DNA of 48,528 bases from Candidatus Aenigmatarchaeota archaeon (GTDB taxonomy: Archaea > Aenigmatarchaeota > Aenigmatarchaeia > Aenigmatarchaeales > Aenigmatarchaeaceae): positions 13,699-62,226 of the forward strand of contig WVXN01000001.1 in the NCBI GenBank assembly GCA_011773475.1, read 5' to 3'. Within the stretch, counting starts at the first letter, position 1. Every line of letters begins with the position of its first letter. Of the stretch, positions 1 through 48,528 are shown one piece after another. The position numbers and the translations under genes are program-made. A model generated the notes under the pieces. That model did no database searches, was not told where the DNA came from, and worked only from the letters and a program-made list of their open reading frames with translations.

Positions 1-201
1 ATTGAAGCTGATGAATTAATGCTTAAATCTATAGGTGATTTCTCCAAACTAACAAATGATTTTAGCATGAACTTTGCAATACCAAGGGGAATTAAGTATA
101 TTCCAAAACCAGTTGTTGAACAAAGAGTTGATAACTCTGTTTCTGATTTAGGAACAAAGATAACCAAACTTAGAGAAGAACTAGATAAAATAAGGATTTA
201 G
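1..201 (+). CDS. C-terminal fragment of an unidentified protein entering from upstream
   Basis: Frame 1 is open from nt 1 to TAG at 199-201. No motif recognised. Confidence 0.3.
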   Translation: MEADELMLKSIGDFSKLTNDFSMNFAIPRGIKYIPKPVVEQRVDNSVSDLGTKITKLREELDKIRI

Positions 202-234
202 TTTTAAATATTCTAAAATAAAAGTTAGATTTAA

Positions 235-320
235 GCAGGGGTAGCCAAGTCTGGTCTAAGGCGTAAGGCTTAGGACCTTATGGGTTAGTCCCTTCGTCGG
301 TTCAAATCCGGCCCCCTGCA
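235..320 (+). tRNA. tRNA-Leu (anticodon UAG), type II with long variable arm
   Basis: Acceptor GCAGGGG/CCCCTGC plus discriminator A. Anticodon stem TAAGG/CCTTA around loop CTTAGGA. Variable arm GGG-ttagt-CCC. T arm GTCGG-TTCAAAT-CCGGC. Confidence 0.9.
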
Positions 321-355
321 CATTACACATTCTTTACAGAGAGAGAACATGATAT
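301..355 (+). repeat. R0, reference copy of the island repeat: tRNA-Leu 3' end (T core TTCAAATCCGGCCCCCTGCA, 301-320) plus purine-rich M motif CAGAGAGAGAACATGATA (337-354)
   Basis: The same arrangement of T core, short spacer and M motif recurs at 1069, 3041 and 3951. Confidence 0.8.
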
Positions 356-382
356 TTAAGTTGAAAGTTCTAAATTGATTGT

Positions 383-1024
383 ATGAATTGGAAACAATTC
401 CTGAAGCCAGACTGGAGAAAGATTATAGTATTTGTGTTATTTTTATTTTACTCTATTTATGCATATTTTTCTGGGTTTCCTGCTCCTGGAGGGTGTGCAA
501 CACCAGGATTCTTAGAAATTTATTCGTTGTTTGCTTTTTTAATAACAGGACGTTTCTTTTTTTATTTTGGTACCTTATTAAATGTTATTTACATTTACCT
601 ACTCTCCTGTCTCATAATCTGGATTTACAGTAATTTTAGAAAAATAAAAAAGATTTATTGGGTTATGATTGTTTTAGTATTCTTAGTTATTCCTTACATC
701 ATATTTTATTTATATTCAATAACTTATTTTAATGAATCTTATTTTGCCTATTATTGTGGCTCTGCACTAAGTTCTGAAATGGCCAAAAGTAAATCTTGCA
801 GTATAGTTATGAAAAATCCTAATGGCTGTATAACTGTAGACCCATCCAGCATAGCTTTTGATGGAACATTATCTGATTTACCGCCATATGATGCTAATGG
901 AGATGGTAAAATAAATTCTTCAGATACTCTACAGTCATTATGTGAAGAATACTTTGGTGTCACAGGAGCGACAGCTGCAGAAAAAGCTTCTAATTGCAGA
1001 AAAGTTTGTGGGTGCACAGAATAA
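383..1024 (+). CDS. Polytopic membrane protein with Cys-rich C-terminal domain (hypothetical; cassette 1)
   Basis: ATG at 383. Several hydrophobic helices in the first ~120 aa. The C-terminal part contains an EF-hand/dockerin-like loop DANGDGKINSSD and multiple Cys. Confidence 0.6.
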   Translation: MNWKQFLKPDWRKIIVFVLFLFYSIYAYFSGFPAPGGCATPGFLEIYSLFAFLITGRFFFYFGTLLNVIYIYLLSCLIIWIYSNFRKIKKIYWVMIVLVFLVIPYIIFYLYSITYFNESYFAYYCGSALSSEMAKSKSCSIVMKNPNGCITVDPSSIAFDGTLSDLPPYDANGDGKINSSDTLQSLCEEYFGVTGATAAEKASNCRKVCGCTE

Positions 1025-1043
1025 ATACTTAATCCTAATTTGA

Positions 1044-1062
1044 GCAGTTAAAATGTAACTGC
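1044..1062 (+). terminator. Hairpin after cassette-1 gene
   Basis: GCAGTTA-aaatg-TAACTGC is a perfect 7-bp stem 20 nt after the stop. No functional proof. Confidence 0.3.
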
Positions 1063-1068
1063 TATGGT

Positions 1069-1119
1069 AAATCCGGCCCCCTGCATTTATTTCACTGGGG
1101 GACGGGACAAAGAATAATT
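1069..1119 (+). repeat. R1: direct repeat of tRNA-Leu 3' end (AAATCCGGCCCCCTGCA, 17/17) plus M-like CTGGGGGACGGGACAAAGAATAA
   Basis: Exact 17-nt GC-rich match to 304-320 in the same orientation as the tRNA. Confidence 0.9.
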
Positions 1120-1746
1120 TTATCTTTTTTGTCCTATAAAATAGAATGTTAAGTGATTACCAATTTCATTAGTATTAAAACCTATACCTTCTTTTAAGAA
1201 TTCAATACCTTCATTTGTCATTACCCTTCGATATTTTTCTATTTGTTTTGAATATTTTGGATTAGATAATAATTTTGGAGTTTTTAATTTTTCATTGCTT
1301 GTTATTGGGGGGTGTAGTGGAGCATCACCTATTAGATATCCGTTTGATTTTAATACTCTTACTGATTCGTTTATTGTCCGCACAACTTCTGAGTTATTTT
1401 CAAAGCAATCTAATAACCAGCCTATTGCAACTATATCAAAACTTTCATTATCAAATGGCAACTTTCTTGCATCTGCACAAATAGATGTTTCAGGTAATAT
1501 ACTGCTCAATTTACCTTTATATTCTAAATCAACTGTAACAATATTTTTTCTAAATTTTTTAGACTCATTGTATGCCTTTTCATCTAATTTTTCTTTAGTT
1601 CTTGCTCTTTTATCATATAAAAACATAAGATAAGCCATGCTAAAAATACAATGTTCACTTGCACCTACATCTAAAAGGGTTTTACTTTCCAAATCAGGTA
1701 TTTCTTTGAAAAAATCTCTACGAGTGTAAGGTTGAATTTTTTCCAT
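1120..1746 (-). CDS. Putative class I SAM-dependent methyltransferase (cassette 2)
   Basis: Degenerate motif I LLDVGASEH. Also VTVDLE, FDIVAIGWLL and VRVLKSNGYLI in the usual order and spacing of Rossmann-fold MTases. Confidence 0.5.
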   Translation of the reverse strand: MEKIQPYTRRDFFKEIPDLESKTLLDVGASEHCIFSMAYLMFLYDKRARTKEKLDEKAYNESKKFRKNIVTVDLEYKGKLSSILPETSICADARKLPFDNESFDIVAIGWLLDCFENNSEVVRTINESVRVLKSNGYLIGDAPLHPPITSNEKLKTPKLLSNPKYSKQIEKYRRVMTNEGIEFLKEGIGFNTNEIGNHLTFYFIGQKR

Positions 1747-1790
1747 ATTTTTTAGTTAAGGATAAATCTTTAAATGTCTATTTAAGTTAA

Positions 1791-1880
1791 GAGGGAAAGA
1801 TGATGAAAGAACGTAAACTGTCTTTTTTCTTCAAATTAAATCCCTTGCACATCTGATGTTCTTCACAGCTGACATGATGA
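1791..1880 (+). repeat. R2: composite M - decayed T core - M repeat
   Basis: GAGGGAAAGATGATGAAAGAACGTAAACTGTCTTTTTTCTTCAAAT (1791-1836) matches 5087-5132 at 40/46. Positions 1830-1849 match the tRNA T core at 14/20 in the same register. A second M-like motif CACAGCTGACATGATGA lies at 1864-1880. Confidence 0.65.
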
Positions 1881-1881
1881 T

Positions 1882-2889
1882 TTATTCAAAATTTAAACTA
1901 TTTATAATGAAATTAAAATCTGGTTTATATTTATCAAATGTAGATGAAGAAGCAAAGCACCTAATGAAAAAAACTGTTTTATCTTTTATCACAATTACTT
2001 GTAGAACATTAGAAACATCTGCATTTTTTAAAATTCCTTCATAAGCTTTATAACCATCTATTGTTTTCTCGCCTTGTGAAATAATTTCATAATTTTTATA
2101 ATTTTGATTTATCATCATGTCAAAATAATTTTTTAGAGTTAAACTAGAGTTTAAAGGACGTGTATCTAAAAGACAGTTAGTAGTTTCATTTTTTACAGGT
2201 CCTTTAATTTCAAGAGATGCTGTATATATGTCTTCTGGAGTGTATGTATTCATTCTTACAAGTGAAAGATTCCAGCCTTCCGGATGCTTAATTGAAAAAT
2301 TTAAGAGTTTATCAAAATATGTATTATCCTTCACTTCTCTTGTTTCAGAAATATTTGTGGAAACTCTTTTACAGTATTCCTTTTCCTCGATATTATTAAG
2401 ACCCTCACATAAACTAGGATCTTTTGTTTGTTTTGCGACATCCAATAAGCAATCACGTTCTGCCATCTCTTTCGTATAGCTCTGATAATAGTTATAACTC
2501 TCTTCCATATTTTTATCACAAGAAGATTTTATATCAATTGAGTAATCCATATACTCTGCTGCCGCACCTGCCTGATTGTAACATTGTCTTTTCAATTCAT
2601 CTAAACTTATCTTTTTCAATGAAGAAATAGAAGAGTAAGTTCTATCAACACAAGAATCGAATGTAGCTTTCTGTTCAGTATTCATTCCTGCCTGATAATT
2701 GGAAGACAAGATATTAGCATCAGAAGTAGTGATAATAAAATTTTGGTAAAATAGATATGTTAAGATGGAGATAATTACTACCAATATAATAATTGCAATA
2801 ATCAATTTTTTATGAGATTTTTTAGGTTTTATAGGCGGTTGTGTGGAAGTCGAACTTGGATCTATGTGTACATATTCTTCTTCTACCAT
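1882..2889 (-). CDS. N-terminally membrane-anchored extracytoplasmic protein (hypothetical; cassette 3)
   Basis: One hydrophobic helix (LIIAIIILVVIISILTYLF) follows a short charged N-terminus. The remainder is hydrophilic with paired Cys. No family recognised. Confidence 0.6.
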   Translation of the reverse strand: MVEEEYVHIDPSSTSTQPPIKPKKSHKKLIIAIIILVVIISILTYLFYQNFIITTSDANILSSNYQAGMNTEQKATFDSCVDRTYSSISSLKKISLDELKRQCYNQAGAAAEYMDYSIDIKSSCDKNMEESYNYYQSYTKEMAERDCLLDVAKQTKDPSLCEGLNNIEEKEYCKRVSTNISETREVKDNTYFDKLLNFSIKHPEGWNLSLVRMNTYTPEDIYTASLEIKGPVKNETTNCLLDTRPLNSSLTLKNYFDMMINQNYKNYEIISQGEKTIDGYKAYEGILKNADVSNVLQVIVIKDKTVFFIRCFASSSTFDKYKPDFNFIINSLNFE

Positions 2890-3029
2890 TTAAACACTAA
2901 TAAGAAATTATAATTTCTGACTTATAATACTCTTGTGTTTAAATTTCTTATCCTATTCAAAATAGTGAAGATGTTTATATCAGAAAATTTCTAATAAATG
3001 ATGGAATATCTGATTAGAAAACCGTAGGT

Positions 3030-3095
3030 TGTCTTTTTTCTTCAAATCCGGCCCCCTGCATTAACCTTATAGTGCGGTGCAGAGAGAAATAAAAT
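3030..3095 (+). repeat. R3: best-preserved repeat, linking both halves (TGTCTTTTTTCTTCAAAT + full T core) plus M motif
   Basis: 3041-3060 is 20/20 identical to tRNA-Leu 301-320. 3030-3047 is 18/18 identical to 1819-1836. GCAGAGAGAAATAAAAT lies at 3079-3095. Confidence 0.95.
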
Positions 3096-3108
3096 TTGAG
3101 ATATTCTT

Positions 3109-3873
3109 TCATTTTATTGTAAATGTTTCATCGGAGGTATCTGTATTAGTATTTACTCCATCGGAAACAATAATTTTAATTTGATAATCATCTGCTGGTT
3201 CATAAGACTCGTGAATAAACCAACTAAATTCAGACTCTTTTAAATTATCAAAAGTTAATGGTATTGCTAATTCAGATTCACGCATTTCTTCAGTAGTATA
3301 AGCTAGAGTATAAAATAATTCATCATCATCTGCATCATAACCTTCCCATTTAATAGTATAAGTTTTACCTCTTTCTAATTCTTCTCCTCCGTTAGGAAAA
3401 ATGATATTGACAGTTGGAACATTTCCACCCATTGATTCACGAATAAGAACCTTATCAAAATGCTTTATTAGTACTTCACTAGTTCCTTTTTTGGCGAGAA
3501 TTTCAAACATGAAAGGAACCCTGTCTGTTGGTACTGTCTCGTATCCTCCCGAACTTTCTATCATATAAAAGAAAGATACTGAAAATTTAAACTCATCCAA
3601 AACATTTCCATCTTTGTCTAAAAGAACTATCGAGTAGTTTCCATAACCTGGAGGAATATTCCCCATTGACGAAGGTTTTCTATCCTTAAAACAATGCCAA
3701 GGTTTATCTGCTACTGCTGAATCGTCTTTAAAAATTGTGCCAGATAAAAGCAACATACAATCTTCAGCTAAAGCCCCCTTTAAACCTTGTTGTTGCCCAC
3801 TTGTAGATGGTTCTTGTAAACATCCTGCTATAATAATTACAAACAAAAGGATGATAACTATAAGCCATTTCAT
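3109..3873 (-). CDS. Secreted lipoprotein-like protein (hypothetical; cassette 4)
   Basis: Signal peptide with lipobox-like IIAGC (MKWLIVIILLFVIIIAGCLQEP). The rest is hydrophilic. Confidence 0.6.
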   Translation of the reverse strand: MKWLIVIILLFVIIIAGCLQEPSTSGQQQGLKGALAEDCMLLLSGTIFKDDSAVADKPWHCFKDRKPSSMGNIPPGYGNYSIVLLDKDGNVLDEFKFSVSFFYMIESSGGYETVPTDRVPFMFEILAKKGTSEVLIKHFDKVLIRESMGGNVPTVNIIFPNGGEELERGKTYTIKWEGYDADDDELFYTLAYTTEEMRESELAIPLTFDNLKESEFSWFIHESYEPADDYQIKIIVSDGVNTNTDTSDETFTIK

Positions 3874-3950
3874 AAAATAATTTAGAAATTCTGACTTATA
3901 ATCTTTACAATCATTTTAATGACGTTGAACCGAACCTAAAGTCTGTAGCA

Positions 3951-3984
3951 GGCCCCCTGCATTCTTATTCACAGAGGGGAACGG
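3951..3984 (+). repeat. R4: truncated T core (GGCCCCCTGCA, 11/11) plus M motif CACAGAGGGGAACGG
   Basis: Exact GC-rich 11-mer equal to 310-320, followed 9 nt later by the purine-rich motif, as after the real tRNA. Confidence 0.8.
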
Positions 3985-4019
3985 TAAAAATTTAAAGTTT
4001 AGAATTTTCATTTTATAAC

Positions 4020-5099
4020 ATGTATGACACAATTGTCGTTGGTGCTGGAATTTCTGGCTTAATGACAGCATTAAGAATTTCTGAAAAAGGATATAAAACA
4101 TTAATTTTAGAAAAAACAAAAGAACTTAGTGCACCTCATCATGGTGCAGAAGCTATGAGTTGTAAAGAATTTGGTACTTTAGATATCATAAAAGATTCTA
4201 TAGTTAGAAAGTTTAACAGAATGGAAAACATATCACCAAATCGAACCCCAATCACTTTTTATGGAGGAAAACATATAGTTGTGAAACGTCCAAAATTAGA
4301 AAAATGTTTATTAGAAGAGGTTCTATCTAATAATGTTGATATAAAATTTTCTGAATCATTTAAAGGAATAAAAAACTCTAGAATTTTAACTGGAAAAAAT
4401 GATTATGAAGCAAATATTGTAGTGGGTGCTGATGGAGCTGTATCTACTGTTAGAAGGTTTTTAGGTATAAAAAAACCTGAGAAGATTATTAAATGTTTTC
4501 AGTATCATTTAATTCCTCCAGAAGATTATGATTTAGAAACTCATCGAGAAATTCTTTCAAACGAATTCTGTAAAGGTCTTTGTGTATGGATTACTCCTAC
4601 AGAAGAATCTGTATGGTTGGGGTTAGGAACTTTAGAAGGTAATCCTAAAGAAAAAATGCATAGTTTTGAAGTTACAAAGGATTTTATTGAAAAATCAAAA
4701 ATATTATCAAATAAATTTGGTTTTATTCCTTATGGCTATTCGGAGTCCTTTGTAAGCGATAATGTTACTCTTGTTGGAGATGCAGCCGGTTGTGTAAATC
4801 CTATAAGTGGAGGTGGACTAAGAAGAGCTGCACATTCTGCTGAATTAGCTTCAAAATATATAATTGAAACTTTAGAAACTAGTTCAAATTGTCTAAAAAA
4901 TTATCAGATAGAATGGGAAAGTATTTATAAAAAAGATTTTGACAGGAAAATAGAACTTAAAGATAGATATATGCGATTATTTGATTCCCAAATTAATAGT
5001 GGTTTTGAACAAATAATTAGTAATGAAATAGATGTTGGAAGCACTGAAGAAATTATGAAAATAATACTACAATTAGAAAATCAAAAGAGGGAAAGATAA
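4020..5099 (+). CDS. FAD-dependent oxidoreductase, geranylgeranyl-reductase-like (divergent second paralogue; cassette 5)
   Basis: Rossmann dinucleotide motif YDTIVVGAGISGLMTALRISEKGYKTLILEK. Also VVGADGAVSTVRR and LVGDAAGCVNPISGGGL. Confidence 0.7.
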   Translation: MYDTIVVGAGISGLMTALRISEKGYKTLILEKTKELSAPHHGAEAMSCKEFGTLDIIKDSIVRKFNRMENISPNRTPITFYGGKHIVVKRPKLEKCLLEEVLSNNVDIKFSESFKGIKNSRILTGKNDYEANIVVGADGAVSTVRRFLGIKKPEKIIKCFQYHLIPPEDYDLETHREILSNEFCKGLCVWITPTEESVWLGLGTLEGNPKEKMHSFEVTKDFIEKSKILSNKFGFIPYGYSESFVSDNVTLVGDAAGCVNPISGGGLRRAAHSAELASKYIIETLETSSNCLKNYQIEWESIYKKDFDRKIELKDRYMRLFDSQINSGFEQIISNEIDVGSTEEIMKIILQLENQKRER

Positions 5100-5144
5100 T
5101 GAAAGAATATAAACTGTCTTTTTTATTAGAATCCCTCTCGAGGC
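5087..5144 (+). repeat. R5: M motif plus decayed T-core-like sequence
   Basis: 5087-5132 matches 1791-1836 at 40/46. It overlaps the last codons and stop of the 4020..5099 CDS. The T-core part (ATTAGAATCCCTCTCGAGGC) is only weakly similar. Confidence 0.6.
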
Positions 5145-5149
5145 TCTTT

Positions 5150-6010
5150 TCATCTTGCAAACGCCAAAAGGAAAGCACCAAGTAACATGACTATTGCTCC
5201 AATAAGAACCTTCATTTTATGTTTTTTCTCCATCACTTCTTTAAAATAAAAAATTCCCCACAAGACCGCTATTAAGAGAGATAACTGTGTCAAAGGAAAT
5301 CCAATAGAAATTCCTAGATTGGCGACAGCAAATAAGGCAGATAAGTTTGCTATAACCCAAAAAATACCAGATAGAAATCCTTTCTTTGCATAATTTGAAA
5401 TATCAAGATTTTTAGAAAAGAATAAAGTCCACCCTGAATAGATCCAACCTGCAATCAATATTCCAAAAGACATAGAAAATAGAAATTGGTCTGGCGTTAA
5501 GTTTGATATTTTAAGTGGAACATATTGACTTCCAAATAAAAGTCCAGCTAATATAGCAACCATTATTCCACTAATTTTATATCGTCCCTTTGAACGTGAT
5601 AGAGATACAAACAGTATTCCAACCATTATTAAAAAAACCCCAAAAACTCCGAAATAGACTGAATTTAAATTTTCTTGAAAGAATAAAATTCCCCAAAGGA
5701 AAGAGACTAGAATTACAAAACTCATCCAGATTGCTGATGCTCTCCCCAAACCGATTTTTTTAACTGCAAGTATGGATATTATATTTCCTGTTGACCATAT
5801 AAGGCCTGAAACTATACCGAAAAGGTTTAAACTTAGAGAATAATTCAAGGTAATTGAAATCAAAAGACTAAAAAGAAAAATTCCATTACACATCAATAAT
5901 TGAAATTGAAATGGATTTAGTTTTTTTATTTTTTTCATAGGGACGAGATAGGTTCCCCAACCCATCGCGGCTATTAATGCAGTTAAAAAACCCAATACAA
6001 CATCAGTCAT
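5150..6010 (-). CDS. 10-TM DMT-superfamily-like transporter (cassette 6)
   Basis: About 10 evenly spaced hydrophobic helices over 286 aa, with a two-halves (5+5) organisation typical of drug/metabolite or sugar-porter DMT proteins. Confidence 0.55.
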   Translation of the reverse strand: MTDVVLGFLTALIAAMGWGTYLVPMKKIKKLNPFQFQLLMCNGIFLFSLLISITLNYSLSLNLFGIVSGLIWSTGNIISILAVKKIGLGRASAIWMSFVILVSFLWGILFFQENLNSVYFGVFGVFLIMVGILFVSLSRSKGRYKISGIMVAILAGLLFGSQYVPLKISNLTPDQFLFSMSFGILIAGWIYSGWTLFFSKNLDISNYAKKGFLSGIFWVIANLSALFAVANLGISIGFPLTQLSLLIAVLWGIFYFKEVMEKKHKMKVLIGAIVMLLGAFLLAFAR

Positions 6011-6061
6011 AAGTTAATAAATACTATATCATATACTTAAAATTGTAGGTGAATCTTCATG

Positions 6062-6078
6062 GAGGGAAAGATGATGAA
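6062..6078 (+). repeat. R6: isolated M motif GAGGGAAAGATGATGAA
   Basis: 17/17 identical to 1791-1807. Confidence 0.45.
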
Positions 6079-6141
6079 TAAGGACTTAAATTTTTAATAG
6101 TTTAAGTTTAATAAATGACTAAAAACCTAGCTGATGGTGCT

Positions 6142-6187
6142 TTAGAATTTATGAACTCATTCTAAGAATTTACTCTCATTTTAGAAT
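6142..6187. promoter_or_regulatory. Three TTAGAAT/ATTCTAA half-sites in alternating orientation upstream of the zinc-finger gene
   Basis: TTAGAAT at 6142-6148, ATTCTAA at 6159-6165, TTAGAAT at 6181-6187. The same half-site forms a palindrome at 27694-27710. Such motifs are frequent by chance in AT-rich DNA. Confidence 0.25.
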
Positions 6188-6244
6188 GAATTTTTTTAGA
6201 AAAAAACCGAAGAGTATAAAAATTTTTTTCTTCATATTTTTATT

Positions 6245-6475
6245 ATGTTTAAAAGGGTAGGCAACTGCATAATCTGTGGTGAAAAAACACAAAGATTCTG
6301 TGATGGTTGTGAGGTTTTTATTTGTGAAACACATTCTTTTAAACCATTTGCTGACAAAGAAATTATTCTTTGTAGAAGTTGTTGGAAAAATAAGAATGAA
6401 ATATTAAATAAAATAAAAGATTCAGCTAGTAGTAAAATTAATTTTTTCGATATTTCGCGTGATCATCCTTTTTAG
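6245..6475 (+). CDS. Small Cys-rich zinc-finger protein (cassette 7)
   Basis: Pattern CxxC-x7-CxxC-x4-CxxH ... CxxC (CIICGEKTQRFCDGCEVFICETH...CRSC), like a cross-brace zinc finger. Confidence 0.55.
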   Translation: MFKRVGNCIICGEKTQRFCDGCEVFICETHSFKPFADKEIILCRSCWKNKNEILNKIKDSASSKINFFDISRDHPF

Positions 6476-6488
6476 GAAGTATTCAGAG

Positions 6489-6573
6489 GGCCGTAGCCGA
6501 GATTCGAACTCGGAACAAGGGCTATCTGCTGTATATCCACAGACCCGTATGTTGCCATTACACCACTACGGCC
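6489..6573 (-). tRNA. tRNA-His (anticodon GUG) with encoded G-1 and a ~13-nt intron at 37/38
   Basis: Reverse complement is G-GCCGTAG...CTACGGC-C (G-1 opposite C73). Loop CTGTGG, then atatacagcagat, then A. 3' anticodon stem GCCCT. 4-nt variable loop. T arm CCGAG-TTCGAAT-CTCGG. Confidence 0.8.
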
Positions 6574-6607
6574 AATTAATTAAATTCTCTGTTTTAAACT
6601 TTTAAAA

Positions 6608-8074
6608 CTATTCTATGTCTATTTGTGCTCTTTGTAGTTTCCCTGAATAGTCAACATAAACTGTTTTTACTTCAGAAAACTCCTCTATTCCTAGAATTCC
6701 GCCTTCTCTAGTATTTCCTGTGTGCTTAACTCCTCCAAATGGTAAATGAACCTCAGAACCGATTGTGCTTGCATTAACATAAGTTAGACCTGCTTCAAGT
6801 TTTTCAATGGCTTTGAAAGCATTTCTAACATTGTTTGTGTAAATGGAAGTACTAAGACCGTATTCAACCGAATTAGCAAGTTTAATAGCTTCATTCAGAT
6901 CTTTAGCAGATATAACAGCAACCACAGGTCCAAATATTTCTTCTTGTGCAATTCTCATATCCATGAAACAGTCTGTAAACAGAGTTGGTTCAAAGAAAAA
7001 TCCTTTCATTTCTGGGATATGACCACCTACTAAAAGCTTGCCACCTTCTTTTAATCCAATTTCAACATAATTTCTAGACTTTTCCTGAGCAGCTCTATTG
7101 ACTAAAGGTCCAATATCTGTTTTTTCATCCAAACCGTTTCCCAGTCTTAATTTTTTAATTCTCTCAACAATCATTTTTTCGAATTTTGCTTTTACATTTT
7201 CATGAATTATAACTCTTGAAGCAGCTGTGCATCTTTGTCCTGTTGTTCCAAAACCTCCCCATATTACACCATCCACTGCTAATTCCAAATCAGCATCATC
7301 CATTATTATTATTGGGTTCTTTCCACCAAGTTCTAGACTAACTTTTTTGATTCCTGCTTCTTTTAATATTGTAGCTCCTGTGTCTCTATGCCCTGTAAAA
7401 GATACGGATCTTATTTTCTCGTTTTTAACAATAGACATTCCAACAGAGCCTCCAGGCCCTGTTACTAGATTTACTACACCTTTTGGAATTCCTGCTTTTT
7501 CAAGAATTTCTACAAGTTTTATTGCACATAGAGGTGTGTCTGATGAGGGTTTGAAAACAACTGTATTTCCACAAATCAAAGCAGGCATTAGTTTCCATGC
7601 AGGAATTGCTATTGGGAAGTTCCAAGGAGTTATTAACCCACAAATACCTAAGGGTCGTCTAACTGTCATTGCGAATTTTTCTTTTAATTCAGAAGTAGTT
7701 GTGTGTCCGAATAATCTTCTCCCTTCTGCTGCCATGTAATATGTCATATCAATTGCTTCTTGGACATCTCCTCTTGCCTCCACTAAAACTTTTCCCATCT
7801 CCCATGTCATTAACTTTGCTAGATCTTCTTTTTGTTGTTTTAGCATCTCTCCTATTTTGAAAAGAATTTCTCCTCTTTTTGGTGGAGGTGTTTCAGACCA
7901 ATATTCAAAAGCATTTTCAGCTGCATCCACTGCCTTTTTCACATCGTTCTCATTTCCTTTTTGAAATTGTCCTATTATCTCATCGGAATTAGCTGGATTT
8001 ACTCTCTCGAATATTTCTCCAGATTCAGAATCAACCCATTCCCCATTAATATACATCTTATGTCTTTCAACCAT
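6608..8074 (-). CDS. NAD(P)+-dependent aldehyde dehydrogenase
   Basis: Full-length ALDH fold signature: catalytic Glu in LELGGKNP, catalytic Cys in GQRCTAASR, FTGHRDTG and EEIFGPV. Confidence 0.9.
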   Translation of the reverse strand: MVERHKMYINGEWVDSESGEIFERVNPANSDEIIGQFQKGNENDVKKAVDAAENAFEYWSETPPPKRGEILFKIGEMLKQQKEDLAKLMTWEMGKVLVEARGDVQEAIDMTYYMAAEGRRLFGHTTTSELKEKFAMTVRRPLGICGLITPWNFPIAIPAWKLMPALICGNTVVFKPSSDTPLCAIKLVEILEKAGIPKGVVNLVTGPGGSVGMSIVKNEKIRSVSFTGHRDTGATILKEAGIKKVSLELGGKNPIIIMDDADLELAVDGVIWGGFGTTGQRCTAASRVIIHENVKAKFEKMIVERIKKLRLGNGLDEKTDIGPLVNRAAQEKSRNYVEIGLKEGGKLLVGGHIPEMKGFFFEPTLFTDCFMDMRIAQEEIFGPVVAVISAKDLNEAIKLANSVEYGLSTSIYTNNVRNAFKAIEKLEAGLTYVNASTIGSEVHLPFGGVKHTGNTREGGILGIEEFSEVKTVYVDYSGKLQRAQIDIE

Positions 8075-8242
8075 GTAAGAAATTTGTAATTACTTCTTTA
8101 TTAAGTTTCTTTTTTAAAGAATATAAAAATCCTTTTTTCTAAATCTCAACAATTTTATAAACATATATCATCCTACTTTCATAATCTCCATATTTTAACT
8201 AGAAAAAGAATCTTCAAATGTTTAATTTTTTTATATTGTCAT

Positions 8243-8746
8243 TTAAAGCTTCAAATCAATTTCTTCTTCAGTTAAAATCTCCATTTCGACCTCAGTTTCC
8301 AGTTCTAAATCTATTGTGTCCATTTCTAAAGTTTCTATACTATTCATAGCTTCGGCAAAAGGTTCGAGTTCTAAGGTTTCAGGAGTTTGAGAAATAGGTT
8401 GTTGAATAAAATAATAACTTGATATTAAAGCTAAACCAGCTATTAAAATTACACTAATACTAAGAAATATGACAACCCTATTGTATCCAGGATGTAGAAG
8501 TTTTTTTCCAGAGTTTGATATTTTATAATAGACCCATTTTCTACCAGGTCTTTCGACTCTCTCTATTAAATCTGATTTTTCCAAAATATTCAAATGCTCA
8601 GAAACAGTTGTGACATGTTTGTTCAAATGTCTAGACAATTCAGATGCTGTCATGGGTCTTTCTTCTAATGCTCTTAGGATATCTATCCTAGTGTCAGCTG
8701 TCACAACTTTTAACATCCGTCTTGAAATTTTGAATTCTTTTTCCAT
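8243..8746 (-). CDS. Membrane-tethered ArsR-type winged-helix regulator with acidic extracytoplasmic tail
   Basis: N-terminal wHTH (TRIDILRALEERPMTASELSRHLNKHVTTVSEHLNILEKSDLIERVERPGRKWVYYKIS). Single TM helix (VVIFLSISVILIAGLALISSYYF). Tail ...ELETEVEMEILTEEEIDLKL. Confidence 0.8.
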   Translation of the reverse strand: MEKEFKISRRMLKVVTADTRIDILRALEERPMTASELSRHLNKHVTTVSEHLNILEKSDLIERVERPGRKWVYYKISNSGKKLLHPGYNRVVIFLSISVILIAGLALISSYYFIQQPISQTPETLELEPFAEAMNSIETLEMDTIDLELETEVEMEILTEEEIDLKL

Positions 8747-8788
8747 AATATTTTTATAGAATAAACATGTTTAAATGTTTTCAATTAT

Positions 8789-8816
8789 TTAGGGTCTTTA
8801 CCCTAAGAATTCTTAT
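8789..8816. promoter_or_regulatory. Two adjacent palindromes in the divergent promoter region
   Basis: TTAGGGT-cttt-ACCCTAA (8789-8806) overlaps TAAGAATTCTTA (8803-8816). They lie between the wHTH-TM gene and the secreted-protein operon. Confidence 0.3.
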
Positions 8817-8863
8817 CTTTTTAAATCAATCTTATGTCTCCTTATAATTATGGGGTGAAAAAA

Positions 8864-9343
8864 ATGAAAAAAGAATTTGCATTAATAATACCGTTGATAT
8901 TAATGTCAGCATTCGCAGTACCAGCTTTAGCAGCGGAATCACCACAATATGGACCTAAAACTATAACTATTGTGGATTACATGGGAGTGGAAGATGTAAC
9001 AGAACATAAGTGGGACGTTATTTATAACTCAAATTATTATGCAACCAGAATATACAGTAAAGGTCAGAGACTATTAGGATGGGAAATAGAAAAAAATAAG
9101 CATAGTATTGTGTCAGAGAGAGATTTTGTTTCAGATACAGAAACAAACCCACCTTTATGTGGTTATAAAACAGTCACTTATTTCGATTATGAGGGATATG
9201 ATGTCAAAGAACATAATTGGAAATGTTTATATGACAATGATTTCTATGTAATAAAAATATACACTGAAAATGGAAATAACATGTTGTTAGGTTGGCAGAT
9301 ATTTAGAAACGGACAATTGGTATCAACAAGAGCTTTTATTTAA
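8864..9343 (+). CDS. Secreted protein made of two tandem ~65-aa repeats (hypothetical)
   Basis: Start moved to ATG 8864, which has GGGGTGA 7 nt upstream. Signal peptide MKKEFALIIPLILMSAFAVPALA. Internal repeat YGPKTITIVDYMGVEDVTEHKWDVIYNSNYYATRIYSKGQRLLGWEI versus CGYKTVTYFDYEGYDVKEHNWKCLYDNDFYVIKIYTENGNNMLLGWQI. Confidence 0.7.
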   Translation: MKKEFALIIPLILMSAFAVPALAAESPQYGPKTITIVDYMGVEDVTEHKWDVIYNSNYYATRIYSKGQRLLGWEIEKNKHSIVSERDFVSDTETNPPLCGYKTVTYFDYEGYDVKEHNWKCLYDNDFYVIKIYTENGNNMLLGWQIFRNGQLVSTRAFI

Positions 9344-9433
9344 GATGAAGGATCAGCCTTCATCTTTTTGTTATTACCATAAAAAATCTCAAATTTTAAA
9401 TATTGGTAAAAAAAATTATTATGAGGTGAAAAA

Positions 9434-10249
9434 ATGAACAAAAATCGTATAATATTTGGTTTAACAACTTTACTTATAACAGCAATCATCGCATCTTCTA
9501 TAGCACTAGCATTTCGTATGGATATTGAAGGAACAGTGTCTAAAGAAATAGTAGAGCTTGGGGAAACTATTACTATAACAGTTCATGCATTTGATATCAC
9601 TGATAGGGATGATTGGACATGGCATGGAACAGTAGTAAGATATGGGGCAGACGGAAGCGAAACTGTTGTAGCAGAAGCTGATGGATCAGTCGGAACCTAT
9701 GATGCAGCAACACCTATATGGACTCATGATTTTACAGCACCCTCATCTTTTCCTGTTGACACATTCAAATGGCATGGAGAAGTGTCTTATGTGAAATATG
9801 TTGTAAGGGTTAGATTCAATAACCCAAAGAAGTTAACAGGAGCTGGACTAGCAAAGACATTTATTTTAGTTAATACAAGACAAGACATAATAAATTTTTT
9901 GAGCAATCCGATGCTTGTCAAAGTAAATAATTTAATAAATGCAGCTAACAGTGAATTGACAACGAAAATAGATGCTAGAATAGCTTCATGCACAGAAGGA
10001 GGCAACACAGACGAAGACGTAGCAACAAGGTGGGAAGCAATAAAACCAGGAATAAATGATATAAAAACAGATGCAGAAGCTATCAAAGATAAAATAACTA
10101 CTGCAATAGGCGACTTGAATATCAAGAATATCAAAGAAGCAGACGATCTGATTGTAGATTTCTGGAATGTACATGGGACAACTAGAAATGAATATTACGA
10201 CTTAATTGAAGATACTTTAGAAAAATGTGCAGAACCTGTAGGTGAATAA
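9434..10249 (+). CDS. Secreted or anchored protein (hypothetical)
   Basis: GAGGTGA lies 7 nt before ATG 9434. N-terminal hydrophobic segment (IIFGLTTLLITAIIASSIALA). Beta-rich N-terminal half and helical C-terminal half. Confidence 0.65.
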   Translation: MNKNRIIFGLTTLLITAIIASSIALAFRMDIEGTVSKEIVELGETITITVHAFDITDRDDWTWHGTVVRYGADGSETVVAEADGSVGTYDAATPIWTHDFTAPSSFPVDTFKWHGEVSYVKYVVRVRFNNPKKLTGAGLAKTFILVNTRQDIINFLSNPMLVKVNNLINAANSELTTKIDARIASCTEGGNTDEDVATRWEAIKPGINDIKTDAEAIKDKITTAIGDLNIKNIKEADDLIVDFWNVHGTTRNEYYDLIEDTLEKCAEPVGE

Positions 10250-10250
10250 G

Positions 10251-10502
10251 ATGAAAACAACATATATAGCAGTTATTGTGATAATAGTGATAATACTACT
10301 ACTTGCAGGTTTCCTCTCTTTAAGAGGCAGTGAAGTTTTTCCAACAACTACTACAACTCCACCAATTACAACAACAGAAACAGAATTGGGGAGCTCATTA
10401 AAAGATATGGAAGGTTTGACCGACGGGATATTGAAACTTCCAGCAGAAACAGAAATCGAGATCGAAGAATTTACTGAAGAAACATTTGAGTTGAAACTTT
10501 AG
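10251..10502 (+). CDS. Small single-pass membrane protein with Thr/Pro linker and acidic ...ELKL tail
   Basis: Start moved to ATG 10251 (AGGTGA 7 nt upstream; the track start is a GTG). TM helix, then PTTTTTPPITTTET, then tail AETEIEIEEFTEETFELKL homologous to the tail of 8243..8746. Confidence 0.65.
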   Translation: MKTTYIAVIVIIVIILLLAGFLSLRGSEVFPTTTTTPPITTTETELGSSLKDMEGLTDGILKLPAETEIEIEEFTEETFELKL

Positions 10503-10532
10503 TTTTTTTATTTTTTCTATTATTTTATTGCC

Positions 10533-10554
10533 GCTATAAAAACCTTTTTATAGC
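10533..10554. promoter_or_regulatory. Perfect 22-bp palindrome containing back-to-back TATA-like boxes
   Basis: GCTATAAAAA-CC-TTTTTATAGC. It follows an oligo-T tract ending the upstream operon and lies ~38 nt before the ATG at 10592. Confidence 0.35.
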
Positions 10555-10591
10555 TTCCTATTGTAATTATTATTTACTGAGGTGGGTTGGT

Positions 10592-10796
10592 ATGACCGGT
10601 GGACTAGTTTGCTCAAACAATAATTAGAAAAGCTCTTTCTACTCCTAAAACTAGACAAGAACTTCTTGAAATAACAAAATTACCTGAAAGAACTCTGAGG
10701 TATAATCTTTCTATCCTAAAGAAAAGAAAAATGATAATAGAATATAAAATTCTAAAAGACATGAGAAAAAAGGTGTATATATGGATTTCTTTTTAA
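10592..10796 (+). pseudogene. Small winged-helix DNA-binding protein gene, apparently frameshifted near codon 6
   Basis: GAGGTG, then 7 nt, then ATG 10592 gives MTGGLVCSNNN*. The +1 frame continues as ...AQTIIRKALSTPKTRQELLEITKLPERTLRYNLSILKKRKMIIEYKILKDMRKKVYIWISF* (stop at 10794-10796), an HTH-like sequence with no start codon of its own. Confidence 0.4.
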
Positions 10797-10807
10797 TAGT
10801 GATTTAA

Positions 10808-11695
10808 ATGACTGCTAATAGTGTTCTTGATTTAATAGGAAACACACCGATAGTCAGAATAAACAAATTAGTAGAATCTGATGATGCGACTATAGTAGCA
10901 AAGGTAGAAAGAGTCAATATTGGAGGTTCTATTAAAGATAGGATAGCAAAATATATGATTGAAAAAGCTGAAGAAGAAGGAAAATTAACAAAAAACAAGA
11001 TAATCCTTGAAGCTACTTCAGGAAATACAGGCATTGGCTTAGCAATGGTTGCTGCTGTCAAAGGTTACAAAGCAGTTTTAATAATGCCAAATTCTGTTAG
11101 TGAAGAAAGAAGAGATGTAATAAAAGCATTAGGATCTGAAGTGATTATAACAAATAGCGAAGAGTGGGGTGCAATAGAAACTGCACATAAAATTATTAAA
11201 AAAAATCCAGAAAAATATTTTTACATAAACCAATTTAGCAACAAATACAATATTCTTGCTCATTATGAAACCACGGGTAAAGAAATTATAGAACAAACTA
11301 ATGGAAAAATAGATATGATAATTGCTGGTATAGGCACTGGTGGAACTATTATGGGTGTTGGGAAGAGATTAAAAGAATTCAACCCAAACGTAAAAATTGT
11401 TGCTGTTGAACCTTTTGCTGGAGAGGTAATTCAAGGATTAATAAATATGAATGAGTATAAACCATCTATATTCGATGAAACAAAAATTGATGAAAAAGTA
11501 AATGTTACTTTAAAGCAAGCAGAGAATATGGCAAGAAGATTGGCAAGGGAAGAAGGTCTTTTTGTTGGTATAAGTTCTGGAGCTTCCGTGCACGTAGCTT
11601 TAAAAAAAGCAAAAGAAATGGGAAGAGGAAAAACTATAGTTGTAATTTTACCTGATTTAGGAGAAAGATATCTGAGTAATAATGTTTTTAAGTAA
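10808..11695 (+). CDS. cysK: Cysteine synthase / O-acetyl(phospho)serine sulfhydrylase family (PLP fold type II)
   Basis: PLP-Lys motif GGSIKDR. Also TSGNTGIGLA and the GIGTGGT loop. Length 295 aa. Confidence 0.85.
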   Translation: MTANSVLDLIGNTPIVRINKLVESDDATIVAKVERVNIGGSIKDRIAKYMIEKAEEEGKLTKNKIILEATSGNTGIGLAMVAAVKGYKAVLIMPNSVSEERRDVIKALGSEVIITNSEEWGAIETAHKIIKKNPEKYFYINQFSNKYNILAHYETTGKEIIEQTNGKIDMIIAGIGTGGTIMGVGKRLKEFNPNVKIVAVEPFAGEVIQGLINMNEYKPSIFDETKIDEKVNVTLKQAENMARRLAREEGLFVGISSGASVHVALKKAKEMGRGKTIVVILPDLGERYLSNNVFK

Positions 11696-11715
11696 TTTAA
11701 CAAAAATATACTCAT

Positions 11716-11786
11716 GCTCGGGTGGCAGAACGGCCATGCGCCCGCCTGCAGAGCGGAGGAACCGAGTTCGACTCTCGGCCCGAGCT
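11716..11786 (+). tRNA. tRNA-Cys (anticodon GCA)
   Basis: Acceptor GCTCGGG/CCCGAGC with discriminator T. Anticodon loop CTGCAGA. T arm CCGAG-TTCGACT-CTCGG. Confidence 0.85.
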
Positions 11787-11798
11787 TTTAGTGATAAA

Positions 11799-13202
11799 AT
11801 GTTAAAAGTTTATAATACTTTAACAAGAAAAAAAGAAGAATTTGTACCACGTGAAAAAGGAAATGTTTACATGTATGTATGTGGTCCAACAGTTTATGGA
11901 TTAATGCATATTGGTAATGCAAGGACTTTCATGACTTTTGATATTATTTATCGTTATTTGAAATGGAGAGGTTTTAAAGTAAATTATGTGCAGAATGTAA
12001 CAGATGTCGGTCATTTGACAGATATTGGTGAAGATAAAATAATTAAAGGTGCAAAAAAACTTGGAATGGAAGTTACGGATTTTGCTAATCTGATGATCAA
12101 AAATTATTTTGAAGATTTGAAATCTTTAGATATTTTAAAACCGGACTTAACTCCAAGAGCTTCTGAACATATTCAAGACATGATAGATGTTATTAAAAAA
12201 TTAATAAAAAATGGATATGCATATGAATCAGAAGGTTATGTCTATTTTGATATTTCTAAGTTCAAAAACTACGGTAAGATATCCAAACAAGATCCAGAAT
12301 ATTTGGAGAAACAGAGAAAAGAAACGCACGGACGTAAAAGGCATGAAGGCGATTTTGTACTATGGTTCCCGGCACCTGAAAATTATCCATTAAAATGGAA
12401 AAGTCCATGGAGTGTTGGGTTTCCGGGATGGCATATTGAATGTTCAACAATGTCTTCTAAATATTTAGGTCTGCCATTGGATATTCATGGTGGAGGAAAA
12501 GATCTAATATTTCCCCATCATGAAGATGAGGTTGCACAAGCTGAAGGAGCAACTGGAAAGAAATTCTGTAATTATTGGTTGCATGGAGAATTTATTTTAA
12601 TTAGAGGAGAGAAAATGGCAAAATCCTTAGGAAATGTTATTTCTGCTAGAGATGCAATTAAAAAATATGGTAGAAAAGCTGTGAGATACTTCTTAATATC
12701 TTCTCATTATAGAACAGAAATAAATTTGACTGATGAATCTATAAAATCTGCTCAAAATACAGTGAAAAAATTAATTGACTTTGTTGACAGAATTCAAGAA
12801 ATAAAACCAAAAGGAAAATATAATGAGAAACTTAAAAAGAAAATAACTGAAACAAAAGAAAAATTTGAAAAAAATATGGACGATGATTTTAATATGCCTC
12901 TCGCACTTGCAGCAATCTTTGATCTTGTTAATGAGACAAATAAAGCTATTAATGAGAAAAAAATCTCTAAAGAAAATCTTGTTGAAATTTATGAAACGGT
13001 GATGGACTTTGATAAGGTTCTTAGTATTTTGGAACACGAAAAAGGAAAACTAACTAAAGAAATGATGGATTTAATCATAAAAAGAGAAGGCTATAGAAAA
13101 AGAGGAGATTTCGAAACTGCAGACAAAATAAGAGAGGAATTAAGAAAAAGAGGGTACATAGTTGAAGACGGTCCTGAAGGTCCCAGATGGAGAAAAATTT
13201 AA
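11799..13202 (+). CDS. cysS: Cysteinyl-tRNA synthetase
   Basis: Start moved to ATG 11799 (MLKVYNTLTRKKEEF), because the track ORF 11682.. runs through tRNA-Cys. HIGH-type motif MHIGNAR and KMSKS-type motif KMAKSLGN. Confidence 0.9.
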   Translation: MLKVYNTLTRKKEEFVPREKGNVYMYVCGPTVYGLMHIGNARTFMTFDIIYRYLKWRGFKVNYVQNVTDVGHLTDIGEDKIIKGAKKLGMEVTDFANLMIKNYFEDLKSLDILKPDLTPRASEHIQDMIDVIKKLIKNGYAYESEGYVYFDISKFKNYGKISKQDPEYLEKQRKETHGRKRHEGDFVLWFPAPENYPLKWKSPWSVGFPGWHIECSTMSSKYLGLPLDIHGGGKDLIFPHHEDEVAQAEGATGKKFCNYWLHGEFILIRGEKMAKSLGNVISARDAIKKYGRKAVRYFLISSHYRTEINLTDESIKSAQNTVKKLIDFVDRIQEIKPKGKYNEKLKKKITETKEKFEKNMDDDFNMPLALAAIFDLVNETNKAINEKKISKENLVEIYETVMDFDKVLSILEHEKGKLTKEMMDLIIKREGYRKRGDFETADKIREELRKRGYIVEDGPEGPRWRKI

Positions 13203-13248
13203 TGTTCTTCTATATATTTTTTTAATTTATTTGCTTCTTTTTGTTTGA

Positions 13249-13263
13249 CTAAAAGTCTTTTAG
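13249..13263. terminator. Hairpin between convergent cysS and eno
   Basis: CTAAAAG-t-CTTTTAG in a T-rich convergent intergenic region. Weak evidence only. Confidence 0.25.
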
Positions 13264-13312
13264 CACTCTCCTAACTCTAGACATCATAAAAAATGATAAG
13301 AAAATGAGAAAT

Positions 13313-14467
13313 TTAAATGTTTATTTTTGCCATTTCAGGTTTTTTGACTTTGTTCCATATTTGTACTAATCTTTTTAGCTTTGAAGTTCTCTCTTTTCCA
13401 TGTATTCCACACTTTATTATAGGAGATTCTGTAGCAACAGCTAGATCAGCAATAAAAGTGTCAGTTGTGTCTCTAGACCTGTGGGAAACAATGGTTTTAT
13501 AATTTGCTTTTTTTGCAATTTCAATAGTATTTAGAGTTCTTGAAACAGATCCAACTTGGTCGGGTTTTATTATAATTCCATTTCCTGCTTTTTTCTTTAT
13601 TCCTCTTTTTAATCTTTTAGAATCTGTAGCAAAAATATCATCACCAACTATCAAACATCTAGCTTTCTTAGTTAATTCAGAAAAATGTTTAAAATCGTCC
13701 TCATGAAAAGGATCTTCAACATATAATAGTCTATAAGTTTTTATTAGATCTAAGATGAATTCTAATTGTTCTCCAGGAGAAAGTTTTTTCTTAGTATCTT
13801 TATAATAATACTTACCTTTTTTATAAATTTCATAAGCGGCAACATCTATCCCAACTCTTGCCCCATGATTTTCTGCTATATGACTGACAAGGTCTAAACT
13901 TTTAACATCATCTAATTTACAAGTCCATGCTCCCTCATAATTGTTTCCTAATGAAATTTCTCTTAATTTGATGAATTTCCCAACATCTTTCCATATAGAT
14001 TGATTTATTTTTATTGCTTCTTTTACGGTTTCAGCTCTAACTGGTAAAACTAAAAATTCTTGAATTGAGGTGTATCCTTTGTGAGCACCACCTCCTATAA
14101 CATTTCCTAGAGGATAAGGAAAAATATTAGATTTTTTATTTAGAAACTTGTAAATATTGTCTTTTGACAAGGCCTTTATTGCCGCAATAGATAAAACCAA
14201 AGATAGATTTGCGCCTATTTTTTCTATGCCAATTTTCTCTATTATTCTTTCTACATTTTTTTCTCTCTTTCCAATGAATTTCTTTTTTATTTCTGGAAAA
14301 TTCTTAATAATAATTTCATTATCCAATGTCTTTGCCTCATACTCTCCTTCAGAACTTCCAGAAGGCGCAGAAGCTGTAAAAATTCCTTTTTCAGTTTTCA
14401 TTGAAATTTTTATTGTCTTTTCTTTAACAGCATTATAAATTTCTGATATTTCTAAATCTTTTATCAT
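13313..14467 (-). CDS. eno: Enolase (divergent)
   Basis: APSGSSEGEYEA, IQEFLVLP, DVAAYE, YVEDPF, VGDDI, IIKPDQVG and VSHRSRDTTDTFIADLAV follow the order of enolase motifs. Start placed at ATG 14467 (MIKDLEISEI...); the track start 14512 would overlap rpoK. Confidence 0.8.
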   Translation of the reverse strand: MIKDLEISEIYNAVKEKTIKISMKTEKGIFTASAPSGSSEGEYEAKTLDNEIIIKNFPEIKKKFIGKREKNVERIIEKIGIEKIGANLSLVLSIAAIKALSKDNIYKFLNKKSNIFPYPLGNVIGGGAHKGYTSIQEFLVLPVRAETVKEAIKINQSIWKDVGKFIKLREISLGNNYEGAWTCKLDDVKSLDLVSHIAENHGARVGIDVAAYEIYKKGKYYYKDTKKKLSPGEQLEFILDLIKTYRLLYVEDPFHEDDFKHFSELTKKARCLIVGDDIFATDSKRLKRGIKKKAGNGIIIKPDQVGSVSRTLNTIEIAKKANYKTIVSHRSRDTTDTFIADLAVATESPIIKCGIHGKERTSKLKRLVQIWNKVKKPEMAKINI

Positions 14468-14486
14468 ATTATCAATTGAGAAGCTT

Positions 14487-14684
14487 TCAATTATTCTTGT
14501 TTTTCTTAACATCTAATGGTATGAGTCCTTTATTAAACTCAAGTTTGGCAATTTTAACAGGATCTTTTAATCTTGTTTTTACCATTATGGGAGCACCTCT
14601 TGATATTTGTAAAGCCCTTGCTCCAATGATTCTTGCTTTCTCAAACCTAGTATAGTCTTTTGAACAAATTTCTTTTTTCTTCAT
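14487..14684 (-). CDS. rpoK: DNA-directed RNA polymerase subunit K (Rpo6)
   Basis: TRFEKARIIGARALQISRGAP motif. 65 aa. The rpoK-eno neighbourhood is common in archaea. Confidence 0.8.
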   Translation of the reverse strand: MKKKEICSKDYTRFEKARIIGARALQISRGAPIMVKTRLKDPVKIAKLEFNKGLIPLDVKKNKNN

Positions 14685-14694
14685 GATATCACTG

Positions 14695-15477
14695 TTACCC
14701 TATGTATTTTAATTCTTCTGGTTTATCTCTTTTTTTCATCTGGCTTATTGCCTGTTTTTGCACATCTTCTAATCTTTTAATAAAATCATGCATTGCTTTT
14801 ACTTTTTCATCAATTTTTGTTAAATCAATTTTAATTTTCAAAATCTTTTCTAATATTCGCAAAACAGCTTCAGCTGCTGTTGGGTCTGTGATTATTGGAA
14901 AACCAGTTGTCTCCCCTAATAAAACCATGCCTTCCATCCCATAAGACCTAGCTAAACCAACTAATAATCCTGATGCTCCAACTATTGTCCCTATTTGACC
15001 ACTTATGTCAAAATTAATGCCATATTTTTTATAGTCTTTGATTATATCAGAATTTGTTGCAGCACCATAAACTTTTGGTTTTTCTGAGACCCTCCCTGTT
15101 CCAAAACCACCTACAGTTATTACAGCCTTGCATCCAAAAGTTTTCAAAAAGTCTAAAATCTTTCCAACAACTTCATAATGCCCCTTTGGATCATATGTCT
15201 GACAATCGCCTATTAGAAGAATTATGTCTCTTTTTTTTGTTTTACAGTAATAGAACTCATTTCTTAGTGTGTGTATCATGTTGTTGTGTATCATTACAAA
15301 AGGAAAGAAATATGGTGAATAAAGCTCTGCAAATTTTTTGGCCTTTAATTCATGAACCATGTATCCAACTGCAATTCTTCCTATATTCCCTATACCTGGT
15401 AGACCAACAATACAAATAGGGTTTCTCAGCTTGGGTTTCTTGGTTACAAATACTCTTGTTTCAAGCATGTTAAACAC
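14695..15477 (-). CDS. PAC2-family proteasome assembly chaperone-like protein
   Basis: IVGLPGIGNIGRIAVGYMVHELKAKKFAELYSPYFFP plus a C-terminal helical tail, typical of archaeal PAC2/COG1938 proteins. Confidence 0.7.
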   Translation of the reverse strand: MFNMLETRVFVTKKPKLRNPICIVGLPGIGNIGRIAVGYMVHELKAKKFAELYSPYFFPFVMIHNNMIHTLRNEFYYCKTKKRDIILLIGDCQTYDPKGHYEVVGKILDFLKTFGCKAVITVGGFGTGRVSEKPKVYGAATNSDIIKDYKKYGINFDISGQIGTIVGASGLLVGLARSYGMEGMVLLGETTGFPIITDPTAAEAVLRILEKILKIKIDLTKIDEKVKAMHDFIKRLEDVQKQAISQMKKRDKPEELKYIG

Positions 15478-15494
15478 TTTTGATTTTAGGATTT

Positions 15495-15737
15495 TTAAAT
15501 CTTTGCTTTATTGACCTTTATTAATTTCACAACCGAGACTATAGTCCATATAATGTTTAAAATTAAAAATGGGACAACGTTTTCTAAATAAGCATAATAA
15601 AACAAAAGTAAACTACCAAAAATATTCAAAATTAAATAAAGTTTTGACGTCTCTTCCATAATATCAAATAAATCCAAAAAGAAAGATACAAGTATAGAAG
15701 ATGCACCGATTATACCAATAAAAATAGGTTCTATCAT
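15495..15737 (-). CDS. Small 3-TM membrane protein (hypothetical)
   Basis: Start moved to ATG 15737, preceded by AAGGATATCAAA; the track start 15833 is a GTG. Three hydrophobic helices. Confidence 0.4.
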   Translation of the reverse strand: MIEPIFIGIIGASSILVSFFLDLFDIMEETSKLYLILNIFGSLLLFYYAYLENVVPFLILNIIWTIVSVVKLIKVNKAKI

Positions 15738-15883
15738 TTTGATATCCTTCTGTATTTTCCGTATTTTTTTTCTTTTTCTATTGAAAACTTTAATGGATGT
15801 GCACTCATAGTCTTTGTTTTGCAAACTGGACACGTTTTATTTAATGTATAAATTTTACATTTAGAACATTTCATTAATAACAT

Positions 15884-16654
15884 TTATTCAACCTTTCCCA
15901 CGCCACCAGAAGTTTCTAGTTTTCTAACAATATTTTCTGCAGCTTCCCTAATTCTTCTCTCTCCTTCTTTTGGATTCTTTGTTTTTAAAATCAACGAATA
16001 TTTTGGAGCTGAAATATATTTTATATCTATGTTATACTCCTTTTTTGCATCAACTAGAATCTTTTTTATTAGGTTTACTCCATCTGTATCATAAGATTTC
16101 AGTTCTATATTTTTTTTAATAGTTTTTTCTTTTATCTCTATTAATTCTTCTGCAACATCTTTTATTGCCTTAGCCCATTCTTCCTTAACTCCTTTCCTTA
16201 TTAGCATATCATAGGTTTGGGGTGTTAAAGTCATTTGAAATACATCAAAAACATTTCCAAATATTTCTTCAATATTATTCATTATTTCATTATTAAGTTC
16301 TTCTGGACTCATTTTTAGTTTTTTTGCCAAGACTTCTAGCATTTTTTTAGCTTTTAATTTTTTCTTATACTCTCTCTTTTTTTCTTCAGCATCATATTTT
16401 CTAACTCTTTTTAAACTCAGAGTTATATGTCTTTTTTCAGGATCAACTCTCATCACTTTGGCAACAACTGTATCTCCCAGTTTAACAAATTTCCTTATGT
16501 CTCTTACCCATTTTCCAGCAACTTCAGAAATATGAACCATTCCTTCTTTTTTATCATATTCTTCTAAAGCTATGAAAACAGAAAAAGGATTAACTCTAAC
16601 TACAGTTCCTATTATGAGTTCGCCTCTTTTTGGCCATTTTTCTTCATTTTTCAT
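15884..16654 (-). CDS. Translation initiation factor aIF2 alpha subunit
   Basis: N-terminal S1 domain (GELIIGTVVRVNPFSVFIALEEY...EGMVHISEV). Conserved aIF2a-S27e-L44e gene order. Confidence 0.9.
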   Translation of the reverse strand: MKNEEKWPKRGELIIGTVVRVNPFSVFIALEEYDKKEGMVHISEVAGKWVRDIRKFVKLGDTVVAKVMRVDPEKRHITLSLKRVRKYDAEEKKREYKKKLKAKKMLEVLAKKLKMSPEELNNEIMNNIEEIFGNVFDVFQMTLTPQTYDMLIRKGVKEEWAKAIKDVAEELIEIKEKTIKKNIELKSYDTDGVNLIKKILVDAKKEYNIDIKYISAPKYSLILKTKNPKEGERRIREAAENIVRKLETSGGVGKVE

Positions 16655-16695
16655 AACACTTTATTGTATAAGAAACTTTTAAAAATAACATTTAA

Positions 16696-16881
16696 TTAGA
16701 GAACTTGGATGACCTTTGCTTTGATCTTTGCTTTTCCACCAGTTGGTTCAGCTAATTCAAAACCACATACCAAGCATTTGACATTAGAACTAGCCTTATT
16801 AAATATTATTTGCTCGTTCTTGCATTTAGGGCAACTTACTTTTAAAAACTTGCTTTTAGGCTTAGGTATTAATTCTTTCAT
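16696..16881 (-). CDS. rps27e: 30S ribosomal protein S27e
   Basis: Zinc ribbon CPKCKNEQIIF...VKCLVCG. 61 aa. Confidence 0.9.
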   Translation of the reverse strand: MKELIPKPKSKFLKVSCPKCKNEQIIFNKASSNVKCLVCGFELAEPTGGKAKIKAKVIQVL

Positions 16882-17171
16882 TACATCTTCCTCTTTATTT
16901 CAAATTTTTTACTCCTGAATCCTTTTCCTATTGTGTGTTCTTTCTTACATTCTTTACATTTGTATCTCAAATCCAATTTTTTTGTTGGTTTTGATCTTCC
17001 TTTAGGGTTTGTTCTGGGATAACTTCCAAAACCTTTCATTTTTCTTTTAAATATCCTTTGACCATGGGAAAGGAGTCCCCTGACCTTTTTAGCACTAACT
17101 TTTCTTATAGTGTGTTCTGTGTGCTTTTTACAGTACGGACAGTATCTTTTTTGTGTTTTAGGTATGTTCAA
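16881..17171 (-). CDS. rpl44e: 50S ribosomal protein L44e
   Basis: RYCPYCKKHTEH...YKCKECKK zinc-binding pattern. Basic, 96 aa. Confidence 0.9.
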   Translation of the reverse strand: MNIPKTQKRYCPYCKKHTEHTIRKVSAKKVRGLLSHGQRIFKRKMKGFGSYPRTNPKGRSKPTKKLDLRYKCKECKKEHTIGKGFRSKKFEIKRKM

Positions 17172-17260
17172 TTAATCACCGCATAAAAAATTATTAAAAG
17201 TAATATTAATAAAGATATTCGATAGATAAACTTTTAAAGCTTAATAATTTAATCATTCTT

Positions 17261-17464
17261 ATGGATATTAGAAATTTAGTTGTTGCATTTTTTATTGTAG
17301 TTATAGTTTTGATACTAGTAGGTATAGCGCCTTCAGAGAGCGAGACAGGTTACTTCATTTTACCTTCTGCTACTTTGGAAATAGCTATTCTTTTAATTTT
17401 ATTTTCATTGTTTGTAATAGCTTCTATAGTTTTTTCTAGAAATAAGAGTTTTTATCCTTTCTAA
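17261..17464 (+). CDS. Small 2-TM membrane protein (hypothetical)
   Basis: Two hydrophobic helices. No homology recognised. Confidence 0.35.
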   Translation: MDIRNLVVAFFIVVIVLILVGIAPSESETGYFILPSATLEIAILLILFSLFVIASIVFSRNKSFYPF

Positions 17465-18063
17465 TCTAAAATATTTTCTGCTACTTTTCTTGATATTAAT
17501 AGTTTTCCGATTTTTTCTGGAAGGGTTATAAGATCTCCAATTTTCAAAGGACCGTAAGCTTGCATATCACTTCCTACAAATCTGGGAAGATCAGTTAATA
17601 TTTTAACTAATAGTTTTCCGTCTGGTTTAACAACTGTTTTTTCTATTTTCTCTTCTACAGGTTTAATATCTTCTATACTTTTTTTAGCTTCTTCTATTTT
17701 TTCCTCAACAAGATCTTCATAATCTCTAAATTTCTCTTCCATGTCGTTTTTAAAAGATTTCAGAGAATTAACAACTTCATCAAAGAATTTTCTTTCACTA
17801 TCAGTTAAGTTTGACGGTGGTAATTGGCCTCTTACTGTACTCAAAGCAGCTAAAACAATCTTTTTTTGCCTTCTATTTATTATATCTTCTAACAGTTTTT
17901 TTGCATTCTCCACTTCTAACAAAGAAGTAGTATCTTTCTTATTTTCCTTATGTTTAAACCAGTTTCTAACAGACTCAAAAAAGCCTTCTGGAAGTTTTTG
18001 TAATTCTTCTTCTTTTTCTGCTCTGTGTGCATTTCTTATGGTTTCATAGGTTATTAGTTCCAT
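17461..18063 (-). CDS. GINS (Gins51/Gins15-like) replication complex subunit
   Basis: ITYETIRNAHRAEKEEELQKLPEGFFESV...RRQKKIVLAAL...NLTDSERKFF resembles the archaeal GINS A domain. C-terminal small B domain (GPLKIGDLITLPEKIGKLLISRKVAE). Lies in a replisome gene neighbourhood. Confidence 0.6.
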   Translation of the reverse strand: MELITYETIRNAHRAEKEEELQKLPEGFFESVRNWFKHKENKKDTTSLLEVENAKKLLEDIINRRQKKIVLAALSTVRGQLPPSNLTDSERKFFDEVVNSLKSFKNDMEEKFRDYEDLVEEKIEEAKKSIEDIKPVEEKIEKTVVKPDGKLLVKILTDLPRFVGSDMQAYGPLKIGDLITLPEKIGKLLISRKVAENILD

Positions 18064-18175
18064 CTTGAATCACATAATTAATTTAAGTTTTAAAATTTAA
18101 AAAGTAATTTTTCTGAAAAGACTGTAGACAGGTAACTTTAAATATATAAATTAATAACTATTTGGTAGTGATAAT

Positions 18176-18532
18176 ATGGTTTTGAGTTCGTGGCCGGAAA
18201 TAAGAGATTCAGCAAAGAAAAGATTTGCTACCAGAAGTTATGAGTTATTGGATGAAGATTCTCGCTATGGAAGAGAAAATGAAATGCCTGGAGAACTTTT
18301 ACTCAAAAAAGGAAATTCAACTTTTTTGGTTAATATTGTCTATAAATTCAAAGAACATGCAGTAGAAGAAGTAAATGTTAGAACTGCATTTGTAACGGAT
18401 AAAAATTCTTTAAAAGATATTAGCGGTGAAGATAAATTACCGATAGTAGATAAAAAAACAAATGCAACATTAGAAAAGGATGTAAGTGAAGTTTTTGGAA
18501 AAATGATTGCTGAAGAGGGTATTCAATTCTAG
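18176..18532 (+). CDS. Hypothetical protein (ORFan trio, gene 1)
   Basis: GGTAGTGAT precedes ATG 18176. No motif recognised. Confidence 0.5.
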   Translation: MVLSSWPEIRDSAKKRFATRSYELLDEDSRYGRENEMPGELLLKKGNSTFLVNIVYKFKEHAVEEVNVRTAFVTDKNSLKDISGEDKLPIVDKKTNATLEKDVSEVFGKMIAEEGIQF

Positions 18533-18539
18533 TGATAAA

Positions 18540-18827
18540 ATGAAAGATATAGATGAAGTAAAAGAAATTTTAAAAGAAATGGGATTTACTATACAAAATC
18601 TTCCCTTACCTGGCTATCCCCAAGGGAAAAAACATCCATGTTATGTTGATTCAGAATCACCATTAAAGGTATATTGTTTTGGAAATGAAGCCCATTTTCA
18701 TGGTCCCAAACATTATATATCAATTGATCATTTTGGTGAGCATAGCGGAACTGGAAATTGGACCAAAGAAGATTTTCAAAAACATGTAGAAGCAATAAGA
18801 GAAAAAGCTAGAAAAACAACAAAATAA
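18540..18827 (+). CDS. Hypothetical His-rich small protein (ORFan trio, gene 2)
   Basis: Start moved to ATG 18540 (TAGTGATAAA-ATG, the same context as cysS). HFHGPKHYISIDHFGEH. Confidence 0.5.
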   Translation: MKDIDEVKEILKEMGFTIQNLPLPGYPQGKKHPCYVDSESPLKVYCFGNEAHFHGPKHYISIDHFGEHSGTGNWTKEDFQKHVEAIREKARKTTK

Positions 18828-18849
18828 ATAGAAATTATAAGTGAATAAG

Positions 18850-19338
18850 ATGAAGGCTAAGTTAGTCGCAATTGAAACTTCAAAGGATTATTTAGATATT
18901 GTCAATTTTCATGGATATGAAATTGCCATTTCCTTAAAGCCTAAAAGTGGTGGTCCGCCTACAGGTAAAGTGCCACGATATATAACAATTCTTGGAGCCA
19001 GAGAAAGACCTAAAGTCGAACTTCCTTTTGGACAATGGGAAAAAGAAGGTAGTGAATGGGAAACTATTCAGAGAATGTTAAAAGAAATTCATCCACTCGA
19101 AACATTAAAAAAATTAAAGGGTAATTGGCAAAAAAGAGCCGAAGAAGAAGTTCTTCCGCTTTCATTAAAACTAATTAAAAGAAAGATTGAAGAAAGATAT
19201 GTTATTGCAGAAATTGATTTTGGATGCGAAGCTACAGTTGAAGACGTTTATAGTAAAAAACATGAACTTAGTAAAACAGTTAGAGAAACTCTTGTGAGAG
19301 CTCGAGGAGAGAAGTCAAAATCAGTGGCAGTTATTTAA
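18850..19338 (+). CDS. Hypothetical protein (ORFan trio, gene 3)
   Basis: Start moved to ATG 18850 (GTGAATAAG-ATG). No motif recognised. Confidence 0.5.
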   Translation: MKAKLVAIETSKDYLDIVNFHGYEIAISLKPKSGGPPTGKVPRYITILGARERPKVELPFGQWEKEGSEWETIQRMLKEIHPLETLKKLKGNWQKRAEEEVLPLSLKLIKRKIEERYVIAEIDFGCEATVEDVYSKKHELSKTVRETLVRARGEKSKSVAVI

Positions 19339-19384
19339 ATTGTTGTGATAAGTATACAAAAGTTATTAACTCCATATCATCACT

Positions 19385-20632
19385 TTATTTTCTTAACTTT
19401 TTATTCTTTCTCATAACTTTGAAAGGATAATTTACAGGATTTTTTTGACAGTGCTGGTCAGGTTTACAAACTCCAATTGAAACATAAAACAAATGAGAAC
19501 GACAATTAGCTGGCATCAATTCTCTGCTTTGCCTGAAATGCCACTTTAACTGAGTTTTAATTGTTCTTTCGCTCAAAGGCTGGAAATTCTTCAAGTTCCA
19601 TTCTCTTATTCTTTTTTCAATATCTTCTGGTTTCCAGTTCATTGCTCTTAAATATGTTGCCAATGAAAACAAAGATCTTTTTCTTCCGTCTGACAAGCCT
19701 TTTAATATAAGCTTAACACAAGGAGGAAAATACTCTTCTGGAATAGGAGTTTTAGATTTTCTTCTTATTCTTTTTGGTTTTATAATTTCTTTAGGTTGTT
19801 TAGCTTTCCATTCCAGAGCTTTTATTAGAAGTTCTGTAGCTTCACCTTCCTTATTAACCAAAAACTTAGTATCAGTTTTTAAATTTTCTGGTTTTGCTAT
19901 TTCTTTTTTAAAATTCTTCAAATCATTAAACTTTATTGGCAAAGAAACTAACCAGTATTTTGGATGTAAGGAGTAGGGCATTCTAAACAAATGACGATTA
20001 CCCCAGTTCTTTTCTATATCAACAAACTCATATGGAGACAATTCAGAAACAGATTCAACAGTGTTTACCAAAGAGGCAACTCCACCTTCTGCACTTATTA
20101 ATTCTTCTAGTAAATGCTCTTTTATTTCCTCAGAGATATAATCTGCTAGTATCTGGGGTATTTCAGGATACCTTTTCTTGGTTTCTCTAAAATCAATTTT
20201 TTCAGGAAATGCATTACTTGATATACCTAGATGAAAGCCTCTTGAACCTGAAAATTTAATAGTTGATTCTATTCCTAAATCTTTTAAAAAATTATAAACA
20301 ACTCTAGCTGCAGCAACTGCATGTTCTAGCTTTACCTTAGCATCAATATCAATTAAGAAATCAAAACTTTTTCTTAAATTATTTATTTCTTCTTGTCTCA
20401 GATTCACTGACAACTGCATTGGCTGGGACCATTTTTCCACAGAGCAGTGAAATGACATAACACCATTTTTCACTTTTTCTTCTATGTCCTTAGGATACAA
20501 AAGAACATCAGGTCTTTTCAAGTAAGAACCATCCTCAAGAGAGCCAACAACCTCCCTATCTCTAGCTGCAGACAATATTTCTTTTTGTACAATGGGGTTA
20601 GAATAGTATTTTAGAATTTTAAAATAATGCAT
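19385..20632 (-). CDS. DNA primase, fused PriS catalytic domain + PriL-CTD-like Fe-S domain
   Basis: AEP motifs FDFLIDIDAK, SGSRGFHLGI and RMPYSLHPK. C-terminal YFPPCVKLILKGLSDGRKRSLFSLATYL plus three further Cys (NCRSH, GVCKPD, QHCQK). Confidence 0.85.
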   Translation of the reverse strand: MHYFKILKYYSNPIVQKEILSAARDREVVGSLEDGSYLKRPDVLLYPKDIEEKVKNGVMSFHCSVEKWSQPMQLSVNLRQEEINNLRKSFDFLIDIDAKVKLEHAVAAARVVYNFLKDLGIESTIKFSGSRGFHLGISSNAFPEKIDFRETKKRYPEIPQILADYISEEIKEHLLEELISAEGGVASLVNTVESVSELSPYEFVDIEKNWGNRHLFRMPYSLHPKYWLVSLPIKFNDLKNFKKEIAKPENLKTDTKFLVNKEGEATELLIKALEWKAKQPKEIIKPKRIRRKSKTPIPEEYFPPCVKLILKGLSDGRKRSLFSLATYLRAMNWKPEDIEKRIREWNLKNFQPLSERTIKTQLKWHFRQSRELMPANCRSHLFYVSIGVCKPDQHCQKNPVNYPFKVMRKNKKLRK

Positions 20633-20683
20633 AAAAACTTATAAGCTTTAGAAATATAAAAACTTAAATATTCAAGTGATTAA

Positions 20684-21619
20684 ATGGACGATTTACTTAA
20701 AAATAAAGTAAAGGATATGAATTTAGAGAAGATTAGTTTTTCTGATCTGATCAATCAAATGGATTCTTCAGGTGGATTTTCAGCTAAAAATCTAGCTAAA
20801 GCAGTATCTATTCTGGAAGACATGATTAAGGAAAAAGCTTGTAAAAGGTTTTTCTCGTTTCCAGCATGCATAATTGCAACAGGCTTGAGAGGAGCTATTG
20901 CTCAAGCAATCGAAAGAGGCTTATTCGATGTTATAATAACTACTTGTGGAACTTTAGATCATGATTTGGCAAGAGCTTATGGTGGAGATTATTTTCATGG
21001 CTCTTTTGAATTGGATGATGCTGAATTACGTAAAACAGGAGTAAACAGACTAGGAAATGTTCTTGTTCCTAATGAGAGTTATGGAAAAATACTAGAAGAA
21101 AAAATGAATCCAATCCTTGAAAAATTGATAAAAATCAAAAAAGAATGGTCTGGAAGAGAACTAATACATGAATTCGGTAAAAAATTGGATGATAAGAATT
21201 CTATTCTATTTCAAGCTTCTAAAAAGAATATTCCAATCTACATTCCTGGGATAACAGATGGAGCATTCGGAACCAATTTAGTATGGTTCTCCCAAGACCA
21301 TGATTTTAAAATTGATCTTTTAAAAGATGAAAAAGAGATATCAGACATTGTTTTTACTAATAAAAGAACAGGAGCTTTAATGATTGGTGGAGGAATTTCC
21401 AAACATCATACTATATGGTGGAACCAATTCAAAGGTGGTTTGGACTATGCTGTTTTCATAACAACAGCAACACAATATGATGGAAGCCTTTCAGGAGCAA
21501 GACTCAAAGAAGCTGTTTCTTGGGGAAAAATAAAAGAAAAAGCAAAATATGTTACTGTTGATGGAGATGCTACTATAATATTACCTATAATATTGGCCGC
21601 TATTTACGAAAAATTATAA
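20684..21619 (+). CDS. dys: Deoxyhypusine synthase
   Basis: MIGGGISKHH and TTCGTLDHD motifs. 311 aa. Confidence 0.9.
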   Translation: MDDLLKNKVKDMNLEKISFSDLINQMDSSGGFSAKNLAKAVSILEDMIKEKACKRFFSFPACIIATGLRGAIAQAIERGLFDVIITTCGTLDHDLARAYGGDYFHGSFELDDAELRKTGVNRLGNVLVPNESYGKILEEKMNPILEKLIKIKKEWSGRELIHEFGKKLDDKNSILFQASKKNIPIYIPGITDGAFGTNLVWFSQDHDFKIDLLKDEKEISDIVFTNKRTGALMIGGGISKHHTIWWNQFKGGLDYAVFITTATQYDGSLSGARLKEAVSWGKIKEKAKYVTVDGDATIILPIILAAIYEKL

Positions 21620-22384
21620 TTACTCGCTTTCTGCCACTCTAGGCGCTAAAATCATACTTAAGAAGGTATTATCATTTTCAAAAACTAGTCTTAATGGAAA
21701 GTCTTTTCCAAGCATCATTTTTACTTTATCGGAAATTCTCGAACCTTTTATCATTTTCTTTAGATAATCCAAGGAATACCTTGCACTAACTATTTCTTTG
21801 GCATTCAAATCAGTCAAAATATCAGTTCCCTTGAATAATTTTAATTCACTCTTGCTGCTATTGCCCTCTGCATACATTCTTAACTTATCAGGTGATAACT
21901 CGACTATAACTGAATCAGCAATTATGTCAGCATCATTTATTCCTTGTTCTAAAATATTAGAGCTAATCTCTGCATCTGCACTGAATTTCTTTAATAATTG
22001 ATCTATGTCTGGAGCCTCTCTTTTTGAGATCTGTAACAACGGTATTGCAAATCTTCTAACAGAGTTGCCTTCTAAAAGAATTTCCAGTTTATTTTCCTTT
22101 TCATCCAAACTAAGAGTTAATTTATCATCCACATTAGCTCTTTTAAGAACTGTTAAAAAATTTAATAGATTTATACCAACATTAACATCCTCATCACAAA
22201 CATAATTTTCAAAAGCAGATGATTTTAGCTTAAAATCTACAAAAGATACCATTGTTCTGTCAGCTGCTATTAGTTCTATGCCTTTTTTTCTAAAATTAAA
22301 TAAGGCATCATCTATTAATTGGGAAATTATGTCTATGCTATCTTTTAGTAATTTTGGGTCCTTTGTAACAGCTTTAAACATCAT
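21620..22384 (-). CDS. pcn: DNA polymerase sliding clamp (PCNA)
   Basis: 254 aa with a two-domain repeat pattern. C-terminal ...FLSMILAPRVAESE is typical of archaeal PCNA. Confidence 0.85.
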   Translation of the reverse strand: MMFKAVTKDPKLLKDSIDIISQLIDDALFNFRKKGIELIAADRTMVSFVDFKLKSSAFENYVCDEDVNVGINLLNFLTVLKRANVDDKLTLSLDEKENKLEILLEGNSVRRFAIPLLQISKREAPDIDQLLKKFSADAEISSNILEQGINDADIIADSVIVELSPDKLRMYAEGNSSKSELKLFKGTDILTDLNAKEIVSARYSLDYLKKMIKGSRISDKVKMMLGKDFPLRLVFENDNTFLSMILAPRVAESE

Positions 22385-22400
22385 ATCACCTCTTTTTTTA

Positions 22401-22679
22401 TTAAATATGACTCCTATGATTTCTTGTTTTATTTTTTTCTATTATTTTTTGAATAATTTTTTCGCTACTCACGCCAAGCATTTCACATAAACCTAAACAA
22501 TAAATCATTATATCTCCTACAGCATCAACCATTTTTTCTTTTTTCTTGTCTCTAAAAGCTCTTGAAAGTTCTCCTAATTCTTCTGTTATTAATACTATTT
22601 CTTTTCCTATATCTGTCACATTAAATCCCTTATTTAGTTTGTTTTGATAAATTTCTTTTTGTGTTCTTTGTAAATCCAT
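22401..22679 (-). CDS. MazG-like all-alpha nucleotide pyrophosphohydrolase
   Basis: ITEELGELSRAF...DAVGDIMIYCLGLCEMLG (EExxE...D metal-binding helix pattern). 92 aa. Confidence 0.6.
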   Translation of the reverse strand: MDLQRTQKEIYQNKLNKGFNVTDIGKEIVLITEELGELSRAFRDKKKEKMVDAVGDIMIYCLGLCEMLGVSSEKIIQKIIEKNKTRNHRSHI

Positions 22680-22688
22680 TTAATTACC

Positions 22689-23018
22689 TCAAAAATTTTT
22701 AATAATTTTTCTTGCTTTTTTATATAAATCTAAATCAAACCCATCTAAAACTTGTATTGCCTCGCCTCTACACTCAAAACCATCTATTAAAGGTAAGATT
22801 CTAGTTATTATTCTTACTAGTTGTCCATTTGTAATGTTTTGTTCTTCACCAAAATATACTTCTGTTTTTCCTGTGCCATCATCAATAATAATAGAATTGG
22901 GAGTTGTATCAATTACAGTTCCCATTAATCTAACTCTAACATCAGTTTCAGGCTGAATGTCTACAATGCTTTTTTCTTTAGAAGGTAGTCTTCTTTTTAT
23001 CAGTCTTTCCTGAGCCAT
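22689..23018 (-). CDS. OB-fold nucleic-acid-binding protein (RPA-like small subunit?)
   Basis: VRLMGTVIDTTPNSIIIDDGTGKTEVYF...GQLVRIITRI is typical of the tRNA_anti/OB fold. Confidence 0.5.
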   Translation of the reverse strand: MAQERLIKRRLPSKEKSIVDIQPETDVRVRLMGTVIDTTPNSIIIDDGTGKTEVYFGEEQNITNGQLVRIITRILPLIDGFECRGEAIQVLDGFDLDLYKKARKIIKNF

Positions 23019-23125
23019 ACAAGAGTTATAGAAATATAATTATTTATATATGATTGACTCTTGATAAGAAAAACAAGAAATCTAAGAATCAAAGAATTTA
23101 TATGTGACTTTTGATTATTAATAAT

Positions 23126-23938
23126 ATGGTTTTAGAATCGATTTTTCCTGTTAAAAAAATAATAAAAAACCCGTTTGACATGTTTATATTAGCTGCTATA
23201 ATTTCTTTTGCATCAATGTATATAGCAAACATGATATTTCCTGGAGAGGCAACAGGAAAAATAATAACTTTATTCATTACAGTTGCCCTAACACCAGCAA
23301 TATATGGTGTTTTTAAAGAAGAGGAGGAGGTAGAGAGAGAAGAGGCTGAACATAAAATACATAAAGATTTTTTTGACAGACATGATGAGGCAATGAAAAT
23401 TTTCACATTATTATTTTTAGGAGTTTTTGCAGCCATATTTTTGACAGCAATATTGTCTTCTGAAAAAGAAGTTCATTTATTGTTCGAAGATCAGATAACA
23501 GAAATAGAAAGAATTACCTCTATTTCTTCAGGAAAGACTTTAGGAGGAGCACTATCTCCTGAAGTATTAGAAATGATATTGTGGAACAATCTGAGGGTTA
23601 TGGGCTTGTCATTTGTTTTATCGTTTTTATTTGGATCTGGTGCTATTATTATTTTAGCTTGGAACGCTTCTATTTTAGCAATATATTTAGCTTCTTTTAT
23701 TAGAAAAGGTTTAATAGAAGAATTCATGGTTAGAACAATAAGCATAATTCCTCATGCACCAATTGAAATTTTTGGTTATTTCTTAGCAGGAATAGCTGGT
23801 GGTGTTTTATCTGTAGGACTAATAAGAGAGAGGTTCTGGAGCAAAGAATTTCTATTAGTTTTCAGAGATTCATTATTATTGTTATTTTTGGCTGTTTTCT
23901 CTATTTATATAGGAGCATTTATTGAAGTATTTCTTTAA
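23126..23938 (+). CDS. SpoIIM/DUF95-like integral membrane protein
   Basis: Start moved to ATG 23126 (the track start is a TTG). Multi-TM, with IIPHAPIEIFGYFLAGIAGG resembling the SpoIIM-family motif. Confidence 0.5.
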   Translation: MVLESIFPVKKIIKNPFDMFILAAIISFASMYIANMIFPGEATGKIITLFITVALTPAIYGVFKEEEEVEREEAEHKIHKDFFDRHDEAMKIFTLLFLGVFAAIFLTAILSSEKEVHLLFEDQITEIERITSISSGKTLGGALSPEVLEMILWNNLRVMGLSFVLSFLFGSGAIIILAWNASILAIYLASFIRKGLIEEFMVRTISIIPHAPIEIFGYFLAGIAGGVLSVGLIRERFWSKEFLLVFRDSLLLLFLAVFSIYIGAFIEVFL

Positions 23939-23962
23939 AACTTAAAATAAATATTATTCTTA

Positions 23963-24037
23963 GGGCCTGTAGTATAGCTTGGTTTAGTATTCCAGCTTCG
24001 GGAGTTGGCGACCCAGGTTCAAATCCTGGCGGGCCCA
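23963..24037 (+). tRNA. tRNA-Pro (anticodon CGG)
   Basis: Acceptor GGGCCTG/CGGGCCC (one G-U pair) plus A. Anticodon stem CCAGC/GTTGG around loop TTCGGGA. T arm CCAGG-TTCAAAT-CCTGG. Confidence 0.85.
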
Positions 24038-24073
24038 TTTAACTTTAAATATTTTAGATGGGAATAAGATTAC

Positions 24074-24766
24074 ATGAAAGTGAAACTTCTTCGCTATACT
24101 CCTAATCCAGAAATAACATGCGCTTTAGCAGCCCAAACGTCTTATAGCACAAAATATTATGATGAAAGAAAAGAAAAAATGACTTTAGAAAAAGCTAGAA
24201 AAACTCTAAGAAAAGTAATTGGATATGGTCATGTATCTGTAATAGAGCATGCTTCCTTTACATTTGCTCTAGAAGATGTGAGCCGTGTTTTAGAGATTCA
24301 ATTGGTTAGACACAGATTAGCTTCTTACACAATAAAATCAGGAAGATATAATAAAGCCCATTGTGATATTGTAATACCTCCTAAAATTGCTAAAAATGAA
24401 AAAGCACTTAAAAAACTCAATGAATTTGTTGAACAGAACACGAAAATAATTCAGGATCTTTTAGATATGGGTATACCATTTGAAGATGTTAGAATGCTTT
24501 CTCCTCAGGGAATCAAGACAAATATTATTGTAACAATGAATGCTAGAGAACTATTACATTTTTTCAATTTAAGGTGCTGTGCTAGGGCTCAATGGGAATT
24601 AAGAGTAGTTGCTGACGAAATGCTTAAACAAGTTAAAAGAGTTGCTCCTGTGATATTTGAAAAAGCAGGCCCTTCCTGTATAGCTTTAGGATATTGTCCG
24701 GAAGGTGAATTAAAACCAGAAACCTGTAATCTAATTGAAATAAAGATGAAATTCTCATCAATGTGA
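24074..24766 (+). CDS. thyX: FAD-dependent thymidylate synthase ThyX
   Basis: ThyX signature RHRLASYTIKSGRY (RHRxxSxxxxSxRY). Confidence 0.9.
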   Translation: MKVKLLRYTPNPEITCALAAQTSYSTKYYDERKEKMTLEKARKTLRKVIGYGHVSVIEHASFTFALEDVSRVLEIQLVRHRLASYTIKSGRYNKAHCDIVIPPKIAKNEKALKKLNEFVEQNTKIIQDLLDMGIPFEDVRMLSPQGIKTNIIVTMNARELLHFFNLRCCARAQWELRVVADEMLKQVKRVAPVIFEKAGPSCIALGYCPEGELKPETCNLIEIKMKFSSM

Positions 24767-24770
24767 TTTA

Positions 24771-24926
24771 ATGGGTATAAAAGGTCTAATAAGAGATAGT
24801 ATTATGACTTATGTAGGAATTCAACTACTTGTAGGAGGATCAGATAATTTCTCATTAGCAATGATATTAATAATTACAGCCATAATATTTACAATAATAG
24901 GTTTTTTGAGAATGAGGTACGGTTAA
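24771..24926 (+). CDS. Small membrane protein (51 aa, below track cutoff)
   Basis: MGIKGLIRDSIMTYVGIQLLVGGSDNFSLAMILIITAIIFTIIGFLRMRYG*. It exactly fills the thyX-glyA gap, and its stop abuts the glyA ATG. Confidence 0.35.
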   Translation: MGIKGLIRDSIMTYVGIQLLVGGSDNFSLAMILIITAIIFTIIGFLRMRYG

Positions 24927-26174
24927 ATGTTAGATGAAGTAATTAAAATCGTTGAAAATCACCATAAGTGGAGAAGGAAAGAATGTATAAATCTAATTGC
25001 TTCAGAGAGTGTTATGTCTCCTTTAGCAGAAAAATTATTTGTTTCTGATTTTGAAGGAAGATATAATGAACATACATCAGGAAATTGTCATTATAAAGGA
25101 ACCAAACATTCTTATGAAATAGAAGACCTTTGTAATAATATTTTTAGAAAAAAATTTAACACAAGATTTGCTGATACAAGACCTCTTTCTGGAGGAATAG
25201 CAAATCTGACTGTTTATGCAGCATTCACAAAACCAGGAGACATTTTAGTTAGTCCTGGAATACCAAATGGAGCTCATATAAGTCATACTAGATGGGGATT
25301 GGCAGGAGTAAGGGGATTGAAGAATGTTGATATGTTTTTTGACAAAGAAAAAATGAATATTGATGTAGAAAAAACAATTGAAATTATTAAAAGGGTTAAT
25401 CCAAAAATAGTCATGTTTGGAGCTTCAATGTTTCTGTTTCCACATCCAATAAGAGAAATAAGAGAATCGATAGATGAAAACATAAAAATTATTTATGATT
25501 CTGCCCATGTTTTCGGCCTTGTTTATAATGAAAAATTTCAAAAACCCTTTAAAGAAGGTGCAGACATAATAACTTCCTCAACTCACAAAACATTTCAGGG
25601 ACCTCAGGGCGGAATTGTAATAGGAAATAATAATCTGGATGAAAAAGACTGGGAAAAAATAGAAACTGCTTTATTTCCTAAAGTTATGTCAAATACACAT
25701 ATTCACAGATTTCCTGCTCTGTCTGTTACTGCTTTGGAAATGAACGAATTTGGAGAAGAATATTCAAAACAAGTTATGAGAAATGCAAAAGCTTTAGCTA
25801 GAGCGTTAACAGATCAAGGTTTCGAGGTTTTATGTCCTGATTTAGGCTTTACAGAATCCCATCAAGTTATAGTAAATGTGAAGGAATTTGGTGGAGGAAA
25901 AATTGTTGCTAACACTCTTGAGAACTGTAACATAATTTGCAATAAAATGGCATTACCTACAGACTCTCCCCATGATGCATTAAAGAATCCTTCAGGAATA
26001 AGATTGGGGGTTCAGGAAATGACAAGATTCGGAATGAAAGAAAATGAAATGAAATTAATTTCATCCTTTTTCAGAGATGTATTAATTGATGAAAAGGATG
26101 TTGAAAAAATCAAGGAAGAAGTTACTGGTTTAAGAAAACAATTCCCGCAAATAAAGTTTTGTTTTAAGGTCTGA
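24927..26174 (+). CDS. glyA: Serine hydroxymethyltransferase
   Basis: PLP-Lys motif SSTHKTFQGPQGG. 415 aa. Confidence 0.9.
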   Translation: MLDEVIKIVENHHKWRRKECINLIASESVMSPLAEKLFVSDFEGRYNEHTSGNCHYKGTKHSYEIEDLCNNIFRKKFNTRFADTRPLSGGIANLTVYAAFTKPGDILVSPGIPNGAHISHTRWGLAGVRGLKNVDMFFDKEKMNIDVEKTIEIIKRVNPKIVMFGASMFLFPHPIREIRESIDENIKIIYDSAHVFGLVYNEKFQKPFKEGADIITSSTHKTFQGPQGGIVIGNNNLDEKDWEKIETALFPKVMSNTHIHRFPALSVTALEMNEFGEEYSKQVMRNAKALARALTDQGFEVLCPDLGFTESHQVIVNVKEFGGGKIVANTLENCNIICNKMALPTDSPHDALKNPSGIRLGVQEMTRFGMKENEMKLISSFFRDVLIDEKDVEKIKEEVTGLRKQFPQIKFCFKV

Positions 26175-26176
26175 GA

Positions 26177-26857
26177 ATGAAAGGAAAATTCATATTGTTT
26201 GAAGGTATTGATTCCTCTGGTAAAAAAACTCAAGCCAATCTTCTTGCTGAAAGATTAAGAAAAATTGGCAAGAAAGTTGAAATAATTCGTTTTCCTACTT
26301 ATAAAAAAACTCCCTTAGGTATACTTGTAGCCAAATATCTGAAAGGAGATTTTGGTTCAAAAGAGGAAATAACACCTGAAATAGGCTCTTTATTTTATTC
26401 TTTAGATAGGCATCAATTTCAAAAAGAAATTAAAGAAAAATTAGAAGCTGGAATAAATGTTATAGCTGACAGATACACTGCTTCTAACATATTTCAGGCA
26501 GCCAAACTTGAAGGTGAAAAAAGATTTGAAATATGGGAATGGATAAAAGATATTGACAGAAGATTACCTCAACCAGATGCAACAATAGTATTGAATGTTC
26601 CTACCAAAATCTCAAAAAAATTATCTCTTGAAAAAGAACAAAAAAATGTTCTTATGAGAAAAGGGGAGATAGACATTCATGAAGCAGATGAAAACTATCA
26701 GGAAAAGGTTAGAAGAACATATTTGGACATAGCTGAAAAAGAAAACTGGATAGTAATAAATTGTTGCAAAGAAAAAGAAGAAGAATTTGAATTCATAACA
26801 CCTGAGAAGATTCATGATAAAATCTTTGAAGAATTAAAAGGATTAGATATTTTCTAA
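26177..26857 (+). CDS. tmk: Thymidylate kinase
   Basis: P-loop FEGIDSSGKKTQ and the DRY-type motif ADRYTASN. Confidence 0.85.
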   Translation: MKGKFILFEGIDSSGKKTQANLLAERLRKIGKKVEIIRFPTYKKTPLGILVAKYLKGDFGSKEEITPEIGSLFYSLDRHQFQKEIKEKLEAGINVIADRYTASNIFQAAKLEGEKRFEIWEWIKDIDRRLPQPDATIVLNVPTKISKKLSLEKEQKNVLMRKGEIDIHEADENYQEKVRRTYLDIAEKENWIVINCCKEKEEEFEFITPEKIHDKIFEELKGLDIF

Positions 26858-27690
26858 ATAACATCGACATCTTTTTCTGTTATAATAGTTTGCTCATATA
26901 TGATCTTAACATTATAGTGACCTTCATTGAGATCTAAATAACCATCAAAAGGAATTGAACCAACGCATGCAATACATATCCCACCCATACTTTTCGAGGT
27001 TATTTCTATTGTTATTTTAGAATCATTCATAGAATAGGATCCTTCTAATTCATGACAAGGATCCGAGGTTATAACAAAGCCGGAAAATGTTATTTTATTA
27101 TTCTCTCCAATTATTTCTGTTGTTCCTTTTTTTTCTTCAGAATAATTTCCAGAATAACAAGTTCCTGTTCCACTGTTGAATGTGAAATTCGTAACATTAG
27201 TTATATTAACTCCTCCTACTCCAGTTGTAGCTGCCCTTTGTTCAGTTGGTGGAGTAGGTGTTGTTGTTTCTTCAGGCATTTTTGTTTCTTCAATTGGTTG
27301 AGTTATTTCTCCTTCTGGAGGAACACTAATTGAAGGCATTGCTCCGACTGTTGCATAAGGTGTATAATTTACATAGTAGAGCATAAATCCAGCAAAAGCA
27401 ACTACGGCAACCAAGCTTAAAACAATAATGAATTGAGCAGGAACTTTAGGTTTTACCAAAGCTGAACCTTTTTTAGTTAAACCATAATAAATCCATTTAT
27501 GTCCTGTCTCCTCTCTTCTAACTAGATTAGCCTCTTCTAACCTATTCAAATGTTCAACAACAGTTGAAGCAGCCAAATTTAACTCTTTAGACAATTCAGA
27601 GGGGGTTTTCCTTCTTTTGCCTAGACTTTTCAATATATCCAATCTTGTGTCTGCTGCTAATGCTTTAAGGGTTTTTCTATCTATCTCCAT
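26854..27690 (-). CDS. Membrane-tethered ArsR-type winged-helix regulator with Cys-containing extracytoplasmic domain
   Basis: wHTH TRLDILKSLGKRRKTPSELSKELNLAASTVVEHLNRLEEANLVRREETGHKWIYYGLT. TM helix FIIVLSLVAVVAFAGFMLYY. A ~170-aa outside domain with a T/P linker and 5 Cys. Confidence 0.8.
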   Translation of the reverse strand: MEIDRKTLKALAADTRLDILKSLGKRRKTPSELSKELNLAASTVVEHLNRLEEANLVRREETGHKWIYYGLTKKGSALVKPKVPAQFIIVLSLVAVVAFAGFMLYYVNYTPYATVGAMPSISVPPEGEITQPIEETKMPEETTTPTPPTEQRAATTGVGGVNITNVTNFTFNSGTGTCYSGNYSEEKKGTTEIIGENNKITFSGFVITSDPCHELEGSYSMNDSKITIEITSKSMGGICIACVGSIPFDGYLDLNEGHYNVKIIYEQTIITEKDVDVI

Positions 27691-27693
27691 AGT

Positions 27694-27710
27694 TTAGAAT
27701 TAAATTCTAA
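27694..27710. promoter_or_regulatory. Palindrome TTAGAAT-taa-ATTCTAA between a TATA-like box and the regulator ATG
   Basis: It lies 4-20 nt upstream of ATG 27690, with TTATAAAG (minus strand) just upstream. Position is typical of an archaeal repressor operator. A chance palindrome cannot be excluded. Confidence 0.3.
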
Positions 27711-27727
27711 TACTTTATAAGCTTTCA

Positions 27728-28255
27728 TTATTGTTCGGTCTCAACCGAATCATCTTCTTTATTAAGGTCTTCAAAAAATTTCTTTGCATCTTCTGGATTT
27801 TCTAAACCAAAATAATTGGCAAATTCTTTGGTTGCAATCAAAGCTTTTGTCCTAGAGTGCTTCATGGTTTTTATTAAACCTCTTTCTTCCAATCTTTTCA
27901 CATACTCATAAGTCCTGTTGCCAATAACTTTAACAATTTCAGCTTGAGTAATTGGTTGTTTGTATGCAACCAGAGCTAAAACTCTTAATAAACCTCTTCC
28001 CAAGTCTCTGTAAGGAGTTAATCTTCTAACAGAAGAAGCAAACTCTGGCTTAACTCTTATTTGATAACCTTTAGAGGTTTCTATAACATGAACACCGTGC
28101 TCTGGTTTTTCAAATTCTCTCTTGAATTCTTCTATTAATTCTTTTATTTTCTCAGGTTCAGTTTTAAACATTTTTGATAATCTTTCTATTGATACAGGCT
28201 TATTAGCCATAAATAAAGCAGCTTCTACTGATGATTTTAGTCTTTCTCCTCTCAT
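27728..28255 (-). CDS. scpB: Segregation and condensation protein B
   Basis: Tandem wHTH pattern (VEAALFMANKPVSIERLSK...LALVAYKQPITQAEIVKVIG). It follows scpA. Confidence 0.85.
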   Translation of the reverse strand: MRGERLKSSVEAALFMANKPVSIERLSKMFKTEPEKIKELIEEFKREFEKPEHGVHVIETSKGYQIRVKPEFASSVRRLTPYRDLGRGLLRVLALVAYKQPITQAEIVKVIGNRTYEYVKRLEERGLIKTMKHSRTKALIATKEFANYFGLENPEDAKKFFEDLNKEDDSVETEQ

Positions 28256-28271
28256 TTAATCACATAATATA

Positions 28272-28958
28272 TTATTCTCTCAACTTAACTAATATTTCTT
28301 TAAACAATTCTTCTTGATGTAAATGTATTTTCCCATCATGGGACAAATGCAACAAAGGTATCAAAGCCTCTACAATTTCTTTTCGACCCCATCTTTTCAC
28401 AAGTCTAGAAAATTCTATATTATTTATATCCATTAGTGCTTCATTGATTTGTGATAGTAGTTTGTCTATTCTCCGTGTTATGTCTTCCTCTGGAAGGGGG
28501 ACTGCAATTTCAACAGCTCTCTTTACCCTTCTTCTCCTTTCAACCCTTCTATCTTGTACTTGATAAGCCTTTCTTAGAGCATTTATGAGTTCATTTAAAG
28601 TGACGTTCCTTAATGGAATTCTTTTAAGAGGAGGCTGTAATGGTGGAACAGAAGCTAAGATCCTTAACATTTCATCAGGTTCTTTTTCTGATTCAGGAAT
28701 AAATATCTTTTGTTTTTTCTCTATTAGAACATCAGATTTCATTCTCAAAAGAATTGCAGATATTAAAATGAACCTTGCTGGTATTTTCAAGTCTAATTTT
28801 TCTATTTTCTTAACGTATATTAAAAAAGTGTTTGCAAGTCTAATAATATCTATAGACCAAGGATCCATTTGTTCTTCTGCAACTATTTTTACAATTACAT
28901 CTTCCCAGCTTGGCTCAGAAACCATTAAGTCAATTAGTTGTTGATCTGATAACATCAA
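28272..28958 (-). CDS. scpA: Segregation and condensation protein A (kleisin)
   Basis: N-terminal ...EQMDPWSIDIIRLANTFLIYV and C-terminal wHTH ...EIVEALIPLLHLSHDGKIHLHQEE, typical of ScpA. Confidence 0.8.
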   Translation of the reverse strand: MMLSDQQLIDLMVSEPSWEDVIVKIVAEEQMDPWSIDIIRLANTFLIYVKKIEKLDLKIPARFILISAILLRMKSDVLIEKKQKIFIPESEKEPDEMLRILASVPPLQPPLKRIPLRNVTLNELINALRKAYQVQDRRVERRRRVKRAVEIAVPLPEEDITRRIDKLLSQINEALMDINNIEFSRLVKRWGRKEIVEALIPLLHLSHDGKIHLHQEELFKEILVKLRE

Positions 28959-29482
28959 AACACCAATTCTTTAATATTTTTGTTATATTTTTCAATATAA
29001 TAACGATAGGATCTGTTATTCAAATTTTTTATTTCAAGTTTTTTACCAATTTGTCTAATTATATCTTCATTTTCGGCTTCTATTTCGCAAAACCATCCTA
29101 TTTTAGGCAATTCGTCAATAACTATCTCAGCACTATCTAAATAATGGGTTTCTCTATTTTTTTCGTATCTAAATATAATATCAAGGCCTAGAAAATTTAG
29201 AATCTTAACTATTTCAACAAAATCTTTAATTTCGGTTTTGGTTTCTTCTCTAATTTTTGTTTTTCCTTCTTCCTTAGAACCTTTGAATTCTAAAATTATT
29301 TTTTCACCGTTTTTTCTTAATCTTAAATATTTATCTTCTTTTTCAAATCTTTTATCTGGAAAATCAAAGAAAATATCAACTACTCTTTTCTTGCCTAAAA
29401 ATTTAGCTCCTACTTCTTTTAATTTTTTCCTTAATTCTTCAGGATTTTCTAACTCTGCTTTCATTTCAATTTCTTTGGACAT
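28955..29482 (-). CDS. CYTH-domain protein (triphosphate tunnel metalloenzyme / class IV adenylate cyclase-like)
   Basis: N-terminal ExExK signature (EIEMKAEL). 175 aa. Its stop overlaps the scpA start (ATGA). Confidence 0.7.
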   Translation of the reverse strand: MSKEIEMKAELENPEELRKKLKEVGAKFLGKKRVVDIFFDFPDKRFEKEDKYLRLRKNGEKIILEFKGSKEEGKTKIREETKTEIKDFVEIVKILNFLGLDIIFRYEKNRETHYLDSAEIVIDELPKIGWFCEIEAENEDIIRQIGKKLEIKNLNNRSYRYYIEKYNKNIKELVF

Positions 29483-29535
29483 TTTTCTCTAGTAAAGCTT
29501 TAATATCAATATCTTATAAATTTATCTAGAGAGTT

Positions 29536-29904
29536 ATGGTTAAGATTTCACAAAAACTTATCACTGTTTTAATTTTAACAGTTTTAATTAGTGGTTGCAC
29601 TGTACAACAGCAAACTATTGAATTGAAAATAGGTGAGACAAAAAACGTTCAAGTAGTTTCACAACCGACTGTTATTAAATTAGTTAAATTAGATGTTTCG
29701 GACCAGAATGCTGATTTTTCTGTATACGATCCTAGAGCTGAAGAGTCGAGTAAATATAATTTTACAATTGAGAGGGGAGGAACAAAATCCATAATGAATA
29801 CTTACAATGAATATACCGACATCACACTGAACGATATCAAAACTGAAAGTGTAGTAATTACTTTAAAGAAAGGTAAACCAAGTGGTGGAGGCGAACCTGA
29901 TTGA
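29536..29904 (+). CDS. Small lipoprotein-like secreted protein (hypothetical)
   Basis: Signal peptide with lipobox-like LISGC. Confidence 0.55.
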   Translation: MVKISQKLITVLILTVLISGCTVQQQTIELKIGETKNVQVVSQPTVIKLVKLDVSDQNADFSVYDPRAEESSKYNFTIERGGTKSIMNTYNEYTDITLNDIKTESVVITLKKGKPSGGGEPD

Positions 29905-29914
29905 GAGAGATATT

Positions 29915-31231
29915 ATGAAAAGAAGAAGAGTCATAATAATGGGAGCTCAAGGTAGAGACTACCATAATTTTAATGTTTTCTTTAGAAAAAACAGAAAATA
30001 TGAGGTTGTGGCTTTCACAGTCGCACAAATTCAAATGAAGAATAGAATTTATCCGAAAATATTAGCAGGAAAATTGTATCCTAAAGGAATTCCAATTTTT
30101 CCTGAAAAATCTTTACTTAATTTAATTGAAAAATATAAAGTGGATGAAGTTGTTTTAGCATACTCAGATCTATCTCACGAAGAAGTCATGCAGAAAGCTT
30201 CTCTTGTTTTATCTTGCGGTGCTGATTTTAAACTAATGGGACCAAAACAAACTATGTTAGAATCGAAAAAACCTGTAATAGCTGTTACTGGTGTTAGAAC
30301 TGGAGCTGGGAAAAGTCCTACATCAAGAAAAATTTGCAGAATATTAAAATCAAGAGGAATCAATTTTGTTGTTGTAAGGCATCCTATGCCTTATGGAAAA
30401 TTGGAGGAAATGATAGTTCAAAGGTTTTCCATTAAAACTGATTTGGAAAAATATAATTCTACAATTGAGGAAAGAGAAGAATACGAGCCTCATTTAGAAG
30501 AAGGCAATATTGTTTACGCTGGTGTTGATTTTGAAAAAATATTAAAGCAAGCTGAAAGAGAAGCTGATTTAATAGTCTGGGACGGAGGAAATAATGATTT
30601 GCCTTTTATTAAACCTGATTTGCATATTGTAGTTGCTGATGCAAGAAGACCTGATCATGAACTATTGTATTATCCTGGGGAAACTAATGTTAGAATGGCT
30701 GATGCTGTAATAGTTAATAAAGTTGGCACTGCCAATCAAATGCATGTCCAAAGAGTTATTGATAATGTTAAATCAATAAACAAAAAAGCTGTTATCATAA
30801 AAGCTGCGATGGATAGATTTGTTGATAGGCCCGAATTAGTAAGAGGAAAAAGAGTTTTGATTGTAGAAGATGGACCTACTCTAACTCACGGTGGTCTGGG
30901 TTTTGGTGCAGCAACAATTGAAGCTAAAAATTTAGGAGCTTTTATAATCAGTCCCAGAAGTAAGGCTGTTGGATCAATAAAAGATATTTTTGTTAAGTAT
31001 CCTCATTTAGGAACAGTTTTACCTGCAATGGGTTATTCTAGAAAGCAAATGGAAGAATTACAAGAAACCATAAACAGTGTGGAATGTGACAGTGTTTTGA
31101 TTGGAACTCCTGTTGATTTGAGAAATCTTCTTAATATCAATAAACCAGCTGCCAGAGTTAGATACGAGATAAGGGAAATTGGAAAACCTGATTTAGATGA
31201 TGTATTAAAAAGATTCTTAAGAAAGATTTAA
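29915..31231 (+). CDS. COG2403-type predicted GTPase / cyclic 2,3-diphosphoglycerate-synthetase-like protein
   Basis: Start moved to ATG 29915. RVIIMGAQGRDYHNFN..., PVIAVTGVRTGAGKSPTSR (P-loop-like) and VVRHPMPYG. Family assignment is from memory of this pattern, not from a search. Confidence 0.5.
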   Translation: MKRRRVIIMGAQGRDYHNFNVFFRKNRKYEVVAFTVAQIQMKNRIYPKILAGKLYPKGIPIFPEKSLLNLIEKYKVDEVVLAYSDLSHEEVMQKASLVLSCGADFKLMGPKQTMLESKKPVIAVTGVRTGAGKSPTSRKICRILKSRGINFVVVRHPMPYGKLEEMIVQRFSIKTDLEKYNSTIEEREEYEPHLEEGNIVYAGVDFEKILKQAEREADLIVWDGGNNDLPFIKPDLHIVVADARRPDHELLYYPGETNVRMADAVIVNKVGTANQMHVQRVIDNVKSINKKAVIIKAAMDRFVDRPELVRGKRVLIVEDGPTLTHGGLGFGAATIEAKNLGAFIISPRSKAVGSIKDIFVKYPHLGTVLPAMGYSRKQMEELQETINSVECDSVLIGTPVDLRNLLNINKPAARVRYEIREIGKPDLDDVLKRFLRKI

Positions 31232-31264
31232 ATAGTTTATTTTTTAATACTGTTTAGTGATAAC

Positions 31265-31828
31265 ATGTCTAGTATAGCGGCCCAATATATAATTGATAAT
31301 GAGCAAGAGAAAGGTCGTTATGTAAGATTAGGAAGGAGAGGAATTATTACAGGAATAGTTAATGTAAGTAGAGAGATATTGAGGTTTCCTTATCCAACAT
31401 CAGAAACAGAAGAAGTGGATTTACAAGAAATAATTGAAAATGAATTTTTAGAAGAACCTGAAAAAATAGAAAGAAGAGAAATTGATGGTAAAGAAACAGG
31501 AGAAATAGAAATGCTTAAAGTAGATATCATAGTTCCCTATCTTTCTGAAAAAGGTAAGAGCAGATTGTTAAACGCTACATCAGATCAAGGTTTGGATTTA
31601 GATGTTAAATGTATTGAACGAGACGAAGTTAAAAAATATCTTCTTCCAGGAGAGAATTTTGTAACCACAAACAGCGGAAAATTAAAAAAAATTAGAGTGA
31701 CAGGAGTTCAAACAGACTATACAGATCTCCCTATATTAACTCAAATAGATACGATATTAGGTTTTCCAGATTGTTTTGCAGAAAAACTTAACTCATTTGT
31801 TAAAATGGAGAAGAAATCGGAAAATTAA
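31265..31828 (+). CDS. Hypothetical protein
   Basis: ATG ORF of 187 aa. No motif recognised. Confidence 0.5.
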   Translation: MSSIAAQYIIDNEQEKGRYVRLGRRGIITGIVNVSREILRFPYPTSETEEVDLQEIIENEFLEEPEKIERREIDGKETGEIEMLKVDIIVPYLSEKGKSRLLNATSDQGLDLDVKCIERDEVKKYLLPGENFVTTNSGKLKKIRVTGVQTDYTDLPILTQIDTILGFPDCFAEKLNSFVKMEKKSEN

Positions 31829-34306
31829 TTAACTAGGCATTCTTATTCCAACTAATTTAGATTCGCCTTCTTCCATGCTAACTCCATAAACACAATCAGC
31901 TTCTTGGATTGTAGCCTCATTGTGAGTAATCACAATAAATTGGGAATTAGTAGAGTATTTCTTAATTAGTTCAACTGTCTTCTTTGTATTAGGCCTATCC
32001 AATGCTGCATCAATCTCATCAAGAACATAAAATGGAGCTGGTCTGAATCTTTGAATAGCAAATAAGAAAGCTAAAGCAGTTAAAGTCTTTTCACCTCCAG
32101 ACATTGCATCAATATTCATTAGTTTTTTTCCTTTGGTGCTAGCTTCTATTAACAATCCACTATCCAAACCTCCTAAAAGCCTTAAATCAGCCTCTCCTTT
32201 CATCAAGTCCTTGAAAACAATCTTAAACTCTTCTCTAACACCTTCCAAAGTTTTCATGAAAACCTCTTTTCTTTTTCCCTCTATATCAGCTATTACTTCC
32301 AATATCTTATTCCTCTCTTCAGTCAATTTATCAACCTTTTCTTTTAATTCATCGTAAACAATTTTTTGTTCTCCATATTCTTCCAAGGCTTTCATGTTTA
32401 TTGCTCCAAGAACATTGATTTTATCCATTGTTTCTTTAATCTTGATTTCTAAAGCTCTTGCAGAAATTTGATAGGTTTCTGTTTTCTTATAGTTTTCAAA
32501 TTCTAGTTTTAGATTTTCCAATTCAGCCTCAAATCTTGCTTTTCTAATTCTTAGATTGTTTATCTGCTCTTGATAAGACATTTTTTCTTCAAATAGTCTC
32601 TTTCTTTTGTTTGTTAGTGATTCAAACCTTTCTTCAAGTTTTCCTCTTTCTTTTTGCATTTCTATTAGTTCTTTACTTTCTGTTTTCTCCTTTGTTGTAA
32701 ATTGCTCTAATTCTTTTTCTAATTTTATTATCTCATTCTCCGATTCTTCTATTTCTTTTTGAAGCTGAATTTTATGAGAAGAATATTTTTCTATTTCCTC
32801 TCTTCCAATAAATGCTTTTTTTCTTGTGTAATAACCTCCTATAATAGCTCCTGACTTTTCTATTAGATCTCCGTCCAAAGTAACAAACCTTGCGTTTCCA
32901 ATACCAAGTCTCTTGGCTGTTGAAATATCATCAACAATTAAAGTGTTACCAAAAACAAAAGAAAAAGCATTGTAGTATTTGTTATCAAATTCTATCAAGT
33001 CTAGAGCTATTCCAACTACTCCGTCCTCAAAAGCAAATTTTTTCAATTTTTTACTGTCTTTAGGTTTTATCTTATCCAAAGGAAGGAATCTTGCTCTTCC
33101 TATTCTGTTTTTCTTTAAATATCTAACACATTCTATTGCAACATCTTTGTCAGAAACAATTATATCATTTAAATGAGGGCCTGCTGCAACCTCAATTGCT
33201 TTTTCATGTTTTTTAGAAACCCTTGACAAAGAAGCCATTGTTCCATAAACACCTGTCCAGCCTAAACTTAGAACATCTTTAACTGCCTTGCTAACAGAGC
33301 CTTCTAGTTCTTTTTGTTTTAAGAATTCCAGTCTTTTTATTATGTCATTTGTTCTTCCAATTTGACTTTTATTCATTTCAATTTTGTCTTTTTTCCTTCT
33401 AATCTCAGCTTTTATTCTCTCCACTTCTTTTATTATTGCAATGTCCTTTGTTCTATCAAAAAGTCTTTTAGCAATTTTATTCTTCTTATTTTCAATATTA
33501 TCCAGTTCATTGTCAATTTTCTCTAACTCTTTGTCAATTTCTCCAGATTTTATTTTTTCTATTTTATCATCAAGTCTTTTTATTGATTTTTCAGCAGATT
33601 CTAATTTTACTTTTGCTAATGATGCTCTCGACTTGTCCAAATCAGCAGTTAATTTCTGATACTTCTCAGCAGATTTTTTCTCGTCTTCTAGTCTTTCTAA
33701 ATTTGCTCTTTTTTCATTCAGAATTATATGGGATTCTTTAATTCTTTCCTCAACTGTTAAGAGTTCTCTCTGTGCTTTATTTCTTTTTTCATCAAATTCT
33801 CTGAGCCCTGATATATCATCAATTATTTCTCTTCTTTCTATTGGGCTCATCTCTATTACTTCTGTAACATCTCCTTGTAGAATTATGTTATGACCATCAG
33901 GCTTGATCAAAGCTGGTCTTAAGATCTCCTGAACCGTTTCTCTTGTTACTGTTCTTCCATTGAGTTTGTAAATAGAAATTCCTTTTTTATTTATTCTTCT
34001 AGAAATAGATATTTTATCATCCTCAAAGGGAAACACTTTTGCAGCATTATCAAACCAAAGAGTAATTTTAGCAAAATCTGATGGTGATCTTTTTTTTGTT
34101 CCATGGAATATCATTTCTAACATTCTGTCTGCTCTTAAACTTTTTGCAGAAGTTCTTCCTAAAACAAAACAAAGCGCATCTAAGATATTTGATTTTCCGC
34201 TCCCATTTGGACCACAAACTACAGAAAAATTGCTAGGAAAAGATAAAAAAGTCTTTTTAGGAAAGGACTTAAAACCTTGAATCTCAATTTTTTCTATTCT
34301 TGTCAT
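31829..34306 (-). CDS. smc: SMC chromosome segregation ATPase, unusually short (~825 aa)
   Basis: Start at ATG 34306 (MTRIEKIEIQGFKSF). Walker A GPNGSGKSN. Hinge region (...GVYGTMASL...ARFLPLD...TLDGDLIEKSGAIIGG). Signature LSGGEKTLTALAFLFAIQ and Walker B FYVLDEIDAALD. Confidence 0.9.
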   Translation of the reverse strand: MTRIEKIEIQGFKSFPKKTFLSFPSNFSVVCGPNGSGKSNILDALCFVLGRTSAKSLRADRMLEMIFHGTKKRSPSDFAKITLWFDNAAKVFPFEDDKISISRRINKKGISIYKLNGRTVTRETVQEILRPALIKPDGHNIILQGDVTEVIEMSPIERREIIDDISGLREFDEKRNKAQRELLTVEERIKESHIILNEKRANLERLEDEKKSAEKYQKLTADLDKSRASLAKVKLESAEKSIKRLDDKIEKIKSGEIDKELEKIDNELDNIENKKNKIAKRLFDRTKDIAIIKEVERIKAEIRRKKDKIEMNKSQIGRTNDIIKRLEFLKQKELEGSVSKAVKDVLSLGWTGVYGTMASLSRVSKKHEKAIEVAAGPHLNDIIVSDKDVAIECVRYLKKNRIGRARFLPLDKIKPKDSKKLKKFAFEDGVVGIALDLIEFDNKYYNAFSFVFGNTLIVDDISTAKRLGIGNARFVTLDGDLIEKSGAIIGGYYTRKKAFIGREEIEKYSSHKIQLQKEIEESENEIIKLEKELEQFTTKEKTESKELIEMQKERGKLEERFESLTNKRKRLFEEKMSYQEQINNLRIRKARFEAELENLKLEFENYKKTETYQISARALEIKIKETMDKINVLGAINMKALEEYGEQKIVYDELKEKVDKLTEERNKILEVIADIEGKRKEVFMKTLEGVREEFKIVFKDLMKGEADLRLLGGLDSGLLIEASTKGKKLMNIDAMSGGEKTLTALAFLFAIQRFRPAPFYVLDEIDAALDRPNTKKTVELIKKYSTNSQFIVITHNEATIQEADCVYGVSMEEGESKLVGIRMPS

Positions 34307-34380
34307 TAACACACTAAAATTATTTAGACTTACTTATTTATTTAGTTAATAATATATGCTCAAATTTTATATTGTTTTAT

Positions 34381-35457
34381 ATGAAAGCAATATCTGCTAT
34401 TATAGTTATCATATTAGTTCTAATGATAGTGGTTGCTCTAGCTGCTTTGTCTTATACATTCTTTTCAGGAATATTTACATCAACAACAACCACAACTGAG
34501 GAATCAATAGAAAAGACAACTACAAGTCTCTTAGCTCAGATGAAAATAGAAGGTGCATCTAATAATAATATTTATGTAAGAAATACTGGGCAAACAGACA
34601 TTTCAGACTTATCTGTTTATATCGATGATGAACTAGTAGAAGTTACAATGGTTCCTCCGACTATAGGACCTGGAGAAGTTGGAACAGTAAATATAGAAGA
34701 GTTTGTAGGAAAAAGAGAGGTTGATGTAAAGATAACAACAAGCCAAGGATCTGTTACATTTACAGAAAAACTTGAAGAAATGACTTTTTGTGATAATCCT
34801 GATGTTGTTTTGTGTTTAACATTTGATGAAGGATCTGGAACTGTTGCTTATGATAGTTCGCCGTCTGGAAACGATGGTGAATTAAAGAACTATACAGGGT
34901 CTTGTGGCGGAACTGCTTGCCCTGTATGGGTTAGCGGAAAGTATGGTCATGCTTTAGAGTTTGATGGAATAGGTGATTATGTTGAAGTTCAACATCATGA
35001 AAGTTTAAATCTTAGTACTGATGATTTTACAATGATGGCTTGGTTTAAAGCTGAGAATGATGCTAGTATTGAGCAACCAGATATCATAGGAAAATGGTAT
35101 GGGACTAATCCTGGTTATTATTTTTGGGTGGATAATCAAGGAAACTTAGGAATTGATTTTTTTAATGGCAATAGTACTTCCATATATTCTCTTGAACAGG
35201 TTAATGATACTACTTGGCATCATGGAGTAGTGACTAGAAATGGCATAACATTTAGACTTTATCTTAATGGAGAAATAGCAGGTGAAACCTCTTCCGTTAC
35301 TACCATAAATGCAGATAATACTTTCACTCTGCATATAGGTGGCGACAACTTAGACAATGATTACTATTTCCATGGTTTTATTGATGAAGTCATAATCTTA
35401 AACAGATCACTAACAGCAGCAGAAATAGCAGAAATTTATAATAGTTATAATTTATAA
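34381..35457 (+). CDS. Archaeal type IV pilin-like protein with C-terminal LamG/concanavalin-like domain
   Basis: Class III signal peptide-like N-terminus MKAISAIIVIILVLMIVVALAA. C-terminal LCLTFDEGSGTVAYDSSPSGNDGEL...GHALEFDGIGDYVEV...FTMMAWFK...FRLYLNGE...IDEVIILNRSLTAAEI (Laminin_G_3-like). Confidence 0.7.
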   Translation: MKAISAIIVIILVLMIVVALAALSYTFFSGIFTSTTTTTEESIEKTTTSLLAQMKIEGASNNNIYVRNTGQTDISDLSVYIDDELVEVTMVPPTIGPGEVGTVNIEEFVGKREVDVKITTSQGSVTFTEKLEEMTFCDNPDVVLCLTFDEGSGTVAYDSSPSGNDGELKNYTGSCGGTACPVWVSGKYGHALEFDGIGDYVEVQHHESLNLSTDDFTMMAWFKAENDASIEQPDIIGKWYGTNPGYYFWVDNQGNLGIDFFNGNSTSIYSLEQVNDTTWHHGVVTRNGITFRLYLNGEIAGETSSVTTINADNTFTLHIGGDNLDNDYYFHGFIDEVIILNRSLTAAEIAEIYNSYNL

Positions 35458-36621
35458 CAAATGTTTAGCTAAAGAAATAAGATGTGGTTTTCTCATAAGA
35501 ACTTTTGCAAAAACAGAAAGTTTTGAACCTCTAGTAAATTCTATAACATCTGAAGGTTCTAATAATCCTAATAAATCATTTAAATCCTTATCAGATAGCT
35601 TTTCAACAACTTCTCTTAGTTTTTCAATTTTTCTCATTTTGTTCCCTCTTTTTTCCCACCACAAACCATTGAATTTTGATAAAGCTTTTTTAGAAACATC
35701 ATTTTTCTTTAAACATTCTGAAATAATATCTGCTGCCAACTGCCCAGAAACAACAGCCTCCTTTATTCCACCACCGTGTATGGGGTTGACATGATGAGCA
35801 GCTTCTCCGCAAACCAAGAATCCATTAGCAACCATGTCTTTTTCCATTCCTCCAACAGGAACACAACCAGCATTAACTTCTATTATTGACCCTTTCTTGA
35901 TTTGAGGATGGGAATCAAGAAAATTCTCTAAATAAAATTTTGCAGTTTTTTCTCCAGGTACTATTCCGACTCCCACATTAGCTCTGTCCTTTCCTTTAGG
36001 AAAGACCCAACAATAACCACGCTTGGCTATCTCGTTTCCCAGATAAATATCAATGAGTTCTGGATCAATATCTATTCCAGACATTTCATATTGTAAACAA
36101 GAATCAATAAGATGTGGTCTAGAAAAGATATTCAATGCTTGCTTTCTTAGAGGAGATTCTGCTCCAGTTGCACAAACAATCATTTTTGCTTTTTCCTCGA
36201 ATTTTTCTCCAAGAAATTCTCCTTTAACACCAACAAAATAACCATTATTTTCTATTAAATTTGAAATAAACGAATTTGCTTGAATATCTACTCCAGCCTT
36301 TACAGCCCTTTCTGCTAACCACTTATCAAAAACCTTTCTCTCAAGAATAAAGCCTCCGTGACTTAAAACAATTTCAAGATATTTTCCATTTGGAGAATAA
36401 ACTCTACAACCCTTAATTTTTTGTGCAATACATCTGTCAGGAATTTTTCCTATTAATTCCTGTGTACCTTCGCTCAAGCCTTCTCCACATCTTTTTGGGG
36501 AGCCTATTTCTTGCCTTCTGTCAAAGATTTTTACTGAAAATCCGCTTTCTACTAGTTTTTTTCCACAAGCAGTCCCTGCTGGACCTGCTCCTATAACTAT
36601 TACATCCCACATATTACTCAT
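35452..36621 (-). CDS. Geranylgeranyl reductase (digeranylgeranylglycerophospholipid reductase family)
   Basis: WDVIVIGAGPAGTACGKKL, RCGEGLS and VCGEAAHHVNPIHGGGI. Confidence 0.85.
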   Translation of the reverse strand: MSNMWDVIVIGAGPAGTACGKKLVESGFSVKIFDRRQEIGSPKRCGEGLSEGTQELIGKIPDRCIAQKIKGCRVYSPNGKYLEIVLSHGGFILERKVFDKWLAERAVKAGVDIQANSFISNLIENNGYFVGVKGEFLGEKFEEKAKMIVCATGAESPLRKQALNIFSRPHLIDSCLQYEMSGIDIDPELIDIYLGNEIAKRGYCWVFPKGKDRANVGVGIVPGEKTAKFYLENFLDSHPQIKKGSIIEVNAGCVPVGGMEKDMVANGFLVCGEAAHHVNPIHGGGIKEAVVSGQLAADIISECLKKNDVSKKALSKFNGLWWEKRGNKMRKIEKLREVVEKLSDKDLNDLLGLLEPSDVIEFTRGSKLSVFAKVLMRKPHLISLAKHLL

Positions 36622-36880
36622 TCTTCTCTCTTCTCTTAACTATTAAATCATAAAATCCAATTACTATAATTATAAAAATATAACAAATGAAAAAATAATA
36701 AAAAAACAAAAAAACTAATGGAGATATTTCACCAAAATATTTTGAAAAAAGAGTTATGAATAAATTATATGGAATTACTTCTACTTGAAATTCTATGAAA
36801 AGAGCTAAAAGAAAGACAGATAATAATAAAGCTGAAAATAATTTTCTACCATCATAAAAAAAATCTACTATATCAGTCAT
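36614..36880 (-). CDS. Small membrane protein (hypothetical)
   Basis: Hydrophobic, 88 aa. Start overlaps the ferredoxin stop (ATGA) and the end overlaps the GGR start. Confidence 0.35.
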   Translation of the reverse strand: MTDIVDFFYDGRKLFSALLLSVFLLALFIEFQVEVIPYNLFITLFSKYFGEISPLVFLFFYYFFICYIFIIIVIGFYDLIVKRREKNE

Positions 36881-37050
36881 TTTTCCACCTTAATTGATTT
36901 TACAGGACAAACTCTTTCGCAAATACCACATAAATTACACAATTTTTCATCAAAGATTATGTGTTCCTTTAATTCTAGCGCTCCGAATGGACATACTGAA
37001 ACGCATCCTCCGCAACGAATGCATTTCTTATTATTTATATTCCAGGACAT
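36877..37050 (-). CDS. 2x[4Fe-4S] ferredoxin (57 aa, below track cutoff)
   Basis: MSWNINNKKCIRCGGCVSVCPFGALELKEHIIFDEKLCNLCGICERVCPVKSIKVEK* contains two CxxCxxCxxxCP motifs. Confidence 0.8.
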   Translation of the reverse strand: MSWNINNKKCIRCGGCVSVCPFGALELKEHIIFDEKLCNLCGICERVCPVKSIKVEK

Positions 37051-37060
37051 TATATCAACT

Positions 37061-38398
37061 TTATGGCGAGAGACGCTCAGGGTCCCTAGTAAACAAAACA
37101 GCTTCTCTAATGTTTTTCAGATTTAGGAGTTTCATAGTAAACCTCTCTATTCCTAAACAAAAACCTCCCATTGGAGGAGCTCCATACCTAAAGAATTCAG
37201 TAAACCATCGAAAATTACTTAAATCCAATTTCTTTTCCTTTATATTCTTAATTAATTCTTCGTATCTATGTTCTCTTTGTCCTCCTGAAGACATCTCCAA
37301 CCCCTTATATATTAAGTCAACACTTCTTGCATATTTAGGCTCTTCATCAACTCTCATAACATAAAATGGTTTTAGAGCAAAGGGAAATCTGTTTATGAAA
37401 AAGAAATCACTATCATATTCTTCTCTCACATATCCAGTGAGAAGATTTTCAGCTTCTCTGTTTAAATCAGAACCATCTTTAATATTTAAACCCAGTTTTC
37501 TCAAAATCTTGTAAATTTCAGGAAATCTTAATTCTGGAAAAGGTGTTTTAGGTATTGTTAATTTCTTGTTTAATATTTCTAATTCATTTTTACAATTCTT
37601 TGTCACAAACTTTATGCTTTCCACAATCATCTGCTCTTCTAGCCTCATTGTGTCTGCTTCATCTATTATAAAACTCATTTCTGGAGCTAGACCCCTGTGT
37701 TCACATATGTGAAAAGTTGTGTGGGATTTTTCTGCTCTCCAATTAGGTCCTAAATCAAATATTTTATCAAATCCTGAAATTATTATTAATTCTCTATGTA
37801 ATTGTGGGTCTTGTCTAAGGAATGATTCTTTATCAAAATAAGGAACAGCAAAAACATCAGAACCTCCTTCAGATATTCCCCCGATTAAGCATGGAGTAAA
37901 AACTTGTAAAAATCCTTTTTTAATCAAGAAATTTTGCATTCCTTCAACAAGTCTTGATTGTATCTTAAATATGGCTTGGTTTTCGGGTTTTCTCAAATCC
38001 AATGGTCTTTGGTCTAGTCTTGTATCTAATAAAGCAGGAGTTTTCTTGGTTTCCATTTCTAATGGTAATGGTTTTTCAGCTGTATTGATCAGTTTTATTT
38101 CAATTGGTATTATTTCTCTTCCTCCAGGAGCTTCTCTATTTTCTTTAACAGTCCCTTTAACAGCTATTACGTCTTCTCTTCCCAGAGTTTCAATTTTTTC
38201 TATTAGCTTGGGTATTACTTCTCCGTCTTTAACAGTTATTTGAATAAAACCTTCCCTATCTGCTAATTTAATGAATTTTAACTTTCCTATATCCCTTAGT
38301 TCTCTTATCCATCCCATTACAATAACTTCTTTGCTATCCATTTCTGGAGCTACTTCATTAGAATAATGAGTTCTTTTCCAATCTCCTAAGTTCTCCAT
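37061..38398 (-). CDS. aspS: Aspartyl-tRNA synthetase (archaeal type)
   Basis: N-terminal OB domain. Class II motifs WRAEKSHTTFHICE, SSGGQREH and GAPPMGGFCLGIERF...NIREAVLFTRDPERLSP. Confidence 0.9.
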   Translation of the reverse strand: MENLGDWKRTHYSNEVAPEMDSKEVIVMGWIRELRDIGKLKFIKLADREGFIQITVKDGEVIPKLIEKIETLGREDVIAVKGTVKENREAPGGREIIPIEIKLINTAEKPLPLEMETKKTPALLDTRLDQRPLDLRKPENQAIFKIQSRLVEGMQNFLIKKGFLQVFTPCLIGGISEGGSDVFAVPYFDKESFLRQDPQLHRELIIISGFDKIFDLGPNWRAEKSHTTFHICEHRGLAPEMSFIIDEADTMRLEEQMIVESIKFVTKNCKNELEILNKKLTIPKTPFPELRFPEIYKILRKLGLNIKDGSDLNREAENLLTGYVREEYDSDFFFINRFPFALKPFYVMRVDEEPKYARSVDLIYKGLEMSSGGQREHRYEELIKNIKEKKLDLSNFRWFTEFFRYGAPPMGGFCLGIERFTMKLLNLKNIREAVLFTRDPERLSP

Positions 38399-38406
38399 TC
38401 AAACAC

Positions 38407-38685
38407 CTAAAGAGGGCTAAATGGTGGGTTGAAGAAAATTATCCATGTTATGAACCAAACAAACAAATAAACCCAACCACCATTGGACATAAACCATTTA
38501 AACTCTTTTTTTATATTAAATGCTTTTTTATTTATCTCAGCAGTTATCACTAGAAATACCAATGCCAAACTTATTGCAAGATAGTTACCTTGTTCTCCGT
38601 ACATATTTCTTCCCCACTGGCTCAAATAACCTATTATTATTCCAATAATTACATAGACTATCATTGATTTGTTACCATTTTTCAT
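38407..38685 (-). CDS. Small membrane protein (hypothetical)
   Basis: Three hydrophobic segments, 92 aa. Confidence 0.35.
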   Translation of the reverse strand: MKNGNKSMIVYVIIGIIIGYLSQWGRNMYGEQGNYLAISLALVFLVITAEINKKAFNIKKEFKWFMSNGGWVYLFVWFITWIIFFNPPFSPL

Positions 38686-38746
38686 GGATATCCTCCTTAT
38701 TCTATTAAATCTACTAATATATAAATTCTTAAAGATTTGGAAAAGC

Positions 38747-39403
38747 TTATTTATACTCTTTCAGTGTTTTTTGCTCTTTTTCTGATATGATATTATTAAC
38801 AGTTATCCAAGAATGCCTTATAAATTCTAAATGTTTTTTCTCTTTTAAACATTTTTTAACAAATTCAATGCTCCTGGCATCATGACTGTAACCAACACCA
38901 AAGTCAAATCCAACTATTTTCTTGATTTCTTCTATTTCTCTATCTCTTTCAAACTTAGCTATTATTGAAGCTGCGGAACAAACAGGGAATTTTAGATCAG
39001 CATAATTTTCAGCTATTATTTCTGTATTGTTTTTAGCTAATGCTAAAAGAATTTTTTTGAATTTCTCTGTTGAAACCTGTGGAGCATCAACATAAGCTAT
39101 ATCGGCTTTCATAGTTTTTATGATCTGAGCCATTTTTTCTGCTTCAATTTTGTTTAAATTGGAAATTTTTCTTAATTCATCTATCTCTTTGGCAGAAACT
39201 TTTAAAGAAACATAATCTTTAGCGATTTTCTTTATTTGAGGATATAAGTTTTTTCTTTGTAATGGAGTTAGTAACTTACTATCCTTTACTCCAATTTTTT
39301 TGAGCTTATTTTCATGTTTTTTGTCTATTAAAACTCCTGCTAAAAACATAGGACCTATAACTGAGCCCCTTCCTGCCTCATCAATACCTAGTATTGTTGT
39401 CAT
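38747..39403 (-). CDS. rnhB: Ribonuclease HII
   Basis: Start at ATG 39403 (the track start is a TTG). GIDEAGRGSVIGPM and DSKLLTP motifs. Confidence 0.9.
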   Translation of the reverse strand: MTTILGIDEAGRGSVIGPMFLAGVLIDKKHENKLKKIGVKDSKLLTPLQRKNLYPQIKKIAKDYVSLKVSAKEIDELRKISNLNKIEAEKMAQIIKTMKADIAYVDAPQVSTEKFKKILLALAKNNTEIIAENYADLKFPVCSAASIIAKFERDREIEEIKKIVGFDFGVGYSHDARSIEFVKKCLKEKKHLEFIRHSWITVNNIISEKEQKTLKEYK

Positions 39404-39460
39404 AAAAATCAACTTTATAGTAATATTTATATAACTTTTAATGTCTTATAATTTAAACAA

Positions 39461-39538
39461 AGCGGGATAGGGCAGCCAGGAGTGCCCGTCGGGCTCATAA
39501 CCCGAAGGTCGTTGGTTCAAATCCAACTCCCGCTACCA
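39461..39538 (+). tRNA. tRNA-Met (CAU), initiator-type, with encoded CCA
   Basis: AGCGGGA/TCCCGCT acceptor (A1:U72). Anticodon stem TCGGG/CCCGA (three G:C pairs next to the loop) around CTCATAA. T arm GTTGG-TTCAAAT-CCAAC. A-CCA tail. Confidence 0.8.
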
Positions 39539-39539
39539 T

Positions 39540-39692
39540 CTATTTTTTAAATCCTAAACTCTGAAAAACGTTAATCTCATCTCCAACTTCTATTTCATCC
39601 TCAACTCTAACTTCCTTTTTTCTTCCATTAACAAGAACAATAGCCGTTTTATCTTTTATTTCAAGAACTTTTCCTTTTTGTACCAAGCACAT
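39540..39692 (-). CDS. hypC: Minimal HypC-like hydrogenase maturation chaperone (50 aa, below track cutoff)
   Basis: MCLVQKGKVLEIKDKTAIVLVNGRKKEVRVEDEIEVGDEINVFQSLGFKK* has the N-terminal MCL and an OB-core pattern as in HypC (MCLAxPGKVxEx...GxxxEVxL...GDxVLVHxGFA). It lies 5 nt after the stop of the upstream ORF. Confidence 0.55.
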   Translation of the reverse strand: MCLVQKGKVLEIKDKTAIVLVNGRKKEVRVEDEIEVGDEINVFQSLGFKK

Positions 39693-39696
39693 AATA

Positions 39697-40230
39697 TTAC
39701 TTGTTTTTCTCTTTTTTAAATTTATTATAGAATCTTAATGCAGTTTCAAACTGTTTTTCATTTAAAAACATATTAATCTTATCTCTATGTAAAATTACCC
39801 AATTGCCAGTTTTTAATTCATTTTCAATTATTATCCCCGGATATGCTTCTGAATCTGTCTTTATCACTCTACCATCAATTGTTTCTGCTACGCATTTAGA
39901 ATCAAATTTGTCAACAATTTTAGCAGGATAAGCAGTACACCAGTCAACTAATCCCTTGTCCTTTGTGTATCTCTCTAACATTCTGATGGTCTTATTATGA
40001 AAATAGAAAAAATATTCAAAAAATCCATATTTACTAACTCCTTGATATGCCATAGGAAAAAATTTTTTTAATAAATCCTCTTCAACTTCTCCTTCTTTCA
40101 AATAATTTTTAATAATGTCAATCTCTTTCTTTGTTGGAACAGCGGGACTGAATATAGGCCTAGTTTCTCCTTCTCTTCTTAAGCAAGAAATAGCCATTTT
40201 TAGAAGTCTTATCTTGTTTTCTTTATCCAT
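39697..40230 (-). CDS. Protein with internal HypC-like domain behind a ~95-aa N-terminal extension
   Basis: The C-terminal half WCTAYPAKIVDKFDSKCVAETIDGRVIKTD...KTGNWVILHRDKINMFLNEKQFETAL parallels HypC (CLAxPAKIV...GDWVLVH...LDEEEA). The N-terminal ~95 aa are unrecognised. Confidence 0.5.
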   Translation of the reverse strand: MDKENKIRLLKMAISCLRREGETRPIFSPAVPTKKEIDIIKNYLKEGEVEEDLLKKFFPMAYQGVSKYGFFEYFFYFHNKTIRMLERYTKDKGLVDWCTAYPAKIVDKFDSKCVAETIDGRVIKTDSEAYPGIIIENELKTGNWVILHRDKINMFLNEKQFETALRFYNKFKKEKNK

Positions 40231-40265
40231 ATAATACTTAAGTATAATCAGAATTAATAAATTTT

Positions 40266-40673
40266 ATGAAAGCTGTTATGAGTATTGGAAATCCAATTAA
40301 ATCTGATGATAACATAGGAAATATTATTCTTGATAAATTAGATGTTGAAAACATAAAAAAGATAAAAGCAGGAGTAACACCTGAAAATTTTATAAAAGAA
40401 CTAAAAGATTATGATGAAGTAATGATTCTTGATGCCTTAGAATTTGGAGGAAGCATCGGTGAAGTAAAAGTTTTTGAATTAAATGAAATTAAAGACGTTG
40501 TGACATCGACACATAGCATACCAATAGACTTATTGAAAAGGTTTTTACCTGATTCAAAAATCAAAATAATAGGAATTCAACCAAAAAACATTGATTTTGG
40601 AGAAAAATTAAGTGAAGGACTGGAAAGTAAAATTGGGAAAATAGTTAAAAAGGTTGAATTTCTTATAGAGTAA
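40266..40673 (+). CDS. [NiFe]-hydrogenase maturation endopeptidase (HycI/HyaD family)
   Basis: MSIGNPIKSDDNIGNIILDKL (GNxxxxDDxxG motif), ILDALEFGG and TSTHSIP. 135 aa. Confidence 0.75.
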   Translation: MKAVMSIGNPIKSDDNIGNIILDKLDVENIKKIKAGVTPENFIKELKDYDEVMILDALEFGGSIGEVKVFELNEIKDVVTSTHSIPIDLLKRFLPDSKIKIIGIQPKNIDFGEKLSEGLESKIGKIVKKVEFLIE

Positions 40674-40766
40674 AGCATTACATAAAAAGCACATACCATA
40701 TAAATAAATAATTTGGGATTTTAAGATTATACAACTCTTTGAGGTGCTAATATCAAAAAAATTATT

Positions 40767-43700
40767 TTGTTCCTTACAGTATTTTTTGTTCTACTATTTA
40801 GTTTAAATCTTGCTTTAGCTTTAATCGATTCTGATGGTGATGGAATACCGGATGAGACGGATAATTGTCCTGATGTCCCAAATCCTGACCAGGAAAATAT
40901 AGATGGAGACGACTACGGGGCTGCTTGTGATTGTGATGATGTTGATCCAATGATAAATCCGGGTGCTACAGAAGTTTGTGATGGAATAGATAATGATTGT
41001 GATGGTTTAATAGATGAAGAGCCTGAAGCTTCTGAAAGTTGTCCATTATGTCAAGTGTGTTTTGAAAGTGTTTGTGTTAATACTGAACCCGGAACAGATC
41101 CTAAAAATGATTGTATAGGTAATTGTGACTACTGTAATGGAGCAGGTAGTTGTACTAAGGATCAAAGCCTTTGTATAGGCAACTGTGATTACTGCACTGG
41201 ATCTGGAAATAATTTTAATTGTGCTGCTAATGAAACTGTTTGTGAACTAAAGTACTGTGCAGATTGTACCGGATCTGGAAATAATTACAATTGTGTTTAT
41301 GATCAAACAGAGGATGAGGATTGTGATCCATTTGATCTTAATGGAATAGCAACTTGTTATAATAATCCAGATGCTTATGATTTCACATGGGATTACAGGG
41401 CAGCATTTAATAGTGTATGTGCAGAATTAGACCTATGTACTCAAGGAGATTCAACTATAACTCACACATGTAATGACAATGATTTATTCGATACAATAGT
41501 GTTTGGAAGTGGATGTAATGCTAACTGTGATGAAAATAGTGATTGTATAAGTGGAATATGTGGAAGTGATTGTACTTGTGAAAATAATCCACCAGTAGCT
41601 AATGCTGGTTCTGACCAAACCATCCTTCTTGGAGAAACTGTAATTTTTGATGGAAGTGGATCTTATGATTTGGATGGAACTATAGTTTCATATGAATGGG
41701 ATTTTGGTGATCATTTTGTTCCAACAATTGGAACTGGAATAAATCCAACTCATACCTACTCTCACTCTGATTTATATGTTGTTACTTTAACTGTGATTGA
41801 TAATGAAGGGGAGGAAGATAGCGATACTATGATAGTTGTTGTTGAAGATAATATAATCATGTTAGAATTGAACTACGATACTGGCTCTTTCTCTGTACTA
41901 GATAAATATAAGAAATCAGGATTTGCACCAGACAGAAGAATACAACCTGAAGAAGGTTACAGAGCTGAAGTTTTTACTGAAACAGAAAAAACCTTATATG
42001 CTTTTACATTCGATATTCCCAATATCTTGAATTATGATATACCTGGTGAAGACGGTGTTCTTTCTGGTGGTTTTATTGAATTGAATGAAACTAATTTTAC
42101 ATTAGTCGTTCCTTACTTTGAAAATGCAGCTTGGATTAACATATACTATCCAAACGGTACTTTAGCATTAATTGTAGATGTGACGAGCCTTCCAGAAAAA
42201 GAAGGAAGCAACTGTCAAACACTAGTTAATTCTGGATCATCCACTACTTTATTCGACATAGTCTTTGTAGGAGATAATTATACTGCTGCTCAGCTAACTC
42301 AATTTGCAGCAGACGTTAATGCACACAATAATACGCTTTTGTCATTTCAACCATTCAGCAATCATTCCATAAACATTCACTGGGTTAATGAATCACGCAA
42401 CTTAGGATGCTATCATAACTGTATGGGTGTATCAAGATTGATCTGTTGTAATAATACTGCTGTTTTAAACTTGGCTACACAATGTCCATTAGATGAGATA
42501 ATAGTAATCTTTAACAGCAACAATTATGGAGGAAGTGGAACAAGAAGTACTGGTGGATTAACTTCATTTGCTATATCCTACTCAGGTGATGACACAAGCT
42601 GCACAAATAACTGTAGTGGTGATCGAGTAACAGTTCATGAATTTGGCCACTCATTCGGAAATCTGCATGATGAATATACTGATAATAATGTTTATGGTAA
42701 TTCAGGTGGTGCTACACCAAATGGTCCTAATTGTGATAATACTGCAGGTTGTCCTAGATTTGCTAATATTACTGGAGTTGTATGTAATCTCGGTTGTAGT
42801 TATAATGACTGGTACAGAGGCGACGATGCTTCAGGAGACCTGATGAGAAATCTATCAAACCTATACTTTGGACCAGTATGCATAAATGGACTGAATAATT
42901 TATTGAACCAATACCCAAGAACACTTTGTGGCGGTTCAACGCCATGCCAATGTGGAGACATTATAACACAAAGCCGTATATTAAACAGTTCTGATTTCAA
43001 CACAGGAGCATGCCTAGGAAGTGGATTGGATATAGGAACAGCAGGAATTACATTAGATTGCAATGGAAGACCAATGATAGGCAGTGGAACAGCAGGATCA
43101 GCCGGCATTAGGAATCCAGCTTTTGATAATGTTACAATAAAGAATTGTAATATCTCAAAGTTCGAAAGCGGCATCCATTTACAAGTAGCATCTAATAATA
43201 TAATAGACAATAATACTGCATCTGGAACACTAAGTGGTACTGGTATATGGATGGAAACATCATCATGGAATAATGTAACTAATAACACTGCATCCTCGTC
43301 TAAGTGGGGTATTGGTTTTGACACATATTCAGACAATAATTTGGTAGAAGATAATACTGTGTTGTCGTGCCAAATTGGAATAGAGTCATACACTTCTTCT
43401 GGTAATACGATTAAAAACAATACTGTAAACAATAATACACAGCATGGCATTTATCTTAGGGCTACTTCGAAGAATAATGTAATAATCGATAATACAGCAG
43501 ATTTCAACACTTGGAATGGTTTGTACTTTTTTGATGCTGCAAGCACAGGCAACACTGTAAACAACAATAGATTCTGTTTTAACAATTTAGGACTCGGACC
43601 ATATTTTGATATTAATGATGCTGATGCAAATACTGGTAATAATAATCAATGTGATTTCACAAGTCTTAACTGGTTCGAGGGTGCCATACCAGGATGTACC

Positions 43701-44837
43701 TTTAGGTGCGTAGCTGACAATCCTCCGAATATAACATTAATCAATCCACCTGATAATTATTACAATGATTCACAACAATATGTTTCTTTGAACTTTACAG
43801 CAAACTGTACAGATGATATTGGACTGTTTTATGCTGATTTATATACAAATTATACAGGCACATGGCAAATAAATCAAACAATGAATTTGACAGGATTATC
43901 ACAAACATTTAGTTTTCAGATGAACAATTTAACTAACTCATCATTTATATGGACCATTGATTGTGTAGATGTTGCTGGTAATCAAGCAATTGGACCGAAC
44001 AGAAGTGTTCTTTTAAATTACACTGTTCCCCGAATAATAAACTTCTCGAATACAACTCTAGCTGTAAATGTTACTCTTCAAACAACAACAGCAATCACAT
44101 TATTCATATCAAATGTATCTAATCCTTCTGCAATTGCAACTAACTTGACAATAGCATCTTTCGTTAACATAACTCCCAAATGTTCAATTGATTGGGCTTA
44201 CATCCAAATTTATTATAATGAAAGCAAAGTAGTTGTAGATGAATCTACACTAAGGATGTACTATTGGAATACTACGATCCCAGACTGGGTATTGATACCA
44301 AACTCTGGTGTCAATACTATAGAGAATTATGTTTGGGCAAATATCACTCATTTCACTATTTTCACAGGAATAGGTGGATTTGCAGATTCGGATCAAGATG
44401 GAGTTCTCGATATAGAAGATAAATGTCTTGGTACAACTGATTGGTATGCAGAACAAGAGCTTAAGCCAAATCATTATGACAGTTCAAACATAGACTTAAC
44501 AGAAACGTATGGTTGTAGTTGTGAACAAATTTTGTACTGCAAGCCTGGTGGAAATAATGGAGAGTACAAGTTCGGTTGTAGTGAAGGAACAATTAATGTT
44601 TGGACATCTCAAGATCCTGAAAGTTGGTCATTGGACTGCCAAACAAATGGAAAGGTAACTCAACCAGGAGCAGACAAATCTTTCTTCGAAAATACAGATT
44701 CTGATTGGTTATTAGATGGATTAGATTTTGATAATGACAATGATGGTTCACCTGATATTGATGATGATATGATAGATGATGCAGATCCTCCAGGTCATCC
44801 AGGATATGGAACACCAGATTGGTTTAAGAAAAAATAG
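40767..44837 (+). CDS. 1356-aa secreted multidomain surface protein: TSP3/Cys-rich repeats - PKD - M64-like zinc metallopeptidase - parallel beta-helix repeats - C-terminal TSP3-like acidic region
   Basis: Signal peptide. DSDGDGIPDETDNCPDVPNPDQ (TSP type 3). CDGIDNDCDGLIDEE. Repeated CDYC(N/T)G(A/S)G. PKD (VANAGSDQ...VIFDGSGSYDLDGTIVSYEWDFGD...). VHEFGHSFGNLHDEY (HExxH at 42636-42650). PbH1-like NNT/NN-rich repeats at about 43128-43600. DSDQDGVLDIEDKC. Many N-x-S/T sequons. The track start is a TTG; see the finding on the start codon. Confidence 0.9.
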   Translation: MFLTVFFVLLFSLNLALALIDSDGDGIPDETDNCPDVPNPDQENIDGDDYGAACDCDDVDPMINPGATEVCDGIDNDCDGLIDEEPEASESCPLCQVCFESVCVNTEPGTDPKNDCIGNCDYCNGAGSCTKDQSLCIGNCDYCTGSGNNFNCAANETVCELKYCADCTGSGNNYNCVYDQTEDEDCDPFDLNGIATCYNNPDAYDFTWDYRAAFNSVCAELDLCTQGDSTITHTCNDNDLFDTIVFGSGCNANCDENSDCISGICGSDCTCENNPPVANAGSDQTILLGETVIFDGSGSYDLDGTIVSYEWDFGDHFVPTIGTGINPTHTYSHSDLYVVTLTVIDNEGEEDSDTMIVVVEDNIIMLELNYDTGSFSVLDKYKKSGFAPDRRIQPEEGYRAEVFTETEKTLYAFTFDIPNILNYDIPGEDGVLSGGFIELNETNFTLVVPYFENAAWINIYYPNGTLALIVDVTSLPEKEGSNCQTLVNSGSSTTLFDIVFVGDNYTAAQLTQFAADVNAHNNTLLSFQPFSNHSINIHWVNESRNLGCYHNCMGVSRLICCNNTAVLNLATQCPLDEIIVIFNSNNYGGSGTRSTGGLTSFAISYSGDDTSCTNNCSGDRVTVHEFGHSFGNLHDEYTDNNVYGNSGGATPNGPNCDNTAGCPRFANITGVVCNLGCSYNDWYRGDDASGDLMRNLSNLYFGPVCINGLNNLLNQYPRTLCGGSTPCQCGDIITQSRILNSSDFNTGACLGSGLDIGTAGITLDCNGRPMIGSGTAGSAGIRNPAFDNVTIKNCNISKFESGIHLQVASNNIIDNNTASGTLSGTGIWMETSSWNNVTNNTASSSKWGIGFDTYSDNNLVEDNTVLSCQIGIESYTSSGNTIKNNTVNNNTQHGIYLRATSKNNVIIDNTADFNTWNGLYFFDAASTGNTVNNNRFCFNNLGLGPYFDINDADANTGNNNQCDFTSLNWFEGAIPGCTFRCVADNPPNITLINPPDNYYNDSQQYVSLNFTANCTDDIGLFYADLYTNYTGTWQINQTMNLTGLSQTFSFQMNNLTNSSFIWTIDCVDVAGNQAIGPNRSVLLNYTVPRIINFSNTTLAVNVTLQTTTAITLFISNVSNPSAIATNLTIASFVNITPKCSIDWAYIQIYYNESKVVVDESTLRMYYWNTTIPDWVLIPNSGVNTIENYVWANITHFTIFTGIGGFADSDQDGVLDIEDKCLGTTDWYAEQELKPNHYDSSNIDLTETYGCSCEQILYCKPGGNNGEYKFGCSEGTINVWTSQDPESWSLDCQTNGKVTQPGADKSFFENTDSDWLLDGLDFDNDNDGSPDIDDDMIDDADPPGHPGYGTPDWFKKK

Positions 44838-44839
44838 TT

Positions 44840-45709
44840 TTAGCTTATTTTTGAAACAATGAACGCTCCAACTAAAATTAAAAGAGATCCTATAATCTGT
44901 AATGGGAGAATAATTTCTTCTAAAAACAAAAAAGATAAAAACAGTGAAATAGGCGGTGACAGCAAAAGCAAGGTGGAAGCTTTAGATACTTTTATTAAAC
45001 TTATTGAATAGTACCAGAAAAATACGTACAAAAATAGAATTGATACTGAAATTCCAATATAAAGAATCTGTTCAGATGTGATTAACAACAACTGATTAAA
45101 GCTTCCTATTATCAAAACAATAGAAAATAGAACAATTGATGCAAAAAACATTCTACAAAAAGAAACAACAAAATTTGATTCCTTTTTTATCATTGCATAC
45201 TTTGATATAATGTTCTCAATAGCAAAAAGAACTGTTGCAATAATAACCAAAAAATCCCCAATAGCAATTTCAAAAGTTATAGCACTGTAAGATATAAGAT
45301 ATGCTCCAATAATCATTACTATCATTGCATAAACTTGTATTCTTTTTATTTTTTCTTTTAAAAAAGCGAAAGCAAGAATTGTTATAAACAAAGGTAAAAG
45401 TTTGTGCAAGAAAGCTGCCCTTCCTGCAGTTGTTAATTTTAATCCATTGAAAAAAGTTAAAAAAGCGAAACCGGCAACAAAACCTATTAGCAGAAGAATT
45501 TTCCAAGAAACTTTGTTAAAATTTTTAAAACTTAATTTATTTTTATAAAATGAAATTAAAAAGAATCCTATTCCAACAAAAAAAGTTCTTAATGAGGTGA
45601 ATAAAGTTGGATCTAAAGACATGAGAAAGAATTTGTTAGCAACAAAAGCAAAACCACTAACTATAGCAGTTATTATAGCAAATAGAGTTCCAATATTTTC
45701 TTTATTCAT
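44840..45709 (-). CDS. EamA/DMT-family transporter
   Basis: 10 hydrophobic helices in a 5+5 arrangement, 289 aa. Its start overlaps the stop of the hydrogenase ferredoxin subunit by 8 nt. Confidence 0.65.
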   Translation of the reverse strand: MNKENIGTLFAIITAIVSGFAFVANKFFLMSLDPTLFTSLRTFFVGIGFFLISFYKNKLSFKNFNKVSWKILLLIGFVAGFAFLTFFNGLKLTTAGRAAFLHKLLPLFITILAFAFLKEKIKRIQVYAMIVMIIGAYLISYSAITFEIAIGDFLVIIATVLFAIENIISKYAMIKKESNFVVSFCRMFFASIVLFSIVLIIGSFNQLLLITSEQILYIGISVSILFLYVFFWYYSISLIKVSKASTLLLLSPPISLFLSFLFLEEIILPLQIIGSLLILVGAFIVSKIS

Positions 45710-46052
45710 TTACCACAACGTTTTTTCTTACTTTTTCTTTGTTTTTATCAGCGTATTCAAAATCATTACTTAATTTTATTGATTTGGGATTGGAGAGACA
45801 AACATCTTCACACATTTTACAGAATATACAAAGGCCTTGGTCAAAATCTATTTTTCCTTTTTTTCGAAACTTAACAGCTCCAACAGGACAATATTTTTCG
45901 CAAAGCTTACAACCTATACATCTCTTAGAATAAAAATGGATCCTTCCTGAAAATCTAGGAAATGGTATAAGCTTTACTTTAGGATATTTTCTTGTAAATG
46001 GTCTTATGAAAAAGTTCTTTAAAGCTTCTCTTACTATTACCGACCTTTTCAT
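45702..46052 (-). CDS. Hydrogenase 2x[4Fe-4S] subunit (NuoI/MbhN-like)
   Basis: Start placed at the internal Met (MKRSVIVREALKNFF...), immediately after the stop of the NuoH-like gene; track start 46112 would overlap that gene by ~60 nt. CIGCKLCEKYCP and CIFCKMCEDVC. Confidence 0.8.
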   Translation of the reverse strand: MKRSVIVREALKNFFIRPFTRKYPKVKLIPFPRFSGRIHFYSKRCIGCKLCEKYCPVGAVKFRKKGKIDFDQGLCIFCKMCEDVCLSNPKSIKLSNDFEYADKNKEKVRKNVVVNE

Positions 46053-46897
46053 ATAATGCCTCTCATTATTATTATGAAATCTATTAGTGCTAAGATCATT
46101 ATCAAGAAACATACTTTGAAAGCTTGATCAACCCTATATCGTGGTGTGGTTGCTTGAGTAAATGAGTAAATGGATAAAAACAATAAACTCAATGGTAGAA
46201 TCATGATTATATCTCTACCAAATAAAAGCATTGGCATAAGAAAAACAAAGAACAGTCTCTTTAAGTAGGTCGCTAATTCAAAAAAGGCTAGACCCTTTCC
46301 ACTATATTCTGTTCCACTTCCACTCATTATTTCTGCAGCAGCTTCTGAAGTATCCAGAGGTGTTATATGAAGTTCCACAACCAGTATAGCAGCCAAAGTA
46401 GCAGAGGATATTGGAGTTGATAATAAGAGAAAAGTTGAGTTAAAATTACCTAGAGACAAAACACCTGCTCTCATCATGAAATTAAAAACGACTATGACGA
46501 ATGCTATCTCATAGGCCACCATTAATATCATTTCTCTCATAGATCCAACTATTCCAAAAGGATTATCAGAAGACAAACCAGCCAAAACATAAAAAGAACT
46601 GGATAAAATTGTTATGTAAGCCAAAACAACAAAATCAAAATTAAAAGCAATTAAAGAAAATGGAATAAACAAAAACAGAGAATAGTTGGATATAAAATAA
46701 AATATTGGGGAGTATTTGAAGAAAGGATCGTTCTGGCTCTTTAATTTCTTTTTTTGGAAAAGTTTTTTAATGTCGTAAAAAGGTTGGATTATTGGCGGAC
46801 CAATCCTGTTTTGTAATCTAGCATTTATTTTTCTGTGCAAACCTTCATAAAGCATTGCAATAAATGGAATTAGCAAAAAGAAAATTATTTCGTACAT
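46049..46897 (-). CDS. Hydrogenase membrane subunit (NuoH/MbhM/HycD-like)
   Basis: About 8 TM helices. RKINARLQNRIGPPIIQPFYDIKKLF matches the NuoH-family N-terminal motif (R...A..Q.R.GP....QP..D..K). Confidence 0.8.
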   Translation of the reverse strand: MYEIIFFLLIPFIAMLYEGLHRKINARLQNRIGPPIIQPFYDIKKLFQKKKLKSQNDPFFKYSPIFYFISNYSLFLFIPFSLIAFNFDFVVLAYITILSSSFYVLAGLSSDNPFGIVGSMREMILMVAYEIAFVIVVFNFMMRAGVLSLGNFNSTFLLLSTPISSATLAAILVVELHITPLDTSEAAAEIMSGSGTEYSGKGLAFFELATYLKRLFFVFLMPMLLFGRDIIMILPLSLLFLSIYSFTQATTPRYRVDQAFKVCFLIMILALIDFIIIMRGII

Positions 46898-48051
46898 GTA
46901 TATTTCCTCCTAAACTGGGATTCATTTAGAACTTCTGTTTTTCTATCTTTTACGATCATCACTCTTTCTAAACAACTGAAACAAGGATCCAAAGAACCAA
47001 CTATAACCGGTATATCTCCTATTTCCCTTTGTAGTAAAATTTTTTCAACTATTTTTAATGATGCAAAAGTTGGTGTTCTTATTTTAGCTCTTTCAATTTT
47101 ATTGTCTTTAAACTTTAGGTAATAAAATAACTCACCTCTCGGAGCTTCAATTCTTCCTATGCTTTCTCCATCTGGTATTTGCGTCAGTGTGAACTTTGGT
47201 ATAGGTTTTCTTGGCATTGTTTTTAAAATTTGTTTTATTATTCTTATTGATTCTGAGATTTCTTTTAATCTAACAATGGTCCTTGCTAGAGAATCACCTT
47301 CATCTTCTACTATTTCTTCGAAATCAAATTTTTTGTATATACCATAAGGTGGGTCTAACTTTCTTATGTCAGATTTCAAGCCACTTGCCCTAGCATTTGG
47401 ACCAACTATGCAATATCTCCTTGCATCTTCTTTTGTTATTACTCCTACTTCTTTTAATCTAGAAACTATTACATTATCTTTTTCAATATCAAAAACATAG
47501 GATTCTACCCTTTTTCTAAGACTTTCCAAATTTTTCAATATGAATGGTTTGTCTTTTGAATCGAAATCGTATCTAACTGTTTTCAATTTATTAAAATTAT
47601 GATGAACCCTTCCTCCTGTTATTTTCTCAAAAATATCAATTACCTTTTCCCTCTCTCTCCAGAAATACATAAACAGAGTTTCATATCCTATGTCATGAGC
47701 TATTAATCCTAACCAGAGAACATGGCTGTGCAATCTTTCTAATTCCATCATTAAAGCCCTTATCAGCTTAACTTTTTCATTGAGTTTAAACTTCAAAATA
47801 TTTTCAACTGTTCTACAATATGCGTTTTCATGAGCAGCAGAACAAATTCCACATATTCTTTGAGTTAAGTATAGAGCTGAGTCAGGGTTTTTTCCTTCTA
47901 AGATTTTTTCTATACCCTTATGAGTATAACCCATTCTTATATTAACATCTTGAATATAATTTCCATCTAAACTTACTCTTATGCACATTGGCTCTTTCAA
48001 TGCTGGATGCTGAGGTCCTATTGGTATAGTATAATCATGCATTTTTTTCAC
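46885..48051 (-). CDS. Group 4 [NiFe]-hydrogenase large subunit (NuoD/MbhL-like)
   Basis: N-terminal Ni-binding RICGICSAAH and C-terminal DPCFSCLER, followed by a 25-aa extension. Confidence 0.9.
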   Translation of the reverse strand: MKKMHDYTIPIGPQHPALKEPMCIRVSLDGNYIQDVNIRMGYTHKGIEKILEGKNPDSALYLTQRICGICSAAHENAYCRTVENILKFKLNEKVKLIRALMMELERLHSHVLWLGLIAHDIGYETLFMYFWREREKVIDIFEKITGGRVHHNFNKLKTVRYDFDSKDKPFILKNLESLRKRVESYVFDIEKDNVIVSRLKEVGVITKEDARRYCIVGPNARASGLKSDIRKLDPPYGIYKKFDFEEIVEDEGDSLARTIVRLKEISESIRIIKQILKTMPRKPIPKFTLTQIPDGESIGRIEAPRGELFYYLKFKDNKIERAKIRTPTFASLKIVEKILLQREIGDIPVIVGSLDPCFSCLERVMIVKDRKTEVLNESQFRRKYTCTK

Positions 48052-48364
48052 TTCTTTTCTTTAATAGTGGTGGTTTTTTATTCCAATTGTCTGGTAAGAA
48101 TAGTTTCAAATGTAATTTAGGATTTCCTTCAAACTCTACACCAAAAAAATCATGGATTTCTCTCTCATAATAATCTGCATTAGGAAAAATGTCTACAATA
48201 GTTTCGAAAAACGGTTTTTTCTTTGAAACTTTAAAATTTAAAGCAATTATTTTCCCGTTATCATCAAAATAATAATTTAAAGTAAAATCTTCTTCATCCT
48301 TACAAACAATTGCTATTAGTCTTTTGTCTTCAAGTTTTCTTATTTCGTGTTTTGGGTCTTTCAT
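48035..48364 (-). CDS. Hydrogenase NuoC/MbhK-like subunit
   Basis: ADYYEREIHDFFGVEFEGNP motif. 109 aa. Confidence 0.8.
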   Translation of the reverse strand: MKDPKHEIRKLEDKRLIAIVCKDEEDFTLNYYFDDNGKIIALNFKVSKKKPFFETIVDIFPNADYYEREIHDFFGVEFEGNPKLHLKLFLPDNWNKKPPLLKKRSEKNA

Positions 48365-48528
48365 CTAATCTACCTAAAAGTTTTAATAGGGCATACATTA
48401 TTGCTTCTGGTCTTGGTGGACATCCTGGAACATAAATATTAACAGGAATAACTTTATCTGTTGGCCCTACAAAGTTATACGCGTTTTTAAATGGTCCACC
48501 AGTTATTGAACAGGAACCAATTGCAACT
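48330..48528 (-). CDS. Hydrogenase small subunit (NuoB/MbhJ-like), C-terminal part; start lies outside the window
   Basis: The reverse strand reads ...VAIGSCSITGGPFKNAYNFVGPTDKVIPVNIYVPGCPPRPEAIMYALLKLLGRLDERPKTRNKKT*. This includes the NuoB-family GCPPRPE motif. It overlaps the next gene's start. Confidence 0.8.
   Translation of the reverse strand, partial: VAIGSCSITGGPFKNAYNFVGPTDKVIPVNIYVPGCPPRPEAIMYALLKLLGRLDERPKTRNKKT

Follow-up and report, generated by a model that had tools for sequence, protein, structure and literature searches.

The interval between tRNA-Leu and tRNA-His in the 48,528-nt stretch of DNA analyzed here (the window), taken from contig WVXN01000001.1 of a Candidatus Aenigmatarchaeota archaeon (a small DPANN archaeon), appears to be a site-specific integration hotspot where integrase-less, att-flanked single-gene cassettes would have been added or exchanged singly by an integrase acting in trans. 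We give this reading a probability of about 0.7. By this mechanism, a tyrosine integrase would target the terminal 17 to 20 nt of the tRNA gene, leaving copies of that end (T copies) as att cores. The integrase gene would contain its own attP, as in the type I or "suicidal" topology, and recombination at the core would cut it into int(N) and int(C). The int(N) piece, consisting of a ribosome-binding site, about 13 codons, and the core (the M-P-T unit), would form the right edge of the insert, and its left edge would consist of the core followed by the initial int(C) codons, seen as the purine-rich P' motif. Units in the window have no integrase body and therefore cannot move by themselves; they would be cassettes comparable to cis-mobilizable elements, with integrase coming from autonomous relatives like the 4- to 5-kb elements of related genomes, and some of their att sites would have decayed later. 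The interval is made up as follows.

235..320/321, + strand: tRNA-Leu(UAG), intron-free (ARAGORN; Rfam, 57.8 bits)
321..348, + strand: P' arm after tRNA-Leu, 16-nt spacer plus CAGAGAGAGAAC (337-348), core-frame reading ..GPLHITHSLQREN (compare ..HYYSQRL.. in the L100 integrase); putative remnant of the int(C) start
383..1024, + strand: cargo 1, 213 aa, by eye with a hydrophobic N terminus and a cysteine-rich C terminus; weak homologue in L083 (32%), no Pfam or PHROG match
1044..1062, + strand: P-arm inverted repeat (hairpin) just 5' of core copy 1 (z = -2.8 for the fold of 1040-1110), kin to arms in L089 and L090
1069..1085, + strand: T core copy 1 (17/17), sharing its register with the 17-nt att repeat that bounds the tRNA-Ser element of L095
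1086..1108, + strand: P' arm, TTTATTTCA plus CTGGGGGACGGGAC, 86% over 51 nt versus the tRNA-Leu flank in L092
1120..1746, - strand: cargo 2, SAM-dependent methyltransferase (Pfam PF08241, E = 1.2e-9)
1789..1856, + strand: type B M-P-T unit with GAGGGA (ribosome-binding-site-like), ATGATG at 1800, and micro-ORF MMKERKLSFFFKLNPLHI with its stop; core 1830-1849 decayed (14/20); putative int(N) and att remnant
1882..2889, - strand: cargo 3, 335 aa, PsbP-like domain (Pfam PF18933)
3016..3060, + strand: type A P arm and intact T core (3041-3060, 20/20), in-frame reading ENRRLSFFFKSGPLH with its stop, 92 to 98% identity to L089, L090, and L091 units; ribosome-binding site and start codon both decayed
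3061..3090, + strand: P' arm, 19-nt spacer plus CAGAGAGAAAT, translation PYSAVQRE (compare LPYGAVQK in L091)
3109..3873, - strand: cargo 4, 254 aa, Kre9/KNH Ig-like domain (Pfam PF10342)
3896..3961, + strand: second P-arm type (~55 nt) and 11-nt T core (3951-3961), in-frame NLKSVAGPLH
3962..3984, + strand: P' arm, 10-nt spacer plus CAGAGGGGAACGG, translation SYSQRGT
4020..5099, + strand: cargo 5, FAD-dependent oxidoreductase, divergent geranylgeranyl reductase (GGR) paralogue (Pfam)
5085..5144, + strand: type B M-P-T unit with decayed core, overlapping the cargo 5 stop codon; 88% identity to 1789-1836
5150..6010, - strand: cargo 6, DMT/sugar-transporter family protein (Pfam PF06800, E = 1.3e-27)
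6061..6087, + strand: lone M motif (GGAGGGAAAGATGATGAA), remaining unit lost
6245..6475, + strand: B-box-like zinc-finger gene (Pfam), homologues in L001, L002, and L093
6488..6572, - strand: tRNA-His(GUG), 16-nt intron (ARAGORN; Rfam)

The original prediction that the 3'-terminal 20 nt of tRNA-Leu (301-320, the T core) recur along the interval was confirmed. The 20-mer TTCAAATCCGGCCCCCTGCA was found at 301-320 and 3041-3060 with 0 mismatches each and at 1066-1085 with 3 mismatches, i.e., 17/17 from position 1069, and it had 0 matches in 100 dinucleotide shuffles. The shorter GGCCCCCTGCA occurs four times (310, 1075, 3050, and 3951), on the + strand only, compared to an expected 0.09, and this includes the predicted copy at 3951-3961. 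Two further copies described as decayed, at 1830-1849 (14/20) and ~5125-5144, proved to be members of a 48-nt repeat family (1789-1836, 3000-3047, and 5085-5132; 88% identity between the first and the third), and the M motif noted in the sixth gap recurs at 6061-6082. Purine-rich motifs follow the cores at 337-348, 1095-1108, 3080-3090, and 3972-3984. The same repeat unit is present in independent public assemblies; therefore, the repeats are not an assembly artefact.

These repeats have an in-frame structure. The M motif comprises a ribosome-binding site and start codon followed by ~13 codons that run in frame into the tRNA core, and the purine-rich motif 3' of each core prolongs this reading frame. 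Types A and B both show GGAGGG, 4 to 5 nt, ATG, and an ORF entering the core in a single frame, and the differences between them are a 6-nt indel that preserves the frame and synonymous changes (TTG/CTG, TCC/TCG/TCT). The P arm at 3896..3961 has a homologue in L095 (11549-11610), beside unrelated cargo, that differs at synonymous third positions. P and P' arm types reassort between loci. The window repeats would be att cores accompanied by pieces of int(N) and of the start of int(C), produced by site-specific recombination at tRNA-Leu. The earlier observation of no integrase in view thus stands for intact genes, but the M motif would be an int(N) start and the purine-rich motif an int(C) start.

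Split integrase genes were found in relatives. Contigs L095 and L096 are 100% identical except for a 4,926-bp insertion at tRNA-Ser, edged by the 17-nt repeat AAATCCTGCCGTCGGCG. The PF00589 integrase ORF of the L095 element is uninterrupted and stays in frame all the way between the core and its called ATG, and at the other end of the insertion a ribosome-binding site and a 39-codon ORF enter the core in the same frame. The attachment site of this element thus lies inside its own tyrosine integrase gene, which integration divides in two. An intact 360-aa integrase is encoded by L100, a 4.1-kb contig that is probably circular because of its 30-nt terminal overlap. Its integrase 5' end aligns to the window M unit through a 13-nt exact match, AAAACCGTAGGTT, whose distance from a tRNA-3'-like core is the same in both, with YYSQRL downstream. 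In L098, an int(C) ORF is open through the tRNA-Leu(TAA) 3' end. Two genes of the L095 element also occur in the element that lies left of the M-P-T unit in L088. The integrases match PF00589 and are XerA-like (4a8e, 5hxy), and the relatives' integrase gave no PF16795 match; an SSV-family identity was rejected on these grounds. A tRNA-Leu-specific member of this family may have made the window junctions. Searching for the unit elsewhere, as had been proposed, turned up both the unit and an aligning integrase, but no intact or split integrase with the tRNA-Leu core was found.

The seven ORFs between the two tRNAs have the orientations originally given, and Pfam supports the methyltransferase, FAD oxidoreductase, DMT/sugar transporter, and B-box-like zinc-finger descriptions, adding the PsbP-like and Kre9/KNH domains. 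Cargo 5 shares 28% identity with the window GGR at 35452-36621, which carries GGR_cat. The zinc-finger gene is probably resident rather than a cassette, because it is conserved in relatives. Comparison of the interval among related genomes bore out the expected variability: synteny is lost precisely at the 3' end of tRNA-Leu and returns at tRNA-His, the far edge of the variable interval, and distant relatives have the two tRNAs side by side. In three comparisons (L089 versus L090, L102 versus L103, and L093 versus L002), the boundaries are shared and the cargo between them differs, and near-identical relatives have units replaced between the same boundaries. A good example of import is L095, where tRNA-Leu terminates in CCCCCCGCA and its downstream copies in CCCCCTGCA; the copies were therefore imported and not locally duplicated. 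Of the relatives whose interval is complete, the closest is L002; it carries 6.7 kb of different genes with no T copies between tRNA-Leu and tRNA-His, which means that turnover does not always leave scars. The records of several relatives give a groundwater or sediment origin, not hyperthermophile habitats.

No recombinase domain was detected among the window ORFs scanned (Pfam, PHROGs), and integrase bodies were absent from the window as well as from every tRNA-Leu array of the relatives. Several results weigh against the favored reading, among them the missing tRNA-Leu-core integrase and the scar-free interval of L002. All public unit copies end 0 to 14 codons past the core, the L091 variant at 130-149 enters the core in a different frame, and only 7 of 12 P' spacers, counted by eye, preserve the frame. 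None of 5.8 billion protein clusters shared three 5-mers with MMKEENRRLSFFFKSGPLH..., viral-contig scans gave no match, and no circular junction or empty site was observed for any single-gene unit.

The strongest alternative, which we consider unlikely, is serial integration followed only by decay. Elements of at least 4 kb at tRNA-Leu would have been trapped by their split integrase and deleted, in a streamlined genome, down to useful genes and scars, so that single-gene units never moved as units. Visible decay (1830-1849, 5125-5144, the M-only site at 6061, and the 11-nt cores) fits this course, as do the scar-free arrays in L002 and L093, an int(C) beside a truncated tRNA-Ser core in L101, and a multi-gene element in L088 that ends in the same M-P-T unit. 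That split integrases carry out "gene capture" is also already established (PMC8371274). However, four trends argue against it. First, no int(C) body remnant was found beside >20 tRNA-Leu cores on at least 8 contigs (tblastn, E = 1), though int(N) pieces survive in ~10. Second, the edges are uniform: P' remnants of different subfamilies tend to stop soon after (S/V)QR codons (by eye), and M units all start at the ribosome-binding site, abutting unrelated cargo directly. Third, the same P arms stand beside unrelated cargo. Finally, spacing is always one gene (387 to 1,211 nt). These trends suggest that the single-gene units moved as units and were not trimmed afterwards. Of the two readings offered originally, repeated integration and decay at a tRNA hotspot is upheld by the relatives' split integrase (L095/L096, L100), and the integron is not.

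It is very improbable that the units serve an RNA or peptide function, as tRNA-like processing or termination signals or as a conserved 19- to 22-aa micro-protein. The ORF is kept with synonymous changes, and a hairpin lies just 5' of the core in each P arm, with a sequence that varies by arm type. However, the copies match no tRNA and no Rfam family at E <= 1, folding of the type A unit does not surpass that of shuffles (z = -1.5), and the units are on the + strand throughout whereas cargo is on either strand. The peptide C terminus is not conserved, the core of one copy (L091 130-149) is read in a different frame, and in L100 this sequence forms the 5' end of an intact integrase gene.

We give equally little credence to homologous recombination alone, in which the tRNAs and short cores would anchor allelic replacement after DNA uptake and no site-specific recombinase would take part. 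The L102/L103 replacement boundaries within conserved flanks and the scar-free L002 agree with this, but cores of 11 to 20 nt are very short for it, and imported cores differ from the resident tRNA. Moreover, every junction carries fragments of the integrase gene, and a polymorphic integrase element shares the core register; both point to site-specific recombination. The least credible explanation is a true integron, in which IntI captures attC-bearing cassettes at attI: mostly single-gene units, the imperfect inverted symmetry of the site that recurs between them (core CCCCCTGCA ... CAGAGGGGG; fold of 1040-1110), and integrons in archaeal MAGs, reported in PMC9668308, speak for it, but the window has no IntI and no PF00589 protein, no R''/R' (RYYYAAC/GTTRRRY) ends or attC-type site were seen by eye, the repeated site combines the 3' end of a tRNA with fragments of an integrase gene, 4 of the 7 genes are on the opposite strand, and related autonomous elements have a XerA-like integrase with an internal attP. 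An integron identity was rejected for lack of IntI, lack of an attC-type site by eye, and mixed cargo orientation, whereas the integron-like behavior first described, i.e., single genes with conserved ends and no integrase body that are replaced between near-identical genomes, is partly borne out.

The closest known systems are the type I ("suicidal", SSV-type) archaeal integrases of the SSV1, pTN3, and pT26-2 families, in which attP also lies within the integrase ORF (PMC8371274, PMC7253208). As there, integration at a tRNA 3' end places int(N) at attR and int(C) at attL (here L095, with the intact gene in L100). The differences are a PF00589, XerA-like integrase compared to PF16795 in all described suicidal families, AT-rich DPANN hosts, and a very short int(N) of ~13 to 39 codons before the core. 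In addition, tandem arrays of suicidal-integrase elements are reported as not observed (PMC8371274, PMC7253208), whereas 6 kb here contains as many as six junctions, with single-gene units without int(C). Prochlorococcus islands built by tycheposons are similar in that new arrivals push older elements off the tRNA, leaving scattered partial tRNA copies and integrase fragments in a hypervariable island of a streamlined genome with accessory cargo, but each tycheposon has its own intact integrase and spans several kb (10.1101/2020.12.28.424599). The units here measure 0.4 to 1.2 kb and have one gene and no integrase body, and their att arms are supplied by the integrase gene itself. The CIMEs of streptococci are att-flanked, lack recombination genes, and accrete in tandem with autonomous elements at an ICE att site using an integrase in trans. 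They resemble the window units in all of this, but they are larger, bacterial, and ICE-derived, and their mobility in trans is demonstrated whereas here it is inferred. Integrons likewise hold single-gene accessory cassettes, each with its own recombination site and a recombinase outside the cassette. They differ in having IntI, attI, and Pc, in using an attC hairpin where the site here is a tRNA 3' end with integrase-gene fragments, and in that the mixed orientation here leaves each gene needing its own promoter. The pdif modules of Acinetobacter plasmids depend on the host XerC/D system acting at dif-like sites of alternating orientation. They too are small modules of 1 to 2 genes with short recombinase sites and no recombinase of their own, but the tRNA cores here are co-oriented and the likely recombinase, though XerA-like, is element-borne. 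The interval would thus be a variant of tRNA-anchored island building whose units behave like integrase-less cassettes.

The array lies between tRNA-Leu(UAG) and a tRNA-His with an intron, both located with ARAGORN and Rfam. The original prediction had claimed that the last 20 nt of tRNA-Leu (the T core) recur downstream, and this was borne out at three sites, all on the plus strand, where dinucleotide shuffles gave an expectation of 0 copies. A repeat search of the window also recovered a 48-nt family, so that the repeated thing is larger than a tRNA fragment. Each repeat unit is made up of M (GGAGGG or AGAGGG, 4 to 5 nt, and ATGATG; a ribosome-binding site [RBS] and start codon), P (the arm before the core), and the tRNA-derived T core. 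The features are as follows.

About 235-320: tRNA-Leu(UAG)
1069-1085, plus strand: 17/17 copy of the tRNA-Leu 3′ end
3041-3060, plus strand: exact copy of the 20-nt tRNA-Leu 3′ end
3951-3961, plus strand: 11/11 copy of the tRNA-Leu 3′ end
1789-1836, 3000-3047, and 5085-5132: 48-nt repeat family
3016-3060: P arm and T core of a type A unit
1789-1856 and 5085-5144: M-P-T units, type B
6061-6087: solitary M, without P and T
6488-6572, minus strand: tRNA-His with intron

An intact tRNA at one end, with direct repeats of its 3′ part, is the layout of a tRNA-targeted island. The seven ORFs between the two tRNAs, their orientations (three plus, four minus), and the descriptions of their cargo were upheld by ORF calls and Pfam. 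The unit at 3061-3961 is edged by the 20/20 and 11/11 cores, and that at 321-1085 by the tRNA and the 17/17 core. Neither contains a recombinase gene, and both fit the layout of integrase-less, att-flanked (cis-mobilizable) units, with predicted att sites and no recombination genes. GC content is uniform across the window (0.28 to 0.36), and the remainder is ordinary archaeal housekeeping (CysRS, enolase, eIF2-alpha, GINS, primase, PCNA, SMC/ScpAB, AspRS, and RNase HII). Two GGR-type FAD oxidoreductases are present; the one at 35452-36621 carries the GGR catalytic domain, and the cassette copy at 4020-5099 is 28% identical to it and lacks that Pfam match. A second variable spot, 2.4 kb at 8137-10520 between an aldehyde dehydrogenase and a PALP enzyme, is missing from the syntenic regions of three relatives (L001, L002, and L091). 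An ArsR-type regulator (8243-8746) and three ORFs that match no family (8834-10502) lie within it, and no att repeat was noticed there.

Read from the ATG, the type A and type B units are all open through the core in a single frame, MMKEENRRLSFFFKSGPLH. Relative to type A, type B lacks 6 nt without loss of frame and carries synonymous changes (TTG/CTG and TCC/TCG/TCT). Because M-P-T comprises an RBS, a start codon, and ~19 conserved codons ending at the att core, we read it as the leftover of a split integrase gene, that is, its N-terminal half, int(N). The window has three such int(N)-plus-core units (1789-1856, 3016-3060, and 5085-5144); of the other half, int(C), just the first 5 to 15 codons remain after window cores. 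The purine-rich motifs that follow the window cores, translated in the core's frame, give SYSQRGT, SLQREN, and AVQRE and are predicted to be the first int(C) codons. Three results from relatives support this reading: the L095 and L100 elements described below, and locus L098, whose int(C) ORF continues without a stop across a tRNA-Leu(TAA) 3′ end. Every P arm has an inverted repeat that ends 1 to 12 nt before the core, with a sequence that varies by arm type (window 1044-1062 and 3017-3033; L091 95-127; L095 7771-7795; L100 55-75). Examples are GAAAACC-GTA-GGTTGTC, GGAGAAAC-GTA-GTTTCTCC, and CAACCTCTT-CAAA-AGAGGTTG. These repeats suggest a conserved DNA or RNA element within the int(N) coding region.

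Autonomous elements with integrases of this family were found in two relatives.

L095, 2870-7812 (JGI Ga0373630_0000363): 4.9-kb integrative element at tRNA-Ser(CGA), absent from L096
L100, 1-4142 (Logan SRR20958178_21368): 4.1 kb, 30-nt terminal overlap, intact 360-aa integrase

L095 and L096 derive from separate samples and match at 100% identity, except that L095 carries a 4,926-bp insertion at the tRNA-Ser 3′ end. The 17-nt repeat AAATCCTGCCGTCGGCG, whose register is that of window copy 1, edges this insertion, which starts with a PF00589 integrase whose reading frame continues without interruption between the core and the annotated ATG. At its opposite end (attR), an RBS and 39 codons run into the core in the same frame; this is int(N), and int(C) adjoins the tRNA. 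Since the ORF keeps one frame across the 17-nt repeat, the integrase gene spans attP and is partitioned by integration. L100 is probably a circle (a plasmid or virus-like element), given its terminal overlap; its gene layout is that of the L095 element, and its integrase belongs to the same clade. The 360-aa ORF has a tRNA-3′-like core at codons 21 to 30, and its 5′ end aligns with the window unit: the two share 13 consecutive identical nt, AAAACCGTAGGTT, equally distant from the core, and ..YYSQRL.. lies downstream. No target tRNA for the L100 core was found among the loci examined. An attP within the integrase ORF was shown in these relatives, not in the window. In hmmscan searches (E ≤ 1), P0053, P0057, and the reconstructed L095 integrase matched PF00589 (E = 1e-17 to 5e-25) and not PF16795, and the nearest solved structures to the family integrases are XerA proteins (4a8e and 5hxy). 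The suicidal-type topology of the L095 element, in which the integrase gene contains its own attP, falls outside the PF16795 family. In L088, the element on the left side of the M-P-T unit is multi-gene and has two genes in common with the L095 element. In L082, at 3914-3963, a tRNA-Ser 3′ end is followed 8 nt on by a second, different tRNA-Ser 3′ end (TTCAAATCCTGCCGTCGGCG), which is a solo att scar of the tRNA-Ser element type.

The nearest named relatives of the window organism, a DPANN archaeon, are Aenigmatarchaeota metagenome-assembled genomes (MAGs), and the comparison of their tRNA-Leu to tRNA-His intervals, proposed in the original prediction, gave different contents between the same tRNAs. 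The closest relative with a complete interval (L002/L081) has flanking genes that are ~85% identical, and its synteny with the window ends exactly at the tRNA-Leu 3′ end and restarts at tRNA-His. Its interval of 6.7 kb holds ~11 unrelated genes and no T copies. The interval of L093 is just 1.2 kb, and tRNA-Leu and tRNA-His are direct neighbors in two distant relatives (L084 and L085). These differences in content and length mean that the interval is a hypervariable insertion hotspot. The entire window architecture is present in JABAOH010003830 (L092 plus L091), and more arrays occur in L082, L095 to L097, and L104/L105; across all arrays the core-to-core spacing is 387 to 1,211 nt. Metagenomes were scanned with the 20-mer lacking a preceding G, that is, outside a tRNA. 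Five loci were recovered, all sharing one 66-nt unit, GGAGGGAAAGATGATGAAAGAAGAAAACCGTAGGTTGTCCTTTTTCTTCAAATCCGGCCCCCTGCA, which forms the right end of a gene-bearing segment in each. Segments with a visible left boundary contain one gene and have tRNA-Leu or another T core on the left; that of L088 is multi-gene.

The tRNA genes themselves vary among close relatives. The window tRNA-Leu (235-321) has no intron, that of L081 (10470-10587) and L083 has a 24-nt insert in the D-arm region, and that of L082 (6830-6959), L085 (2035-2160), L092, and L095 (10873-11001) has an insert of ~40 nt near the anticodon; ARAGORN missed the intron-containing genes. A 16-nt tRNA-His intron is present in the window, L001, and L093 and absent in L002, L091, and L095. 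In L084 and L085, tRNA-His directly follows tRNA-Leu on the same strand, which indicates that tRNA-His was inverted in the window lineage, so that the variable interval is now flanked by two tRNA 3′ ends pointing toward each other. Another tRNA-His in L084, partial and located after a run of N, was set aside as a scaffolding artifact. The sense 3′ flank of tRNA-His (L002 11576-11605; L095 15010-15038) contains CTTGTGACCGACG, which is like the arm type CCACTTGTGATTCAGTTCCGAC after tRNA-Leu cores. This hints that tRNA-His may be a further integration target, although searches gave no copies of a tRNA-His core.

Several comparisons support recombination at the core. First, tRNA-Leu of L095 ends in CCCCCCGCA and its two downstream copies end in CCCCCTGCA, so the copies arrived with foreign DNA. 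Second, at least four P-arm types and several types of the arm after the core (P′) are variously combined across loci. By-eye comparison placed the same P arm beside unrelated cargo in two cases (window 3896-3950 and L095 11549-11599; L082 7640-7664 and L095 12400-12425). Third, loci with boundaries in common differ in the units they hold. An example is the pair L102 and L103, which are 95 to 98% identical on both sides and differ solely in the first unit after tRNA-Leu, each ending in its own decayed core. L089 and L090 have in common a PCMT gene and both unit boundaries, a core on the left and an M-P-T unit on the right, and their cargo is different and in opposite orientations; L093 has one extra unit beside the tRNA compared to L002. 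The leftmost core in L089 (reverse strand, 3870-3957) and L090 (528-616) is a 5′-truncated, intron-containing tRNA-Leu fragment directly after the PCMT gene, and the P arm of window copy 1 (1040-1068) is related to it.

The absence of a recombinase from the window, as originally noted, was confirmed: the scanned ORFs of the 48.5 kb gave no match to PF00589, PF16795, or serine recombinases (Pfam and PHROGs), and tblastn with six family integrases gave none either. A candidate hidden integrase at 9434-10249 (271 aa) was rejected, with no Pfam or PHROG match and no recombinase motifs by eye. The same tblastn search (E = 1) detected no int(C) pseudogene remnants or bodies beside tRNA-Leu cores, its sole matches being the tRNA-Ser-site genes of L095 and L101. 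An int(C) body thus accompanies no tRNA-Leu core, whereas int(N) survives ~10 times. In the proposed search for the unit in genomes, plasmids, and viruses, the five metagenome loci share it, and viral contigs yielded no attP-bearing virus or plasmid with the tRNA-Leu unit (exact-pattern and protein-based scans). The P-arm-plus-core pattern had no match in genome contigs, and no autonomous tRNA-Leu-specific partner was detected at the DNA or protein level in the collections scanned. The micro-ORF, at 20 aa, is too short as a protein query, and a 52-aa chimeric query returned no candidate. Outside tRNAs, the 20-mer occurred in genome contigs only in L086, from a GC-rich bacterium and probably by chance, and in L087, from a MAG labeled Nanoarchaeum sp. 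SW.3.93. The latter (3003-3029) is a solo core that has an unrelated gene on either side and no tRNA in its vicinity, preceded by TGCAGGAA, which resembles a 5′ acceptor strand.

The feature is genuine and recurs, and we read it as integration at a tRNA by a self-splitting integrase, which in DPANN archaea yields integron-like arrays whose units hold one gene and no integrase. Our main reading, to which we give a probability of roughly 70%, is that the repeats are scars left at a tRNA-Leu hotspot by integrases of this family, both att sites and pieces of the integrase gene, and that units there are exchanged one gene at a time. Two accounts of the integrase-less units stand. In one, full elements integrated and were later trimmed, as would fit the clear ongoing decay at 1830-1849, 5125-5144, and 6061 and the existence of scar-free arrays. 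The other is mobility of the units in trans, as integrase-less att-flanked cassettes, which seems to us slightly short of an even chance and which four observations favor. First, int(C) is totally absent while int(N) persists. Second, M always begins at the RBS, directly abutting unrelated cargo. Third, P′ remnants of different subfamilies tend, by eye, to stop soon after the QR codons. Finally, the units hold one gene each. Indirect support for movement in trans comes from the unlike cargo within common boundaries in L089/L090 and L102/L103 and from the imported core variants of L095. In relatives the tRNA-Ser site lies 2 to 7 kb upstream, and an integrase element at that site would be a candidate for acting in trans. 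Split or permuted tRNA genes were dismissed because the copies have neither a T-stem partner nor a tRNA body. A search for tRNA and other RNA families (Rfam, E ≤ 1) assigned none to the core copies, the fold z-scores of the units are weak except at 1040-1110, and the window contains no copies of the tRNA-His, -Cys, -Pro, or -Met 3′ ends.

A broader proposal, which we advance only tentatively, is that DPANN archaea of this lineage run an integron-like gene capture based on a self-splitting integrase gene, whose suicidal topology would have an origin separate from the SSV/PF16795 lineage and outside hyperthermophiles. The recombination site of each single-gene cassette would be the integrase 5′ end, comprising the RBS, int(N), the tRNA-Leu core, and the opening codons of int(C). 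Small plasmids with XerA-like suicidal integrases, acting in trans, would capture, excise, and exchange cassettes at tRNA-Leu. The autonomous partner would then carry an ORF running through AAATCCGGCCCCCTGCA into a PF00589 domain. If integrase-less cassettes are mobilized in trans, archaea would have a counterpart to the gene capture of integrons or cis-mobilizable elements (CIMEs).

The genomes of DPANN archaea are tiny, and the organisms are host dependent. Little is understood of how accessory genes are acquired and exchanged among them, and this locus offers a concrete, sequence-defined mechanism, in which one-gene units with att-scar edges differ even between near-identical genomes. Suicidal integrases have been described as all carrying PF16795, as having arisen once, and as a feature of hyperthermophiles, and tandem arrays of their elements were stated as not seen (PMC8371274, PMC7253208). 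An XerA-like PF00589 integrase with gene-splitting topology bears on the first two claims, and elements in low-GC DPANN genomes bear on the third. In a full-text literature search, one incidental co-mention was the sole paper to bring suicidal integrases and DPANN archaea together. The topology of the relatives' integrases is like that in SSV1, pTN3, and pT26-2, but they match PF00589 only and are closest to XerA structures; this means that the family works like the SSV type without being a member of it. Prochlorococcus tycheposons are likewise islands built by successive integrations at a tRNA, which leave partial tRNAs and integrase fragments (10.1101/2020.12.28.424599). The usual islands of tRNA-targeted tyrosine integrases contain the integrase gene, whereas the window island has none. 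An integron has IntI, attI, and Pc beside its array, attC sites with R″/R′ ends and a bulged hairpin, and cassettes that are mostly co-oriented and promoterless. In contrast, the window has no recombinase among the scanned ORFs of its 48.5 kb, its array begins at a tRNA gene, its sites are tRNA derived without RYYYAAC/GTTRRRY ends by eye, and its cargo is split three to four between the strands. A true integron is excluded on these grounds (no IntI, tRNA-derived sites, and mixed orientation). Of the two possibilities raised in the original prediction, an integron-like platform or repeated integration at a tRNA hotspot, what stands is integrase scars at a hotspot, together with the integron-like trait of single-gene, integrase-less units.
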